Source of the DNA: Chthonomonadales bacterium
GTDB lineage: Bacteria; Armatimonadota; Chthonomonadetes; Chthonomonadales; Chthonomonadaceae
Assembly (NCBI GenBank): GCA_038217285.1
Contig: JBBQPO010000010.1
Coordinates: 1-49,994, forward strand
Direction of reading: 5' to 3'
Length of the DNA stretch: 49,994 bases
This document shows positions 1 through 49,994 of this stretch, one piece after another (the stretch's first letter is position 1; each line of letters begins with the position of its first letter). The notes below the pieces were generated by a model. It had not been told where the DNA came from. It did no database searches and was given only the letters and a program-made list of their open reading frames with translations. A program made the position numbers and the translations under genes.

Positions 1-1250
1 GTCTGCGTACCGAATGGGTTCAGGTTGAAGCTGAAGAGGTCGTATCCGAATTGCGTCGCCCCGCGCGTGGCGGTGGGGCGCGGGGGGGCGGGGGCCGGGG
101 CTACGGTGGTGGCCGTATCGTCCGAGAAGCTATTCAGATTGTACACGATAGTAGGCGTAATGCTTAGCCTGCCGGTACTCGGAGGCGCGGTAAACGTGAC
201 GCTGTCGCCCGCTTGAATGTTATAGGTCTTACCGTTCGTCGCTTTGAACTGAATCCATGGGCGCGGGTCGAACGTAAAGTCCTGCCGTATCTTCGCATCC
301 GCCTGCAGCTGAAGATCGAGCAGGTGGAAATGGAAGTTGAACCCGGCATAGTCGTAATCGCCGTTGAGCGGGATAGGAATCCCAAGTGCGAAGTACTGTA
401 GAAGCATGTTCGTCAGATCGGCGTGAAAAGTCAGGAAATTATCGGAAGCGCGGGCCTTTAGTTTGTCGTTGCGAAGGGTTCCACGCGCGCCAAGGTAGGG
501 AACGTGAAAAAAGCCTGTGCCGATATACGGCGGAATAGGAAGCGGGTAATCGCCGCCGGACTGCAGCCAGTTCCCCGTATTGAAAACTTCCTGTTCGCGG
601 GAGAACGAAGGCGAATTCAGGCCGAGAAGGTGGAATAGATTCTCATTGACCAGTTCTTTTCCGGCCGCTTTGGCGACAAACGCAAAGTCCATTTTGGCAT
701 CCATCCGCCCGTTCACGGACAGACTTAGATGAGCAGCATTGATGTTCATAAATGCCGTCTGATCTACGATGCAGTATGTCTGTATCGTGAACGGTTGCCC
801 CGGCTTTATCGCGCTGTCCTCAGGGTAGTCAATGCCCACACCACCGGGACAGTGCAGATCTACGGAGCCGAGATCGGCTTTCGCGTGAAAGCTAGCGTTG
901 GTAGACGCGGTGACCCCAGCCCTGAAACCAGCGCCGAACGTGCAGCCAAGGACGATACAGGGATCGAAAAAATAGCCGAGCGTCTGATTCCAGTCGGGCG
1001 AGGCGAGGGGTATCGCAAAGTCTACCTGCTGTGTGCCGGGCACGCCCGGTCCCCAGATGCTGCTGCCCGCCGTATCGTAAGTGAACGGAAAATACTGATA
1101 GCGCGGGTTGTCGACGACAGACTGTTGCAATCCATGCAGCACTGCGGTGAGCTGCGCATGCGCTTTCGTGATCGTAAGCTGCGCGAATAGAAACAAGCAG
1201 AGCAGACTGCCGAGCAGTCGTGAGCAGTAGGTACATTTCCAGGACTTCAT
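1..1250 (-). CDS. Large secreted protein of unknown function, N-terminal part (runs off the left edge; absent from the ORF track)
   Basis: Manual translation from ATG at 1250 (RBS TAAGGA upstream): MKSWKCTYCSRLLGSLLCLFLFAQLTITKAHA-QLTAVLHG..., open with no stop to position 1. Sec signal peptide ending AHA; co-oriented downstream of the PEP-CTERM gene. Confidence 0.8.
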   Translation of the reverse strand, partial: MKSWKCTYCSRLLGSLLCLFLFAQLTITKAHAQLTAVLHGLQQSVVDNPRYQYFPFTYDTAGSSIWGPGVPGTQQVDFAIPLASPDWNQTLGYFFDPCIVLGCTFGAGFRAGVTASTNASFHAKADLGSVDLHCPGGVGIDYPEDSAIKPGQPFTIQTYCIVDQTAFMNINAAHLSLSVNGRMDAKMDFAFVAKAAGKELVNENLFHLLGLNSPSFSREQEVFNTGNWLQSGGDYPLPIPPYIGTGFFHVPYLGARGTLRNDKLKARASDNFLTFHADLTNMLLQYFALGIPIPLNGDYDYAGFNFHFHLLDLQLQADAKIRQDFTFDPRPWIQFKATNGKTYNIQAGDSVTFTAPPSTGRLSITPTIVYNLNSFSDDTATTVAPAPAPPRPTATRGATQFGYDLFSFNLNPFGTQ

Positions 1251-1296
1251 GGTGTTTTCTTCCTTACTATAGCTCTCTCATATATTGGGTGGTTCG

Positions 1297-1854
1297 TTAG
1301 CGGCGTGCGCGCCGCCGGGCAAAATCGGCTCCGCTGATGACGAGGGCCATCAGCAGGACGCAGGTGCCGGGCTCGGGAACGTCGGGACTGGCAGGGGTGA
1401 GGGTAACGGTGAAGTCCTGCCTGCCGAGGATGTTCTGGTCCGCGTTGGTGGCGCCGCCATAGAGTGTGAAACTGCCGCTGAATGTGGAGGGCAGACCATC
1501 ATACAACGTTGGGTCGGCAGGCAGACTGACCGTGAATAGATCGTAGGTCGTGGACAGGCCGTCCGAAGGCAGGGTCGGCTGCGGCGTCGGCACAAGGAAC
1601 TGATTCTGAAACGGCGCATCGTCCAGAACCAGGGGTGGATCGACCAGACCGAGATCGTTGTTCAGATACAGGGGCGCGCCGGTGTTATTGGTAAGCGCGC
1701 CCCGAAACGTCACGGTGTCGCCCCGACTGGCGGTCACAGCGGGCGTGAGAAGTGTAAAGGTGAACTGTGCCCGCGCAGGCTGCTGGGAGGCGCCGGCGTA
1801 CAATGCCATGGCGGTCAATACGTAAAGCAGAGGTGCTCGAAGAGGTTGGCGCAT
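1297..1854 (-). CDS. PEP-CTERM sorting domain protein
   Basis: Signal peptide MRQPLRAPLLYVLTAMALYAGASQQPARA; C-terminal VPEPGTCVLLMALVISGADFARRRARR (PEP motif, TM helix, basic tail). ATG at 1854 follows AAGGA. Confidence 0.9.
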   Translation of the reverse strand: MRQPLRAPLLYVLTAMALYAGASQQPARAQFTFTLLTPAVTASRGDTVTFRGALTNNTGAPLYLNNDLGLVDPPLVLDDAPFQNQFLVPTPQPTLPSDGLSTTYDLFTVSLPADPTLYDGLPSTFSGSFTLYGGATNADQNILGRQDFTVTLTPASPDVPEPGTCVLLMALVISGADFARRRARR

Positions 1855-2060
1855 ACTGTTATCCTTGCTAAAACCCGCTTTCCGGGTTTCCTTTCGAGAT
1901 CTGTGTGAACACGAATCGCTGGCCAGGCAGTAGGGCCGTGTGTCACACAAGAGTGCCTCTTTAAGGATAACAGGCAGGTGTGGCCCGAACCGTTGCCGAA
2001 TCTAGGGAAACATCATGGCCCGAACGAAGGAAATTATGCGTCTGAAGCGGAGGCAACAGC

Positions 2061-5000
2061 GTGGATAGGGAATACGAAGGTGCCCCGAGGGAAAGTGAAG
2101 AGGCCGCAACGCCGATCGCCGCCTTTGACTTGCGGCTCTTGGGGCCAGTAGAAGCGCGCCTGGGTGGCAAACCCCTGCCCCACTTGCGCGCCCGAGCCGG
2201 GCTGAGCCTGCTGGCGCTGCTGGCCCTTCGACCCCATCGGGCCCTGGAACGCTCCTGGCTTGCGGCAATGCTGTGGCCCGACAGCAGCGAAGATCAGGCT
2301 CTCTATAATTTGCGGCGCAACCTCGTCGATGTACGGCGCGTTTTAGGCGAGCAGGCGTACCGGCTCGAATCTCCGACGCCGCGCACTCTGCGGCTGGACT
2401 TCACGGGCGGCTTCTGTGACGTACACGTCTTCGACGCCGCCTGCCACAGCAGCCAGACGACCTCTAAAAAGCAGAGGCAAGAGGCGATCGCCCTCTATCG
2501 CGGGCCGCTGCTCGAGGGCTGGACGAACGAGTGGGTTTTCGCGGAGAGCGAAGCGCGCCAGCAGTCCTACCTCGACACGCTGGAAGCGCTGGCAGCAGAG
2601 GCCATCCAGGACGGCGACCCGGCGGAAGCCGTTCACCGTCTTGAGCAACTTCTGGCGGCAGATCCCTACCGCGAGGCCGCCCATCGTACCCTGATGGAGA
2701 CGCTGGCCGCTATGGGAGATAGGGCTGCCGCCATGTTCGCCTATCGGGAGTTCCGCCACCTGTTGATGCGAGAGCTGCATTCCGAGCCATCCCCCGAAAC
2801 GCAAGCCTTGCATCAAAGACTACGCCGCAGCGCACAGGAGTACGCGCAGGAAAGGGACGCCACGCAGGAACGCTCTTCTGGCCTGTTCGGTGTTCCTAAA
2901 AATTTGGAGCATGGGAACCAGAGGCCCTCCCTGACCGCGTCACCAAAAGCCAACGCCATTTCTTCCGGTCTACCCTCTCCACTGACCTCACTTATCGGGC
3001 GCATCGGGGATACGTGGGAGGTGCGGGAGGCCCTGCGAACAGCGCGGCTCGTTACGCTGACGGGTACAGGCGGCGTCGGCAAGACGCGTCTGGCGCTCGC
3101 CGTGGCGGAGGAGATGGGCGACGAATTTCCCGCAGGCATATGGTTTGCCGATCTCGCGCCGATACGGGATGGCGAATCCGTCCCCCACGCCGTTGCCGCA
3201 GCGCTGGGACTATGCCAGGACACGGACATTATGCCGGAAGAGGTCCTGTGTGGCTTCATCAGACAGAAGCGGCTGTTGCTGATTCTGGATAACGGCGAAC
3301 ATATCGCGGACGCCTGCGCGCGTCTTGCCACGGATATGCTGCGCGCCTGCCCCTTGCTGCGGATACTGTGTACCAGTCGCCAGCCACTCTACGTTCCCGG
3401 CGAAGCCATCTGGATGGTCGCGCCGCTGGGTATTCCGCCTGCACCTACCGCGTCGGACGACCCGAACGTATTTGCCGCAGACCTGGCAAACTACGAATCG
3501 GTTGCGCTCCTGCTCGACCGCGCGAAGCGGGCCTCCCCAGCCTTCCGTCTGACTCCGCGTAATGCGCCCGCTGTCGCGCAGATATGCCGTCAGTTGGATG
3601 GGCTTCCTCTCGCGCTGGAACTGGTCGCCGCCCGGTTCCGAAGTCTTTCGGCGCTGGAGATTGCGAGTCGGCTGGACAGTCGGTTTCGTCTGTCGGCGTC
3701 CGGAGATCCTGCCCGTGCGCGCCACCGTACGCTGCAAGCGGCCCTCGACTGGAGCTACGATCTCCTCAATGAAGCCGAGCGCAGGTTATTGCGCGGCCTG
3801 ACGGTATTTGCCGGCGGATGGACACTGGAAGCCGCCGAATCCGTCTGCGCTGAAGAAAAAGAGGAGAGCCGGGACAGTGCGGGGACGTTGCCTCCGGCGG
3901 TCCGGGGCGGCTCCGGTCCCACTGTACTCGATCTGCTCACCTCCCTGGTCGATAAATCCCTTGTTGTGTACGAGGAGCAGGAAGAACGAGGTCGCTACCG
4001 CCTGCTGGAGACAACCCGGGAGTATGCCTCAGAACACCTGTCGCCGGACGAGCGCCGGTGGGTGCAGACGCGCTACATAGACTACTTCGGGCACATGGTG
4101 CGTCTGATCGAGGGGAGCGGGACGGGCTTCGAGTTGCCGGACTGGCTGGATCGGATGTGGATCGAACGCGACAACTTCCGCGCCGTTCACGCATGGTACC
4201 GGGAAGAGGATGCCGATACCGCGCTGTGGTTGGAATTTATTTTATATGGAACGCGCACCTGGCCGGTGCAGAATGCACAGGAGTGGATCACGCGACTGCA
4301 GCGGCAGCCCGCGCCGCCGACACCGCTGGGGGCGCGTATCGCGTTCAGCGTCGCCTCCTGGGCGCAGTGGCTGGGCAGCCCCGCCAGTGAAGAGCTGGCG
4401 AATCAGGCGCTGGATGTGGCGCGCGCCTGCGGCGAGAAGCGGTGGCAGATGCGTGCGTTCGCACTGCTGACATCGCAGGAAGAGGAACGCGGAGACAGGC
4501 GAGCGGCGCTGGAGTACGCCGAAGCTACCCTGGCCTGCGCGATACAGGGTGGAGAGACCGTGGATATCGCCGAGTACAGCGCCAAAGCCGCGCTGCATCT
4601 CTGGAGATCCGGCGAAGTCGATACAGCGCGCCTGCGGCTGCAAACGCTGCTTGAGGCAGCCCGGCAGAGCGACGACTGGCCTTCACGCTACTTTCCTCTG
4701 GCGGCGCTGGGAGAGATCTCGCTTGCGGAGAAAGAGTACGCGGAAGCGCGAGCCTATTACGACGAAGCTCTGTCGCTTGCCGAGCGCTTCCTGCCGTCTG
4801 AGGTGCCGGATCTGTGGCGCAGTCAGGCGTGGGTAGCCGCTTCGCAGCAGAACTATGCGGCCGCATGGCGCTGCTTCGAACAGGCACTGGCAGCCAGTCG
4901 CCAAAGTCATGCCGTTGATCGCGAAGGGTGGACGCGCTGGGACATGGCGGAGGTCGCCTTTCGGCAGGGCGATGCCCTTCAGGCACAGGAACAGTTAGGA

Positions 5001-5312
5001 CAGTGTCTTTCGCTCTTCGAATCCCTCCACGAAACCCGCAGTGTCGTTCAGTGTCTGTATAAATTCGGAAAGTTCTGTGCGGGATCGAGGCAGCCCGTCC
5101 GGGCGGTGACGCTGTTAGCAAGCGCCGATCGCGGCTACCGAGAAGAGGGTATCACCCCCGACCTGGCCACGCAGGACGCCATCAAGAACCTTGCCGCCGA
5201 GTTAGGCGACACGCTCGATCAGGCGACATGGCAGACAGCCTGGCAGTATGGCATGGGAATGACGCTGGCAGAGGCGACGACCTATGCCCTGTCTGCTCCG
5301 ACGCCTTCATGA
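2061..5312 (+). CDS. AfsR/SARP-type regulator: winged helix + BTAD + NB-ARC/STAND ATPase + TPR
   Basis: LRLLGPVEA...LAAMLWPD (SARP N-terminus); ALYRGPLLEG...DPYREAAHRTLM (BTAD); Walker A GTGGVGKT; LLILDN; LDGLPLALEL; HRTLQAALDWSYDLL; helical TPR-like C-terminus. Confidence 0.92.
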   Translation: MDREYEGAPRESEEAATPIAAFDLRLLGPVEARLGGKPLPHLRARAGLSLLALLALRPHRALERSWLAAMLWPDSSEDQALYNLRRNLVDVRRVLGEQAYRLESPTPRTLRLDFTGGFCDVHVFDAACHSSQTTSKKQRQEAIALYRGPLLEGWTNEWVFAESEARQQSYLDTLEALAAEAIQDGDPAEAVHRLEQLLAADPYREAAHRTLMETLAAMGDRAAAMFAYREFRHLLMRELHSEPSPETQALHQRLRRSAQEYAQERDATQERSSGLFGVPKNLEHGNQRPSLTASPKANAISSGLPSPLTSLIGRIGDTWEVREALRTARLVTLTGTGGVGKTRLALAVAEEMGDEFPAGIWFADLAPIRDGESVPHAVAAALGLCQDTDIMPEEVLCGFIRQKRLLLILDNGEHIADACARLATDMLRACPLLRILCTSRQPLYVPGEAIWMVAPLGIPPAPTASDDPNVFAADLANYESVALLLDRAKRASPAFRLTPRNAPAVAQICRQLDGLPLALELVAARFRSLSALEIASRLDSRFRLSASGDPARARHRTLQAALDWSYDLLNEAERRLLRGLTVFAGGWTLEAAESVCAEEKEESRDSAGTLPPAVRGGSGPTVLDLLTSLVDKSLVVYEEQEERGRYRLLETTREYASEHLSPDERRWVQTRYIDYFGHMVRLIEGSGTGFELPDWLDRMWIERDNFRAVHAWYREEDADTALWLEFILYGTRTWPVQNAQEWITRLQRQPAPPTPLGARIAFSVASWAQWLGSPASEELANQALDVARACGEKRWQMRAFALLTSQEEERGDRRAALEYAEATLACAIQGGETVDIAEYSAKAALHLWRSGEVDTARLRLQTLLEAARQSDDWPSRYFPLAALGEISLAEKEYAEARAYYDEALSLAERFLPSEVPDLWRSQAWVAASQQNYAAAWRCFEQALAASRQSHAVDREGWTRWDMAEVAFRQGDALQAQEQLGQCLSLFESLHETRSVVQCLYKFGKFCAGSRQPVRAVTLLASADRGYREEGITPDLATQDAIKNLAAELGDTLDQATWQTAWQYGMGMTLAEATTYALSAPTPS

Positions 5313-5343
5313 TCCGTCGAAGAGATCTTCGTGAGACACAGCG

Positions 5344-6066
5344 CTAGGACTGCGGTCGGGCCAGAGGCTCCCAGCCGAGGAGACGTCGGGCTTTCGACAT
5401 ATTCATGAGCTTCTGTTCGTAGTCCCCGGAGATCATGAACGCATTGAAGCCGTTGCCGCGATAGTCGAGCGCAGCGAGGAGCGCGCGGGCGACATCGGTT
5501 TCGGCGGTCGAGATGGTCGGCGTGCCCACGTGAGTCTGCGCGAGCCAGCGTTCGGTGAGCGTAGGATGGCAGAGGCGCAGGGCGTTGACGGACATTCCCC
5601 AGGAGCGACAGGCGTTGCGGCAGACGAGCTCCCCCATAAATTTGGTCAAACCATAGACGTCACGCGAGTCCGGGGTGATCTCTTCGTCGGGAAAGTAACG
5701 ATGATTAAGGTTGCCATCGTAGATAGACATACTGCTGGTGTAGACGGCATGCGCGATCCCTGCCTCGTGGGCGGCGGCGAGCGCGAGATGCACTCCCTTG
5801 ATGTTGACATCGAAGGAGGAGGCCACGAAGGGACCGGAGCTCCAGTCGTTGCTGCCCATCGCCATATAGAGCAGAGCGTCTATGCCCCCGCAGGCGGCGG
5901 CAAGGGCCTCGGAATCGTCAACGTTGCCCTGGTGGAAACCGAGAAAGTTTTCGGGCTCTACGGCGGGCGGCTTGAGGTCGAAAAAGCGCAGGGAGTGCTG
6001 GCGGGCCAGGAGAGGGCAGACCAGACTGCCGACATAGCCGCAGCCGCCGATGACGAGAACGCGCAT
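5344..6066 (-). CDS. NAD-dependent epimerase/dehydratase (extended SDR)
   Basis: MRVLVIGGCGYVG Rossmann motif, YTSS, catalytic YGLTK. Start taken at ATG 6066. Confidence 0.88.
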   Translation of the reverse strand: MRVLVIGGCGYVGSLVCPLLARQHSLRFFDLKPPAVEPENFLGFHQGNVDDSEALAAACGGIDALLYMAMGSNDWSSGPFVASSFDVNIKGVHLALAAAHEAGIAHAVYTSSMSIYDGNLNHRYFPDEEITPDSRDVYGLTKFMGELVCRNACRSWGMSVNALRLCHPTLTERWLAQTHVGTPTISTAETDVARALLAALDYRGNGFNAFMISGDYEQKLMNMSKARRLLGWEPLARPQS

Positions 6067-6385
6067 GGTGAAGTCGTCTCCGTTTCGAAAAAGAAAGTGG
6101 TCAGATGGATGTTCGGCGGGAGAGCGGAGTTGTCCTGCCCAACAGGCCTGTATCCTCGCAAACGCCCCCTTACAGGCGCACAGCGTAGGGAGAATACCCC
6201 TGGATCTCCAACGTTCGCCGCGAGAGTTAATACCGTCTGTCCTGAGGGAACGGTTCTCAGGAGAGTCTGACAATGCAGACCGTTCGCTTCAAAATCTGCC
6301 GTTCCGAGGACGCCGTTCCGGTGCCTTATCCTCTACAATCAGGTATGCTTTGCTTCAAACAGGTTTGTCTGAAGAATCGTGAACG

Positions 6386-6520
6386 ATGAACACGACCCAG
6401 ACGTATGAAGAAGCGCTGGCTGCCAAAAAGTTGGCTTTGCTGTTAGAAGCCAGGTTCTTGCTGGAAGGCGCCGAAACGGGAAGAGGCCGGGTTGTCAGGT
6501 CGATACGAGGGAACGATTGA
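6386..6520 (+). CDS. Putative 44-aa small protein coupled to the zinc-ribbon gene
   Basis: ATG 6386 to TGA 6518-6520 (MNTTQTYEEALAAKKLALLLEARFLLEGAETGRGRVVRSIRGND). The stop overlaps the TTG start at 6517 (TTGA). Confidence 0.4.
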   Translation: MNTTQTYEEALAAKKLALLLEARFLLEGAETGRGRVVRSIRGND

Positions 6521-7758
6521 GCCGTAACCGAGTGCATAACTACTTTCAGTGCCCGAACTGCGCGTCACCGATACATCGGTGGCGCAAAACGTGCCGCCGG
6601 TGCGGTTGGGGGCGCCCCCTCAACAATCGCGTCCCCGAACGACTGCGATCCTTCCGCCACAAACTGGTGAAGGCAGGTTTCCGAGTCTACCAGTGGACCG
6701 GGAGGCCTATGGCTCCCTGCCCCGACTGTCAGGAGCAGATCTCCAAAAATGCTGGACGTTGTCGGTACTGCGGGTGGAAGGGAGGCTACCGCGCTGCGGT
6801 TCGCCCTACCGTGCGGCATTTCCTGCTACGCCTTGTCAATCTGAATCTGCGTCGATCCGGCGAAACAATGGCGTGTCCGCACTGCCAGTGGGCCATGCCG
6901 AGCAGAGCCACTCGGTGTCCACTCTGTCTGCGTTCTCCGGAAGTACAGATATCCGAGGCGAATCAACTCATGCGTGCCTGGCTGCACCTGCGCCGCCAAT
7001 GGGTGAAGCGGGTGGCGGGGAAGGCGATCCTCTGTCCCCACTGTGCGGTGCAGATCCCGCCCTGGGCCTCCGGCTGCCTCTGCTGTGGCTGGGAACGACC
7101 ACGCGCAAAGGGCAGGCTCGCCACGCTGGGGTATGCCCTGGCGGAAGTGAAGGGCGAGGTACGGGAACGTCTCCAGCCGAATGACGATCCTCCGCGGGGA
7201 GACATATGCCCGGAATGCGACATCCTGGTTCCGCCCTTCGATAGAAGATGTATGATCTGCGGTTGGGCGCCGGATCGCAAAAAGACCATGCGTGATGCGG
7301 CGGGGTACCTTCTGGAAGAGATCAAGATGCGGAATGCTGTCGAAACCGACCTCGATCTGCATACGTGTAAAGTCTGCCATGTGCCCATGCCGCCCCATGC
7401 CAAACTGTGCCTGGTCTGCGGGTGGGCGCCGCCGGTCAAAAACCCCGTTATGCGCTACCTGCGCAAAAAAAGAGTGCGGAAATTCCGGAAATACGGGCCT
7501 TCTTGGAGGCCCTGCCCGAACTGTCGTCTGCCGATGACGCGCCATGCCGTGAAATGCCTGGCCTGTGGCTGGGAGAAGAGTCCCTTGCGCTACTGGGGGA
7601 AGACGCCGCCCGCCCTCTGGCTCATTATGACGATCATGGTCTTAACCCTCTATTTCTCTTTTCAGTATTTTGTCGTGCAGGTGGCCGACGGCCCGGGTAC
7701 GCGCTCGTTTCAAGACGAGTACGGGCGGAACCGATTCGATAAGGACAGTAGGCACTAA
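6517..7758 (+). CDS. Membrane-anchored protein with seven zinc-ribbon repeats
   Basis: Seven CxxC-x10-CxxC units, six followed by GW; hydrophobic segment ALWLIMTIMVLTLYFSFQYFVV near the C-terminus. Confidence 0.85.
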   Translation: MSRNRVHNYFQCPNCASPIHRWRKTCRRCGWGRPLNNRVPERLRSFRHKLVKAGFRVYQWTGRPMAPCPDCQEQISKNAGRCRYCGWKGGYRAAVRPTVRHFLLRLVNLNLRRSGETMACPHCQWAMPSRATRCPLCLRSPEVQISEANQLMRAWLHLRRQWVKRVAGKAILCPHCAVQIPPWASGCLCCGWERPRAKGRLATLGYALAEVKGEVRERLQPNDDPPRGDICPECDILVPPFDRRCMICGWAPDRKKTMRDAAGYLLEEIKMRNAVETDLDLHTCKVCHVPMPPHAKLCLVCGWAPPVKNPVMRYLRKKRVRKFRKYGPSWRPCPNCRLPMTRHAVKCLACGWEKSPLRYWGKTPPALWLIMTIMVLTLYFSFQYFVVQVADGPGTRSFQDEYGRNRFDKDSRH

Positions 7759-7952
7759 GTAGCCGTCCGGTCAATGCTCGTAGAAATTTCGCGCGCGTTG
7801 ATCTCGCTGGCCTCGGAGAAATTACGAACCTTCAGCGGATGGCCGCTTAGGCGGCGGCGCCTATCCCGTAAACCAGGCAAGACGAAAAGCCGGAGAAATA
7901 TCGCTCCTGCCGCAATCTCTCGACGGCCTCTTCGATCTGCTTCTCCAGAGCC

Positions 7953-8246
7953 TCAGACCTCGTAGTCGAAGGCGAGCACATTCTCTCGGATTGGGTTGAT
8001 GAATGTCTGTACGACATGCTGATGCGCCGGATGCGGCCCGTACACTTCCAGGGCGGCCTTGTCCGGAAAGCGCACCAAAAGGCCATGTGTAAAGCCCTGC
8101 GCACGATCCGAAAAATTCTCCCCTACGCTCAGATCCAGAATGTTGGGAACCTGCTCTTTCAGGCCCCGCAGCCCCGCGACCGCCTGTGCGATCTGCTCCG
8201 CCGTCGCCTCCGGCTTCCACTTAAACAATACGATATGCTCTACCAC
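7953..8246 (-). CDS. Dabb family stress-responsive A/B barrel protein
   Basis: VEHIVLFKWK...GENFSDRAQGFTHGL...YGPHPAHQ...VLAFDYE. GTG start after GAGGAG (ATG 8264 is an alternative). Confidence 0.88.
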   Translation of the reverse strand: MVEHIVLFKWKPEATAEQIAQAVAGLRGLKEQVPNILDLSVGENFSDRAQGFTHGLLVRFPDKAALEVYGPHPAHQHVVQTFINPIRENVLAFDYEV

Positions 8247-8289
8247 GTTGTTCTCCTCACCCATCTGGTTTCGATCTCCATTTTACCCC

Positions 8290-8332
8290 TAAAACAGGGC
8301 GAGGCTCGGCACAGTAACTGCCTCGCCCTGTT
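8290..8332 (-). terminator. Hairpin, probable terminator after the aldo/keto reductase
   Basis: AACAGGGCGAGGC ... GCCTCGCCCTGTT inverted repeat; short T-run on the minus strand. Confidence 0.5.
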
Positions 8333-9296
8333 ACGAGCGTGTACGGCCTAGAATCCGATCAACCTCTGCCATCTGCTCGGGAGCGAGGGGGCCGAAGTTC
8401 ATAGCGCCCAGATTGTCCTCTACCTGTGCGACCGTCTTGAAGCCAGGAATGGGGATCATATTGGGGCTGCGGGCGAGCAGCCAGCAGAGCGCGCCCTGCG
8501 CGAGCGTTCGTCCGCCCTGGGTCAACACACCGCGCAAAGACTCGACTTTGCGCATCGTCTCCGCCTGACCGCCCTCTTTGAAGTTCCAGCCGCGTCGAAT
8601 ATCTTCGTCCGGGAGTTTCGTGTCGGCCGTGAACTTGCCGGTCAGCATGCCCATGCCGAGCGGTCCACGCAGGATGCTCGCCAGGTTGTGCTTTTCGCAG
8701 ACTGCCAGCGTCGCCTCGTTGCCACCGAAGAGGTTGAAGCCCTGCTGGATCGCCACACAGTGCGGACTCTGCGCGAAGAGTTCGGCGCGCTCCGGGCTGT
8801 CGGTGCTCCAGCCGATGTACCGAACTTTGCCCGCCTCTACCAGTTCATGGAACACCGCCAGCACTTCCGGAGCTTTCTCCAGCGGGTAGCCGCCCAGATG
8901 GAACTGATAGAGGTCGATGTAGTCGGTCTTGAGGCGGCGCAGGCTTTCGTCGCAGCAGCGGCGGATATAGTCTGGATCTCCGCTTTCACCGGGCGCTTCG
9001 CGGGTCTCCTCGACATAGGTATAGCCCGCCTTGGTGGCGATAACGATCTTCTCCCGCACATGGCCCAGCGCGTCGGCGAGGATCTTCTCGCTGTGGCCGC
9101 AGCCGTAGACATCGGCTGTATCGAAAAAGGTGCAGCCCAGGTCGTAACCGCGCCGCAATGCCGCGATCGACTCGCTGTCGTTCACCTCTCCCCAGCCGAC
9201 CGGGCTGCCGTTGCGGGCATGGGGGCCGCCGATGGCCCAGCATCCCAGGCCGATGGCGCTCACCTCGACCCCGCTTCTTCCGAGCATCCGTTTCAT
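8331..9296 (-). CDS. Aldo/keto reductase
   Basis: LGRSGVEVSAIGLGCWAIGG, FDTADVYG, IVIATK, SLRRLKTDYIDLYQFH, PIPG. Confidence 0.93.
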   Translation of the reverse strand: MKRMLGRSGVEVSAIGLGCWAIGGPHARNGSPVGWGEVNDSESIAALRRGYDLGCTFFDTADVYGCGHSEKILADALGHVREKIVIATKAGYTYVEETREAPGESGDPDYIRRCCDESLRRLKTDYIDLYQFHLGGYPLEKAPEVLAVFHELVEAGKVRYIGWSTDSPERAELFAQSPHCVAIQQGFNLFGGNEATLAVCEKHNLASILRGPLGMGMLTGKFTADTKLPDEDIRRGWNFKEGGQAETMRKVESLRGVLTQGGRTLAQGALCWLLARSPNMIPIPGFKTVAQVEDNLGAMNFGPLAPEQMAEVDRILGRTRS

Positions 9297-9377
9297 AAAC
9301 ATCTCTCTTTCTCTCTGGCAGAGGAAACGCCATGTCTCCTCTGCCATGAACCGGGTTGCAGAACGGTGACCTCGACC

Positions 9378-10292
9378 CTACTCAGCAGGCTTCTCACCGA
9401 CTGCGTCCAGCCGCTGCTTCGCTTCCGCGTAGACTTCGGCGGAGAGCGGGCCACGCGCGGCGATCTCGATGTTCTCCTGCAGGTGGGCCGGGTGCAAGGT
9501 GCCGACGATGGTGGTATGGATGTGTGGATGCGACAGCAGGAAGCGCAGCAGGAACGCCGTGCGCGATTCGCCCTCCTCACGCAGTTCGTCCAGCTTCGCC
9601 GCTTCGAACTTGCTCCAGCGATCCTGGCTGCCGAGCCCAACGCCAGCTTCGCCCCGCGCCACGCCCCCGCGATCGATGATGCCCGCCCCCTCCGTCGCTG
9701 CCCGCGTGATCACGTCCTCATGCGCCCGCTCCAGCCCGGAGTAAGGGATCTGATAGGTGTCGAATACGCCATTAGTGATATAAGTGGTGATATGCGGCAG
9801 TGTAGCGGAACAGCCGATCCAGCGCACTTTACCCTGCTGCTGCATCTCCTGCAGCACCGCAACCAGATCGCCCTGCTCGACCTGTTCCACACTCGGATTG
9901 TGGAGCTGCATCACATCGACATAGTCGGTCTTCATCCGCGTCAGGCTCTCGTGCAGGCCGCGAAACAGATTCTCGCGCGTCCAGACGTGGGGGGTGTCAT
10001 CGGTATTTTCGTCGCGGTGGACGACGGTGCAGCCGCATTTGGTCGCGAGGATATATTCGCTGCGCCGGTTCGAAAGGTACTTCCCGATGAACTCTTCGCT
10101 GCGCCCGTAGTCGTTGGCGGTATCGATAAAGTTGATGCCGGAGTCCAGGACCGCGTTCAGGATGGTGTCCGCCTGCTCCTCCGTGACCGGCCGTCCGCCC
10201 CAGATGCGCGAGCCGCGCACCTCCATCGCGCCGTAGCCAAGCTGAGTCACTTCCCGGCCCGTGCGGCCTAGCATCTTTTTCGTAAGTGCCAT
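9378..10292 (-). CDS. Aldo/keto reductase
   Basis: LGRTGREVTQLGYG, IDTANDYG, ILATK, SLTRMKTDYVDVMQLH. Confidence 0.93.
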   Translation of the reverse strand: MALTKKMLGRTGREVTQLGYGAMEVRGSRIWGGRPVTEEQADTILNAVLDSGINFIDTANDYGRSEEFIGKYLSNRRSEYILATKCGCTVVHRDENTDDTPHVWTRENLFRGLHESLTRMKTDYVDVMQLHNPSVEQVEQGDLVAVLQEMQQQGKVRWIGCSATLPHITTYITNGVFDTYQIPYSGLERAHEDVITRAATEGAGIIDRGGVARGEAGVGLGSQDRWSKFEAAKLDELREEGESRTAFLLRFLLSHPHIHTTIVGTLHPAHLQENIEIAARGPLSAEVYAEAKQRLDAVGEKPAE

Positions 10293-10335
10293 GATATGTC
10301 TCCCTGAGGTTGTTGGTTATCGACTTATTTATGCT

Positions 10336-11211
10336 TCAGTAGGCGACCGAGAGGTCGGAGGGTGTAAAGAGCGCGCGGATATCTTCTCCGCGCGCATCGC
10401 GCGCCTGGAGATCGCGGAGGAACTCCATGAATCCGTATTTCGGCTCCCACCCCATCTGCGTCTTTGCTTCGGAGAGGTCGTGCTGCTCCACCCCGTTCGG
10501 CAGCGCGATGTCGTATTTGGCGAGCAACTGTTGTGCACCCGGCAATTGCGATTCGCACCAGGCGGGGCCAAGCCGCTGGAATTCGGTCTGAACCTCGGTC
10601 GGCATCCGATGGTTGGTATGCACGATGGTCCGGAACAGTCCTATCCTCTTTTCGACGGCCGCCTGAACGGCGGCGACCGTGGCGTCCGCCACATCGCGCC
10701 GATCCACGCCGTTCCGCAGCAGTTTCGGACCAAAGGCCAGATAGGACTTCGGGACGAAGTCGTGATAGCGTAGCATGGCGACGGCGGCTCCGGTCATCTC
10801 ATGATAGGTGCGGCACAGGTCTTCACCGATGACCTTGGTGACGCCGTAGACCGATCCCCATCCAAAAGCCATCGATGAGGCGTAGACGATGGCCTTGATC
10901 CCCTGTTCGCGGCAGGCTTCGAACACCTGGAACGTGCCGTCCACATTGACCGCGAAGATCGTGGCATCGCTGACCGGCGGCACATGCGCACAGTGCCACG
11001 CGGCGAGATGAACTACGGCGTCCATGCCCTGCACCGCATGCCGCACATCGTCCGCCGTGCGCGTGTCGCAGCGCACGAACTCTCCGAGAGCCGCATTCTC
11101 TTTGGGAGGCGCGGTCACATCCGCCATGCGAATCGTCGCCCCGGTCGCGGACAGCGCGCGACACACGGCCTGCCCGGCATTGCCGGCGGCTCCCGTTACC
11201 AGTACCTTCAT
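10336..11211 (-). CDS. NAD-dependent epimerase/dehydratase
   Basis: MKVLVTGAAGNAG, VVHLAA, VYASS, YGVTK. Confidence 0.9.
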   Translation of the reverse strand: MKVLVTGAAGNAGQAVCRALSATGATIRMADVTAPPKENAALGEFVRCDTRTADDVRHAVQGMDAVVHLAAWHCAHVPPVSDATIFAVNVDGTFQVFEACREQGIKAIVYASSMAFGWGSVYGVTKVIGEDLCRTYHEMTGAAVAMLRYHDFVPKSYLAFGPKLLRNGVDRRDVADATVAAVQAAVEKRIGLFRTIVHTNHRMPTEVQTEFQRLGPAWCESQLPGAQQLLAKYDIALPNGVEQHDLSEAKTQMGWEPKYGFMEFLRDLQARDARGEDIRALFTPSDLSVAY

Positions 11212-11239
11212 CTTATTTTTTCTCCTCTCGCTATATCCG

Positions 11240-12370
11240 CTAGCCGTCTTCAAGCGGGGGGCCGACGGAGCGGCGTTCTATCAACACCGGCCGCAGGCGC
11301 AGGGAGACCGTTGCAGCCTCCGGTCCCCGCGCAAGCTGTTCGAGAGTGACGCGGGCGACGGTCTCCCCCAGCGTCTCCGTCGGCCTTTCCAGCGTGGTAA
11401 GGCCCGCCAACAGCGCGCCGGGATCGTTGTCGAACCCGATCACCGACAGCGCGGCGGGCACCGAAACACCGTCCTGGCGCGCCGCTTCCAGAACACCCAG
11501 CGCCACGGCGTCGTTCGCCGCCGCCACCGCGGTGGGACGTAGGTGCGGTGGAAGAGAGCGCCACCGTTTCCAGGCGGCGACTCCGTCACTGGACGAGGCC
11601 AGACGCTCGCCCTCTTCCGGCAGGCAGACCCACTCCGCACCCTCTCCGATCTCCGCCGCTTCCAGGGCGCTTCGATAGCCTGCAAGCCGATCCTGGACCC
11701 ACTCATGGCCGCTCGACGCGCCCGCAAAACCGATGCGCCGATGCCCCTGTTGGATCAGAAACCGCGTGGCGAGATAGGCGCCCCAGCCCGAGTCGAAGTA
11801 GACCTGGCTGGCAAGTCCGGAGTAGGTGCGGGAGGAGACGATCACAGGCTGGACGCCCCGATCTTGCAGCAGCGCGAAAGCATGGGCGATCTTGGCTCTG
11901 CTTCCGAAAGGGTGCAGCAGCACCACGGCCTGAACACCCTCGGCGGCAGCTTCCAGTACCAGATCTTTGATGGAACAGAGATCGGGGATGCGGGGAGATT
12001 GATCCAGTAGAATCACGCGCGCGCCCGCCGGCACCACCGTGCGTTCGAAGGCGGAGACGACGCGGTAGAGCCACGGCGCGTTCATCGCATCTTCGGGCTC
12101 TCCGGTCCCCCGAAACGGCGCGATCACGGCGATCTTCGTGCAGGACACGCCCGGTACGGGAATGCGGGCCAGAAAGGTGCCGGACTGTGGCCGCCGCTCC
12201 AGAGTGCCTTCGTTCTCCAGGGCTTCGAGCAGGGGCCGCAACGCCGTGCGTCCCAGACCGATGCGGTCGGCCAACTCGCGCTCTCCGGGCAGCCTGTCTC
12301 CGACGCGCAGCCCGCCCTCCCGCAGAAAAGTGCGCAAGCGTACCCCTGCATCCGAACTCTTGCTGCCCAC
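11240..12370 (-). CDS. GntR-HTH / LacI-type effector-domain transcriptional regulator (AraR-like architecture)
   Basis: GDRLPGERELA...RRPQSGTF (GntR HTH); GHRRIGF, RLAGY, AANDAVALG, LSVIGFDN, LTTL (LacI sugar-binding domain). GTG start after GAGGAGG. Confidence 0.9.
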   Translation of the reverse strand: MGSKSSDAGVRLRTFLREGGLRVGDRLPGERELADRIGLGRTALRPLLEALENEGTLERRPQSGTFLARIPVPGVSCTKIAVIAPFRGTGEPEDAMNAPWLYRVVSAFERTVVPAGARVILLDQSPRIPDLCSIKDLVLEAAAEGVQAVVLLHPFGSRAKIAHAFALLQDRGVQPVIVSSRTYSGLASQVYFDSGWGAYLATRFLIQQGHRRIGFAGASSGHEWVQDRLAGYRSALEAAEIGEGAEWVCLPEEGERLASSSDGVAAWKRWRSLPPHLRPTAVAAANDAVALGVLEAARQDGVSVPAALSVIGFDNDPGALLAGLTTLERPTETLGETVARVTLEQLARGPEAATVSLRLRPVLIERRSVGPPLEDG

Positions 12371-12382
12371 ATTCCCTCCTCG

Positions 12383-12430
12383 ACTGGTTCACAACTGGTT
12401 CATTTTGGCATATTGGTTTTGTTTTGTCAA
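12383..12430 (-). promoter_or_regulatory. Sigma70-type promoter of the regulator, with tandem operator repeats
   Basis: Minus strand TTGACA-17 bp-CAAAAT (TG extended -10), followed by TGAACCAGT twice at an 11-bp period (12383-12391, 12394-12402). Confidence 0.6.
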
Positions 12431-12536
12431 GTCAACGCCAGTCAGAGGACGCACTCATTTTTCCGAACAGAGGCGGGAATAGAACGGGTTGCCGTAACAA
12501 ATTTTTAGCCGTGTCTAAAAATAATCCATTCCGGCG

Positions 12537-12566
12537 TTGAATTGTTTATTTAGTATTGGGTATACT
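12537..12566 (+). promoter_or_regulatory. Putative sigma70 promoter of the DUF1559 gene
   Basis: TTGAAT-18 bp-TATACT in an AT-rich patch. Confidence 0.45.
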
Positions 12567-12639
12567 TGTTTTTGTAGTGCCAGCAATGCCTCTCGCCTTT
12601 CGGCCTACACCCATTTCCGAACAGAAAGGAGAGGCTTCT

Positions 12640-13416
12640 ATGCGCTCTCTTTCCTTGCGGGCTTCCGCTCGCTCTGGCTTTACGCTCATCGAGCTGCTTG
12701 TGGTAATCGCTATCATTGCGATCCTGGCAGCGATCCTCTTTCCTGTCTTCGCTCAGGCACGGGAAAAAGCGCGACAGACCGCCTGCCTCAGCAACCTGAA
12801 GCAGGTCGGCCTTGCGGTGCGCATGTATGTGCAGGACTATGACGAAACGCTGCCCCGCACCGAACTCGGCGGGGACGTAGACGCTGCCCACGAATACCTG
12901 TGGGGAGATATGCTCCAGCCCTACACGAAAAACTGGCAGATGCTGCAGTGTCCGAGCGCCAATCAGAAGATCGTCTTCAAGACGGGGATGACCACCTATA
13001 GCGAGCAGTGGACGTACAACTACGGTATCAACGATATTATCGCGGCCGCCTGCTCCTCCGCCGACGATCCTGCCTGCCGCCACATCGGTGTCGCAGGCCA
13101 GGCAGACGCGGCGATCAATACTCCGGCCTCGACTATTCTCATCGCCGACAATCTGCCCTCCGACACCGATACCGGCGACGGCGATAACATAACGCTCGGC
13201 CATGCCCGCCACGAGATCAACTGGCAATGGGGCAAACGCGATGCGACCCGGCTTTCCGTCGGAGGAAAATCGCAGGACGGCTACTCCCGCCACAGCGATG
13301 GATTCGTGTACGTCCTCGCGGACGGTCATTCGAAGTGGCGCAGACGGGAGAAGAGAGCCGATGGAACCTTCGCTTCTGGCACGCGCGACGAGGAGTGGCT
13401 GGCGAACCAGCCCTGA
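12640..13416 (+). CDS. Prepilin-type N-terminal cleavage/methylation protein, DUF1559 / H-X9-DG family
   Basis: [44 protein letters not shown]-terminal [27 protein letters not shown]. Confidence 0.93.
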
Positions 13417-13519
13417 CGACGACACGATCAGGCCAGCGCTTCGCGAAAATGCGGTCGAACAAATGCCGGACTGAGGGATCAGTCCGGCGTTCTGAGCAGC
13501 CCACATTAGGGGTACCGTG

Positions 13520-14761
13520 TCAGGGATGAACCGCTTTCACTGCGGCTTCTATGTCGATGATACCTTTGCCAAGTTTACCCTTGAAAGGCTTGTTGTTGTT
13601 GTCGACCGAGTGAGCAGTCCCGCGAATGCAGTCGGATACCTGAGCGGCGGTAAGCGACGGTGCAACGGAGAGGACAAGCGCGGCTTCGGCGGCGACGAAG
13701 GGCGCGGCGAACGACGTTCCCGACCATGTGGCGTATCCGCCATCCGCGAACGTGCTGCGGATACTGCTTCCGGGTGCGACCACGCGGACAAAGGAGCCGA
13801 AGTTCGAGAAAGAGCTCTTGGTATTGTCCGCATCGACAGCGCCGACGGCCAGGGTTCCTCGCCCGACAGCGGGCGCCAGCGGCTGTTCCACATTGTTGTT
13901 ACCTGCCGCCGCCACGAGCACGATGCCCATCTGCTCCGCTTCGCCGAGCGCATCGTTGAGTGCGCCGGAGTTCGTCGAGCAACTGAAGCTCATATTGATC
14001 ACCCGCGCGCCGTGGGTGGTCGCGTAGTGAATGCCCTGCACCAGCGTAAGCAGGGTTCCGTTGCCATCGCCGTTGAGGACACGGACGGGCATAATCACGG
14101 CGCGGGGCGCAAGGCGGGCGATGATGCCAGCGATCATCGTGCCATGCCCCACTTCGGCGTTCGTCGAGCCGTCCGCCACGTCCCAGGGCAGCGTGTTCGG
14201 CGCGAGAGCGTTATAACCGGCCAGATAGTGGCCCTGAAGGTCCCGGTGCGTGAAGGTCGCACCAGTATCCAGAACGGCGACGATAATGCCGCTGCCCGTC
14301 GCCAGAGGGGTGTTGCCGTGGATCTGCCCCAGCGCATCCACCTGCCCGAGGTTTACCTGCGCGTAACTCAGGGCGTCGATATACGCGGTGGAAGTCTGTG
14401 TTCGGTCGAATGCCAGGTGAAACGGAGCGCCGTCCACTTCCGGGGAGATGATAAAAAGATCCGGCTCGGCATAGAGCACACGCCTGTCTTTACTCAGGCG
14501 GGCGGCAAACTGTGTCTCCGTAACGCCGCGAGGCGTGTTCACACTATACAGACTGGTTCCTGCCACCTGATTCTGTGCCGTCGTTTTATAATCGGCGGCC
14601 AGAACCCGAATATCGACGCCAGAGGCGACTCGCACCAGCACATGCCCGGCAACAATATTGTCCGCCGTCGCGCGTGCGCCGCAGAGGGTGAGCATCACGA
14701 AGGCGACGGCCAGGCGTATCGGCGTCCCCCCGCATTTCGACCATAGATTTGTAATATTCAT
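13520..14761 (-). CDS. Secreted S8 (subtilisin-like) serine protease
   Basis: Catalytic triad motifs VAVLDTG, GHGTMIAG, SGTSFAAP; oxyanion AAAGN; signal peptide and prodomain (VLYAEPD). Confidence 0.95.
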   Translation of the reverse strand: MNITNLWSKCGGTPIRLAVAFVMLTLCGARATADNIVAGHVLVRVASGVDIRVLAADYKTTAQNQVAGTSLYSVNTPRGVTETQFAARLSKDRRVLYAEPDLFIISPEVDGAPFHLAFDRTQTSTAYIDALSYAQVNLGQVDALGQIHGNTPLATGSGIIVAVLDTGATFTHRDLQGHYLAGYNALAPNTLPWDVADGSTNAEVGHGTMIAGIIARLAPRAVIMPVRVLNGDGNGTLLTLVQGIHYATTHGARVINMSFSCSTNSGALNDALGEAEQMGIVLVAAAGNNNVEQPLAPAVGRGTLAVGAVDADNTKSSFSNFGSFVRVVAPGSSIRSTFADGGYATWSGTSFAAPFVAAEAALVLSVAPSLTAAQVSDCIRGTAHSVDNNNKPFKGKLGKGIIDIEAAVKAVHP

Positions 14762-14807
14762 CTCTCTTATTCCTTATTTCACCCGATTTTACCGTGCCCG
14801 ACGCTGG

Positions 14808-17705
14808 TCAGGCAGGCGCAGAAACGTGGCAGCCGCGTTCTCCGATGAGCACGAAAGCAGCCCAGTGATAGGGATGGGGAAATCGACCCCGGACAGCCTG
14901 TTGCGCGCTCCGCAGCGCGGAGGCTTTCGACTGCCCCTGTAAGAGCCTCTCATAAAACTCCTGCATAAGAGCCGCCGTCGCCTCGTCATCGGCGGGCCAC
15001 AGGCTGGCGGCCACCGACCGCGCGCCCGCCGCCAGGAACCCGCGCACCAGCCCGAAAAGCTCGTCACCGGCCTCCGCGAGCGCTACGCCGGTCTGGCAGG
15101 CGGAAAGGGTCGCCAGGTCGCAGGAGAGCCGCAGGGCGTACAGATCGCGGGCGAGCAGCCAGCCGTCCGCCAACTGCAGCCCGGAAAACAGCGGGTTATC
15201 AGCGCGATACAGCGCGTGGGTCGCCAGATGCAGCAGCCGACAGTTACCGGCCTGGCCCTGCACCGCCGCGAGGGTCGCCGCCTCACCCTGCAACACATGC
15301 GCCCGAGGCAGCAGAGGTGCCAACTGCCTCACCTCTTCCGTCACCTGCTCGATGCCGGGCGCGGGCACACTGACAAGCAGCGCCTCGGCGTCGGCCCAGG
15401 AAGCGCCCTCCTCCGAGGTCGTCTGCTGCCTCTGTGCGCCCCGGTGCCAAAGCGCCGCACTGGGAGCGTAGCAGATCTCCCAACGATCCAGCGCGGACTG
15501 TGTGCCGTCGAAGAAAGCATGAAAGGGCAGGCCGTGCAGGACAGCATGCGGCACCACCACAATCTGTTCAGCCGTCAGCAGATCCGCGATGGGGCGCAGG
15601 AGCAGATCGTACAACTGGGTCAGAACGGCCTGCGCGTCGGCCTGAAACCGCTGCGCGTGCCGCTGCGAGAGTTCGCTGCCCCACCCGACCCGCTGCAACT
15701 GGTAGCGCATTCGAAGCGCAGCATGGTCCACCGCTTCCAGGCAGGCGACATTCCAGCGGAAATGCACCTGCTGCGGAGTGACGATCCAGACGCATACGGA
15801 GCCATCGATGATATAGTACACCACTAACGCCTCGTTCGCGTGTAACGGCCTGGCGAGTTCTTGCGTGGCGACGATTTCGGGAAGGGTAAACAGGCCGCGC
15901 GACGCGTAGGGCTCGTCTCCTTCCCGGCGCAACAGATCGGCGTACTCCTGCTCCAGAGCGTTGAGGGAGGCGGCGTCCTCCACACCCGCCACGCCCATGC
16001 GCCTCGCCTCGCTCTCCTCCAGGGTGTTCAGGCTGCGGTAGCCCCGGCTCAGTTCGGCGCGCAGAACCGCCAGCCGCTCCTGCGCCTGCGGCGGCAGAGC
16101 ACCCTTCGCCAGAGGTCGTCCGTCCAGCGCCGCCTGCACGTGCTCTAGCAGCAGGCGAGACTTGGCCCGCTCCACATACTCGAGCGCCTGGGCGATGTCC
16201 TGTGTGCTCCCACGCGCCAGGAGGGCGCCCACCGTCTCTTCGTAGATGGCAAGCTTGTCGCGCAGAAACGAAACGTGCATCTCCTCCGGCGCGATAAGTG
16301 TACGCGCCTGCTCCAACGCCTCCACGCCAGCCCGCAGGTGATGCAGGCCGCGCCCGGCGTTCCCTTTCGCCAGGTAGTGCCGTCCCAGTGCGCGCTCCGC
16401 CTGACACTCCAGCCAGCCGCGCGCGGTCGCCCGCGCCGTTCTCCGCACCGCATGTAGGGACCGCGAGGCGTCGCCGCCCTCCTCGCCTGCCATCTCCGCG
16501 AGCAGCAGCCGCGCCTCCGCCGCCCATCCGCGCAGGCCGCTGCGCGTCAGCGTTCGATCCGCTCGCCGCGCTTCCTGCTGCGCCGCCGCCGTCTGTCCGT
16601 TCCGGCGGAGCAGACGGGCGCGCAGCAGACGCACATGCGCCTGCTGGGTGGCGTTGCCGTTCGTGGCGAAGAGCTGGTCCGCCCGATCCAACCCCGCCAG
16701 GGCCTCTTCGAACTGTTCCTGCGCGATGTGGACGGAGGCGCGCCCTAGCTCGACGCGGGCGCGCTCATAAGCGATCCCCCGTGCTTGCAGCTCGCCAGCG
16801 GCCCGTGCGTAGGCTTCCTGCGCTTCGGGATAGAGGTTCAGTTCCCGGTAGGCTTCGGCCATGTCCGCATCGCACTTGGCCGCGTCCAGTGTCTGACCTC
16901 GCGCCGTAAACTCCTCGCGCGCCCGCTGCAAGGCGGTGATCGCCTGCGCGTAGCGCCCGGAAAGATAGTGAAGAAACCCGACGTTGGCATCGATCTTTGC
17001 GGCGGGCGTCAGCATCGCATGCGCCGCGAAGGTGGCGCGCGCCTGCTCGAAGAGGGCGATCGCCTCGTCCACGCGGTGCAGTTCCATCAGCACGGCGGCC
17101 ACATTGGTCTGCACGGTCGCCTGCGCGACGTCCTCCCCGCTCCGGGTCAGCGTCTCCAGGGCGCGCTCATAACAGGCGAGGGCCAGGGCGTACTGATCGC
17201 GTCGATAGTGGAGCGAGCCGAGATTGACCAGGACTTTGGCGGCGTCCGTCTCCTCGCCATGCGCGCGCAGCTCGGTTTCAAGCCGACGCGCCAGCGCGAT
17301 AGCCTCGTCATAACGCCCCAGCCAGTTCAGCGAGTCGACGCGCCCGATCTGCACCTGCGCCGCCAGACAAGAGTCCCTCACCTGCAGGGCGCAAGTCGCC
17401 GCAGTTTCCAGAACCGTGACGGCGACCGCATGGTCGCCCTGAACACGCAGGGCCTGCCCGACCAGTCGCCATGCCTGCGCCGCGCCCCTGCCATCCCCGC
17501 CCCGTGCGGCGAGGTCCGCGGCAAGCCGCGCCCGCGCCGTAGTCTCGCTCGCATCGGCGCTCAGTCGTTCCCGCGCCGACTGAATCAGATACGGCACGGA
17601 CTCGGGCAGAGCGGCGGCCTGCTGCAGCAGGGATTCTCGATCCGGCGACTCCGGCAGTTCCAGCAGGCGCTCGCACAGCGATGCGGCGGACGGGTCGCCT
17701 CTCAC
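14808..17705 (-). CDS. TPR-CHAT (caspase-like cysteine protease) protein
   Basis: Long TPR array, ERAKSRLL, VVVPHAVLHGLPF, LHLATHA (catalytic His), LSACQTG (catalytic Cys), ASLWPADD, HPYHWAAF. Confidence 0.95.
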   Translation of the reverse strand: MRGDPSAASLCERLLELPESPDRESLLQQAAALPESVPYLIQSARERLSADASETTARARLAADLAARGGDGRGAAQAWRLVGQALRVQGDHAVAVTVLETAATCALQVRDSCLAAQVQIGRVDSLNWLGRYDEAIALARRLETELRAHGEETDAAKVLVNLGSLHYRRDQYALALACYERALETLTRSGEDVAQATVQTNVAAVLMELHRVDEAIALFEQARATFAAHAMLTPAAKIDANVGFLHYLSGRYAQAITALQRAREEFTARGQTLDAAKCDADMAEAYRELNLYPEAQEAYARAAGELQARGIAYERARVELGRASVHIAQEQFEEALAGLDRADQLFATNGNATQQAHVRLLRARLLRRNGQTAAAQQEARRADRTLTRSGLRGWAAEARLLLAEMAGEEGGDASRSLHAVRRTARATARGWLECQAERALGRHYLAKGNAGRGLHHLRAGVEALEQARTLIAPEEMHVSFLRDKLAIYEETVGALLARGSTQDIAQALEYVERAKSRLLLEHVQAALDGRPLAKGALPPQAQERLAVLRAELSRGYRSLNTLEESEARRMGVAGVEDAASLNALEQEYADLLRREGDEPYASRGLFTLPEIVATQELARPLHANEALVVYYIIDGSVCVWIVTPQQVHFRWNVACLEAVDHAALRMRYQLQRVGWGSELSQRHAQRFQADAQAVLTQLYDLLLRPIADLLTAEQIVVVPHAVLHGLPFHAFFDGTQSALDRWEICYAPSAALWHRGAQRQQTTSEEGASWADAEALLVSVPAPGIEQVTEEVRQLAPLLPRAHVLQGEAATLAAVQGQAGNCRLLHLATHALYRADNPLFSGLQLADGWLLARDLYALRLSCDLATLSACQTGVALAEAGDELFGLVRGFLAAGARSVAASLWPADDEATAALMQEFYERLLQGQSKASALRSAQQAVRGRFPHPYHWAAFVLIGERGCHVSAPA

Positions 17706-18322
17706 GGGCCAACCCCTACATCGGGAAGCGTGATCTCCCCATCCGTGAGGCGCAGCGCGATGTCATAAAGACCTCCGGGAATGGAGGGCAGATGGAACTC
17801 CTCGCTTTGCGGCGTGAAAGTGAGACGGCTGCCGCCGCGCTCCGTCAGGACAATCTCATAGGGGATGAGAACGGCATCCCCTTCGCGTGGTGTGACCTGC
17901 CCGATCATGACCCAGTTTCCCTGCCCTGTCGGCTCCTGGAACAGCTCGATGTCGTGCCTGTTCGTCGTGTAAACAAGCTGTACTCCTTCGCGTTTCGCTC
18001 CGCGCGCTCCGGCAAGTGCAGGTAAGGTGTTGCGGCTGTCGAACTGCAGACTGGCCAGCCAGGAGAGCAGCGGGTTCGGAACGACCGTCGGCCGGAACCT
18101 TTCGCGGAAAATAGCGCCTGCGCGCGTCAGCGCCGTTGCAGGAACCTGCACCATGTGCGCCTCGCGAAGCGTCGTCGTAGCGTTCTGTAGCCAGGCCAGG
18201 TTTTGACGACAGTGTACGCAGTCCCGGTCCAGGTGTTCGCGGATCTGCGCCGCCGCGCGCTCGTCCGCACGACCTTCCTGGTAGTCCGCCAGTGTTTCCA
18301 GGGCTATTCCGCAAAGCTTCAT
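17702..18322 (-). CDS. Soluble zf-HC2-like anti-sigma factor candidate with a C-terminal beta-sandwich
   Basis: C...LADYQEG......IREHLDRDCVHC zinc motif; LQFDS...AGARG linker; beta-rich C-terminus (GQV...FHLPSIPGGLYDI); no TM segment; 4-nt overlap with the CHAT start. Confidence 0.75.
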   Translation of the reverse strand: MKLCGIALETLADYQEGRADERAAAQIREHLDRDCVHCRQNLAWLQNATTTLREAHMVQVPATALTRAGAIFRERFRPTVVPNPLLSWLASLQFDSRNTLPALAGARGAKREGVQLVYTTNRHDIELFQEPTGQGNWVMIGQVTPREGDAVLIPYEIVLTERGGSRLTFTPQSEEFHLPSIPGGLYDIALRLTDGEITLPDVGVGP

Positions 18323-18437
18323 TGGGTCACTCTCCTTTTCTACAGACTATGCCGACCGCACCGCTTATTCCCTGTACGGCTTTGCCTCGGCACTTTCCTT
18401 GTTTGTCCGCGCAAGTTGTTGCGGGCGATAGAAGGTA

Positions 18438-18467
18438 GAGACGCCGGAGCCGCGAAAAATACATCCC
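18438..18467 (-). promoter_or_regulatory. Putative ECF promoter upstream of the anti-sigma/CHAT/S8 unit
   Basis: Minus strand GGGATGTATTTTTCGCGGCTCCGGCGTCTC; related motifs at 19723-19754 and 20534-20560. Confidence 0.45.
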
Positions 18468-18593
18468 TGCCGATTAAATTTAAAATTCTTTGAAGTCGCG
18501 CTGCAAACGCAAGAGGCGGCGGACGCAGAAAGGCTCTTCTGTGTCCGTCGCCAGGCTCAGGTTGTTTTGGGCATACCGTGTTAGCGAACTTCT

Positions 18594-19694
18594 TTAGCGC
18601 ACTTCTACCCGCTGGGCCGTCAGGGTCTGGGTGGCAGGGTCGAAGGTTCCCACCGTCTCTACTTTTGCTCCTGCCGTCACCGCACTCAGTCCGCCTGCAT
18701 CGTCGTGTCCGTGCCCATGCCGTTCGAATACGGTCGCCGCCGTGGTTACGACAGTGATGACGCCCCCGGTGGGATGGAAGCCGTTCAGTTCCTTCAGGGT
18801 CAGCGTAAAGGATTTCGCGCCGGTATCCACGCTGCCGACGGTTCCCTCGGCAGTGGCTACGGCAGGCTGGTCTCCGTGGTTGTCGTGCCCGGCCTCTTCC
18901 ACCTTGATGCGATCTGCCGTCACGACCTGGGTCACCGCATCGACACTGCCTTTCACTTCGACCGCCTGGCCGTTGGCCAGCGCAACTGTAGTGCCTTTCT
19001 TATCGCTGAAGATGGAAGTAGATGGCAGGACGAGCACGGAGGTGGTCTGCCCCCCTGTACCCGTCAGGTCGAAGCCCTGCGCAGAAAGGTGGGCGACGGT
19101 GCCTTTCATCTCCGCTTCTTTGCCTTCATGCTGGAAATGCGACTCGTCGGCCCCATGCAGATGCGGTCGCACACGCCCGCTGACCAGTTCGAAGGCCGCC
19201 AGGTCAAAATCGACCACCAGATGCGAAGCTCCTCCCGCTGCCACCTGCGTGGTGGTATTGAAGGTCATGGCGACCTGGCTGCCGCTATGGACGCCGACGC
19301 TGTCATCGATGGGAGCGGTCGTGCCGCTGCCCCCCGCTGCGGGAACCAGGGTTATGTGATCGCCCAGCGTGATGCGTGCCTGCGTGTAGCTGCCTTCCGG
19401 CACGGAGGCGCTGGCAAGCAGTTGTGCGACGTTGGCGAGTGCCGACGCATTGATCACCTTGCCGGCAGTATCCTCGAAGACGGTTCGGAACTGCGTTCCA
19501 TCGGAGATCTCGATCTTGAAGAGGGTGATAAAGACCTGGCTGAAATCCTCATTGAAATCGTCGGTGACAAAAACACCGACACTTGCGCTGCGCACCGCGG
19601 GGTTGGGGTTCGGACTGCTGCTTCCTCCGCCTCCTCCACAGCCTGCCAGAGTTACCACCAGTCCTACCAGGGCGAACCGTGCCGTTCTGTTCAT
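18594..19694 (-). CDS. Lipoprotein with DUF4382-like and DUF5666-like domains
   Basis: Lipobox LAGC + GGGGGSS; VGVFVTD...VPEGSYTQARITL...LVVDFDL (DUF4382-like); two GTV...VEVKG...TA.RI.VE units (DUF5666-like) with His-rich linkers; RBS AAGGAGG. Confidence 0.8.
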   Translation of the reverse strand: MNRTARFALVGLVVTLAGCGGGGGSSSPNPNPAVRSASVGVFVTDDFNEDFSQVFITLFKIEISDGTQFRTVFEDTAGKVINASALANVAQLLASASVPEGSYTQARITLGDHITLVPAAGGSGTTAPIDDSVGVHSGSQVAMTFNTTTQVAAGGASHLVVDFDLAAFELVSGRVRPHLHGADESHFQHEGKEAEMKGTVAHLSAQGFDLTGTGGQTTSVLVLPSTSIFSDKKGTTVALANGQAVEVKGSVDAVTQVVTADRIKVEEAGHDNHGDQPAVATAEGTVGSVDTGAKSFTLTLKELNGFHPTGGVITVVTTAATVFERHGHGHDDAGGLSAVTAGAKVETVGTFDPATQTLTAQRVEVR

Positions 19695-19722
19695 AATATG
19701 TTGCCTCCTTAAGCAATATAGG

Positions 19723-19754
19723 GAGTCATAGCGTACCCCTAAAAATACGTTCCC
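19723..19754 (-). promoter_or_regulatory. Putative ECF promoter upstream of the lipoprotein gene
   Basis: Minus strand GGGAACGTATTTTTAGGGGTACGCTATGACTC. Confidence 0.45.
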
Positions 19755-19865
19755 GTGAAAAATCTTCAAAAAGCCTGGCGTTGAGAGAACCAAAGGCCCC
19801 TAGAAAGGAGGCCCTGGCCGACAGGCGTCACCTGCAGATGTCGAAAGGAAACAGAGGCGACCGGA

Positions 19866-20492
19866 TCAATAGTCAAGCTGCTGAAGGATCTTGCGGAGGC
19901 TGCTTAAACAGCGGGCACGGGTGGGTCCGATGCTGCCGACCGGCAGAGAGAGCTTCTCGGCGAGCTCTTGATAACTGAAGGGACTGTCGGTCGCATAGAG
20001 ATTCAGAAGGAGTTCGCGACAGCGATCCGGTAGGCGCATGACGGCTTCGCGCATCAGTTGCTGCTCTTCCAACGCCATGACCCCCGCCTCCGGGTCTCCT
20101 GCTCCCTGCTGGGGATGCAGGCTTACCGCGTTTTCCATCTCCCAGGCGCCGTCACCCAGTTCTGAGGCGAGGCTGACATTCCGCCTTCGCGCCACCCGCC
20201 ATACCTCGCGCTTGGTGGTAGAGATAAGCCAACTGGAAAGCTTGGTCGTATCCCGCACACCCGCCAGGTGATTAAACAGAACGAGGCAGACGTCCTGGAA
20301 TATATCCTCGGTATCCGCGTGCGAAACCCCCATGCGCAGGCATACGGAAAAGACCAGGGCTGCATAGCGGTCGATAAGCGCATCCCAGGCGGCTTTCTCG
20401 CCCGCCAGACAGGCCGAAATCAGATCCTGGTCCGAGGCGAGGCGATAAGACGAGGCTGTCGGCTCCTTTTTTTTGAAGGGCACATAGGGCAT
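19866..20492 (-). CDS. ECF RNA polymerase sigma factor
   Basis: SDQDLISACLAGEKAAWDALIDRY, DTEDIFQDV, SWLISTTKRE (region 2); LPDRCRELL...SYQELAEKLSLPVGSIGPTRARCL (region 4). Confidence 0.93.
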   Translation of the reverse strand: MPYVPFKKKEPTASSYRLASDQDLISACLAGEKAAWDALIDRYAALVFSVCLRMGVSHADTEDIFQDVCLVLFNHLAGVRDTTKLSSWLISTTKREVWRVARRRNVSLASELGDGAWEMENAVSLHPQQGAGDPEAGVMALEEQQLMREAVMRLPDRCRELLLNLYATDSPFSYQELAEKLSLPVGSIGPTRARCLSSLRKILQQLDY

Positions 20493-20669
20493 ACACAGAT
20501 ATTACCTTCGCCACAGCCTCTCTCCTGTATTCGCGGACGCTGGAGCCCTAAAATAGTTTCTCCACGAACGCTCCCACGACGTAAGAGGGTCGCTACAGAG
20601 ATAGGGGTTGGAAACGGAAGCGTCCTCGGATCTCAACGAATTCCAATCCCTACTTGCATGGACGTGTGC

Positions 20670-21578
20670 TTAGCGCGGCCCGACCGCGCTCCACCCCGGT
20701 ACGGGATTACTAGATGTTAGCCCGCCGCCTTGGAAAGTGACTCCATTCATGTACCAGACGACGAGGTGTCCGGTCTGCGAATCCTGGAACACAAAGTCGG
20801 GATTGTTGTCTCCGTTCACATCCGTCATTCCTACGATTTTGTAGTTCGCGCCGGGAACGTCGGGGAAGAGGCTTGCGCCGGTGACCGTCTGGCCTTTCAG
20901 GGTCCAGTAGGCGATCTGACTGCTTTGCGTGTTCTGGAACACAACGTCTCGACGCCCTGTGCCGGTAATGTCGGTTACCCCGACCACGTTCCAGCCTGTT
21001 ACTGGCGTTGCGTTGACCAGCCCACCACCAAGCAGCGTGGTCCCGTTCAATAGCCACACAGCGACCTCATGCGTCTGGGCATTCTGAAAGATCAGATCGA
21101 CATGCCCGTCCGCATTAAAGTCTCCCGCACCCGCCACCTGCCAGTTCGCTCCAGGAGAATCAGGTAGGACTTCGCTCCCGATGATATTGGCCCCATTCAT
21201 ATACCAGACAGCGATCCTGCCGGAGAGGGCGTTTTGAAAGATCAGATCGGTCTGTCCATCCGCGTTCATATCCGCTGTGGCAACCAGCTTCCAGTTCGAC
21301 GCGGGCGTGTAGTTTACAATCTGACCGCCGACCACTGTCTGACCGTTCATAGCCCAGAAAGCGATCTGATTGCTCTGCGCGTTCTGAAAGAAGATAGAGG
21401 AAGCCGGTGGAGCAACCGCGGGCGGCCCCGCTCCAGCCGCCAGCAGCGCCTTATAGACGTTGATCCTACCCGCACCTACGGCGATCAACCTGGTGAGGTA
21501 GGTGCTGTAACTGTCCACATTATTCAGGATCAAGTTGTAGACCTGCGTGTTGGTCAACGAGGGGTTGTGCGCAAGGAT
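20670..21578 (-). pseudogene. 5'-truncated S8 protease (C-terminal helix only) fused to an FG-GAP repeat module
   Basis: Frame starts abruptly after a TAA with ILAHNPSLTNTQVYNLI...GAGRINVYKAL (subtilase C-terminal end); no catalytic motifs or signal peptide; then about five FG-GAP units (D.N.DG..DLIFQ) ending VGPR. Confidence 0.8.
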
Positions 21579-21589
21579 TTAGACTTTTA

Positions 21590-22042
21590 GGTGCAGCGGC
21601 GCTGCTGTGCCTGCTGGTGAGCGGACTGTCGGCGTCGGCGCTGGCGCAACAGGGCGGTAGCGGTGGGGGCGGAGGCAACTCTCGGGTGAGCGGCACCACC
21701 CCTATCCGCTGGGACACGCCGCAACCGATCAACGGCGTAACACCCGTCGCGGTGGGTGGCGTGAACATCTCGACCTATATCACGACGATCAACCTGGATG
21801 TGCGGCTCACCTCCGTCAAGCTGCCCGACAATACACCGTTGACGGTGACCGTCTACGCGAACGACTACTTTACCGGGCTGCCCTGGCTTACCAAAACTGC
21901 CGGAACGATCACGTTGGTTCATCAGCGCGGCTCCCTTCTGGTATCGTCTCTGTGGGTGACGGCGCCACGCTTCCTGCCCATCGTGACCCGAGTCGAGGTG
22001 ACCCGAGCGGACGGAACCATCGTTGTCAGCGGCAAGCCCTGA
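21590..22042 (+). pseudogene. Secreted hypothetical protein, apparently lacking its start codon
   Basis: In-frame GAAALLCLLVSGLSASALA-QQGG reads as a signal-peptide h/c region, with no nearby in-frame ATG/RBS upstream; followed by a terminator. Confidence 0.6.
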
Positions 22043-22069
22043 ACCTTACGTGCAGCAGAAGCGATCCAA

Positions 22070-22107
22070 CGGGGAAGCCAGGAACACTCCTGGGCTTCCC
22101 CGCTTTG
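22070..22107 (+). terminator. Intrinsic terminator
   Basis: CGGGGAAGCCAGGA-ACAC-TCCTGGGCTTCCCCG followed by CTTTGT. Confidence 0.6.
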
Positions 22108-22272
22108 TCGGTAGGCGGCGGGAACCTGCTCGGATTTTTCCGGCATTCAGGCCCGTTCCCTGTCACGCTGCGTGTGCGCGTACGTTTTCTCTCTCTAAGC
22201 CGGAAGTCCAAGATCAGTCGCTTCCGTGCATGTTGTCAGCGCCCGACAACCGTTTCTTTAGAGGAGAAAGCC

Positions 22273-22731
22273 ATGAAAATCAGACATTCTGGGTGGACTG
22301 CCCTTCTGGGCGCGAGCGCTTTGCTGCTCGTCGTAGGCGTCAAGCCCGCCTACGCGCATGATGACGATGGTCACGATCAGATCCATAACAGGTTGGACCA
22401 GCATCACGATGACCTGCATAACCACCTGGATCAGAAGCACGACACCGCCCACGACCGCCTGGACCAGAAGCACCAGCGTGACCATGCTCGCCTGGAGCGG
22501 GAGCATCAGCGCTGGCACCAGCACAACGATAACCGAGACTGGGATAACGCCGACTATCAGGCCGCCCATGATCGTCTGCATGACCATCAGGATCAAAAGC
22601 ACGATCGTCAGCACCAGCAGCTCGACCGGCAGCACGACCGCGCCCATCAGCAAATCGACAGAGAGCACCAGCGTGCTCACACCTATATCGAAAACGATCA
22701 TCGCCGCTGGCATGAGGGCGATGACAACTAG
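22273..22731 (+). CDS. Secreted histidine-rich protein with 11-residue repeats
   Basis: RBS GAGGAG; signal peptide ending PAYA; two blocks of (HxxxHxxL/IDxx)4-HxRWH. Confidence 0.88.
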   Translation: MKIRHSGWTALLGASALLLVVGVKPAYAHDDDGHDQIHNRLDQHHDDLHNHLDQKHDTAHDRLDQKHQRDHARLEREHQRWHQHNDNRDWDNADYQAAHDRLHDHQDQKHDRQHQQLDRQHDRAHQQIDREHQRAHTYIENDHRRWHEGDDN

Positions 22732-22783
22732 ACCGAGTGCGACAATTCGCATCGGAGGCACAGACGCCTCAGAAAGACCTAAC

Positions 22784-23059
22784 ATGAAAACCTGGATACT
22801 GGCTGCGGCGGCTTTCGCCACACTTTCGAGTATGGCCCTGGCCGCGCCGCCACATAAACATAAGCATACGATGGAGAAGGCGGCTCTGATCTGCCCGGTG
22901 ACAGGCGAGAAGATCGCTTCGACGAAGGCAGCCGTCGGCCATAGCGTCTACAAAGGCAAAACCTACTACTTCTGCTGCGCCGGATGCAAGCCGCGCTTCG
23001 ACAAAGACCCTGCCACCTTCGTCAAGCACTCGAAGGCAGGTAAGTTCGAGAAGATGTAG
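22784..23059 (+). CDS. Secreted YHS/TRASH domain protein
   Basis: Signal peptide ending ALA; CPVTG...YKGKTYYFCCAGCKPRFDKDP. Confidence 0.9.
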   Translation: MKTWILAAAAFATLSSMALAAPPHKHKHTMEKAALICPVTGEKIASTKAAVGHSVYKGKTYYFCCAGCKPRFDKDPATFVKHSKAGKFEKM

Positions 23060-23100
23060 GCATCGTGCCTCGTCGATAACGCCAAAGCAACTTGCACCAG

Positions 23101-23127
23101 ACAGGCCGGGAAATCCCGGCCTGTTTT
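23101..23127 (+). terminator. Intrinsic terminator
   Basis: ACAGGCCGGG-AAAT-CCCGGCCTGT-TTT. Confidence 0.8.
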
Positions 23128-23201
23128 GCTGTCTTCTCTGGCCGCATCGAGAGGATCACTCGCCCGCAAACGACGATCCAGGGCAACCGGCCTGGGCCAT
23201 G

Positions 23202-23245
23202 TTGACGCCATATCTCCGGCTCGCTATAATGTAACCACAGTTACA
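23202..23245 (+). promoter_or_regulatory. Sigma70 promoter of the octaheme gene with an overlapping palindromic operator
   Basis: TTGACG-17 bp-TATAAT (23202-23230), then TGTAAC-CACA-GTTACA (23230-23245). Confidence 0.75.
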
Positions 23246-23309
23246 AGAAAAGAACCCTGACAGAAAGGGCGTATCTCCACCGCCCGTTTTCCGAAGCCGG
23301 AGTGATCCT

Positions 23310-24551
23310 ATGAAGCGAACTCTGTTCATCAGTACCCTGTGTCTCGTCATCGCTATCTTTGTCGGTCCTCGACTCCTGGGCCAGAACCAGGCGTTGCCGG
23401 CCGATGCGGTTCTGCCGCACCTCGATCAGAGCCAGTACATCGGCTCGCAGAAGTGCGCCGAGTGCCACAAGACCTACTACGAGAGCTGGAAAGAGAGCGC
23501 GCACAATAAGATGATCCGGCCCGCCATCCTCAACGGTCCGGGTAAAACCGTCGTGGCCGATTTCAGCAAGGCCGATCCCAATCGTCCCTTCGAACTCAAG
23601 GATGTGAAATGGGTCATCGGGCATCGCTGGAAGCAGCGTTTCATCGGCGTCGTCAGTGGAGAAGAGGTCGTTTTCCCCGGCCAGTGGAGCATTAAGGAGC
23701 AGAAGTGGCAGCCGTATACGGGCAAGGCCGACTGGTGGTATCCGCAGCATCCGGACTGGAAGACACGTTCCAATTTCAAGCTCTGCGCCGGCTGCCATAG
23801 CACTGGTGTTGACATCGGCAAGGGAACCTGGACCGAGCAGAACATCACCTGCGAAAGCTGCCACGGCCCCGGCAAAGTCCATGCAGAAAAGCCGACTAGC
23901 GCCAACATCGTCAATCCGGCGCGCCTGAGTACGGAGCGCTCGATGGAGGTCTGTCTCGCCTGCCATCAGGCCGGCAGACCGGCAGGCAACGAATACGCCT
24001 GGGCGGTCGGCTATCAGCCCGGAAAGAAGCTCTCCGACTACTGGCATGGGTTTGAGCCGGAGCCGGGCAAGCAGACCTCCGAGTTCTGGGGCAACGGCAC
24101 GGCCCATAAGAACAGGATTCAGGGCAACACCTTCTCGCACAGCGTTATGCATGCAAGCGGAATCCAGTGCTCGAACTGCCACGATTCGCACGGGTCACGG
24201 AACCTCTCGATGACCGTCAAATCGGCCTCGACGAATGCGCTCTGCCTCTCCTGTCACGGACCGGGCAAGCAGGTCGGTCCGAACTTCACCACCCTTTCCG
24301 AACATACCCACCACGCCGCGACAAGCACGGGCAGTCAGTGTATCGGCTGCCATATGCCCAAGACCGGGGAGAACTCGGTCGGAGCAGAATCGAGAGACCA
24401 CACGTTCAACTTCGTCTCTCCTGCCGTTTCCATGAGCAAACCGGACGCGACCGGCAAGACCGTTCCCAATAGCTGCAACCTCTGCCATGCGGACAAAACA
24501 GCGGACTGGGCGCTCAAACAGACGAAAGAGTGGTATCCCAAACTCAAGTGA
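23310..24551 (+). CDS. Secreted octaheme c-type cytochrome (c554/paired-CXXCH-like family)
   Basis: Eight CxxCH: CAECH, CAGCH, CESCH, CLACH, CSNCH, CLSCH, CIGCH, CNLCH; signal peptide. Confidence 0.92.
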   Translation: MKRTLFISTLCLVIAIFVGPRLLGQNQALPADAVLPHLDQSQYIGSQKCAECHKTYYESWKESAHNKMIRPAILNGPGKTVVADFSKADPNRPFELKDVKWVIGHRWKQRFIGVVSGEEVVFPGQWSIKEQKWQPYTGKADWWYPQHPDWKTRSNFKLCAGCHSTGVDIGKGTWTEQNITCESCHGPGKVHAEKPTSANIVNPARLSTERSMEVCLACHQAGRPAGNEYAWAVGYQPGKKLSDYWHGFEPEPGKQTSEFWGNGTAHKNRIQGNTFSHSVMHASGIQCSNCHDSHGSRNLSMTVKSASTNALCLSCHGPGKQVGPNFTTLSEHTHHAATSTGSQCIGCHMPKTGENSVGAESRDHTFNFVSPAVSMSKPDATGKTVPNSCNLCHADKTADWALKQTKEWYPKLK

Positions 24552-24736
24552 CGACCGGACTCTCCGCCCCTTTTTTCTGATCGGCGGAGTCAATCAAGGC
24601 GGTGTCGCCACCGACGGCTACAACGGCCTCATCGACCTCGTGAACTTGCTTCCTCTCGAATATTCACCTTCTCCCCACACGCCGGCGGCAACCCTTTTTC
24701 TGAAGCGGCGCGGCGAGAGCGGACGTAGTGCGGGGT

Positions 24737-26353
24737 ATGAACTTCTCGATAAACCCGATGTGGTTGCCAACACTGCTTCTTGCGATCGCGCTCTGCGGGT
24801 TGGGATTCCGGCTTGCCGTAAGACCTGCCTCGCGCGGCGTCCGAAAGGCCGCCATGGCACTGGCGGTCGCAGCATCGGTGCCTGGTCTGCTGATGGCCCT
24901 CTACTATGCGCATTTGTTCGACCGGACGCTCTGGTTTTACGAGTTTCGGGCGACCCCTTACAGCGAACTGACTGCGGTCGGACTGGGATGGGCGGGCGGG
25001 GTGGTCCTGGGAACGCTATGGCGCGGCCCTTTGCGGAGCGGATCGAAGTCCTTTGCCTGGATCGTGACAGGCCTGATGCTGTTCTGCCTGACAGGGCTGC
25101 TACTGGCCCCGTATGCGAAGTCCGTGATCACCCCCTTGCGGACGGCGATGCTGGACCGCTGGACGAACGGCGTCTGCCTCCAGACCACCCCTTCGACCTG
25201 CGGCGCGGCCAGCGCCGCCACCCTGCTACACCGGTTCGGACGCGCCGGTACCGAGCAGGAGTTGGCCCGCGAGTGCTTTACCTACGGCAGCGGGACGGAG
25301 AACTGGTATGTGGTGCGCGCTCTGCGCAGTCGCGGCCTACAGGTGCGCGTGGTACTCTCCTCGCCCCTGTCGGCTCCCCTGCCTTTTCCGTGTATCGCCG
25401 GCACACAGTATGGCGGGCGCGGCGGCTCCGGCCATTTCATCACCCTGCTGGGTCAGCAGGACGGGCGCACGCTCGTCGGAGACCCAATAGGCGGCCTCTA
25501 CCTTCTGACCCCGGAGGAGATACGCTCCCGCTACTACCTGACAGGCTTCTTCCTGGTCGCCACAGATCCCCTGCACTCTCCGGCCGATCCGGGGTCGAAC
25601 TCATCCTCCGGAACCTCCCTGTCGCTCTATCACCTGCAGGGCGCTGTCGAGCCGCTCCGCTATCGCTCCCGAACGTTCGGCGGGATGCGGCGGATGCGCG
25701 TCTACACGCCGCCGGGTTACGATCCGAACGGCACGGTGCGCTACCCGACGCTCTATCTCTTGACCGGCTATCCCGGCGATGAAACCAACTGGACCGATGT
25801 CGGGAACGCGCACACCCTGCTCGACACGCTGATTACGACCCGACAGTGCGTCCCGATGCTCCTCGTCATGCCGGACAGCGACCTCTCCCGCTGACGCCAG
25901 GGGCATCGCAAGTTCGAGCGCGACCTGTTGACCGACATCCTTCCCCTGATAGAGAGCCGCTACCGTGTACGGACAGACGCCGACAGTCGGGCCATCGCGG
26001 GACTGTCGATGGGCGGTTTCTACTCTGTCGAAATCGGCCTCAATCATCCGGAGACGTTCGCCTGGATCGGAGTCTTCAGCGCGGGCCTGCGGAAGGATTT
26101 CGTCACCGAAGCAAACATCACCGGACTGCGCGAAAGGTCGAATGGGGCGGACCAACCTCCGAAATTGTTCTATCTGCGGATCGGAAAGCGAGATTTCTTT
26201 CTCCCCGACGCCCGCCACCTCGACCGCTGGCTGACCCAGAAGTCGGTCCCGCACCTCTATCAAGAGGTAGAAGGCACACACGAATGGCTCGTCTGGAAAG
26301 CCGCCCTCGCCGATTTCGCTCCCCGTCTCTTTAAGGCTAATCTTGTCCCTTAA
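24737..26353 (+). pseudogene. Membrane C39-like cysteine peptidase fused to an alpha/beta-hydrolase esterase, interrupted by an in-frame TGA at 25892-25894
   Basis: About four TM helices; QTTPSTCGAASAA...GHF...VGDP (C39 Cys/His/Asp); RVYTPPGY...YPTLYLL...LVMPD, then after TGA in the same frame FERDLLTDILPLIE...RAIAGLSMGG...GTHEW (esterase). Confidence 0.82.
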
Positions 26354-26357
26354 ACCG

Positions 26358-26547
26358 CCGCCTCTCAAGGAGCGGCCTGTTCGGGACGGTTAAGGCCCAT
26401 AAATGGGCCTGGGAGGGCTGGAAAGCAGAACCAAGCTCCTCAATAAGGGAGCCTGACACCCTGTTTCCTCGCGCCATAGCCGCCGCTCACGTCGGATCTA
26501 GCCCCCTTTAGGGGGCTTACCGCATCAGAGCGCTCCTTGAGGGGCGG
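26358..26547. repeat. REPIN/MITE-like palindromic intergenic element
   Basis: 17-bp inverted repeats with one mismatch (26358-26374 and 26531-26547) enclosing hairpins AGGCCCATAAATGGGCCT and AGCCCCCTTTAGGGGGCT. Confidence 0.6.
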
Positions 26548-26625
26548 GAAGTAAAGCGTGAGGAGTACGCTCCTGCTCAAGGCAAATCTAAGGGATAAGA
26601 TAAGTCTTTTAAGGAGTTGTAGCGT

Positions 26626-26826
26626 CTAAAACTTACTGCGATTGCGCCGCCAGAATTCGCCTTCGGTCTTTAATTCCGCCGTCGCCGCGTCGATCTCACT
26701 TATAATCAGGTCTTTGTCTCGCATCGACTTGAGGCGTTTCGTCAAGGCACGATCCTGATAAGCGCGATACCACGAGTAGCCGCCGAGCATCACGACGACC
26801 AGCACGATCCAGAACAAGATTTCCAT
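26626..26826 (-). CDS. Small single-TM hypothetical protein (66 aa)
   Basis: RBS TAAGGAGG; MEILFWIVLVVVMLGGYSWYRAY... Confidence 0.75.
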   Translation of the reverse strand: MEILFWIVLVVVMLGGYSWYRAYQDRALTKRLKSMRDKDLIISEIDAATAELKTEGEFWRRNRSKF

Positions 26827-26944
26827 CCCTTGCCTCCTTATAAGATCTCCGTACTTCGCGGGGTCTTGGTGATTAACGACGACCAAATCACCATACAGGA
26901 TACCATCCCCTCTCAAATTCATTCTCTACGCAGGCCAGACAAGG

Positions 26945-26980
26945 CAACGGGCAGACAAGAGGAATCTTGCCTGCCCGTTG
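26945..26980 (-). terminator. Hairpin downstream of the 27002-27397 gene
   Basis: CAACGGGCAGACAAGA-GGAA-TCTTGCCTGCCCGTTG. Confidence 0.55.
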
Positions 26981-27001
26981 TGGATCTAAGAAACGAACTG
27001 G

Positions 27002-27397
27002 TTAGCCACGCTTATACGTGTAGTATTTGTGGCCGTTGCGGGTAACCGTTTTGCGAACATACCGGTGACCGCCGTGATTGTAGGAGGATCGACCGTAGTA
27101 GTTGGCGCGATCACGGTCGATCCTGCTCTGGCTCTTGCGATCATGCTCGTAACGGCTGAGCGAGTAGAGCGTTCCCGCCGCACCCAGAATTGAAACCGTT
27201 TTGTCATGCTTGATCAGGCCATAGGCCGTCGCCGCACCTGAGCCGATGGCGATATTGCGCCAGTCGTTCTTGGTCTTCTGGCGATGATGCGAGGCTTTGT
27301 CCGCAGAGGTCTGCGCGCTGGCTACGATCGGCGCGGCCATGCTGACAGCGCATACTGCAGCGGCGACGAGAGTAGCATATATTCCATTTCGTTTCAT
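27002..27397 (-). CDS. Secreted basic hypothetical protein with a glycine-zipper-like segment
   Basis: RBS AAGGAG; signal peptide ending ASA; WRNIAIGSGAATAYGL...LGAAGTLY; Arg/Tyr-rich tail. Confidence 0.8.
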   Translation of the reverse strand: MKRNGIYATLVAAAVCAVSMAAPIVASAQTSADKASHHRQKTKNDWRNIAIGSGAATAYGLIKHDKTVSILGAAGTLYSLSRYEHDRKSQSRIDRDRANYYGRSSYNHGGHRYVRKTVTRNGHKYYTYKRG

Positions 27398-27555
27398 TGT
27401 AAACTCCTTGTTTCCCATAGACATCCGGATCTATGAGCGTCCTATACACTTCCCGATAACGACAGCGGATCGGGATCGTGACTATCAGGTAAGTCGCCGC
27501 CGGCGGAAGAAATGTTCCCGCATTTGCCGGTACGCTTCGAGGGGGATGCAGATTC

Positions 27556-29049
27556 CTAGCGAGCGGTGACCCGAGCGCGCAGAGCCACGAAGCCCAGAGC
27601 GGGAATAGTCAGGGAGAGGCCGCCGGTTTCGGTGAGACGCGCGGAGCCAGGAGTCGGTGCGACAAGATTGGGCTGTTCCCAGGTATTGGCGGCTTTGGGG
27701 TCGGTTCCGGTCAGAACGTCCACGCCGAGCACCTCAATGGCCCGGACATCGGCCAGGCAGATGTCGAGGGTCGCCGATTCGGTCTGGCTGCGGTTGACCA
27801 CGAAGACCGCGAGTGCGCCGTCCTCCGCCAGGCTCGCCGAGACGTCGAGGGCAGGAACCTCGCCACGCACCCCCGCCTTATAGGTGGGGCTGTCCAGGGC
27901 TGGACGGAGCGATTTGCCGCGCGTATGCTCTGCCATCAGTTGAAAGGGGTAGTAGAGGCTCTGCACCAGCAGGCCGTCCCGCTTCGTCAGCAGCGGCGCG
28001 ATGACATTGACGATCTGGGCGATGCAGGCGATCTTGACGACATCGGCCCGCCGAATGAACGCGTTGAGATACTGCGCCGCCACCAGCGCATCTTCCAGGT
28101 TGTAGACCTCTTCGAGCAGATGCGGCGCCTCGGCCCACTTGCCGTTGCCGTCCCGCGCCTTGTACCAGACGTTCCACTCGTCGAAAGAGAGGTAGACTCG
28201 CTTCTCGGCGCGCTTCAGGCCGCGCACATAGTCGAACAGGCCAGCGTAGTCTTCGATGACGCGCTCGATCTCGATGCCCTCCGCGAGGAACCAGGCGGTA
28301 TCGTCCTGCTGGTTCGTGCTGTAGCGGTGCGCGGAGATATACTGCACATCGTTCCAACAGTATTCGAGGGTAACGCGGTCGTAGTCGAGGTAGGTGGCCA
28401 TGCCGCGTGCGGAGGAGCCGCAGGCGACGAGTTCGATGCTGCCGTCGAGGCCCCGCATCAGTTTCGCGGCCTGGTCGGCGCGCACAGCGTACTCTGCGGC
28501 GGGAACATGCCCGGCCTGCCAGGGGCCGTCCATCTCGTTGCCCAAACACCAGGTCTTGACGCCATAAGGCTCTTTATGGCCGTTGGCGGCGCGTTTGTCG
28601 GCCCAGTAGGTTCCGGTGGGGAAGTTGCAGTACTCCAGCAGAGCGCCGGCCTCTGTGGGGCCCTTGGTGCCGAGATTGACCGCCATCATCGGAGCCGTCT
28701 GCGCCTCTTTGCACCAGACCATGAACTCATCTGTGCCGAAGGTATTGGGCTCGATGCTTTTCCACGCGAACTCCGGACGCTTCGGGCGCTGACTGCGCGG
28801 GCCGATGCCGTCCGTCCAGTCGTAGGCGCTGACGAAGTTGCCGCCGGGATAGCGCATGAGCGGCATACGCATTTTGCGCAGGGCGTCCAGCACGTCCTGC
28901 CGAAAACCGTTGCTGTCGGAGAGCGGGTTGCCCGGATCGTAGACGCCTTCGTAGACCGCCCGCCCCAGATGCTCCAGAAATCCGCTGAAGATACGCGGGT
29001 CGATCTCGCCGACGTGGAACTGTGTGTCCAGTGTCAATGTCGCTTGCAT
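27556..29049 (-). CDS. abfA: Alpha-L-arabinofuranosidase (GH51)
   Basis: IFSGFLEHLGRAVYEG, RYPGGNFVS, WCLGNEMDGPWQ (acid/base Glu), LSFDEWNVW (nucleophile), AQIVNVI. Confidence 0.95.
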   Translation of the reverse strand: MQATLTLDTQFHVGEIDPRIFSGFLEHLGRAVYEGVYDPGNPLSDSNGFRQDVLDALRKMRMPLMRYPGGNFVSAYDWTDGIGPRSQRPKRPEFAWKSIEPNTFGTDEFMVWCKEAQTAPMMAVNLGTKGPTEAGALLEYCNFPTGTYWADKRAANGHKEPYGVKTWCLGNEMDGPWQAGHVPAAEYAVRADQAAKLMRGLDGSIELVACGSSARGMATYLDYDRVTLEYCWNDVQYISAHRYSTNQQDDTAWFLAEGIEIERVIEDYAGLFDYVRGLKRAEKRVYLSFDEWNVWYKARDGNGKWAEAPHLLEEVYNLEDALVAAQYLNAFIRRADVVKIACIAQIVNVIAPLLTKRDGLLVQSLYYPFQLMAEHTRGKSLRPALDSPTYKAGVRGEVPALDVSASLAEDGALAVFVVNRSQTESATLDICLADVRAIEVLGVDVLTGTDPKAANTWEQPNLVAPTPGSARLTETGGLSLTIPALGFVALRARVTAR

Positions 29050-29136
29050 GACGCTCCTCATAGTCGATTTTGATTTTCGAATGCCCGACGGTGGGCACCT
29101 CGTCTCTCGATTTTGGCTGTACGCGCTTCTGAGAGA

Positions 29137-29165
29137 AGTATGACAAGCGAACGGCCCTGTGTCAA
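29137..29165 (-). promoter_or_regulatory. Sigma70 promoter of abfA
   Basis: Minus strand TTGACA-17 bp-CATACT. Confidence 0.65.
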
Positions 29166-29176
29166 TACCTGACCGA

Positions 29177-29218
29177 ACAAAAATGACCGGAAACGTTCGC
29201 GTGAAGCGTTTCCGGTCG
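29177..29218 (-). terminator. Intrinsic terminator of the 29245-29745 gene
   Basis: GACCGGAAACG...CGTTTCCGGTC stem followed on the minus strand by ATTTTTGTT. Confidence 0.65.
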
Positions 29219-29244
29219 TGTGGAGGAGGACTGCAAAGCCCGCA

Positions 29245-29745
29245 TCAATCTTTTTCTCCTCCCTTTTTCTCGTCGTAGCCTCCGGCGGGCTCACCATTAA
29301 CGTCGGGCCCGGCCTCATCGTTTCCGTGTTCGTCCTGCTTATCACCTTCGTCCCCATGGTGCTTAGCCCAGCCTTTATGCAGGCCGTTGTCGTGCTGGCG
29401 TACCGGGTGTAAAGCAGGGGCGCTGTGCTGGTTTTGGTTGGCTTTTGGCTTCAGTATCTTTTGTGTCGGTGTTGGCGGCATCAATTTAAGGGGGCTTACC
29501 GTCACAGTCGGATCGGCATCATGGGCTGCGTCGATTCGTGGCGATACATCTCTCTTTGCGGGCGCGATAAGAGGATCGGAATAGGGAACCATCGCCGAGG
29601 CATCCGCTATCGTGACCGGACGCGAGGGCTGCGGAGCGCTCAGCGGCGCAACCAGTCGCGAGCCGAGCCAGAACGTACCAACACCCATACCAGTAAGCAC
29701 AAGGATCTGCTTCAAAAGGGACGGTTTCAGTAGGTTTGCGATCAT
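29245..29745 (-). CDS. Membrane-anchored low-complexity hypothetical protein
   Basis: N-terminal TM segment, Pro-rich middle, HDNGLHKGW motif, acidic/Gly tail; RBS GGAGAG. Confidence 0.65.
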   Translation of the reverse strand: MIANLLKPSLLKQILVLTGMGVGTFWLGSRLVAPLSAPQPSRPVTIADASAMVPYSDPLIAPAKRDVSPRIDAAHDADPTVTVSPLKLMPPTPTQKILKPKANQNQHSAPALHPVRQHDNGLHKGWAKHHGDEGDKQDEHGNDEAGPDVNGEPAGGYDEKKGGEKD

Positions 29746-30014
29746 GGTTAATGCTCTCCCAGCAACGGAGCGCAGAACGATGCGCTCTCTATTTGTGGCC
29801 CACCGACGACCGGAATCGTTCGGGAATCGAATTCGCGGAGGTTTCGGGATAGGCCCTATGCCGCGAAGGGCGCTTTACCGAACGACGGAGCGCGTCACAG
29901 GGGAGTTCCCAGAATTTGACTTCTCGCGGAACATGAGCTGTGCCCCGGTAATCGGGGTGGGGAACCTATCCCTGGTACGAGCGCCGACATAAGAAAAAGG
30001 AGAAGTGTTGACGA

Positions 30015-30052
30015 CAGAAAGCGGAGGCGCGACGTCGCGCCTCCGCTTTCTG
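30015..30052 (-). terminator. Perfect palindrome, probable terminator of metK
   Basis: CAGAAAGCGGAGGCGCGACGTCGCGCCTCCGCTTTCTG, 36 nt beyond the metK stop. Confidence 0.7.
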
Positions 30053-30087
30053 GGTTCTGAGCGGCCTTAGACCGTCTCCAGGTGGAG

Positions 30088-31245
<1,158 letters not shown>

Positions 31246-31427
31246 GAAAAACAGTTCCTTTCGGGAGCGATAGGCTCCCCACATTCTCCCGTGCACGCGG
31301 GCCACGTCAGAGGCGCGAAACGCGGGCCGGAGGCCGCTTGTGGCGGCGGGATGGCGAGGATGTGTGGGCAAGATGCGGGCGGCAGCTCGGAGCAGGCAGG
31401 CAGGCGGTTGGCCCCTGCAGCAGCCCC

Positions 31428-31466
31428 GAAAAACCAAAAAAACCCTTCTGCGGCGCAGAAGAGGTC
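31428..31466 (-). terminator. Riboswitch-controlled terminator in the metK leader
   Basis: Minus strand ACCTCTTCTGCGCCGCAGAAGGGT followed by TTTTTT, downstream of the SAM-I aptamer. Confidence 0.7.
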
Positions 31467-31528
31467 GTACAGGCAGAATGGCAGGCGGAATGGTTCCGTC
31501 AGACGTTCGGTAGAAGATGCCTTACGCT

Positions 31529-31642
31529 CTCTTATCTTGCAGACAGATCGACTCTGCCCGGATTTAGCACCTGCCCGCGCCATAGCACGGGTGGTTGTTG
31601 TGGTGTCAACGGGCCGGATCCCTCAACCACTCTCGATAAGAA
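31529..31642 (-). ncRNA. SAM-I (S-box) riboswitch
   Basis: Minus strand TCTTATCGAGAGTGGTTGAGGGATCCGGCCCGTTGACACCACAACAACC...GGTGCTAAATCC...AAGATAAGA matches SAM-I P1, P2 kink-turn and pseudoknot signatures; lies upstream of metK. Confidence 0.93.
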
Positions 31643-31668
31643 GCAAACGCTATGCAGTTGTCGAATTA

Positions 31669-31698
31669 AGAGTAGCCTATTTGTGCCTTCCGTGTCAA
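31669..31698 (-). promoter_or_regulatory. Putative promoter of the SAM-I/metK leader
   Basis: Minus strand TTGACA-18 bp-TACTCT. Confidence 0.5.
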
Positions 31699-31889
31699 GG
31701 GTTGCTTTGAGGAGCGTAAAAAGATTTCTTGGCCCTAAATCTCTCTGGTTTTCTCTGTGCCTCTGTGTCTTTAGCGAAGCGGGTGGTCGATTCTTCTCTT
31801 CGCGCAGAGGCAGGAATCGGTTTGGGCGGCGTGGAACACAGACCACGGAAACAGTCCGGTAGGGACGGGCTCTTCAGGAGCGGAGGAAC

Positions 31890-33008
31890 ATGGATACGCT
31901 CAAGATCGGTGCGGGGATCCTGCTGCTGCTGCTCATTCTTTCGGACACGTTCGAGACGATCGTTCTGCCCCGGACGGTGACGCGAAAGATTCGCCTGACG
32001 CGGCTTTTCTATATGTCTCTCTGGGGCGTCTTCGGGCTGATGACGCGGGGCAGTCGCGGGCGAGGGAAAGAGTCGCGTTTCGCCAACGCTTTCGGCCCGC
32101 TGTCGCTGTTGCTGCTGATCCTGATCTGGGCCTGCGGCCTTATTCTGGGGTTTGCGTTGATTCAGTGGGGTCTGGGGTCACCGATCTACTCGGATCACCT
32201 GCGAAGAAATTTTTTCACCGATCTCTACCTGAGCGGCACGACCTTCTTCACGCTGGGGCTGGGCGATGTGACCCCGGCCGGTACGCCGGCGCGTGTGCTG
32301 GCCGTGCTTGAGTCGGGAGTCGGCTTCGGCTTTCTCGCCATCGTCATCGGGTATCTGCCGATCATCTACCAGTGCTTTTCGCGCCGGGAGACGGGCATTA
32401 CGCTGCTCGACTCCCGCGCGGGGTCGCCGCCGACCGCCGGAGAGATGCTCCGCCGGCATGCGGCCGGCGACAGCATGAACGCCCTGGCTCCCCTGCTGCT
32501 GACCATGGAGGCGTGGGCTTCGGACTTTCTGGAGAGCCATCTCTCGTATCCGGTGCTGGTCTTCTACCGCTCGCAGCATGACCGCGAGTCCTGGCTGGCG
32601 ACCCTGACGGTGATGCTCGATGTCTGCGCGCTGATCTTGATCGGCTTCGAGGACAAGGCCGACTGGCAGCGCGGCCTGCACTGGCAAGCGCGGCAGACCT
32701 ACGCTATGTGCCGCCATGCCGTCGTGGACATCACCCTGGTGCTGCATCTGCCGATCCCAGAGTGGAAAGAAGGGCGTTTGTCCGACGACCGGCTCCGCGA
32801 CCTACGTGCCAGGCTGATGACCGCCGGGCTGCATCCGAACTCAGGGACAGCCGCCGATACGCGCCTGCAGGAGCTGCGCCGACAGTACGAGCCCTATCTC
32901 TATGCGCTGGGTTTCCGTCTGCATCAGACGCTGCCGCCCTGGATCGGAGAGGGCGAGCCGGCGGACAACTGGCGCACGGGCATCGGCGATCAGGACAGCC
33001 ACCTGTGA
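31890..33008 (+). CDS. Potassium channel family (Ion_trans_2) membrane protein
   Basis: LYLSGTTFFTLGLGDVTP pore/filter motif between TM helices; RBS GGAGG. Confidence 0.88.
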   Translation: MDTLKIGAGILLLLLILSDTFETIVLPRTVTRKIRLTRLFYMSLWGVFGLMTRGSRGRGKESRFANAFGPLSLLLLILIWACGLILGFALIQWGLGSPIYSDHLRRNFFTDLYLSGTTFFTLGLGDVTPAGTPARVLAVLESGVGFGFLAIVIGYLPIIYQCFSRRETGITLLDSRAGSPPTAGEMLRRHAAGDSMNALAPLLLTMEAWASDFLESHLSYPVLVFYRSQHDRESWLATLTVMLDVCALILIGFEDKADWQRGLHWQARQTYAMCRHAVVDITLVLHLPIPEWKEGRLSDDRLRDLRARLMTAGLHPNSGTAADTRLQELRRQYEPYLYALGFRLHQTLPPWIGEGEPADNWRTGIGDQDSHL

Positions 33009-33132
33009 GGCGTCCTATACGCTCTTCCTGGTCTCTTCGGGCGGGAGTAGGATTTGGCCTGGCACAGCGCGTCGCAATGGCGGGACTGTCGTTTCCAGGA
33101 CCGAAATAGATCGATCAATGAAAGGATCATTC

Positions 33133-33885
33133 ATGGGAAAACTACCGATTGCACTGCAGCTCTACTCCGTGCGCGAGGACGCTGCCAAGAACCTGCCGTA
33201 TGTGCTGGAGGAAGTGGCCAAGATGGGCTACGACGGCGTGGAGTTCGCGGGCTACTACGGCCACAACGCGCAGGAGGTCCGTAAATGGCTCGATGCCAAC
33301 GGTCTGAAATGCGAAGGGGCGCACCTGGGGATCGACACCCTGCTGGGCGACGCGCTGGCGGCCACCGTCGAGTTTCAAGAGACGCTCGGCAACCGCTTCC
33401 TGATCGTGCCCGGCCTGCCCGCTGCGCGCACCGCCACGAAAGCGGCCTGGCGGGAGACGGCGGGCCTGATGAACGAGATCTCCGACAAACTGGCGCCGCA
33501 CGGCATGCGGACGGGCTATCACAACCACCACACGGAGTTCCTGCCGATGGAGGGCGAACTGCCCTGGGACATATTCTTCGGTAACACCAAGCCGGAGGTC
33601 ATCATGCAGTTCGATGTGGGCAACGCGCTGCATGGCGGCGGGCATGCAGCGCCGTTCCTGAAGGCCTATCCGGGCCGCGCGCAGACCGTCCATGTCAAAG
33701 AGTACTCCGCCACCAACGACAAGGCGCTGATCGGCGAGGGCGATGTCGATTGGAACGAGATCTTCGAGCTCTGCGAGACGATCGGCAAAACGGAGTGGTA
33801 TGTGGTCGAGCAGGAGAGCTACGCCTACCCGCCGCTGGAGTGCGCTGCCAAATGCCTCCAGAACCTGCGCGCGATGGGCAAATAG
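33133..33885 (+). CDS. Sugar phosphate isomerase/epimerase (xylose isomerase-like TIM barrel)
   Basis: IALQLYSVR, GYDGVEFAG, GYHNH, QFDVGN, VHVKE, WYVVEQE. Confidence 0.9.
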   Translation: MGKLPIALQLYSVREDAAKNLPYVLEEVAKMGYDGVEFAGYYGHNAQEVRKWLDANGLKCEGAHLGIDTLLGDALAATVEFQETLGNRFLIVPGLPAARTATKAAWRETAGLMNEISDKLAPHGMRTGYHNHHTEFLPMEGELPWDIFFGNTKPEVIMQFDVGNALHGGGHAAPFLKAYPGRAQTVHVKEYSATNDKALIGEGDVDWNEIFELCETIGKTEWYVVEQESYAYPPLECAAKCLQNLRAMGK

Positions 33886-33972
33886 CACAGACTCCGCACA
33901 TTGTAGTCTCTCGTCCGGCCCGGAGCTTGCATGTTCCGGGCTGGCCGCTTTTCGGGAGGAACGTCACTTTTT

Positions 33973-34785
33973 ATGGAACCCAGAACTCCGACGGCGCTAG
34001 ACGATTTTCTGTTCGACCTGCGCGGCTATCTCGTGATCGAAAATGCCGTCAAACCGGATCTGCTCGACGATCTGAACCATGCCTTCGACGGGTTTCCACC
34101 TCTGGAGACAGGCGCATGGTGGGGCAACGCCCAGCGCCGAGACTACACCCATGAGACCGGCTTCGAACTGCACAACTGCGTCGAGGTCGGCGAGCCGTTC
34201 GAGCGGCTGATCGACTGCCCTGGCTGGATCCACTACCTCCATCGCTACTGCGGGGAGCAGCACTCCTATGTGCAGGGGCTGTTCATCGACGAGTGCATCG
34301 CCTCCGTGCGTAATGCGGGCGGGCATCATCCCGTCCACTCCGGCGGCTATCAGGGCGCGCTGCGCGGGGCTTACCACTACAGCAATAATGTCTTCCGATG
34401 CGGACAGTGCAACATCATCCTGGCCCTGACCGACATCGGTCCTGGTGACGGCCCGACCATGGTCGTTCCCGGCAGCCACAAGTCCAACTTTCCGCATCCT
34501 CTCGTCGGGGACTATGCCCGAGGCGACCGCATGGACCAACTGCCCGGCGCCGTGCCGGCCTATCTGAAGAAGGGCGATGCCCTGCTGTTCGTGGACGGCA
34601 TCATGCACGGCGGCAGCAGCCGGACCAATCCGGGCGAGCGGCGTATCCTCATCTATCGCTATGGGCCGCTCTGGGCCTCGACCCGCTTCGGCTACGAGTA
34701 CTCCCAGCCTCTGCTCGACCGCCTGACCCCGGAGCGCCGTAAAATCCTGCAGCCTGTCCCGCCCGCGCGTCCGCCTACAGGATAG
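33973..34785 (+). CDS. Phytanoyl-CoA dioxygenase (PhyH) family Fe(II)/2OG enzyme
   Basis: FDLRGYLVIENA, LTDIGPGDGPTMVVPGSHK, KKGDALLF...MHG...R. Confidence 0.88.
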   Translation: MEPRTPTALDDFLFDLRGYLVIENAVKPDLLDDLNHAFDGFPPLETGAWWGNAQRRDYTHETGFELHNCVEVGEPFERLIDCPGWIHYLHRYCGEQHSYVQGLFIDECIASVRNAGGHHPVHSGGYQGALRGAYHYSNNVFRCGQCNIILALTDIGPGDGPTMVVPGSHKSNFPHPLVGDYARGDRMDQLPGAVPAYLKKGDALLFVDGIMHGGSSRTNPGERRILIYRYGPLWASTRFGYEYSQPLLDRLTPERRKILQPVPPARPPTG

Positions 34786-34933
34786 AGCCGAAAGCGAACA
34801 GACCTCTCCCTGAGCCATCAGGTTGCGCAATACTGCACCCAAAAGTATTGTGTTCTTAGAAATATGTGTTATAATGATGGCAGATTAACGCTTCCGTTTG
34901 ACGAAGATCTTGATAGGTGGAAAGGAAAAACAG

Positions 34934-35737
34934 ATGTTGACACATCATCCCATCGTCCCGGCACATCCCGATCCGATTCGCATCGTACCCCTCCATGTGC
35001 CCGATTCCGTCGTCAGCTCGCCGGCTTTTATCGAGGCAGGGATCGCCCCAGCTCCTGCTCCTCCCCCGCATCTGACCTACCGGGGTGGCCCGCTACTGAA
35101 GGCTGTGGAGATCTATACGATCTTTTGGGGCGCGCCCTGGTCCCAGGCCCCGCTCAACGCGCTGGCTGGCAATATCAACCAGTTCTTTCAGTTCATCGTC
35201 ACCAGTCCGCTGATCGATCAGATGGCCGAGTACAGTGTCCCGAACTTCCCCATAGGCCATGGCAGCTACGCTGGCACGATCACACTGCCCACCCCACATC
35301 CCCCGCACATCGCTTCCGATTCGGCGATCCGGCATATGCTCCAGCAGGAGATCTCGACCAATGCCGCCATCCCACAGCCGAACCCGAACCTGCTCTACTT
35401 CGTCTATCTGCCCCCCGGCGTCGCCATCGTGCAGGGCGGTGGACGCTCCTGCCAGGCGTTTTGCGGCTATCACGACAATATCAGCGGCCAGATCTTTTAT
35501 GCAGCGATGCCCTATCCCGGCTGTCAGGGATGCACGGGTGGCCTGAACGCCTTCGACGCGCTCACCTCCACCAGTTCGCACGAGATGTGCGAGGCCATCA
35601 CGGACGCCGTTCCGGGAACAGGCTGGTACGACGATGTACATGGCGAGATCGGGGATATCTGCGCCTGGAAAACCAAGAAGGTCGGAGCCTACACGGTTCA
35701 ACTGGAGTGGTCGAATGCGGCCAATTCGTGCGCGTAA
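34934..35737 (+). CDS. Hypothetical protein, PHI-1/EXORDIUM-like family (tentative)
   Basis: LTYRGGPLL...IFWG, FCGYH, SHEMCEAITD, GWYD...GEIGDICAW motifs. Confidence 0.65.
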   Translation: MLTHHPIVPAHPDPIRIVPLHVPDSVVSSPAFIEAGIAPAPAPPPHLTYRGGPLLKAVEIYTIFWGAPWSQAPLNALAGNINQFFQFIVTSPLIDQMAEYSVPNFPIGHGSYAGTITLPTPHPPHIASDSAIRHMLQQEISTNAAIPQPNPNLLYFVYLPPGVAIVQGGGRSCQAFCGYHDNISGQIFYAAMPYPGCQGCTGGLNAFDALTSTSSHEMCEAITDAVPGTGWYDDVHGEIGDICAWKTKKVGAYTVQLEWSNAANSCA

Positions 35738-35763
35738 TGGCGGCGAGATCATAACACTTTCGC

Positions 35764-35814
35764 CCACAAGAAGAGGCGTCCTCCCAAAGTACGGGAGGAC
35801 GCCTCTTCTTGTGG
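35764..35814. terminator. Bidirectional terminator hairpin between convergent genes
   Basis: 22-bp perfect stem CCACAAGAAGAGGCGTCCTCCC / GGGAGGACGCCTCTTCTTGTGG with a 7-nt loop. Confidence 0.8.
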
Positions 35815-35830
35815 CGTTAGGCTGGTGTCG

Positions 35831-37234
35831 TCAGAGCGTTCTCAGGAAGGCGACCAGATCTTCCTTTTCATCGTCTGTGAACCCGATACCGAAGCGCGTA
35901 TCGTAGAACTCTACGGCGTCGTCCAGGGTGGCGGCGAAGCCGTTGTGGAAGTATGGGGCGCGTGCGGCCAGACCGCGGAGGATGGGGCCTTTGAACCGGG
36001 CGACATCCTTCCACTTCCCGGTGAGCATGGCGCGGCCCGGATCGGTCGTCTGAATCGTCGCCAGCGTCGTCCTATTTTGCAGCGTATAGAGCGGCATATC
36101 CGCCGTACGGCGGCTGGCGTCGGTCAGCCCGATGTCCAGCGGAAGCCCGACGGAGTGGTTACCCACGTTGGGCGAGTTGTGGCAGGTCGTACAGGTGCCC
36201 ACTATGGTATGCACGTTCAGCGCATCGTTGAGTCCTTTGACTCCGGTGATGTTGATCGGCTTCGTATTGAAGAGCGCCTGTCCGCGCGCGACCCTCTCTC
36301 TCGCCTTCCTGCGGTGTGCGTCGTGGTCCGAGGAGAGATTCGTCCAGGGATCGTAGAGCGTCATCGCAACAGGGTTGAAGGCCATGCCGGTGGGATCGGC
36401 TCCCAGCGTATCGTTGATGCCGATATAGAAGGTCGAGGAAGGAAGGAAGGAGGGTCCGCCCAGCGCCTCTTCGCCATCGAGTCTGCCCGCGTCGTCATCG
36501 TGGGACTGTGCAGTGAACAGTCCGAGCTCGAAGTCTGCGATCTGCCGCTGCTGTTGGGTAGTGAGCGGATGCGCCGCCTGCGCGTGCCCCGTCGTGGCGT
36601 CGTTGGCCTGATGCATCAGGTCCGCGATAAGCGCGGGAACGCTGTTGGTCAGGGGGCCGGTAATGGGCGTGACCGTCTCACGTCCGTCCCACATGACGCC
36701 GCTGATAAAAGAGAGATTGGTGGAGGGCAGCGGACGCCGGAAGAGAGAAAGCTCTCTGGCGGCGCTGGCGTGATGATACGGATCGTCCACACCGATGACG
36801 GCGAACTCGGCGTTCGCGGGCACCGGAAGGCCGACGCGGATAAGCCCTCTGGTCAGCAGCATGCTATAGGCTCTGCGCCGCGCGGAGAGGGTAGAGACAT
36901 CGGCTTCCGGCGAGTTGGAGCCGTCGTTGGTGCGGAAGACCGGGTCCAGGCCGCGTGACGCCTCGAAACGCTCTTGCAGATGCTCCGGGGTGATAGACCA
37001 GGCATCTCCGGGTTGATGGCAGGTGACGCAGGAGCGGCCATTCGTGCCGAGGCTGGTGAAGAAAGGATTCGAGGTGTCGATTCGACCGTTGGTGGTCACG
37101 GTGCGGATGCGGCCGCTTGGGTCGCGGAACTCCAGATCGTCGTTGTCGGCGGCCTGGGAGGGGATCATTGTCAGACCGGACAGCAGGGCTGTCGGCAGTC
37201 CGATAGCGCAGAGGAACAGCTTTGTTCCGTTCAA
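35831..37234 (-). CDS. Secreted diheme cytochrome c peroxidase/MauG-superfamily protein
   Basis: NGRSCVTCH, CTTCH, MWDGR, TDPGRA, FKGPILRGL, APYFHNG, EKEDLVAFL; TTG start after GGAGAG; signal peptide. Confidence 0.88.
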   Translation of the reverse strand: MNGTKLFLCAIGLPTALLSGLTMIPSQAADNDDLEFRDPSGRIRTVTTNGRIDTSNPFFTSLGTNGRSCVTCHQPGDAWSITPEHLQERFEASRGLDPVFRTNDGSNSPEADVSTLSARRRAYSMLLTRGLIRVGLPVPANAEFAVIGVDDPYHHASAARELSLFRRPLPSTNLSFISGVMWDGRETVTPITGPLTNSVPALIADLMHQANDATTGHAQAAHPLTTQQQRQIADFELGLFTAQSHDDDAGRLDGEEALGGPSFLPSSTFYIGINDTLGADPTGMAFNPVAMTLYDPWTNLSSDHDAHRRKARERVARGQALFNTKPINITGVKGLNDALNVHTIVGTCTTCHNSPNVGNHSVGLPLDIGLTDASRRTADMPLYTLQNRTTLATIQTTDPGRAMLTGKWKDVARFKGPILRGLAARAPYFHNGFAATLDDAVEFYDTRFGIGFTDDEKEDLVAFLRTL

Positions 37235-37438
37235 TTTGTACTCTCCTTGCATATGGGGACAAATACCGGAAGGCGTGACACTCATATGGAGTGCCAAAAG
37301 TGTTCAAACAGCATAAAGAGGCCATCTGTCGATATAGGGCGACAGAGAGCGGAGGATATTGCCTCCTTCCTGGATTCTGGAGGATACGAACCCAGCATAC
37401 AGTTAACGATCATTATACTGCCTGACCGCCCCCAAAAA

Positions 37439-37475
37439 GCTGTTAACTCTTTCACAGTGTGAAAGAGTTAACAGC
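37439..37475. repeat. Perfect 37-bp palindrome between divergent genes
   Basis: GCTGTTAACTCTTTCACA-G-TGTGAAAGAGTTAACAGC. Confidence 0.9.
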
Positions 37476-37654
37476 GGCAAACCGAACAGGAAATGACGGC
37501 GCAAAAGGTGAATGCTTTGTTTAGAACGGGTTCTCATGCCGCCGCGGCCATCCAATGCCGCGACCACGACGACAAATCCCACGGATGCCGGCCATCAGCC
37601 TCAGCTAGCATTGGTAAGGGTCACATAACGACCGAACCCCAGAAGGAGTCCACG

Positions 37655-40600
37655 ATGACATTCCCACGGATAACCGCATCCACTACTGCCGCCGCGCTTA
37701 CTCTTGCCCTCCTGGTTGGCAGAGAAGGGCTTGCTGCGGCACAGGCGCTCCACCCACGCCTCGCTCTCGCGCCTGTCTCCGCAGAGCGCAGTTCCGGCGG
37801 GAGGCGCCCACGGCCCCCCGTGAACTATGCGCGACTCCCCATGGCTTTCGAAGCCAGGGGAGGACAAAAGGATCGACACAACGATTTCGCAGCGCAGGGG
37901 GCCGGCTATCGCCTGGCGCTCTCGCCGCGCGAAGCCACGTTCCAACTGGCAAGGGCCGCCACTCGACCGACGGTGGGACGCCAGGGCCTGCAGGCCGAGA
38001 ACTCTCCGGCACAGGTCGAAACCCTGAAGATGCAACTGGTAGGGGCAAACCCGTCTGCCTGCGCCGTGCAAAACGCCGCTCCAACCGGGCACACGAGCTA
38101 TTTTATCGGCAAAGATCCCGCCCAGTGGCGCACCGGCATTCCCCTCTACGAACGGGTTTCGTATCGTCAGGTTTACAAAGGAATCGATCTGGTCTACTAC
38201 GGCAACCAGCACCTACTGGAGTACGATTTTCTCGTGCGTCCCGGAACCGATCCGAAGCGCATCGCCCTGAAGTTCGCGGGCGCGCAGAAGGTACGGATCG
38301 CTCCGAATGGGGATCTGGTGCTCGGCTTGAAGCAAGGGGAAGTCCGCTGGCATCGTCCGCTGACGTATCAGATGATAGCGGGCAAGAAGCGAACCGTCGC
38401 CAGCGCCTTTGTGCTGCATAGCGACGGGGAAGTCGGCTTTCGGCTGGCACGCTACGACACGGCGCGCGCACTCACCATCGATCCGCAGCTTCTCTACTCT
38501 ACTTTTCTCGGTGGGACGACCAGTGAACATGCCGGCGCGCTCGCTGTGGACAGCGCAGGCAACACCTATATCACCGGCACTGCCAACTCCGCCGACTTTC
38601 CGACCACGCCAGGGGTCTTCCAGACAACCGGGCATGGCGCGTTTGTCGCCAAGTTGAATCCTGCGGGCACCGCCCTCCTCTATTCGACCCACCTGGGTGG
38701 CTCGGGGAACGATACCGGCAATGGGATCGCGATAGACAGCCAGGGCAACGCCTATATCACCGGTGAAACCTCTTCCAACGACTTTCCGATCACGCAAGGG
38801 GCTTTCCAGACAACCAACAAGCAGGCGACGAAGAACAGCGGTAATGCCTTTGTCGCCAAGCTGAACCCTACGGGCACAGCCCTGATCTACTCCACCTATC
38901 TCGGCGGACAGGAGAATATAGATGGGTTTGATTCCGGCAATGGGATCGCGGTAGACAGCCAGGGCAACGCCTATATCGCAGGCGTGACCAATGCGCTCGA
39001 TTTCCCGACGACCGCAGGGGCCTTCCAGACGACAAGCTACTACAACGACACGGCGGTGAACATTCGCCCGAACGGCTTCCTCTCCAAACTGAACCCTACC
39101 GGTTCGGCCCTGGTCTACTCCACCTACCTGGGAGGCAGTTCGACAACGTGCTATGCGATCGCGCTGGACAGTGCGGGCGACGCGTATGTCACCGGCGGTA
39201 CAAGCGGGCACTTTCCGACGACGCCCGGCGCCTTTCAGGAGACAAACACGATACCGGTTGGCGGAGGCAACAACGCCTTTGTCACCAAATTCAATCCTGC
39301 CGGCACCGCCCTGGTCTACTCGACCTACCTGGGAGGGAGCAAGGATGATGTCGGTTTCGGCATCGCGTTGGATGGCGCCGGCAACGCCTATGTCGCCGGA
39401 ACGGCCTTCTCCAAAAACTTCCCGACGACTCCTGGCGCATTCCAACCGACCCGGACAGCGATCGCCGACCGGAACCCCAATCTGTTTGCCTCCAAGTTGA
39501 ACCCGACCGGTTCGGCCCTGGTCTTCTCGACCTATCTGGGAGGAAGCATCGAGGACGACTGCACGGGTCTCGTCCTGGACAGCGCCGGGAACATGTGCCT
39601 CACAGGCGTGACCTCCTCACCCGACTTTCCGACGACGGTGGGCGCCTCTCAGCGGACCCTCAAGGGAAAAGGCGGAGACGGCAATGCCTTCGTGACCCGG
39701 CTGAACGCGACCGGCACCGCCCTCCTCTACTCCACCTACCTCGGAGGAACCAGCAGTGTCGGGGGATTCGCGGGCGCGGGCGATCTCGCCTACGGCCTTG
39801 CCATCGACAGCTTCGGGAATGCTACGGTCGTTGGCGACACCTCTTCCCTGGACTTTCCCACGACGCCCAACGCTTTCCAGCGAACATTTAGCGCGGCGGC
39901 CACCCGTTCCACGGCGTTTGTGACCCGCCTCTCCACCCATCCGATCTTCCCGGACTTCAACAACGATGGTGCCACCGATCTGCTGTTGCAGAACTCGACC
40001 ACCCAGCAGGTCGCCGCCTGGTTTATGAACGGCCCCACCCTCCAGGGCAGCAGCGGCTTCTCTCAGACGCCTCCTGCCACCTATTCCCTGGTCGGCGCAG
40101 GCGACTTCCGCGGGGATGGCGTCACGACCCTGGTCTTCCAGGACACCGTCGACAACCGTGTCATTCTCTGGTATACCGCCGGCGTCAACAACGCCCACAT
40201 CTCTGGAGGCGACTATGTCAGCCAGACTCCGGGCCCGGGTTGGAAAGTAGTAGGCGTCGCCGACTTCAACCATGACGGTCGCTCCGACCTGCTGTTCCAG
40301 AACCAGACCACCGGTGAACTCGCCCTCTGGTTTCTGAAAGGACCCTACTATCAGGGCGGCCTGCGGCTGCTCAACATGCCTGCGGCGGGCTGGCCCGTGG
40401 TCGGCACGGGAGATTTCAACGGAGATGGCTACCCCGACATTGCCTTCCAGAACCAGACGACAGGCCAGATCGTGATCTGGTTCATGAACGGCCCCACCTT
40501 CGTGGACGGGGATATCGTGCAGACGCGTCCGGGGGCGGGCTGGAAAGTAGTCGGTGTCGGCGACTACAACGGAGACGGCAAGGCCGACCTGCTGTTTCAG

Positions 40601-40714
40601 AACCAGAACACCCATCAGGGCGCGGTCTGGTATATGAACGGGACGCTCTTCCAGGGAGGAAGCTTGCTGTTCCCTGGCCCACCGGCCGGCGCGAACATCG
40701 TCGGGCCCCGCTAA
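37655..40714 (+). CDS. Secreted SBBP beta-propeller repeat protein with a C-terminal FG-GAP module
   Basis: RBS AAGGAG; signal peptide; LPMAFE...YKGIDLVYYG...LEYDFLV...LTIDP N-domain; seven (Y/F)ST(Y/F/H)LGG repeats; five FG-GAP units ending VGPR. Confidence 0.92.
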   Translation: MTFPRITASTTAAALTLALLVGREGLAAAQALHPRLALAPVSAERSSGGRRPRPPVNYARLPMAFEARGGQKDRHNDFAAQGAGYRLALSPREATFQLARAATRPTVGRQGLQAENSPAQVETLKMQLVGANPSACAVQNAAPTGHTSYFIGKDPAQWRTGIPLYERVSYRQVYKGIDLVYYGNQHLLEYDFLVRPGTDPKRIALKFAGAQKVRIAPNGDLVLGLKQGEVRWHRPLTYQMIAGKKRTVASAFVLHSDGEVGFRLARYDTARALTIDPQLLYSTFLGGTTSEHAGALAVDSAGNTYITGTANSADFPTTPGVFQTTGHGAFVAKLNPAGTALLYSTHLGGSGNDTGNGIAIDSQGNAYITGETSSNDFPITQGAFQTTNKQATKNSGNAFVAKLNPTGTALIYSTYLGGQENIDGFDSGNGIAVDSQGNAYIAGVTNALDFPTTAGAFQTTSYYNDTAVNIRPNGFLSKLNPTGSALVYSTYLGGSSTTCYAIALDSAGDAYVTGGTSGHFPTTPGAFQETNTIPVGGGNNAFVTKFNPAGTALVYSTYLGGSKDDVGFGIALDGAGNAYVAGTAFSKNFPTTPGAFQPTRTAIADRNPNLFASKLNPTGSALVFSTYLGGSIEDDCTGLVLDSAGNMCLTGVTSSPDFPTTVGASQRTLKGKGGDGNAFVTRLNATGTALLYSTYLGGTSSVGGFAGAGDLAYGLAIDSFGNATVVGDTSSLDFPTTPNAFQRTFSAAATRSTAFVTRLSTHPIFPDFNNDGATDLLLQNSTTQQVAAWFMNGPTLQGSSGFSQTPPATYSLVGAGDFRGDGVTTLVFQDTVDNRVILWYTAGVNNAHISGGDYVSQTPGPGWKVVGVADFNHDGRSDLLFQNQTTGELALWFLKGPYYQGGLRLLNMPAAGWPVVGTGDFNGDGYPDIAFQNQTTGQIVIWFMNGPTFVDGDIVQTRPGAGWKVVGVGDYNGDGKADLLFQNQNTHQGAVWYMNGTLFQGGSLLFPGPPAGANIVGPR

Positions 40715-40765
40715 ATTTGGCCTGCCGGTGCAGGCCCTCGCCTATGTGCTCGCAGGTGACCAAAA

Positions 40766-41332
40766 ATGAATGCTGAAAGCGATTGCCAGCCGATCTTAAC
40801 CGGGCAAAGGGTCATTCTCCGCCCTCCCCGGGAGACAGACAAACACGACCGCCTTGCCGATGGCCGCGACGCCGAGTTTCGCAAGATGGTCGGCGGCGAT
40901 CCGCGCACCCTGCCGCCGCTCACGGCAGCCGCAGTCGAACCGTGGTATCATCAGGTGTCCCAGGACTGTTACCACTGGATTATCGAAGCCGAAGGGCACT
41001 GTATTGGCACAGTGCGGCGTCACGCCATCGATACAGAGAATCGCCGGGCCAAGTTTGCCATCGGGATATTCGGGCCGGAGTTTCGCGGGCGCGGCCTGGG
41101 GACAGAGGCGACCCGCCTCATCCTCACGCATGCGTTCGAGGCGCTGTCGCTTCACCGTGTGGAACTGCGGGGCTTGACGTTCAACCAGCGGGTCATCGCC
41201 TGTTACGAGCGGTGCGGCTTTGTGCGCGAGGGCATCGAACGCGAAGGCTCCTGGATCGGCGGCCAGTGGCAGAGCGACATGATCATGAGCCTTTTGGAAC
41301 AGGATTACAAGCCCGCCCCTGGAGACGCCTGA
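40766..41332 (+). CDS. GNAT N-acetyltransferase, RimJ/RimL family
   Basis: GQRVILRP, FRGRGLGTEA, LHRVEL...NQRVIACYERCGFVREG. Confidence 0.9.
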   Translation: MNAESDCQPILTGQRVILRPPRETDKHDRLADGRDAEFRKMVGGDPRTLPPLTAAAVEPWYHQVSQDCYHWIIEAEGHCIGTVRRHAIDTENRRAKFAIGIFGPEFRGRGLGTEATRLILTHAFEALSLHRVELRGLTFNQRVIACYERCGFVREGIEREGSWIGGQWQSDMIMSLLEQDYKPAPGDA

Positions 41333-41376
41333 CACTGAATCGCAATGGTCTGTGCGTCTTGAAAGGTTGTTCATTC

Positions 41377-41871
41377 ATGCGTTCTGAGGACGTCGTTCCC
41401 AACTATCAGCGTTATCTCTCCGTGGAAGGTCATCTCTCTTCCAAGACGAAGCAACTGGTGCGCAAAGGGCTCCCCAACTCCTTGCCGCTGAACAGTCGCG
41501 TCTGCTTCCTCGCCGCGGCGTATGCGGACTTACTGCTTCCCAAAGAGTTCGATACCCTGTTCGGCTACCATCGCGAGGAGACGGTTATCAGGCACGAAGC
41601 CGAGCTCGAGATCGTCTTTCGCCTGAAACATCTGGCTACGGCGACCTTTACCTGTGTCCGAATCGTCGCCGTGACGCAGCAGCTTTCGGAGGCACTGCAG
41701 GAGATTCCGGATGGCTTCAAGACCATTGGTGTCCTTGAGTTTCCGGACGGCGTCCCGCCCCTCATCGATGACTTGCCGACGCTGGACGACTGGAATGAGT
41801 CCGGCGAAGCCGTCGCTTTGTGCAGTCGGGAAACATTGCAGGCGATCAAGCAACGCCGCGTCGCTGCCTGA
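41377..41871 (+). CDS. Hypothetical protein
   Basis: ATG 41377 (MRSEDVVPNYQ...), the non-overlapping part of track ORF 40783-41871; no motif recognised. Confidence 0.6.
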   Translation: MRSEDVVPNYQRYLSVEGHLSSKTKQLVRKGLPNSLPLNSRVCFLAAAYADLLLPKEFDTLFGYHREETVIRHEAELEIVFRLKHLATATFTCVRIVAVTQQLSEALQEIPDGFKTIGVLEFPDGVPPLIDDLPTLDDWNESGEAVALCSRETLQAIKQRRVAA

Positions 41872-41973
41872 CAGCGGCCTCTATCAGCCTGACACGAAAA
41901 CGGAACCCACCGGCTGCGTGTTGAAGTAGGGTCTATTCTCTACTTCTCAGCAACATTTAGGAAGGTCAAGGAG

Positions 41974-42423
41974 ATGGCGGTCGGTTTAGAAGAGATACTG
42001 AATAGCTTCTATTTCTCGCAGCGGTTCTTCCGCGCTCACCTGAATGGGATGCGGGCAGACCAGTGGGACTGGAAGCCCTTTCCGGCGTGCCGATCTATTC
42101 GCGAGATACTGCTGCACTGGGCGGAGCAGTTTACTCCCGGCCAGACGGCCTTTCAAGCCGCACTGGAGCCGACTACGCCGGATGTGGCTCTCGTACAGAC
42201 GTTGATGAAAGAAGCAGGCGTACGATTTGCGGACGGGTATCGTGAGAAATATGCGGAGACGCCTATGGACGCGCCATTTCCGAATGGAACTCCGGTCGGA
42301 ACAGTCCTGGCATCGCTTTCGGGCGAGGACAACTACCATGCGGGCCAGGTCGCCTTCATCCGACTGGCGACGGATCCCGACTGGGACTGGGTGAAAGCGG
42401 TTCACCAGACCCCTATGTGCTAG
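41974..42423 (+). CDS. DinB family protein
   Basis: QWDWKP...SIREILLH...EDNYHAGQV; RBS AAGGAG. Confidence 0.8.
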   Translation: MAVGLEEILNSFYFSQRFFRAHLNGMRADQWDWKPFPACRSIREILLHWAEQFTPGQTAFQAALEPTTPDVALVQTLMKEAGVRFADGYREKYAETPMDAPFPNGTPVGTVLASLSGEDNYHAGQVAFIRLATDPDWDWVKAVHQTPMC

Positions 42424-42516
42424 AAACCCTCCTCGGTCTGCAACCGGCCGTGAGTAGCCCTCGCCGGACGGCCATCTCTAGGCGGGTAGGCACAATGCGG
42501 GAGGCCGGAACCGGTT

Positions 42517-42717
42517 TTACCTGCGGAAGCGCTCGGCGGCGCGCTCTTTCGCTTTGCTGGCCTCTTCCTCCCGATCCTTGGGGGCTGCAGCCGACTCGAG
42601 CGAGGCCAGAAGCCGAGCCGATATTCCGGCGATCTCGTCGACCGCCGCCTGGAAGGCGGCCTCATTCGCCTTCGAGGGTCTATTGAAGCCGCTGATCTTC
42701 CTGACGAACTGCATCGA
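42517..42717 (-). pseudogene. DUF2277-like protein, 5'-truncated
   Basis: SMQFVRKISGFNRPSKANEAAFQAAVDEIA...KDREEEASKAKERAAERF; the N-terminus recalled for this family (MCRNI...) is missing. Confidence 0.7.
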
Positions 42718-43009
42718 TGGGGAAGATGCCGCGATTGGGGATCCGCTGGCGGACGTGGCGAACAGCCGTCTCGAAATCCTCTGGGCGCTGGGCCGTGACG
42801 CGATGGAGCGTTTCACACAGCACTATCAGTCCCTCGCGCCGCTCGACATCACCGACCTCCCTCTCTGGGATCTTTGCGCCGCCTTGCGTCCCGTCCGCAC
42901 TATGACCGCGTAGGGCCTCGACGCACAAACCGAGCGCTCTATGCGCTCAGGACTGCAGGAGTTTATCACACGAGCTCTCGCCTCTGCGCTGGCACCGGAA
43001 GCAAAGTGA
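42713..43009 (+). pseudogene. C-terminal remnant of an APH-family phosphotransferase
   Basis: IDGEDAAIGDPLADVANSRLE (decayed IDWE...GDP..D motif); internal TAG at 42911-42913; frame continues to TGA at 43007-43009. Confidence 0.7.
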
Positions 43010-43146
43010 ACGCGACAGACTGGTATCAGCCGGATAACGAGCAGAGATTTACCACCCTCCGTCGTGCTGAACCTGCATGGAGGGAACGATTCGGATGTGG
43101 AGCCCGTCCACCTTTGCAGAAACGTTCTTAAAGAGGGGTAGAAGAC

Positions 43147-43434
43147 ATGCCAGACAAAGTAGATGAGAAGAAAAAAACGATACGAGCGGAAGAACATGAG
43201 GAAGCGCTCCATCCTACACCGCACAATCCAGCGGGCGATGTCGAACTCGTCACTGCCAACAGTGCCAACCACGAGCATGGCCTTCAGAACAAAGAGATCA
43301 ACAAAGAGCATCGGCGGGAAGTCGATATTCATAGCGACGATAAGAATGAGCGCAATACCCATGTGCCGAAGGTCGAGCAGTTCGCGCACGACCTGAAGGC
43401 CGAGGAGGAAAAGTCCGGGAAAGACGATTCCTGA
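43147..43434 (+). CDS. Small hydrophilic, charged hypothetical protein
   Basis: RBS GAGGGG; rich in E/K/H/D, probably disordered. Confidence 0.7.
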   Translation: MPDKVDEKKKTIRAEEHEEALHPTPHNPAGDVELVTANSANHEHGLQNKEINKEHRREVDIHSDDKNERNTHVPKVEQFAHDLKAEEEKSGKDDS

Positions 43435-43548
43435 CAGACCTCTCTCAGAGAAGTCTTCGGCCTTGCCGAAACGAGAGGTGTCCCACTGTTCAAGACAGTG
43501 GGACATCTTCGTTCGTTGTGTCGCCTTCCACCAATTTCCACGGCGACC

Positions 43549-43578
43549 TTGACAGGCGGCGAATTTTCGCAGTATGCT
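43549..43578 (+). promoter_or_regulatory. Putative sigma70 promoter
   Basis: TTGACA-18 bp-TATGCT upstream of the gene at 43610. Confidence 0.55.
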
Positions 43579-43609
43579 TTTGCTATTCCACCGCTTTCAG
43601 GAGAGAGAC

Positions 43610-44401
43610 ATGGCTTCCAAACTCGCAGTGCAGATGTATACGATCCGGGATTTCACGCAGACGGCGGAGGGACTGGCGGAGAGCCTGGAGAAGATCCGGG
43701 CCATCGGTTATGAAGCGGTGCAGTTCTCGTCGGTTGCGGCCGTCGAGAGTGCGAACCCGCAGGTCTCGACCGAGCAACTGCGTCGCATGCTCGCCGACAA
43801 CGGCCTGAAATGTGTGGCGACCCATCGCGGTTGGGACGCTCTTATGAACCGCACGGAGGAGGAAATCGCCTTCCATCGCGCGCTGGAGTGCGACTATGTC
43901 GCGATCGGCGGACTGCCTGGTGGCTACAGCGAGCGCGGCGCGGAGGGCTACCGGAAGTTCGTGCAGGACGTGGCCCCGGTCGTTGCCAAGCTCAAGGCCG
44001 CAGGCATACGCTTCGGCTACCACAACCACGATTTCGAGTTCCGCCGATCCGGAGAAGGCTCCGGCACGCTCTACGACATCCTGGTGGCGGAAGGTGGCGC
44101 GGACCTGATGCTCGAAGTGGATGTCTACTGGGTCCAGCACGCGGGCGCCAATCCTGCGCGCCTGGTGCGGGAAAACGCCGGGCGCGTCCCCGTGATTCAT
44201 CTCAAAGACAAAGAGGTGGTGGCGAAAGAGGGGCCGGTCATGGCCGCGATAGGCGAAGGCAATCTGGACTGGGACGGTATTCTCGCCGCCTGCGCCGAGG
44301 CCGAAGTCGTTTGGTACTGCGTCGAGCAGGATGTCTGCCGCCGCGACCCGTTCGACTGCCTACGCTCCAGCTACGAGTATTTGAGCGGACGCGGGCTGTA
44401 G
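43610..44401 (+). CDS. Sugar phosphate isomerase/epimerase
   Basis: LAVQMYTIR, FGYHNHDFEF, EVDVYW, IHLKD, IGEGNLDW, WYCVEQD. Confidence 0.9.
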   Translation: MASKLAVQMYTIRDFTQTAEGLAESLEKIRAIGYEAVQFSSVAAVESANPQVSTEQLRRMLADNGLKCVATHRGWDALMNRTEEEIAFHRALECDYVAIGGLPGGYSERGAEGYRKFVQDVAPVVAKLKAAGIRFGYHNHDFEFRRSGEGSGTLYDILVAEGGADLMLEVDVYWVQHAGANPARLVRENAGRVPVIHLKDKEVVAKEGPVMAAIGEGNLDWDGILAACAEAEVVWYCVEQDVCRRDPFDCLRSSYEYLSGRGL

Positions 44402-44467
44402 AGCCTTCTGTCCGCCCTGCGTCAGAACGAGCTACGGAACAGATTTGGAGAGAAAACGGAGAGAAGC

Positions 44468-45574
44468 GTGAATACGGAAGAGGTTGTTGCGGACATCGAG
44501 GCGCTGGGATTCGATGCAGAGCGGCTCAAGCGACTGCGTACGCTGGTGGAGCATGGCGTCACGGAAGGGATGTATCCGGCGGCCGTCTATCGGGTGCTGC
44601 GGCGCGGGCATATCGTCGCGCAGGGGGCGCTGGGCATGGCGCAGCCGGACGCCGTCCCGCCCGTCGCGACGACGCTCGCAACGATCTTCGATATGGCCTC
44701 GATCTCCAAACCTTTCGCCGCTCTCCTGCTCCTACAGTGCGTGGAGCGAGGAGATCTGCATCTGGGGCAGCTCGTCGGGGATTTCCTGCCGGAAGCGGGC
44801 GAAACCCCGGTGGCGAAAGTGAGCCTGCGGCAGATCGCCACCCACACCAGCGGTCTGCCGCCCTGGAAGCCGCTCTATCAGGGGCCGAACGCGCTCGCGC
44901 AGATCTTCGCCACGCCGTTGGACCATGAGCCGGGAACCCACTACGCCTACAGCGACCTGGGCTATATCCTGCTTGGGGAGATCGTCGCGCGCGTCAGCGG
45001 TAAACCGCTCGATGCGCTCGCGCAGGAGCGTATCTTCACCCCACTCGGCATGACCCACACAGCCTACTGCCCCCCGGCAGCCTGGCAGCCGCAGATCGCG
45101 GCGACGGCGAACTGCGGTTGGCGCAAAGACCGCATCCTGGTCGGCGAAGTCCACGACGCCAATGCCCATAGCCTCGGTGGGGTCTCCGGACACGCCGGGC
45201 TCTTCTCCAACGCCCCCGACCTCACCCGCCTCGCGCTCGCGTTCCAGTATCCGGAGGTAGCGGCGGCGAACGACATTCCGCCCGTTCTCGCCCCACTGAC
45301 TCGCCGTCTGGCGCAGGAACGCCAGATCGCCCCGGAGATCGGCGGGCACTCCATCGGATGGTTTACGCCGCCCAACGGCATGCTGCCCTTTGCCGATCTC
45401 CTCTCCCCACGCACCTTCGGGCATACCGGCTTCACCGGTACCCTGCTGATGTTCGACCCGGAGCATGAACTCACCCTCATGCTGCTCACCAACAGCGTCT
45501 ACACGCCGAAAGGCGGCCTGCTCACGCTCCGCCGCCTCTTCGCCAACGCCGTCGCCGGGGCGATCCGCCGATAG
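44468..45574 (+). CDS. Serine hydrolase, beta-lactamase/AmpC-like family
   Basis: FDMASISK (SxxK), THTSGL, YSDLGY, GEVHDANA, GHAGLFS, FGHTGFTGT. Confidence 0.92.
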   Translation: MNTEEVVADIEALGFDAERLKRLRTLVEHGVTEGMYPAAVYRVLRRGHIVAQGALGMAQPDAVPPVATTLATIFDMASISKPFAALLLLQCVERGDLHLGQLVGDFLPEAGETPVAKVSLRQIATHTSGLPPWKPLYQGPNALAQIFATPLDHEPGTHYAYSDLGYILLGEIVARVSGKPLDALAQERIFTPLGMTHTAYCPPAAWQPQIAATANCGWRKDRILVGEVHDANAHSLGGVSGHAGLFSNAPDLTRLALAFQYPEVAAANDIPPVLAPLTRRLAQERQIAPEIGGHSIGWFTPPNGMLPFADLLSPRTFGHTGFTGTLLMFDPEHELTLMLLTNSVYTPKGGLLTLRRLFANAVAGAIRR

Positions 45575-45582
45575 ACAGAGTG

Positions 45583-45619
45583 AGGGACCGGAACGCTGTC
45601 GATGGCGCTCCGGTCCCTT
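45583..45619. terminator. Hairpin between convergent genes
   Basis: AGGGACCGGA...TCCGGTCCCT. Confidence 0.55.
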
Positions 45620-45693
45620 GCTCTGGTCTCTTCCCCGGTCTGTTTACCTGTGCCGCAAGGCGCAGACGCCCAGGTCTTATCTGCCTCGCCGCC

Positions 45694-46536
45694 CTACTCG
45701 TTGACGTTCACATTGTCGCCATGAGAGCCGTCCTGGAAGTTGATATTGCCCTGCCCATCGGACTGATTGTTCTCCGTTGCGTCCGATTCTCCGTTCTGGC
45801 CCGTCTCATTCACCGTTTCGCTGCCGTCTGGATGCACCACGACTCTGGCCTTGCTTCCATCCTGGAAATGGATGTCGGAAGACATGTCTCCATTGACGCC
45901 GGAAAACAACGTTGCATCGAAGTGGGAACCGTCTCCGAGCGTGCCCTGCGCCGTCCCGGTTTCGGTATCGACGCCTATCTCGAGATCGCCAGTTTCGGTG
46001 TCCCCCTGCGAGTCCTGCACGACGGTATGGATCAGGAGGGGGCTGCGGTTTGCGTCCTTGAGAGTGACATCCGCCGTTCCCTTGTCGCCCTTAAACGAAC
46101 CTGCCTTGATATCGAAGGTTAGGTGCAGGACCGCCGGGTACGTATCCGGTATACCGTTCGCCCACACCGGAACGCCCCAGCTTACGCTCCCTGCCGCAAC
46201 GGCATGCGCGGCATCGGTAAACAGATCGTATTTGCCGGATCCGTCCGCATTCGTGGTGAGCGTATAGTAGAGTTGGGTAGGGGCATCCTGTCCGGTGACG
46301 GCGGCGAGAGAGGACATCGCGCTGCGGGTTCTGTTGATGACCGCCTGGCCTGCGCTGAAACTGAGACTGGCGAACGCTCTCTTGTTACGTGTCGTTCGCG
46401 CTGCGGCGAGCGTATGTAGTCGAGCCGTTTCCCTGGACGGTGAAGAGGCGCTTTGGGAGCTGCCTCCTCCGCCACAGCCCGCGAGCGTCACAATAGCCAG
46501 CGCTGCCAGGGAGAACGAAACTGTCTTGCTTGCCAT
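45694..46536 (-). CDS. Lipoprotein, beta-rich, unknown function
   Basis: RBS AGGAGG; lipobox LAGC + GGGGSS; repeated beta-hairpins (DGS, GDT). Confidence 0.82.
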   Translation of the reverse strand: MASKTVSFSLAALAIVTLAGCGGGGSSQSASSPSRETARLHTLAAARTTRNKRAFASLSFSAGQAVINRTRSAMSSLAAVTGQDAPTQLYYTLTTNADGSGKYDLFTDAAHAVAAGSVSWGVPVWANGIPDTYPAVLHLTFDIKAGSFKGDKGTADVTLKDANRSPLLIHTVVQDSQGDTETGDLEIGVDTETGTAQGTLGDGSHFDATLFSGVNGDMSSDIHFQDGSKARVVVHPDGSETVNETGQNGESDATENNQSDGQGNINFQDGSHGDNVNVNE

Positions 46537-46569
46537 GAATCCTCCTGCTGAGACCGTCTTACTAGCGCT

Positions 46570-46598
46570 ACTGTACATCAAAGCAGGTTCAATGTCAA
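46570..46598 (-). promoter_or_regulatory. Sigma70 promoter of the lipoprotein gene
   Basis: Minus strand TTGACA-17 bp-TACAGT. Confidence 0.6.
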
Positions 46599-46651
46599 TG
46601 TATATTCCGCTCCCAGTTTGCCGGCGTCGAACAGGAGGCCGTACTCCTGGC

Positions 46652-47623
46652 CTACTCCGACGCTAACGTGGAGTCCGTAATCGCCAGATGATGCCCGCGT
46701 TGCACGTAGTGGACCTGCGTGACTCCCAGTACGCTGCGCAGACTGTCTGCAGGAACGAGCATCGGCCCCGGCCCTTTCGCTTTGCCCGGTTCCGGCTGCG
46801 GAAAGGCGGTCGAACGCGCCGTGTGGAACGTGACGTTGCCCTCGATCTTCTGCAGCGTCTGATGGATATGGCCGTTCAAGACCGTCACGGAGCCGAACCG
46901 CTTCAAGTAGCTCAGCGCCTGCGCGCTATCCTGCGTTCCCCAGCCCCACTCCGGATAGACTGACCAGAGCGACACATGGGCGAAGACCACGACAGGGGTG
47001 CTACTCGACAGTCCTTTGACATCCTTTTTCAGCCAGGCCAACTGCTCCTGCCCCAGGACGCCCAGGCCCGCACCATCGAACTCCAGCACGTTGACCAGAC
47101 CGATGAAATGCACTCCGCGATGCGTAAAGCTGCTCCAGCCTCGCCCCTGAGAGCCGCGACCAAAACGCTCCATATAGAGCTTGCCATGATCCGACACATC
47201 GTGTTCGCCGGGCACGTAAAACTTCTGGGCGACCTTCAACTCCTTCAAGACCTGATCCACCGTATCGAACTCCTCCGGTTTGGCCAGGTGCGATATGTCG
47301 CCCGTATGCAGCAGAAGGTCCGGCGTCGGCGACATCGCATTGATGCGTTTTACCGCCTCTTGCAGGGTGCCGACTACATTGGTATTGGCCGGCTTGGCAA
47401 AGCCGATATGACTGTCGCTGATCTGAACGAAGGTGAAATCTCCCTTGCCCGCTTTTGCCGCTTGTCCGAGCGCCTGAGACTGTGGAATACCCCCGCTCAC
47501 GGTCCATACCAGGCCGGTTCCAGCCCAGGCCATGCACTTCAGAAAACCACGCCGGTCCATGCTTCCCTCGGAACCGGGTTCGATCTCCGCTGTTTCCAGA
47601 ACATCCTCTTGTTTAGCCTGCAT
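46652..47623 (-). CDS. Tat-exported calcineurin-like metallophosphoesterase (CpdA-like)
   Basis: DRRGFLK twin-arginine signal; QISDSH, HTGD, PGEHD, VFAH, NGHIH; RBS GAGGAG. Confidence 0.92.
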   Translation of the reverse strand: MQAKQEDVLETAEIEPGSEGSMDRRGFLKCMAWAGTGLVWTVSGGIPQSQALGQAAKAGKGDFTFVQISDSHIGFAKPANTNVVGTLQEAVKRINAMSPTPDLLLHTGDISHLAKPEEFDTVDQVLKELKVAQKFYVPGEHDVSDHGKLYMERFGRGSQGRGWSSFTHRGVHFIGLVNVLEFDGAGLGVLGQEQLAWLKKDVKGLSSSTPVVVFAHVSLWSVYPEWGWGTQDSAQALSYLKRFGSVTVLNGHIHQTLQKIEGNVTFHTARSTAFPQPEPGKAKGPGPMLVPADSLRSVLGVTQVHYVQRGHHLAITDSTLASE

Positions 47624-47673
47624 TGTCCGCTCCTCAGAAGTCGAAGTAGGGAGAGATCTTCCCTCATGGGGTG

Positions 47674-47700
47674 CTACCCCTGCGTCCTGCAATCTATTCC
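47674..47700 (-). promoter_or_regulatory. Putative ECF promoter (GGAATA-N17-GTAG)
   Basis: Minus strand GGAATAGATTGCAGGACGCAGGGGTAG; same motif and spacing as 47824-47850. Confidence 0.6.
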
Positions 47701-47819
47701 ACCAAGAATTTAAACTTGCCGAACTTTCTGCAGCCATGCGTGTTCCGGCCAGTGGCACGAGAGAGAAGGCCCTCCACGAAATGGCATCTCTCGATATTCT
47801 TCGAGGGCATTGTATTTGG

Positions 47820-47884
47820 CGTGGGAATAGACTGCGTTCCGGTAGGGTATGCACCAATGAGAAAGGCAAGAACAGGCAAAAGGG
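47820..47884 (+). repeat. Copy 1 of a 65-bp direct repeat containing an ECF-type promoter and leader
   Basis: 55/65 identical without gaps to 49453-49517 (manual alignment); contains GGAATA-N17-GTAT. Confidence 0.85.
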
Positions 47885-47890
47885 ATTCTT

Positions 47891-48940
47891 ATGAATATTT
47901 TCATTAGCTCTATACTCGGGGTTGTCTTTCTCGGATTGGGCGCTGCCTCTACGTTCTTGATGTACTACCTCTGGGGGTTTCCCTTCGACAAGGCGACTCG
48001 CACCAGTACGGCTCCGAAGTCGCTGATGCGCCTGCACCGCGTCCTCGGTTATGCGTATGCAGTCATTTATATCATCATGATGACGCAGATGGTGCCGCGT
48101 ATGTGGCAGTACCAGGTCGAATTGCCGCCGCGTACGGTAGCACATTTGATCCTGGGGTTTCTGATCGGCGCTATACTCCTGCTCAAGATCTCGATCGTCC
48201 GTTTCTTTCGCCATCTTGAGGAATGGGCGCCCTTTCTTGGAACGGCGATGTTCGTCTGTACGGTGCTGCTCCTTGGCCTCTCGCTGCCCGCCGCCTACCA
48301 CGAAGGGAAGCTGGCCTCCAGCGCCGTGGGCGGTGGCGTTTACAGTGCAGAGGACCGGAAGCGCGTGGCCGACATCCTCCCTCTCGCCGATCTCCCAGCG
48401 GGGGCTTCGGTCGCGGAGATTACGACGGAGGCCGGTCTGCGCGCAGGGCGCTCCGTGCTGCTGGACCAATGCGTGCGCTGCCACGACCTCAAGACGGTCC
48501 TGACTCGGCCTCGTACGCCGGATGACTGGGTCACGACAGTCGGCCGTATGGCCCTAAAACCGGCGATGTTTGCCCCTATCAGCGCGCGAGAGCAGCTCTT
48601 TGTGAGCGCCTATCTGATCGCGATCACCCCGGATCTGCAAAAGTCGGCGCAGAACAAGATGCAGCAGGCGGACTCCCAACGACAGGTGCAACAGGCGACG
48701 ACAGCCGCAGTAGACAAGAAATTGGAACGTGAAGTTGAACCTGCACTGGCACAAGCAACATTCCAAAAAGTCTGTTCACAATGCCATGCCGTCACCGAGG
48801 TGGATAGATCACCACCGAGAACTGAAGCGACGATTCAGTCCGTGATGGAACGGATGAGCGTAAACGGCATGAAGGCCACCCCGAAGGAAATTCGGGCTAT
48901 TCGGTCTTACCTAACGAAGACCTACGTAAAGTCTCCGTGA
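47891..48940 (+). CDS. Membrane protein (four TM helices with His residues) fused to two c-type heme domains
   Basis: LHRVLGY and VAHLILG TM helices; CVRCH and CSQCH, each followed by W/I...V.RM. Confidence 0.85.
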   Translation: MNIFISSILGVVFLGLGAASTFLMYYLWGFPFDKATRTSTAPKSLMRLHRVLGYAYAVIYIIMMTQMVPRMWQYQVELPPRTVAHLILGFLIGAILLLKISIVRFFRHLEEWAPFLGTAMFVCTVLLLGLSLPAAYHEGKLASSAVGGGVYSAEDRKRVADILPLADLPAGASVAEITTEAGLRAGRSVLLDQCVRCHDLKTVLTRPRTPDDWVTTVGRMALKPAMFAPISAREQLFVSAYLIAITPDLQKSAQNKMQQADSQRQVQQATTAAVDKKLEREVEPALAQATFQKVCSQCHAVTEVDRSPPRTEATIQSVMERMSVNGMKATPKEIRAIRSYLTKTYVKSP

Positions 48941-49002
48941 CAGAACACACTGTAGGGACGTCCGTCAAAAGTGACGTTCCATTCCCCATAGGAGGAATGA
49001 CC

Positions 49003-49422
49003 GTGATGAACATACGACACTACATGCTCTCCAGACGCAGGCGAAGAGAATTCACCTGCATACGTTTCCGGAGGATCTCTCGGGGACTCTGCGGCGCCCT
49101 CTGCCTATTGCCACTCCTTCATACCGACTTCGTAGAAGCCCAGAAGCCGCAGGGCAAACCGAAGCCTCATACTCCGCCAACGAAGGCGAAGGCAAGTTCC
49201 ACTGCAGGCCACACTCTGTTTCTGCAAAACTGTTCTCCCTGTCACGGCGCAAAGGGGCAGGGCGGCGAAGGCCCCAACCTGCAGGTTCTGACGCTGAGCG
49301 ATGCACTGATCAGCACAACGATCAAGAAAGGCATTAAAGGAGAGATGCCTGCTTTTGGAAGCAAATTCAAAGATGCCGATGTGAAGGCGCTGACCGCCTA
49401 TATTCATTCCATCAAAAAGTGA
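49003..49422 (+). CDS. Monoheme cytochrome c
   Basis: LFLQNCSPCHG...GPNL...MPAF; RBS AGGAGG; exact start uncertain (48997, 49003 or 49006). Confidence 0.85.
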   Translation: MMNIRHYMLSRRRRREFTCIRFRRISRGLCGALCLLPLLHTDFVEAQKPQGKPKPHTPPTKAKASSTAGHTLFLQNCSPCHGAKGQGGEGPNLQVLTLSDALISTTIKKGIKGEMPAFGSKFKDADVKALTAYIHSIKK

Positions 49423-49452
49423 GGAGAAGGTGAATTGGTTGGCATCATTCCA

Positions 49453-49517
49453 CGTGGGAATAGCCTGCGTACCAGAAGGGAATCCGCCCGTGAGAGAGGC
49501 AAGAACAGGCAAAAGGG
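49453..49517 (+). repeat. Copy 2 of the 65-bp direct repeat
   Basis: Matches 47820-47884; the -10-like element reads GAAT instead of GTAT. Confidence 0.85.
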
Positions 49518-49594
49518 GTCTATAATAGAAAACTATGTTTCTATTCGTGTGAGACGGGTCCGAAAGGTATCTTGGGTCTACGGGAGGGGGTAGA

Positions 49595-49981
49595 TTGTCT
49601 GACGAGATCCGTACAAAACGCTATGAGCGCTGCATACTGCCCCATAGCTCCGCCGCCTATAACCTGGCGCACTGGCTGCTGGGGAACGCGCAGGACGCCG
49701 AGGATGTGACGCAAGAAGCGTTCGTGCGCGCCTACAAACACCTGGATCGCCTGCGTGGCGAGGAGGCGTGTGCCTGGCTTTTGACGATCGTGCGGAATGA
49801 GTGTTATGACTGGCTGCGTCAGCATCGAGCCCAAAAGAACACGCTTTCTCTGGAATTGACGTTTAGACTATTTTCGCCCGTCCGAAATGGCGTTCACAGA
49901 CGATTTGAGATCGGAAACCCTAACTCTAATGAAATGCTATGGATTTATGGCACTCTGGTACAGCGAACGGGCTATACCTAA
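49595..49981 (+). pseudogene. ECF sigma factor, truncated after region 2
   Basis: AAYNLAHWLLGNAQDAEDVTQEAFVRA...AWLLTIVRNECYD; after ~49857 the sequence turns AT-richer and stops with no region 4. Confidence 0.8.
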
Positions 49982-49994
49982 CACGCCATAAATT

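Follow-up and report, generated by a model that had tools for sequence, protein, structure and literature searches.

Proteases of the CHAT family are very common in bacteria and, to our knowledge, have a known substrate only where they are linked to CRISPR. A locus within a 49,994-nucleotide stretch of the genome of a Chthonomonadales bacterium (the window) raises the question of whether a TPR-CHAT protease encoded beside an ECF sigma factor may gate transcription by cutting an anti-sigma factor, as an initial annotation of this DNA had proposed. The five co-oriented genes which it described were all recovered on the minus strand, with unaltered coordinates and domain assignments and with their catalytic residues intact. 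The stop codon of the anti-sigma-like gene (here termed asf) and the start codon of the CHAT gene share the letters GTGA at 17702-17705, bearing out the 4-nt overlap reported between them. The core of the cassette is formed by the sigma factor, asf, the TPR-CHAT protease and a secreted S8 subtilase; the lipoprotein, which had been counted as part of the cassette, is an accessory, with homologues at varying positions in six of 41 related loci. Signal peptides or lipoboxes occur in the S8 and lipoprotein orthologues and are missing from the CHAT, asf and sigma proteins. The genes neighbouring the cassette code for a GntR/periplasmic-binding-type regulator, an epimerase, an FG-GAP protein and cytochromes. 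Neither CRISPR-type direct repeats nor a CRISPR array were found in the window, which also matches no PADLOC defence-system model except that of a generic subtilase, in agreement with the CRISPR independence first supposed. As the gene set is seen again in the 41 related loci from Armatimonadota and also in further phyla, the association lies well beyond chance. The cassette is real, is distributed over several bacterial phyla and is probably a gene switch under the control of a protease.

The 41 related Armatimonadota loci comprise 40 of the 45 places in other genomes where near-full-length asf occurs, together with a paralogue in the same genome. The CHAT gene adjoins asf in 40 of them, a sigma gene is present in 37 and an S8 gene in 34; the single CHAT miss and all but one of the seven S8 misses fall at contig ends. 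When 80 loci were instead anchored on CHAT, asf was present in 71, the sigma gene in 63 and S8 in 59, and the full set of four in 49. These loci belong to the Chloroflexota (44), Armatimonadota (20), Acidobacteriota (7), Verrucomicrobiia (1) and Eiseniibacteriota (1), with seven unlabelled, and the four-gene core in 49 of the 80 upholds the co-conservation across Armatimonadota, Acidobacteriota and Chloroflexota on which the original proposal depended. Membership is stable and the order is shuffled, running sigma-CHAT-asf-S8 in the Acidobacteriota and S8-asf-CHAT-sigma in locus L043, while the sigma gene is divergent in L052, L055 and L057. Of 40 loci, 36 have asf and CHAT overlapping or no more than 20 nt apart, the spacing being exactly -4 in ten. 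Individual loci depart from this pattern: no sigma gene was found within 8 kb in L053 and L061, S8 is absent from L054, and asf was undetectable in L102, L122, L154 and L156 despite at least 2.2 kb of flanking sequence. The single actinobacterial CHAT match inspected, from Nonomuraea (L158), lacks the cassette. A plasmid collection yielded no match to asf, and 48 of its records match CHAT, none of them covering 80% of the query.

The gene at 19866..20492 (minus strand) codes for a protein of 208 aa that is an ECF (group IV) sigma-70 factor by its sequence, with a match to the TIGR02937 sigma70-ECF model over residues 35-203 (72.1 bits; cut-off 42.9) and to Pfam Sigma70_r2 (39.4 bits; cut-off 24). 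No Pfam region-4 match was found in it at E<=0.01, and the closest named model, a SigW-like one, is matched with an E of 9e-18 at a score under its cut-off. In the Chloroflexota loci the corresponding upstream protein resembles a sigma factor in a fold search only; a profile search of it against PDB sequences recovered no sigma factor, and when the sigma profile from Armatimonadota was aligned to it with hhalign the probability was 17% (E 1.4e-3).

The asf gene (17702..18322, minus strand) codes for a protein of 206 aa in which no Pfam family was detected at E<=0.01. Across the family, whose members are about 200 aa in length, an N-terminal ZAS-like domain is followed by a flexible loop and a CarboxypepD_reg-like beta-sandwich; in the window protein these correspond to a helical domain at residues 8-75, a loop at 96-113 that contains R107 and an Ig-like beta-sandwich at 114-204. 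The family profile matches the anti-sigma factors RsiW (5.1e-4), ChrR (1.4e-3), RslA (6e-3) and DdvA (8rlz_A, 0.01) and the CarboxypepD_reg-like repeats of NOMO (1.8e-10). Pfam zf-HC2 matches 30 of the 122 family members, the window protein not among them, and CarboxypepD_reg matches 28. The zinc-finger protein of the initial annotation is thus anti-sigma-like, as had been supposed, and the absence of a transmembrane segment is likewise upheld, since asf has no 15-residue window with a mean hydrophobicity of 2.0 or more. The AF2 model of asf has a mean pLDDT of 90.8 and a helical N-domain. Its VIA-align matches to RsiW (Z 6.0, rmsd 7.5, 70 aligned residues) and MucA (Z 5.9, rmsd 2.6, 53 aligned residues) are weak, the beta-sandwich resembles the common Ig-like sandwich only (best Z 8.1), and Foldseek recovered no PDB structure for the model at E<=1e-3. 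In the Protein Atlas the family falls into unnamed clusters from Armatimonadota and Chloroflexota, one of which has zf-HC2 in 47% of its members. When longer proteins containing asf in fused form were sought, the three matches were all generic CarboxypepD_reg repeat proteins, a result that argues weakly against fusions. The profile matches and the model together suggest that asf is a hidden ZAS-type anti-sigma domain protein, predicted to bind and inhibit the sigma factor.

The zinc-type motif of the window asf, H30-x4-C35-x2-C38, has one residue more than the canonical H-x3-C-x2-C; the longer spacing is found in most members, and the canonical one in those of the Acidobacteriota and Chloroflexota. 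H30, C35, C38 and R107 are each kept in 120 of the 122 family members and C4 in 78, R107 lying in the loop with low pLDDT (block mean 62). With His/Cys ligands so conserved, asf could be an ordinary redox-sensing ZAS protein with no need of a protease, its oxidation or loss of zinc freeing the sigma factor in the manner of RsrA or ChrR, and CHAT and S8 would then be products of the regulon only. The family profile, with its matches to ZAS anti-sigma factors, favours such a soluble redox or thiol switch, as does the listing of soluble ZAS anti-sigma factors under conformational control in the available part of PMC8999054. The lineages that have lost the zinc ligands point the other way, as they retain the cassette together with the C-terminal domain, and four of the five variants examined (L080, L081, L088 and L106) also retain the loop Arg, which is replaced by Q in the fifth (L090). 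L080 is the variant carried by Chthonomonas calidirosea, a cultured species. In 40 of 41 loci, moreover, this family with its beta-sandwich and Arg loop is encoded next to CHAT, and the two genes abut closely or overlap, an arrangement for which a mere output gene would have no use. The redox switch is considered unlikely.

The protease gene (14808..17705, minus strand) codes for 965 aa, with matches to Pfam CHAT (PF12770, clan CD; 192.3 bits against a cut-off of 24) and TPR_12 (70.4 bits). Residues 713-919 match the Csx29 structures (E 2e-5), and the dyad formed by H830 and C870 is invariant in 17 of 17 CHAT orthologues. No signal or membrane segment is present, the hydrophobic stretches being internal strands only. 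By its score, dyad and TPRs the protein is a TPR-CHAT protease, for which proteolysis and a cytoplasmic location are predicted. A complex model of the anti-sigma factor with CHAT had been suggested as a check, and the prediction for CHAT residues 90-965 with asf residues 83-206 gave a median score of 0.60 (0.58, 0.61 and 0.60) against 0.00 for the best of three controls, a result that separates the pair from the controls and falls into the 'weak support' class, which is oftener wrong than right unless the pair was likely beforehand. The runs agree in at least 55% of contacts, and the partner has a pLDDT of at least 77. For comparison, 58 of 80 solved complexes passed the mark, as did two of 110 mismatched pairs; among those that passed, only seven of the 80 solved complexes, but both of the mismatched pairs, had a score at or below 0.60.

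The predicted contact between CHAT and asf speaks against a redox switch, and it would also be expected if asf acted on CHAT as a securin-like pseudosubstrate or inhibitor, with other proteins of the cell as the true substrates, for instance in stress or abortive infection, and with sigma release as a side branch. The nearly invariant Arg in a flexible loop fits this idea, as securin holds separase, which cuts after Arg, according to the portion of PMC11506125 that was available; a CHAT protease of a type III-B system is likewise described, in part of bioRxiv 10.1101/2023.06.23.546230, as activating a broad-range caspase. The surroundings of the cassette offer no defence context, with non-defence neighbours, a window free of CRISPR repeats and the generic subtilase as the sole PADLOC match. 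The sigma gene is conserved alongside in 37 of 41 loci, which suggests that the principal output is transcription, and the securin-like role is rated quite unlikely.

A more direct route, in which CHAT, or the proteases together, act on the sigma factor itself, has been proposed for ECF54 from its conserved carboxypeptidase, subtilase and CHAT neighbours, as set out in the accessible section of PMC8999054. In the present cassette, however, the 'carboxypeptidase' neighbour carries a predicted anti-sigma domain, and the exported S8 would have no contact with a cytoplasmic sigma factor. Among 15 orthologues no position of the sigma linker (residues 89-153) is invariant, whereas the Arg of the asf loop is nearly invariant. 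Direct action on the sigma factor is accordingly rated very unlikely.

A candidate ECF-like promoter motif, TGTATTT-N17-CTCTA, is found upstream of asf-CHAT-S8 and of lipoprotein genes. The window copy detected with the position weight matrix, TGTATTTTT-N-CTCTA at 18436..18463 on the minus strand, lies 141 nt upstream of the asf start and scores 25.9 bits, the top score in the whole 6.2-Mb genome, where 14 sites reach at least 21 bits against 3-5 in shuffled sequences. In 23 of 42 loci asf has a site of at least 16 bits at 20-300 nt upstream, 18 of these 23 sites having been used to train the matrix, and a scan of the loci (1.17 Mb) gave 61 sites of at least 16 bits, of which 31 sit 20-300 nt upstream of cassette genes. 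S8 has a site of its own in L045 and L046, where a long gap parts it from CHAT. The copy upstream of the window lipoprotein gene (19716..19749, minus strand) is weak at 14.6 bits in total, of which the strong -35 half accounts for 13.0 and the weak -10 half for 1.6, and sites of 20.6-27.6 bits precede the lipoprotein genes of L045, L046, L073 and L074. The motif is absent upstream of the sigma genes in 37 of 37 cases, and this absence, unusual for ECF sigma factors, counts against the proposed switch, in which the cassette sigma would be the factor that recognises the motif. Scanning 13200-20800 with the sigma-70 consensus revealed no housekeeping-type promoter, and no Pfam family was detected in eight of the ten putative extra regulon proteins scanned. 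By driving asf-CHAT-S8, the motif would join feedback with export of the subtilase. The same promoter makes asf, CHAT and S8 likely targets of the sigma factor, as a redox switch would have it, and CHAT could then be just a member of the regulon, which counts against protease-gated release as the best explanation.

The S8 gene (13520..14761, minus strand) codes for 413 aa with a Pfam Peptidase_S8 domain (152.2 bits; cut-off 21.8) and the triad motifs D165, H206 and S350. Its N-terminus has a signal-like segment, as do those of its orthologues, followed by a Fervidolysin_NPro-like prodomain (20.4 bits; cut-off 21). An assignment as a mycosin, the protease of type VII secretion, was rejected (TIGR03921, 176.3 bits against a cut-off of 278.75). 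The stop codon is followed by a terminator-like hairpin (13465..13488, minus strand) with a 10-pair stem, seven pairs of which are G-C, and then ATTTGTT; as the terminator scan gave no more sites overall (five) than shuffled sequences did (mean 4.8), this is a consensus match only. The lipoprotein reading frame extends mechanically over 18594-19793 (minus strand) and matches DUF4382 (53.7 bits) and DUF5666 (37.2 bits), both over cut-off; the likely start is the ATG at 19694, which is preceded by AAGGAGG as ribosome-binding site and places the gene at 18594..19694, with a lipobox LAGC. The lipoprotein and the subtilase had been put forward as outputs or sensors. For the subtilase, which is core, exported and under the common candidate promoter, an output-like role rather than that of a cytoplasmic partner is indicated.

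As secreted subtilisins mature the Phr peptides of Bacillus, S8 could also form part of the input, maturing an extracellular precursor into a peptide that is re-imported and binds the CHAT TPRs in an RRNPP-like manner. S8 is a constant, exported partner (34 of 41 loci), and the TPR region matches the Rap phosphatase structure 6t3h (E 0.0044). This match is weak and the TPRs are generic, and no gene for a precursor peptide was seen in the cassette, leaving such a peptide loop highly improbable.

The reading favoured here is a self-contained, CRISPR-independent sigma switch in which CHAT would cut asf and free the sigma factor, a tentative proposal that comes close to an even chance of being correct. 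At rest the ECF sigma factor would be held by the N-terminal ZAS-like domain of asf, which is made together with TPR-CHAT from overlapping genes, and the C-terminal beta-sandwich and loop of asf may, as modelled, mediate the complex with CHAT. On reading a cytoplasmic signal through the TPR region, the H830/C870 dyad would cut asf in the conserved flexible loop, most plausibly after R107, upon which the anti-sigma fragment would be lost and the sigma factor released. The free sigma factor would then transcribe from the TGTATTT-N17-CTCTA promoters, with asf-CHAT-S8, the lipoprotein gene and other surface-protein genes as its putative targets and the subtilase and lipoprotein as outputs outside the cytoplasm. 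On a broader scale, stand-alone TPR-CHATs may serve as the regulated 'site-1' proteases in a sigma switch of the cytoplasm that is widespread, occurring in at least five phyla, and may cut a dedicated soluble anti-sigma factor after a nearly invariant loop Arg. The switch would be a free-living counterpart of Craspase/Csx30/CASP-sigma, equipped with an ECF-type promoter of its own and with a secreted subtilase for its effector arm; this generalisation is possible, with rather less than an even chance. If true, it would provide a natural substrate and cleavage site for bacterial CHAT proteases outside CRISPR systems, and the gating of sigma release by a caspase-fold protease would be a general signalling design rather than a CRISPR accessory. 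The cassette offers a defined, testable pair in the CHAT C870 dyad and the asf R107 loop, a read-out in the candidate promoter at 18436-18463 and an output in the secreted subtilase.

A literature search for the cassette as such returned only work on DdvA, Craspase and type III-B systems and an ECF review. In Craspase, as described in the available text of PMC10028731, the cytoplasmic TPR-CHAT Csx29 cleaves the soluble inhibitor Csx30 and so lifts the inhibition of CASP-sigma, an ECF-like sigma factor, much as the cleavage proposed here would act; the candidate substrate in the cassette is, however, ZAS/Ig-like rather than Csx30, and the trigger of Craspase is target RNA. The cassette CHAT is not itself a Csx29, as it scores 33.8 bits with NF041237 against a cut-off of 300 and no Cas7-11 or CRISPR array occurs in the window. 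[quoted passage not shown] CalpL is a CRISPR-associated Lon-type (SAVED-Lon) protease activated by cyclic oligoadenylate, whereas the cassette has a CHAT of clan CD, with TPRs as its sensor. In the DdvS/DdvA system of Myxococcus xanthus, as far as covered by the accessible parts of PMC11506125 and PMC6061681, an ECF sigma factor is likewise accompanied by a zinc-type anti-sigma domain linked to a His-Cys TPR-CHAT. The ZAS domain is there fused to TPR-CHAT in a single transmembrane polypeptide with the TPR-CHAT in the periplasm, which controls a CBASS-CRISPR island, while the anti-sigma and CHAT proteins of the cassette are encoded by separate genes, are predicted to be soluble and cytoplasmic, and have no defence genes nearby; an anti-sigma factor of the DdvA type is ruled out by the separate genes and by the lack of a hydrophobic segment in asf. 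With RsrA, ChrR, RshA and the cytoplasmic domain of RsiW, asf shares a helical N-terminal His/Cys domain and a gene beside that of an ECF sigma factor, and it differs from them in its family-specific beta-sandwich, its Arg loop, the coupled protease gene and the mostly H-x4-C-x2-C spacing.

The gene context of the ECF54 sigma factors, the closest in composition to the cassette, is said to go back to Huang et al. (2015). Carboxypeptidase, subtilase and CHAT proteins are named in this context, and proteolytic control is proposed computationally, in the available part of PMC8999054, and the ECF-CHAT-subtilase neighbourhoods mentioned in the initial annotation therefore have a real counterpart in the literature. 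By the gene context described there, the composition of the cassette matches a published ECF54-type arrangement, and the idea is less new than that annotation implied. ECF54 is actinobacterial and is characterised, in the accessible portion of Casas-Pastor et al. 2021 (PMC7826278), as lacking an anti-sigma factor; the term 'CHAT' is absent from the main text of that paper. The cassette differs in its host, a member of the Armatimonadota (Chthonomonadaceae), and in that its carboxypeptidase-like protein has a ZAS-like domain, the CarboxypepD_reg-like domain forming the C-terminal half of asf. Judged by its profile matches, the 'carboxypeptidase-like' neighbour is here a putative hidden ZAS-type anti-sigma factor, which would correct the published view of an ECF54-type context without one.

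All five minus-strand ORFs of the initial annotation are present in the window at exactly the positions assigned to them. Its ECF sigma factor call (19866-20492) stands, with TIGR02937 matched at 72.1 bits (cut-off 42.9); the top named model, SigW-like, falls under its cut-off. The region-4 cysteines C158 and C195 of this sigma are invariant in 15 orthologues, and C28 nearly so. The accessory lipoprotein, with DUF4382 and DUF5666 (Pfam), most likely starts at the ATG at 19694, which is preceded by AAGGAGG and yields the lipobox LAGC. It is followed by the anti-sigma-like gene asf (17702-18322; 206 aa), whose stop shares GTGA with the start of the TPR-CHAT gene (14808-17705; 965 aa), as had been noted from the sequence. 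Aside from its TPRs, the latter product contains a CHAT domain (192.3 bits), and the His/Cys dyad described as intact, H830 and C870, is invariant in 17/17 orthologues. The S8 subtilase (13520-14761), proposed to be secreted with a complete triad, indeed has Asp, His and Ser motifs (D165, H206, S350) and a signal-like N-terminus, as well as a fervidolysin-like prodomain match. Signal peptides or lipoboxes in the S8 and lipoprotein orthologues, and the lack of a membrane segment in Asf, CHAT and sigma across the orthologues examined, make the compartment of each product evident. That an S8-made peptide serves as the input is highly improbable. Downstream of the S8 stop is a hairpin followed by T-rich sequence; the first codons of a 318-aa ORF without a Pfam family (12550-13506, minus strand) overlap this terminator-like structure, and either its true start lies further downstream or it is not a gene. 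The cassette is flanked by genes for an FG-GAP repeat protein (20670-21557, minus), a YHS-domain protein (22358-23059, plus) and a multihaem cytochrome c (23310-24551, plus), and on the opposite side by a GntR/periplasmic-binding-type regulator and an NAD-dependent epimerase; nothing links these neighbours to it. A SAM riboswitch (RF00162; 71.6 bits, gathering score 44.4) occurs at 31529-31642 (minus).

At E<=0.01 Asf has no match in Pfam, and its hit to the NCBIfam 'antisigma' model is faint (E 0.0029). A word-based search retrieved 31 clusters of ~206-aa proteins, while among 1.84 billion representatives the asf profile matched 118 clusters at E<=1e-30, 1600 at <=1e-10 and 4014 at <=1e-3, with a length of ~200 aa in nearly all of the best 150 matches. 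In an alignment of 122 members the zinc-type ligands H30, C35 and C38 and the loop arginine R107 are each conserved in 120, D95 in 112 and C4 in 78; zf-HC2 is matched by 30 individual members and CarboxypepD_reg by 28. The first 80 profile positions match the anti-sigma domains of RsiW (5.1e-4) and ChrR (1.4e-3) and, more weakly, RslA (6e-3) and DdvA (0.01), and positions 135-189 match the CarboxypepD_reg-like repeats of NOMO (1.8e-10). The fold is anti-sigma-like: the AF2 model (mean pLDDT 90.8) comprises helices (8-75), a linker, a strand (86-95), a low-confidence loop containing R107 (96-113) and a beta-sandwich (114-204), for which fold searches returned a generic Ig-like sandwich and weak RsiW and MucA rows, and nothing more. 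Taken together, the profile matches, model and fold searches lead us to read Asf as a predicted soluble anti-sigma of ZAS-like type whose C-terminal module is specific to the family. A simple redox switch of the ZAS kind, acting through the conserved ligands and with CHAT as cargo, is unlikely. Chloroflexota homologues in L108, L114, L115, L126, L128, L133, L138, L146, L150, L152, L155 and L157 have two tandem H-x3-C-x2-C motifs, by sequence a duplicated zinc-type anti-sigma domain.

Among 400 other Armatimonadota genomes sampled, 39 contain a total of 45 near-full-length asf places, weaker matches spanning just the generic anti-sigma N-terminus. In the 41 asf-anchored loci (40 of these places and a paralogue in the source genome), CHAT adjoins asf in 40, the sole miss being a 1.2-kb contig, and the two genes overlap or lie <=20 nt apart in 36/40 (spacing of exactly -4 in 10). 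A sigma gene occurs in 37 loci; two misses are at contig ends (L040, L016) and two lack it despite 8 kb of flank (L053, L061). S8 is present in 34, with six misses at contig ends and one locus truly without it (L054), and the lipoprotein in 6. The initial annotation had proposed testing neighbourhood conservation across Armatimonadota, Chloroflexota and Acidobacteriota, and the cassette recurs in all three among CHAT-anchored loci. The best 80 of these, from one-genome-per-species contigs, are titled Chloroflexota (44), Armatimonadota (20, part of them the same places as asf-anchored loci), Acidobacteriota (7), Verrucomicrobiia (1) and Eiseniibacteriota (1), with 7 unlabelled. Asf lies beside CHAT in 71/80 (CHAT being at a contig edge in 5/9 misses), sigma is found in 63, S8 in 59 and all four genes in 49. 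Gene order shuffles: Acidobacteriota have sigma-CHAT-asf-S8, S8 leads in L043, and three loci have a divergent sigma gene, yet the same genes stay together, the signature of a functional unit. The cassette is real, strongly conserved and present in several phyla. In 33 Chloroflexota loci (within L108-L157) a protein of ~235 aa (e.g. L118:4098-4823), without a Pfam match, is encoded upstream of asf. It is predicted to fold as two helical domains (pLDDT 89.4), and its best 50 Foldseek rows are all sigma factors (best E 3.7e-3, probability 0.99); hhalign to the Armatimonadota sigma is weak (17%). We read it as belonging to a divergent family of sigma factors that escapes standard models.

A bipartite motif, TGTAT(T/C)TTT, ~17 nt, then CTCTA, precedes asf in many loci. 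The window copy, a candidate promoter at 18436-18463 (minus) located 141 nt before asf, is the top site of the 6.2-Mb genome (25.9 bits), in which 14 sites reach >=21 bits, compared to 3-5 in shuffles. Across 42 loci, motifs of >=16 bits at 20-300 nt upstream precede asf in 23, a count that is partly circular since 18 of these sites trained the matrix, the lipoprotein gene in 4, S8 in 3 (among them L045 and L046, with a long gap between CHAT and S8) and no sigma gene. The products of other motif-preceded genes, mostly without a Pfam family, have either signal-like N-termini or repeats of surface type. Read most simply, the sigma is made from a different promoter and drives asf-CHAT-S8 as well as proteins that are exported or at the surface. 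Strong copies also precede C150:1316-1855, C91:18236-18718, C246:8050-8406 and C1:20156-21625 on further contigs of this genome, possible regulon members by sequence whose products match no Pfam family and have signal-like N-termini; the C91 and C246 N-termini look alike, and those of C150, C91 and C246 start Gly/Ser-rich. The source genome also encodes a second, diverged cassette without a lipoprotein gene (contig C40, L007: 6172-11524), its sigma, CHAT and Asf being 42%, 37% and 32% identical to those of the window and its S8 cut by the contig end; an S8 fragment (50% identical) is found at the start of contig C123 (1-558). A variant motif, GCATTTTT ... CTTATATA, is common to the asf upstream regions of L007 and L042, which hints at a separate promoter specificity of the paralogous sigma.

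We propose that Asf would bind the sigma factor, that CHAT would bind Asf and cut it at the R107 loop, and that the sigma may read the TGTAT(T/C)TTT/CTCTA motif. The complex prediction for CHAT 90-965 with Asf 83-206 gave a median of 0.60 (best of three controls 0.00), with >=55% of contacts agreeing between runs and partner pLDDT >=77, and was rated 'weak support': the pass mark is reached by 58/80 solved complexes and 2/110 mismatched pairs, and just 7 of the 80 together with both passing mismatches pass at <=0.60. Asf could also make such contact as a securin-like inhibitor, the targets of the protease lying elsewhere, a role that is quite improbable. The best candidate cleavage site is the arginine loop, which is predicted to be flexible, is almost invariant and retains its arginine in 4/5 Asf variants without zinc ligands (Q in L090); no residue of the sigma linker is conserved in the orthologue alignment, and the separase passage of PMC11506125 describes cleavage after Arg. 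The idea published for ECF54, that the sigma itself is directly proteolysed, is decidedly improbable.

The cassette thus proposed as a protease-gated sigma/anti-sigma switch has working analogues in Craspase with Csx30 and CASP-sigma (PMC10028731), in CalpL/T/S and in DdvS/DdvA, although in the latter, as outlined in part of PMC11506125, ZAS and TPR-CHAT are fused and transmembrane, whereas the cassette proteins are separate and without a membrane segment. Membership of any of these systems was rejected, given separate soluble proteins and no defence-system model in the window; the Csx29 model is far under its cut-off and the window has no CRISPR array, which agrees with the CRISPR-independence initially proposed. 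By description, gene composition matches the ECF54 context already described computationally, which the ECF54 passage of PMC7826278 places in Actinobacteria without a putative anti-sigma. The present cassette differs in its phylum and in that its 'carboxypeptidase-like' neighbour bears a predicted anti-sigma domain. To the ECF54-type context are thereby added a hidden anti-sigma with a near-invariant loop arginine, a candidate promoter and a putative divergent sigma in Chloroflexota, all of which are specific and testable.

Follow-up and report, generated by a model that had tools for sequence, protein, structure and literature searches.

A secreted protein with a histidine ladder on a predicted hendecad hairpin, encoded beside a YHS protein in a Chthonomonadales bacterium, is probably a metal buffer of the cell envelope

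Results

Two short genes and their expression signals

The window analyzed here is a stretch of 49,994 nucleotides from a Chthonomonadales bacterium (phylum Armatimonadota; assembly GCA_038217285.1, contig JBBQPO010000010.1, positions 1 to 49,994). It carries on its forward strand two short genes that are preceded by a promoter-like site and a leader and followed by an intrinsic terminator (Table 1). The first gene encodes an extremely hydrophilic protein (15.6 kDa, pI 6.0 and GRAVY -2.47, all calculated), hereafter the His-ladder protein, whose residues 1-28 have by inspection the features of a Sec-type signal peptide. The second encodes a protein that, also by inspection, appears to carry a signal peptide and that matches the YHS family PF04945 with 43.1 bits (E 4.3e-11; Pfam gathering cut-off 30.3); a family scan of the whole genome recovers it as YHS too (43.6 bits). 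Relatives of this YHS protein are numerous (376 at E <= 1e-5). It possesses Cys 36, 63, 64 and 67 and Asp 72/74, and the Cys are kept in the orthologues compared. PMC4626032 reports the YHS domain as a probable copper sensor and proposes, by analogy to TRASH, a ligand set of three Cys and one Asp. The residues of the second protein are those that such a set would need.

Table 1. Positions, in the window, of the features of the His-ladder/YHS locus
Feature	Position	Strand	Description
Promoter-like TGTCAC-N16-CGTTT	22161..22187	+	Same relative place upstream of 7/7 full-length family genes
First leader hairpin, arms CGGAAG / CTTCCG	22199..22229	+	RNA fold of 22196-22275
Second leader hairpin GTTGTC-N7-GACAAC	22232..22250	+	Loop holds CAGCGCCC
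CAGCGCCC motif	22237-22244	+	Ends 28 nt before the start codon
Antisense ORF	22258-22821	-	187 aa
Shine-Dalgarno-like AGAGGAG	22260..22266	+	6 nt before ATG, read from the sequence
His-ladder gene	22273-22728, stop 22729-22731	+	Encodes 152 aa
Putative signal peptide, residues 1-28	22273..22356	+	Basic N-terminus, hydrophobic core and AxA site, by inspection
Mature His/Asp-rich hendecad hairpin (predicted)	22357..22731, including the stop codon	+	Composition, repeats, predicted fold
Spacer between the genes, 52 nt	22732..22783	+	Two small hairpins, no U run; -17.2 kcal/mol, z -4.3
Gene for a putatively secreted single-domain YHS protein	22784-23056, stop to 23059	+	91 aa, four Cys; PF04945
Intrinsic terminator closing the unit	~23099..23130	+	GC-rich stem then UUUU; -26.1 kcal/mol, z -4.4
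Multihaem cytochrome c gene	23310-24551		250 nt downstream

The two genes make up one transcription unit, both products of which look exported. No promoter-like or terminator-like site was found in the spacer by consensus scan and RNA folding. By contrast, the stem that follows the second gene was equalled in stability by none of 200 shuffles; the consensus scan missed this terminator because its U run is only four long. Hence, two claims of an earlier note on this DNA, that the next gene encodes a secreted YHS protein and that one terminator follows both genes, are borne out. Rfam gave two sub-threshold matches, one of them over the terminator (31.2 bits versus 59). The one RNA run sharing words with the stretch matched nothing beyond the conserved part of YHS from other organisms and a 36-nt piece with 5 mismatches; it gave no expression evidence for the locus.

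The forward frame of the His-ladder gene is the coding one. Compared with a same-genus orthologue, differences amount to 32, 26 and 68 at codon positions 1, 2 and 3, and substitutions relative to three orthologues concentrate at the third positions of this frame. The long antisense ORF is a by-product of the His and Asp codons.

Sequence repeats of the His-ladder protein

The mature chain (124 aa) contains 25 His, 26 Asp, 17 Gln and 15 Arg, and neither Cys nor Met. Ten HxxxH pairs succeed one another in exact 11-residue steps, five in each half, starting at residues 34, 45, 56, 67 and 78 and then at residues 99, 110, 121, 132 and 143. The final repeat of each half is an HxRWH cap. Moreover, Asp, Glu or Asn is found at +8 from the start of all ten pairs, i.e. 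four residues past the second His. Self-alignment of the two halves (54 columns, BLOSUM62 score 177) indicates an internal duplication of four 11-mers plus the cap. The earlier note had described about 25 His in two copies of four capped 11-mers joined by a short loop, and the count is exactly 25, the repeat positions and the alignment of the halves are as it had stated, and the loop corresponds to residues 86-91 of the structural model described below.

Such a periodicity of 11 residues with fixed core positions is that of a hendecad, in which His occupies a and e, h is Leu or Ile and i carries Asp or Glu; at a periodicity of 11/3, these four positions share one face of the helix. Hendecads are known to pack as straight or right-handed coiled coils, a, d, e and h being their interface positions. 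This arrangement is scarcely accounted for by composition: among 10000 composition-preserving shuffles, the Fourier power of His at period 11/3 was matched in 6, and at least ten HxxxH pairs were present in 46. Furthermore, 22 of the 25 His have Asp or Glu at +/-3 or 4, and the calculated net charge of the protein passes from +13.4 at pH 5 to -12.8 at pH 7.5.

Predicted fold

AlphaFold2, run with an 11-row alignment, predicts for the His-ladder protein two long helices (residues 32-85 and 92-149) separated by a short loop, with a mean pLDDT of 83.3 and 104 residues at 90 or above; pLDDT is below 50 at residues 1-30. The orthologue of genome G023 (43% identical, 14 rows) is predicted to have the same topology, with helices at residues 32-86 and 94-156 and a pLDDT of 85.0. 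Structural matches to known antiparallel hairpins extend over the two helices of the model (rmsd 2.4-3.1 A), so this model is that of a hairpin. A two-helix hairpin is therefore predicted for the mature protein, as supposed by the earlier note, which had a monomer model among its checks. AlphaFold2 confidence may be inflated, since the sequence is periodic and of low complexity and only 11-14 rows were aligned, and a single Leu in every 11 residues may not suffice to stabilize the hairpin as a monomer. A homodimer prediction (two copies of residues 29-152, without controls) scored 0.00, which counts as evidence neither way.

Searches with the model returned no specific relative. Foldseek found no match in the PDB at E <= 1e-3. 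The best match of a wide VIA-align search reached Z 10.3, and all its matches were generic long hairpins, the noise level of the tool for helical proteins being about 13. An antifreeze hairpin with 11-mer repeats, 4ke2, was among the matches (128 residues aligned, rmsd 4.4), with a Z of 9.4 that ties with many unrelated hairpins and lies in the range that the tool calls uninformative for long helices.

On a helical wheel with 11/3 periodicity, in which each residue advances by 98.2 degrees, d, h, a, e and i fall at -65, -33, 0, +33 and +65 degrees. This would give a thin hydrophobic seam (d mixed, h Leu/Ile), beside it a His-His row and then a carboxylate row. By this arithmetic, the His row would sit next to the seam at d and h instead of replacing it, and the sites would be about 16 A apart.

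A rare family under strong constraint

The His-ladder protein has no match in Pfam, NCBIfam or the PDB. At E <= 1, Pfam and NCBIfam gave weak matches to unrelated families, none of which reached its cut-off (e.g. Pfam Apolipoprotein, 14.8 bits for a cut-off of 90), and the PDB sequence search gave a single match with an E of 0.86. Thus, the match to an already characterized family that, according to the earlier note, would speak against its reading did not appear in these three databases. In the literature covered, to which most subscription journals do not belong, no publication was found that deals with a hairpin of His hendecads or with the pairing of YHS and a His ladder.

Of 60 related genomes, 6 encode a relative, which in one case is a 46-residue remnant; the same number was obtained among 401 genomes sampled across the phylum (source genome included), and a handful of metagenome proteins can be added. 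An exhaustive HMMER search returned 12 matches at E <= 1e-3 and none at 1e-10; on reading, seven of them have the HxxxH ladder, and the other five are Arg/Asp/Lys 11-mer repeat proteins that lack it. A profile search found six proteins, none of the 56 candidates of a single-sequence word-index search scored, and the ESM Atlas gave unnamed clusters that are leads only (best score 0.87). Where the source names these relatives, they are called 'hypothetical protein'. The complete unit, promoter and terminator included, has close relatives on DNA contigs from two further studies. The protein is striking but rare.

Across 11 members, the register is very well kept: His occurs at a in 90-94% and at e in 89-92%, Leu/Ile at h in about 90%, and Asp, Glu or Asn at i in about 80%. 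In orthologues with 61-68% identity, 19-21 of the 25 mature His are retained and third codon positions vary freely. This pattern indicates that the His positions are under strong constraint. The number of repeats varies, short forms having two or three per helix, and some members bear Gly/Tyr-rich tails.

A shared promoter and leader signature

The promoter-like site, which takes the form TGTCAC-N16-CGTnT across the family, appears to resemble the -35 and -10 elements of ECF-sigma promoters; as in such promoters upstream of co-regulated genes, the pair is conserved and its spacer is fixed. The transcription start is predicted to lie near 22192-22196. Downstream of it, CAGCGCCC is invariant in all seven aligned leaders, 26-36 nt before the start codon. 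The arms of the first leader hairpin are conserved in G002, G018 and G023, and the leader as a whole is not significantly more stable than its shuffles (z -1.7). Most of the 15 instances of CAGCGCCC that were folded are surrounded by a stem, the sequence of which differs among them; such a stem is missing from three, and short leaders would have the motif at their very 5' end. Since the enclosing stem is absent in some instances, we claim no defined RNA structure for this leader.

The composite pattern TGTCAC-N16-CGT...CAGCGCCC gave 22 matches in 61 related genomes versus 2 for the reversed-pattern controls. The genes behind these matches encode seven His-ladder proteins (one a remnant), two FecR+DUF6600 proteins, four small secreted peptides (58-72 aa, with a G(T/I)ETHG motif) and five secreted Asp/Arg(/His/Tyr)-rich proteins without Pfam family; four are unclear. 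One more FecR+DUF6600 gene of the source genome has the signature at a longer spacing. The N-termini or signal peptides of the signature-bearing proteins align with that of the His-ladder protein (hhalign probability 77%), whereas the mature regions of the charged ones show no detectable homology to it. Moreover, no YHS gene lies within about 1.5 kb at any of the 14 non-His loci that bear the signature.

The ECF-like promoter common to the ladder genes and their invariant CAGCGCCC motif are new here. Expression is probably driven, through these conserved promoter and leader elements, by an alternative sigma factor of ECF-like type. The promoter motif alone is not enriched in the source genome (14 found for 9.5 expected). 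This genome has 47 genes of the sigma-70 family, none of which is preceded by the motif within 500 nt, and orthologues of the neighbouring ECF sigma gene do not track the ladder family cleanly. Because the signature is also borne by genes of secreted proteins without His or YHS, it opens a reading that does not involve metals: the trait shared by the signature-bearing set may be something other than metal binding.

Genomic neighbourhoods and copper genes

The earlier note had suggested co-occurrence with YHS as a check, and this holds in part. A YHS gene is adjacent to the ladder gene at four of the seven loci with readable flanks, directly downstream in G000, G002 and G036 and divergent in G053. 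It is not adjacent in G018, G023 and G129, i.e. at three of the seven full-length loci; one metagenome contig ends at the ladder gene.

Several of these neighbourhoods include copper genes. In G001, a truncated ladder copy followed by YHS lies between genes for DUF305, cation efflux and a cupredoxin-HMA P-type ATPase. In G018, a distance of 1.3 kb separates the ladder gene from the gene for an HMA P-type ATPase (TIGR01511, 628.7 bits for a cut-off of 397), and the P-type ATPases of these loci pass the NCBIfam cut-off of the copper-translocating subfamily. A multicopper oxidase gene begins 1.2 kb downstream in G053, where a gene for a YtkA-domain protein also follows. The YHS protein of G027 bears an extension of charged repeats, and after it is encoded a divergent secreted protein rich in His, Asp, Tyr and Gly. 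No copper gene was found in the examined flanks of the window locus, G002, G036, G023 and G129.

Furthermore, at 8 of 12 places where a close orthologue of the YHS protein is encoded (E < 1e-20), the fetched flanks contain copper or metal-efflux genes: a CsoR-like repressor with a copper ATPase, a multicopper oxidase with YtkA, or an RND pump with a cupredoxin-bearing adaptor. The RND permease is not clearly of the CusA type. These data support the view that the YHS partner and its orthologues sit in copper-homeostasis neighbourhoods. In the source genome, the ladder/YHS pair stands apart from the copper island, which is carried by another contig (C31) and encodes a triple-YHS protein, a multicopper oxidase, YtkA, CsoR, an HMA ATPase and an HMA protein. 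This genome also encodes Omp85, so a periplasm is expected.

Discussion

Possible functions of the His-ladder protein

The His-ladder protein of this soil or sediment bacterium is probably a so far undescribed buffer of metals in the cell envelope. A metal-related role is the best reading because of the genomic context and the residue chemistry. The periplasmic metal role put forward by the earlier note is upheld to that extent, the YHS/copper context, the constraint on His and the predicted export all pointing to it; this support does not extend to the His-lined core, the metal wire and the feeding by a YHS chaperone that the note also put forward. More specifically, and with a confidence that stops a little short of even, we view the protein as an envelope sponge for divalent metals, probably for Cu(II).

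From these data we infer metal binding, the ion concerned, its stoichiometry, folding on binding and regulation along the following lines. The two genes would form an operon for metal handling in the cell envelope, the first product of which would be exported by Sec. Since a, e, h and i lie on one helix face, each helix would display a straight ladder of five H-x3-H-x3-D/E triads. Divalent ions could link the triads, both along one helix and between the two antiparallel helices of the hairpin, Cu(II) being the likeliest ion and Zn(II) and Ni(II) being possible ones. Binding would staple the hairpin shut and would neutralize and cross-link a very polar chain, which might take up about 5-10 ions. 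Given the known ligand preferences of Cu(I) and Ag(I), the absence of Met and Cys makes the hairpin unsuited to these ions, and the Cys-based YHS partner would probably handle the soft Cu(I).

A more elaborate form of this proposal, which in its entirety we consider rather unlikely, would make the protein a metal-stapled hendecad hairpin that buffers Cu(II) (or Zn/Ni), is coupled to YHS as Cu(I) carrier and belongs to an undescribed Chthonomonadales regulon. It would have five inter-helix sites, placed at even distances of about 16 A and each made of two HxxxH pairs with flanking carboxylates. These sites would form only with metal and the outcome would be a cooperative, switch-like periplasmic buffer. 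The regulon would consist of secreted charged proteins marked by the ECF-like promoter and by CAGCGCCC at a fixed distance from the start codon.

The same signature lends weight to the main rival reading, which we hold to be unlikely, in which the protein is a hydrophilin/LEA-like envelope protectant and one member of a regulon of secreted, hydrophilic, charged helical proteins. Such a protein would guard the periplasm in desiccation, freezing or ionic stress; His would be one charged flavour among others, any binding of metal would be incidental and the YHS adjacency would be a secondary specialization. An 11-residue periodicity is a hallmark of group-3 LEA and apolipoprotein helices, and the extreme hydrophilicity of the ladder protein, its weak match to Pfam Apolipoprotein, the presence of 4ke2 among tied fold matches, the sharing of the signature with secreted Asp/Arg(/His/Tyr)-rich proteins, small peptides and FecR+DUF6600 proteins and the alignment of their signal peptides all agree with this. 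However, His is kept at about 90% of the a and e positions, far beyond what a generic charged surface needs. Moreover, the YHS adjacency is confined to the His-rich branch, and only the signal peptides, not the mature regions, align with those of the other charged proteins. The ladder protein also differs from LEA and apolipoprotein helices by being rich in His and Asp and not in Lys, Glu, Ala and Thr; it stays below the thresholds of the LEA_4 and apolipoprotein profiles, and no LEA family was listed in the Pfam search.

Less likely still would be a pH-switched periplasmic buffer or acid-stress chaperone. The 25 His would be protonated beside Asp at +/-3 or 4, forming salt-bridge ladders that fold or unfold the hairpin, and the outcome would be either buffering of periplasmic pH or an activated chaperone surface. 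The pI, the swing of net charge between pH 5 and pH 7.5 and the carboxylates near 22 of the 25 His fit a pH-driven role equally well, and the promoter appears to resemble those of envelope stress (ECF). Spy, CpxP and ZraP are periplasmic helical hairpins regulated by envelope stress, ZraP being linked to zinc. The ladder protein differs from them by its far more numerous His, its hendecad register and its lack of LTxxQ motifs; it gave no match to the Spy/CpxP/ZraP families at E <= 1. To our knowledge, periplasmic acid chaperones are not His ladders. A pH switch would also leave unexplained the link to a Cys-rich YHS protein and to the copper genes of relatives.

A reservoir or shuttle of zinc or nickel that serves acquisition and storage under scarcity, and not detoxification, appears improbable. 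Zn(II) and Ni(II) are no less suited than Cu(II) to coordination by His and Asp, stretches rich in His are present in periplasmic proteins of zinc uptake and in nickel-storage proteins such as Hpn, and the window contains no efflux gene. However, the genes nearby in relatives encode exporters, oxidases and a CsoR-like repressor and not uptake systems, and no ABC-type metal uptake gene was found in any flank examined. Finally, helical bundles are well known to ligate haem through two His and the adjoining multihaem cytochrome c matches several cytochrome c Pfam families, but a scaffold for haem binding or electron transfer is very improbable, since the cytochrome gene lies past the terminator with its own near-consensus promoter (11/12 matches) and, in the six other relatives' loci scanned (L002-L007), no multihaem ORF was flagged and no cytochrome family was found in the flanks.

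Comparison with known metal buffers of the envelope

As a divalent-metal sponge, the His-ladder protein would be analogous in role to SilE and PcoE and built differently. According to PMC5008109, SilE is a periplasmic His/Met protein that lacks order in its free state and folds once about six Ag+ ions are bound, which offers a precedent for proteins of the sponge type. The ladder protein would resemble SilE and PcoE in being small, exported, His-rich, encoded with metal-resistance genes and, as proposed here, in gaining helix on binding several ions. However, it has no sequence relationship to them (no Pfam or NCBIfam match). Furthermore, SilE uses motifs of His and Met for Ag(I)/Cu(I), whereas the ladder protein is devoid of Met and Cys, and it has a strictly periodic 11-residue ladder on a predicted long hairpin where SilE and PcoE have an irregular, disordered chain.

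The copper storage proteins Csp1 and Csp3 are helical and hold many ions by ligands lined along their helices, in Cys-lined four-helix bundles for Cu(I). By contrast, the ladder protein lacks Cys, is predicted to have two helices and would use His and Asp as ligands. If it binds metal as proposed, it would be a third independent design for metal buffering in the envelope, after the disordered His/Met sponge and the Cys-lined storage bundle. The ladder is unusually regular, which would set it apart among His-rich metal buffers of the envelope as one with ligands at fixed hendecad positions; the signature that precedes its gene is undescribed as well. Protein designers build such scaffolds deliberately, so a natural example could be useful for metal-driven folding and biosorption. 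Moreover, the signature common to these promoters and leaders provides an entry to an undescribed stress regulon in a poorly known phylum. The YHS/TRASH domain (PF04945) is here a free-standing and putatively secreted domain paired with a His-ladder protein, and if the ladder protein binds metal as proposed, this pairing would provide secreted, free-standing YHS proteins, a common but little studied group, with a partner and a context.

A composite signature marking a candidate gene set

In Chthonomonadales genomes, the ECF-like promoter TGTCAC-N16-CGT is followed after 8-68 nt by the leader motif CAGCGCCC, with the start codon 26-36 nt beyond this motif. Across the 61 genomes scanned, this composite signature gave 22 matches versus 2 for reversed-pattern controls. 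The genes that it marks make up a candidate regulon with a candidate leader element, which matched no Rfam entry.

Besides the His-ladder gene, which encodes a secreted protein with ten HxxxH pairs, only one gene of the same genome (G000) carries promoter and leader motif together. Its secreted product is of the FecR+DUF6600 type and carries a long tail rich in Gly, Ser and Arg; the signature is also present at orthologues of this gene in two related genomes (G034 and G019). In four genomes, the signature precedes small proteins whose N-terminus is basic and leads into a hydrophobic segment; the conserved motif G(T/I)ETHG comes next, ahead of a Pro-rich tail. None of the four matched a Pfam family. 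Five other genes behind the signature encode secreted proteins that are extremely charged and have signal peptides resembling that of the His-ladder protein. None of these five matched a Pfam family or has a YHS neighbour at its locus.

Locations of the features
Feature	Location	Remarks
Composite signature	window 22161-22244; G000 contig C9 ~12850-13050 (L033); loci L035-L056	
FecR+DUF6600 protein	G000 contig C9, L033:451-2775	775 aa
Small G(T/I)ETHG proteins	L044:1604-1804, L039:1607-1780, L045:1604-1819, L046:1255-1464	58-72 aa
Asp/Arg(/His/Tyr/Cys)-rich proteins	L047:1587-1925, L048:620-979, L055:1585-2064, L051:1166-1468, L052:390-746	101-160 aa
Truncated His-ladder gene, then YHS gene	L021 (G001:C504) ~1700-2260	
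YHS fusion protein	L028:373-996 (G027)	
Gly/Tyr-rich secreted protein	L028:1111-1614 (G027)	
Second promoter, leader and signal peptide copy	L019:1605-1700 (G053)	
Spacer with two stable small hairpins	window 22732-22783	between His-ladder and YHS genes
TPR-CHAT protein	window 14808-17705	965 aa
ECF-type sigma gene	window 19866-20492	strand opposite to the pair
Multihaem cytochrome c	window 23202-24551	413 aa; Paired_CXXCH, c554, MtrC-like families
Peptidase_C39 domain and esterase-domain start	window 24728-25894	single ORF
Remainder of esterase domain	window 25928-26353	next ORF

Variant, truncated and apparently decayed relatives of the His-ladder/YHS pair

In G001, about 46 residues of the His-ladder copy are readable before it runs out of frame; the truncated gene and its YHS neighbour lie inside a metal island encoding DUF305, a cation-efflux protein and a cupredoxin-HMA copper ATPase. 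The G027 YHS domain is part of a fusion protein in which about 130 residues of Arg/Ser/Glu/Gln-rich repeats precede it. The following gene, which has the leader motif, encodes a Gly/Tyr-rich protein ending in His/Asp/Arg 11-mers. In G053, a second 5' module, with an ORF of only 31 codons, is located 300 nt past the His-ladder gene and before a multicopper oxidase. This module has the appearance of a duplicate that has since decayed.

Spacer and neighboring genes

The spacer hairpins inside the pair (-17.2 kcal/mol, z -4.3) lack a U run and might set the ratio of His-ladder to YHS products. The ECF-type sigma gene is 1.8 kb upstream of the pair, and its orthologues do not cleanly track with the His-ladder family. 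The multihaem cytochrome c gene, whose adjacency to this family is not conserved in relatives, has its own near-consensus sigma-70-type promoter (11/12 matches). The Peptidase_C39/esterase ORFs may together represent one gene that is split or carries a frameshift.
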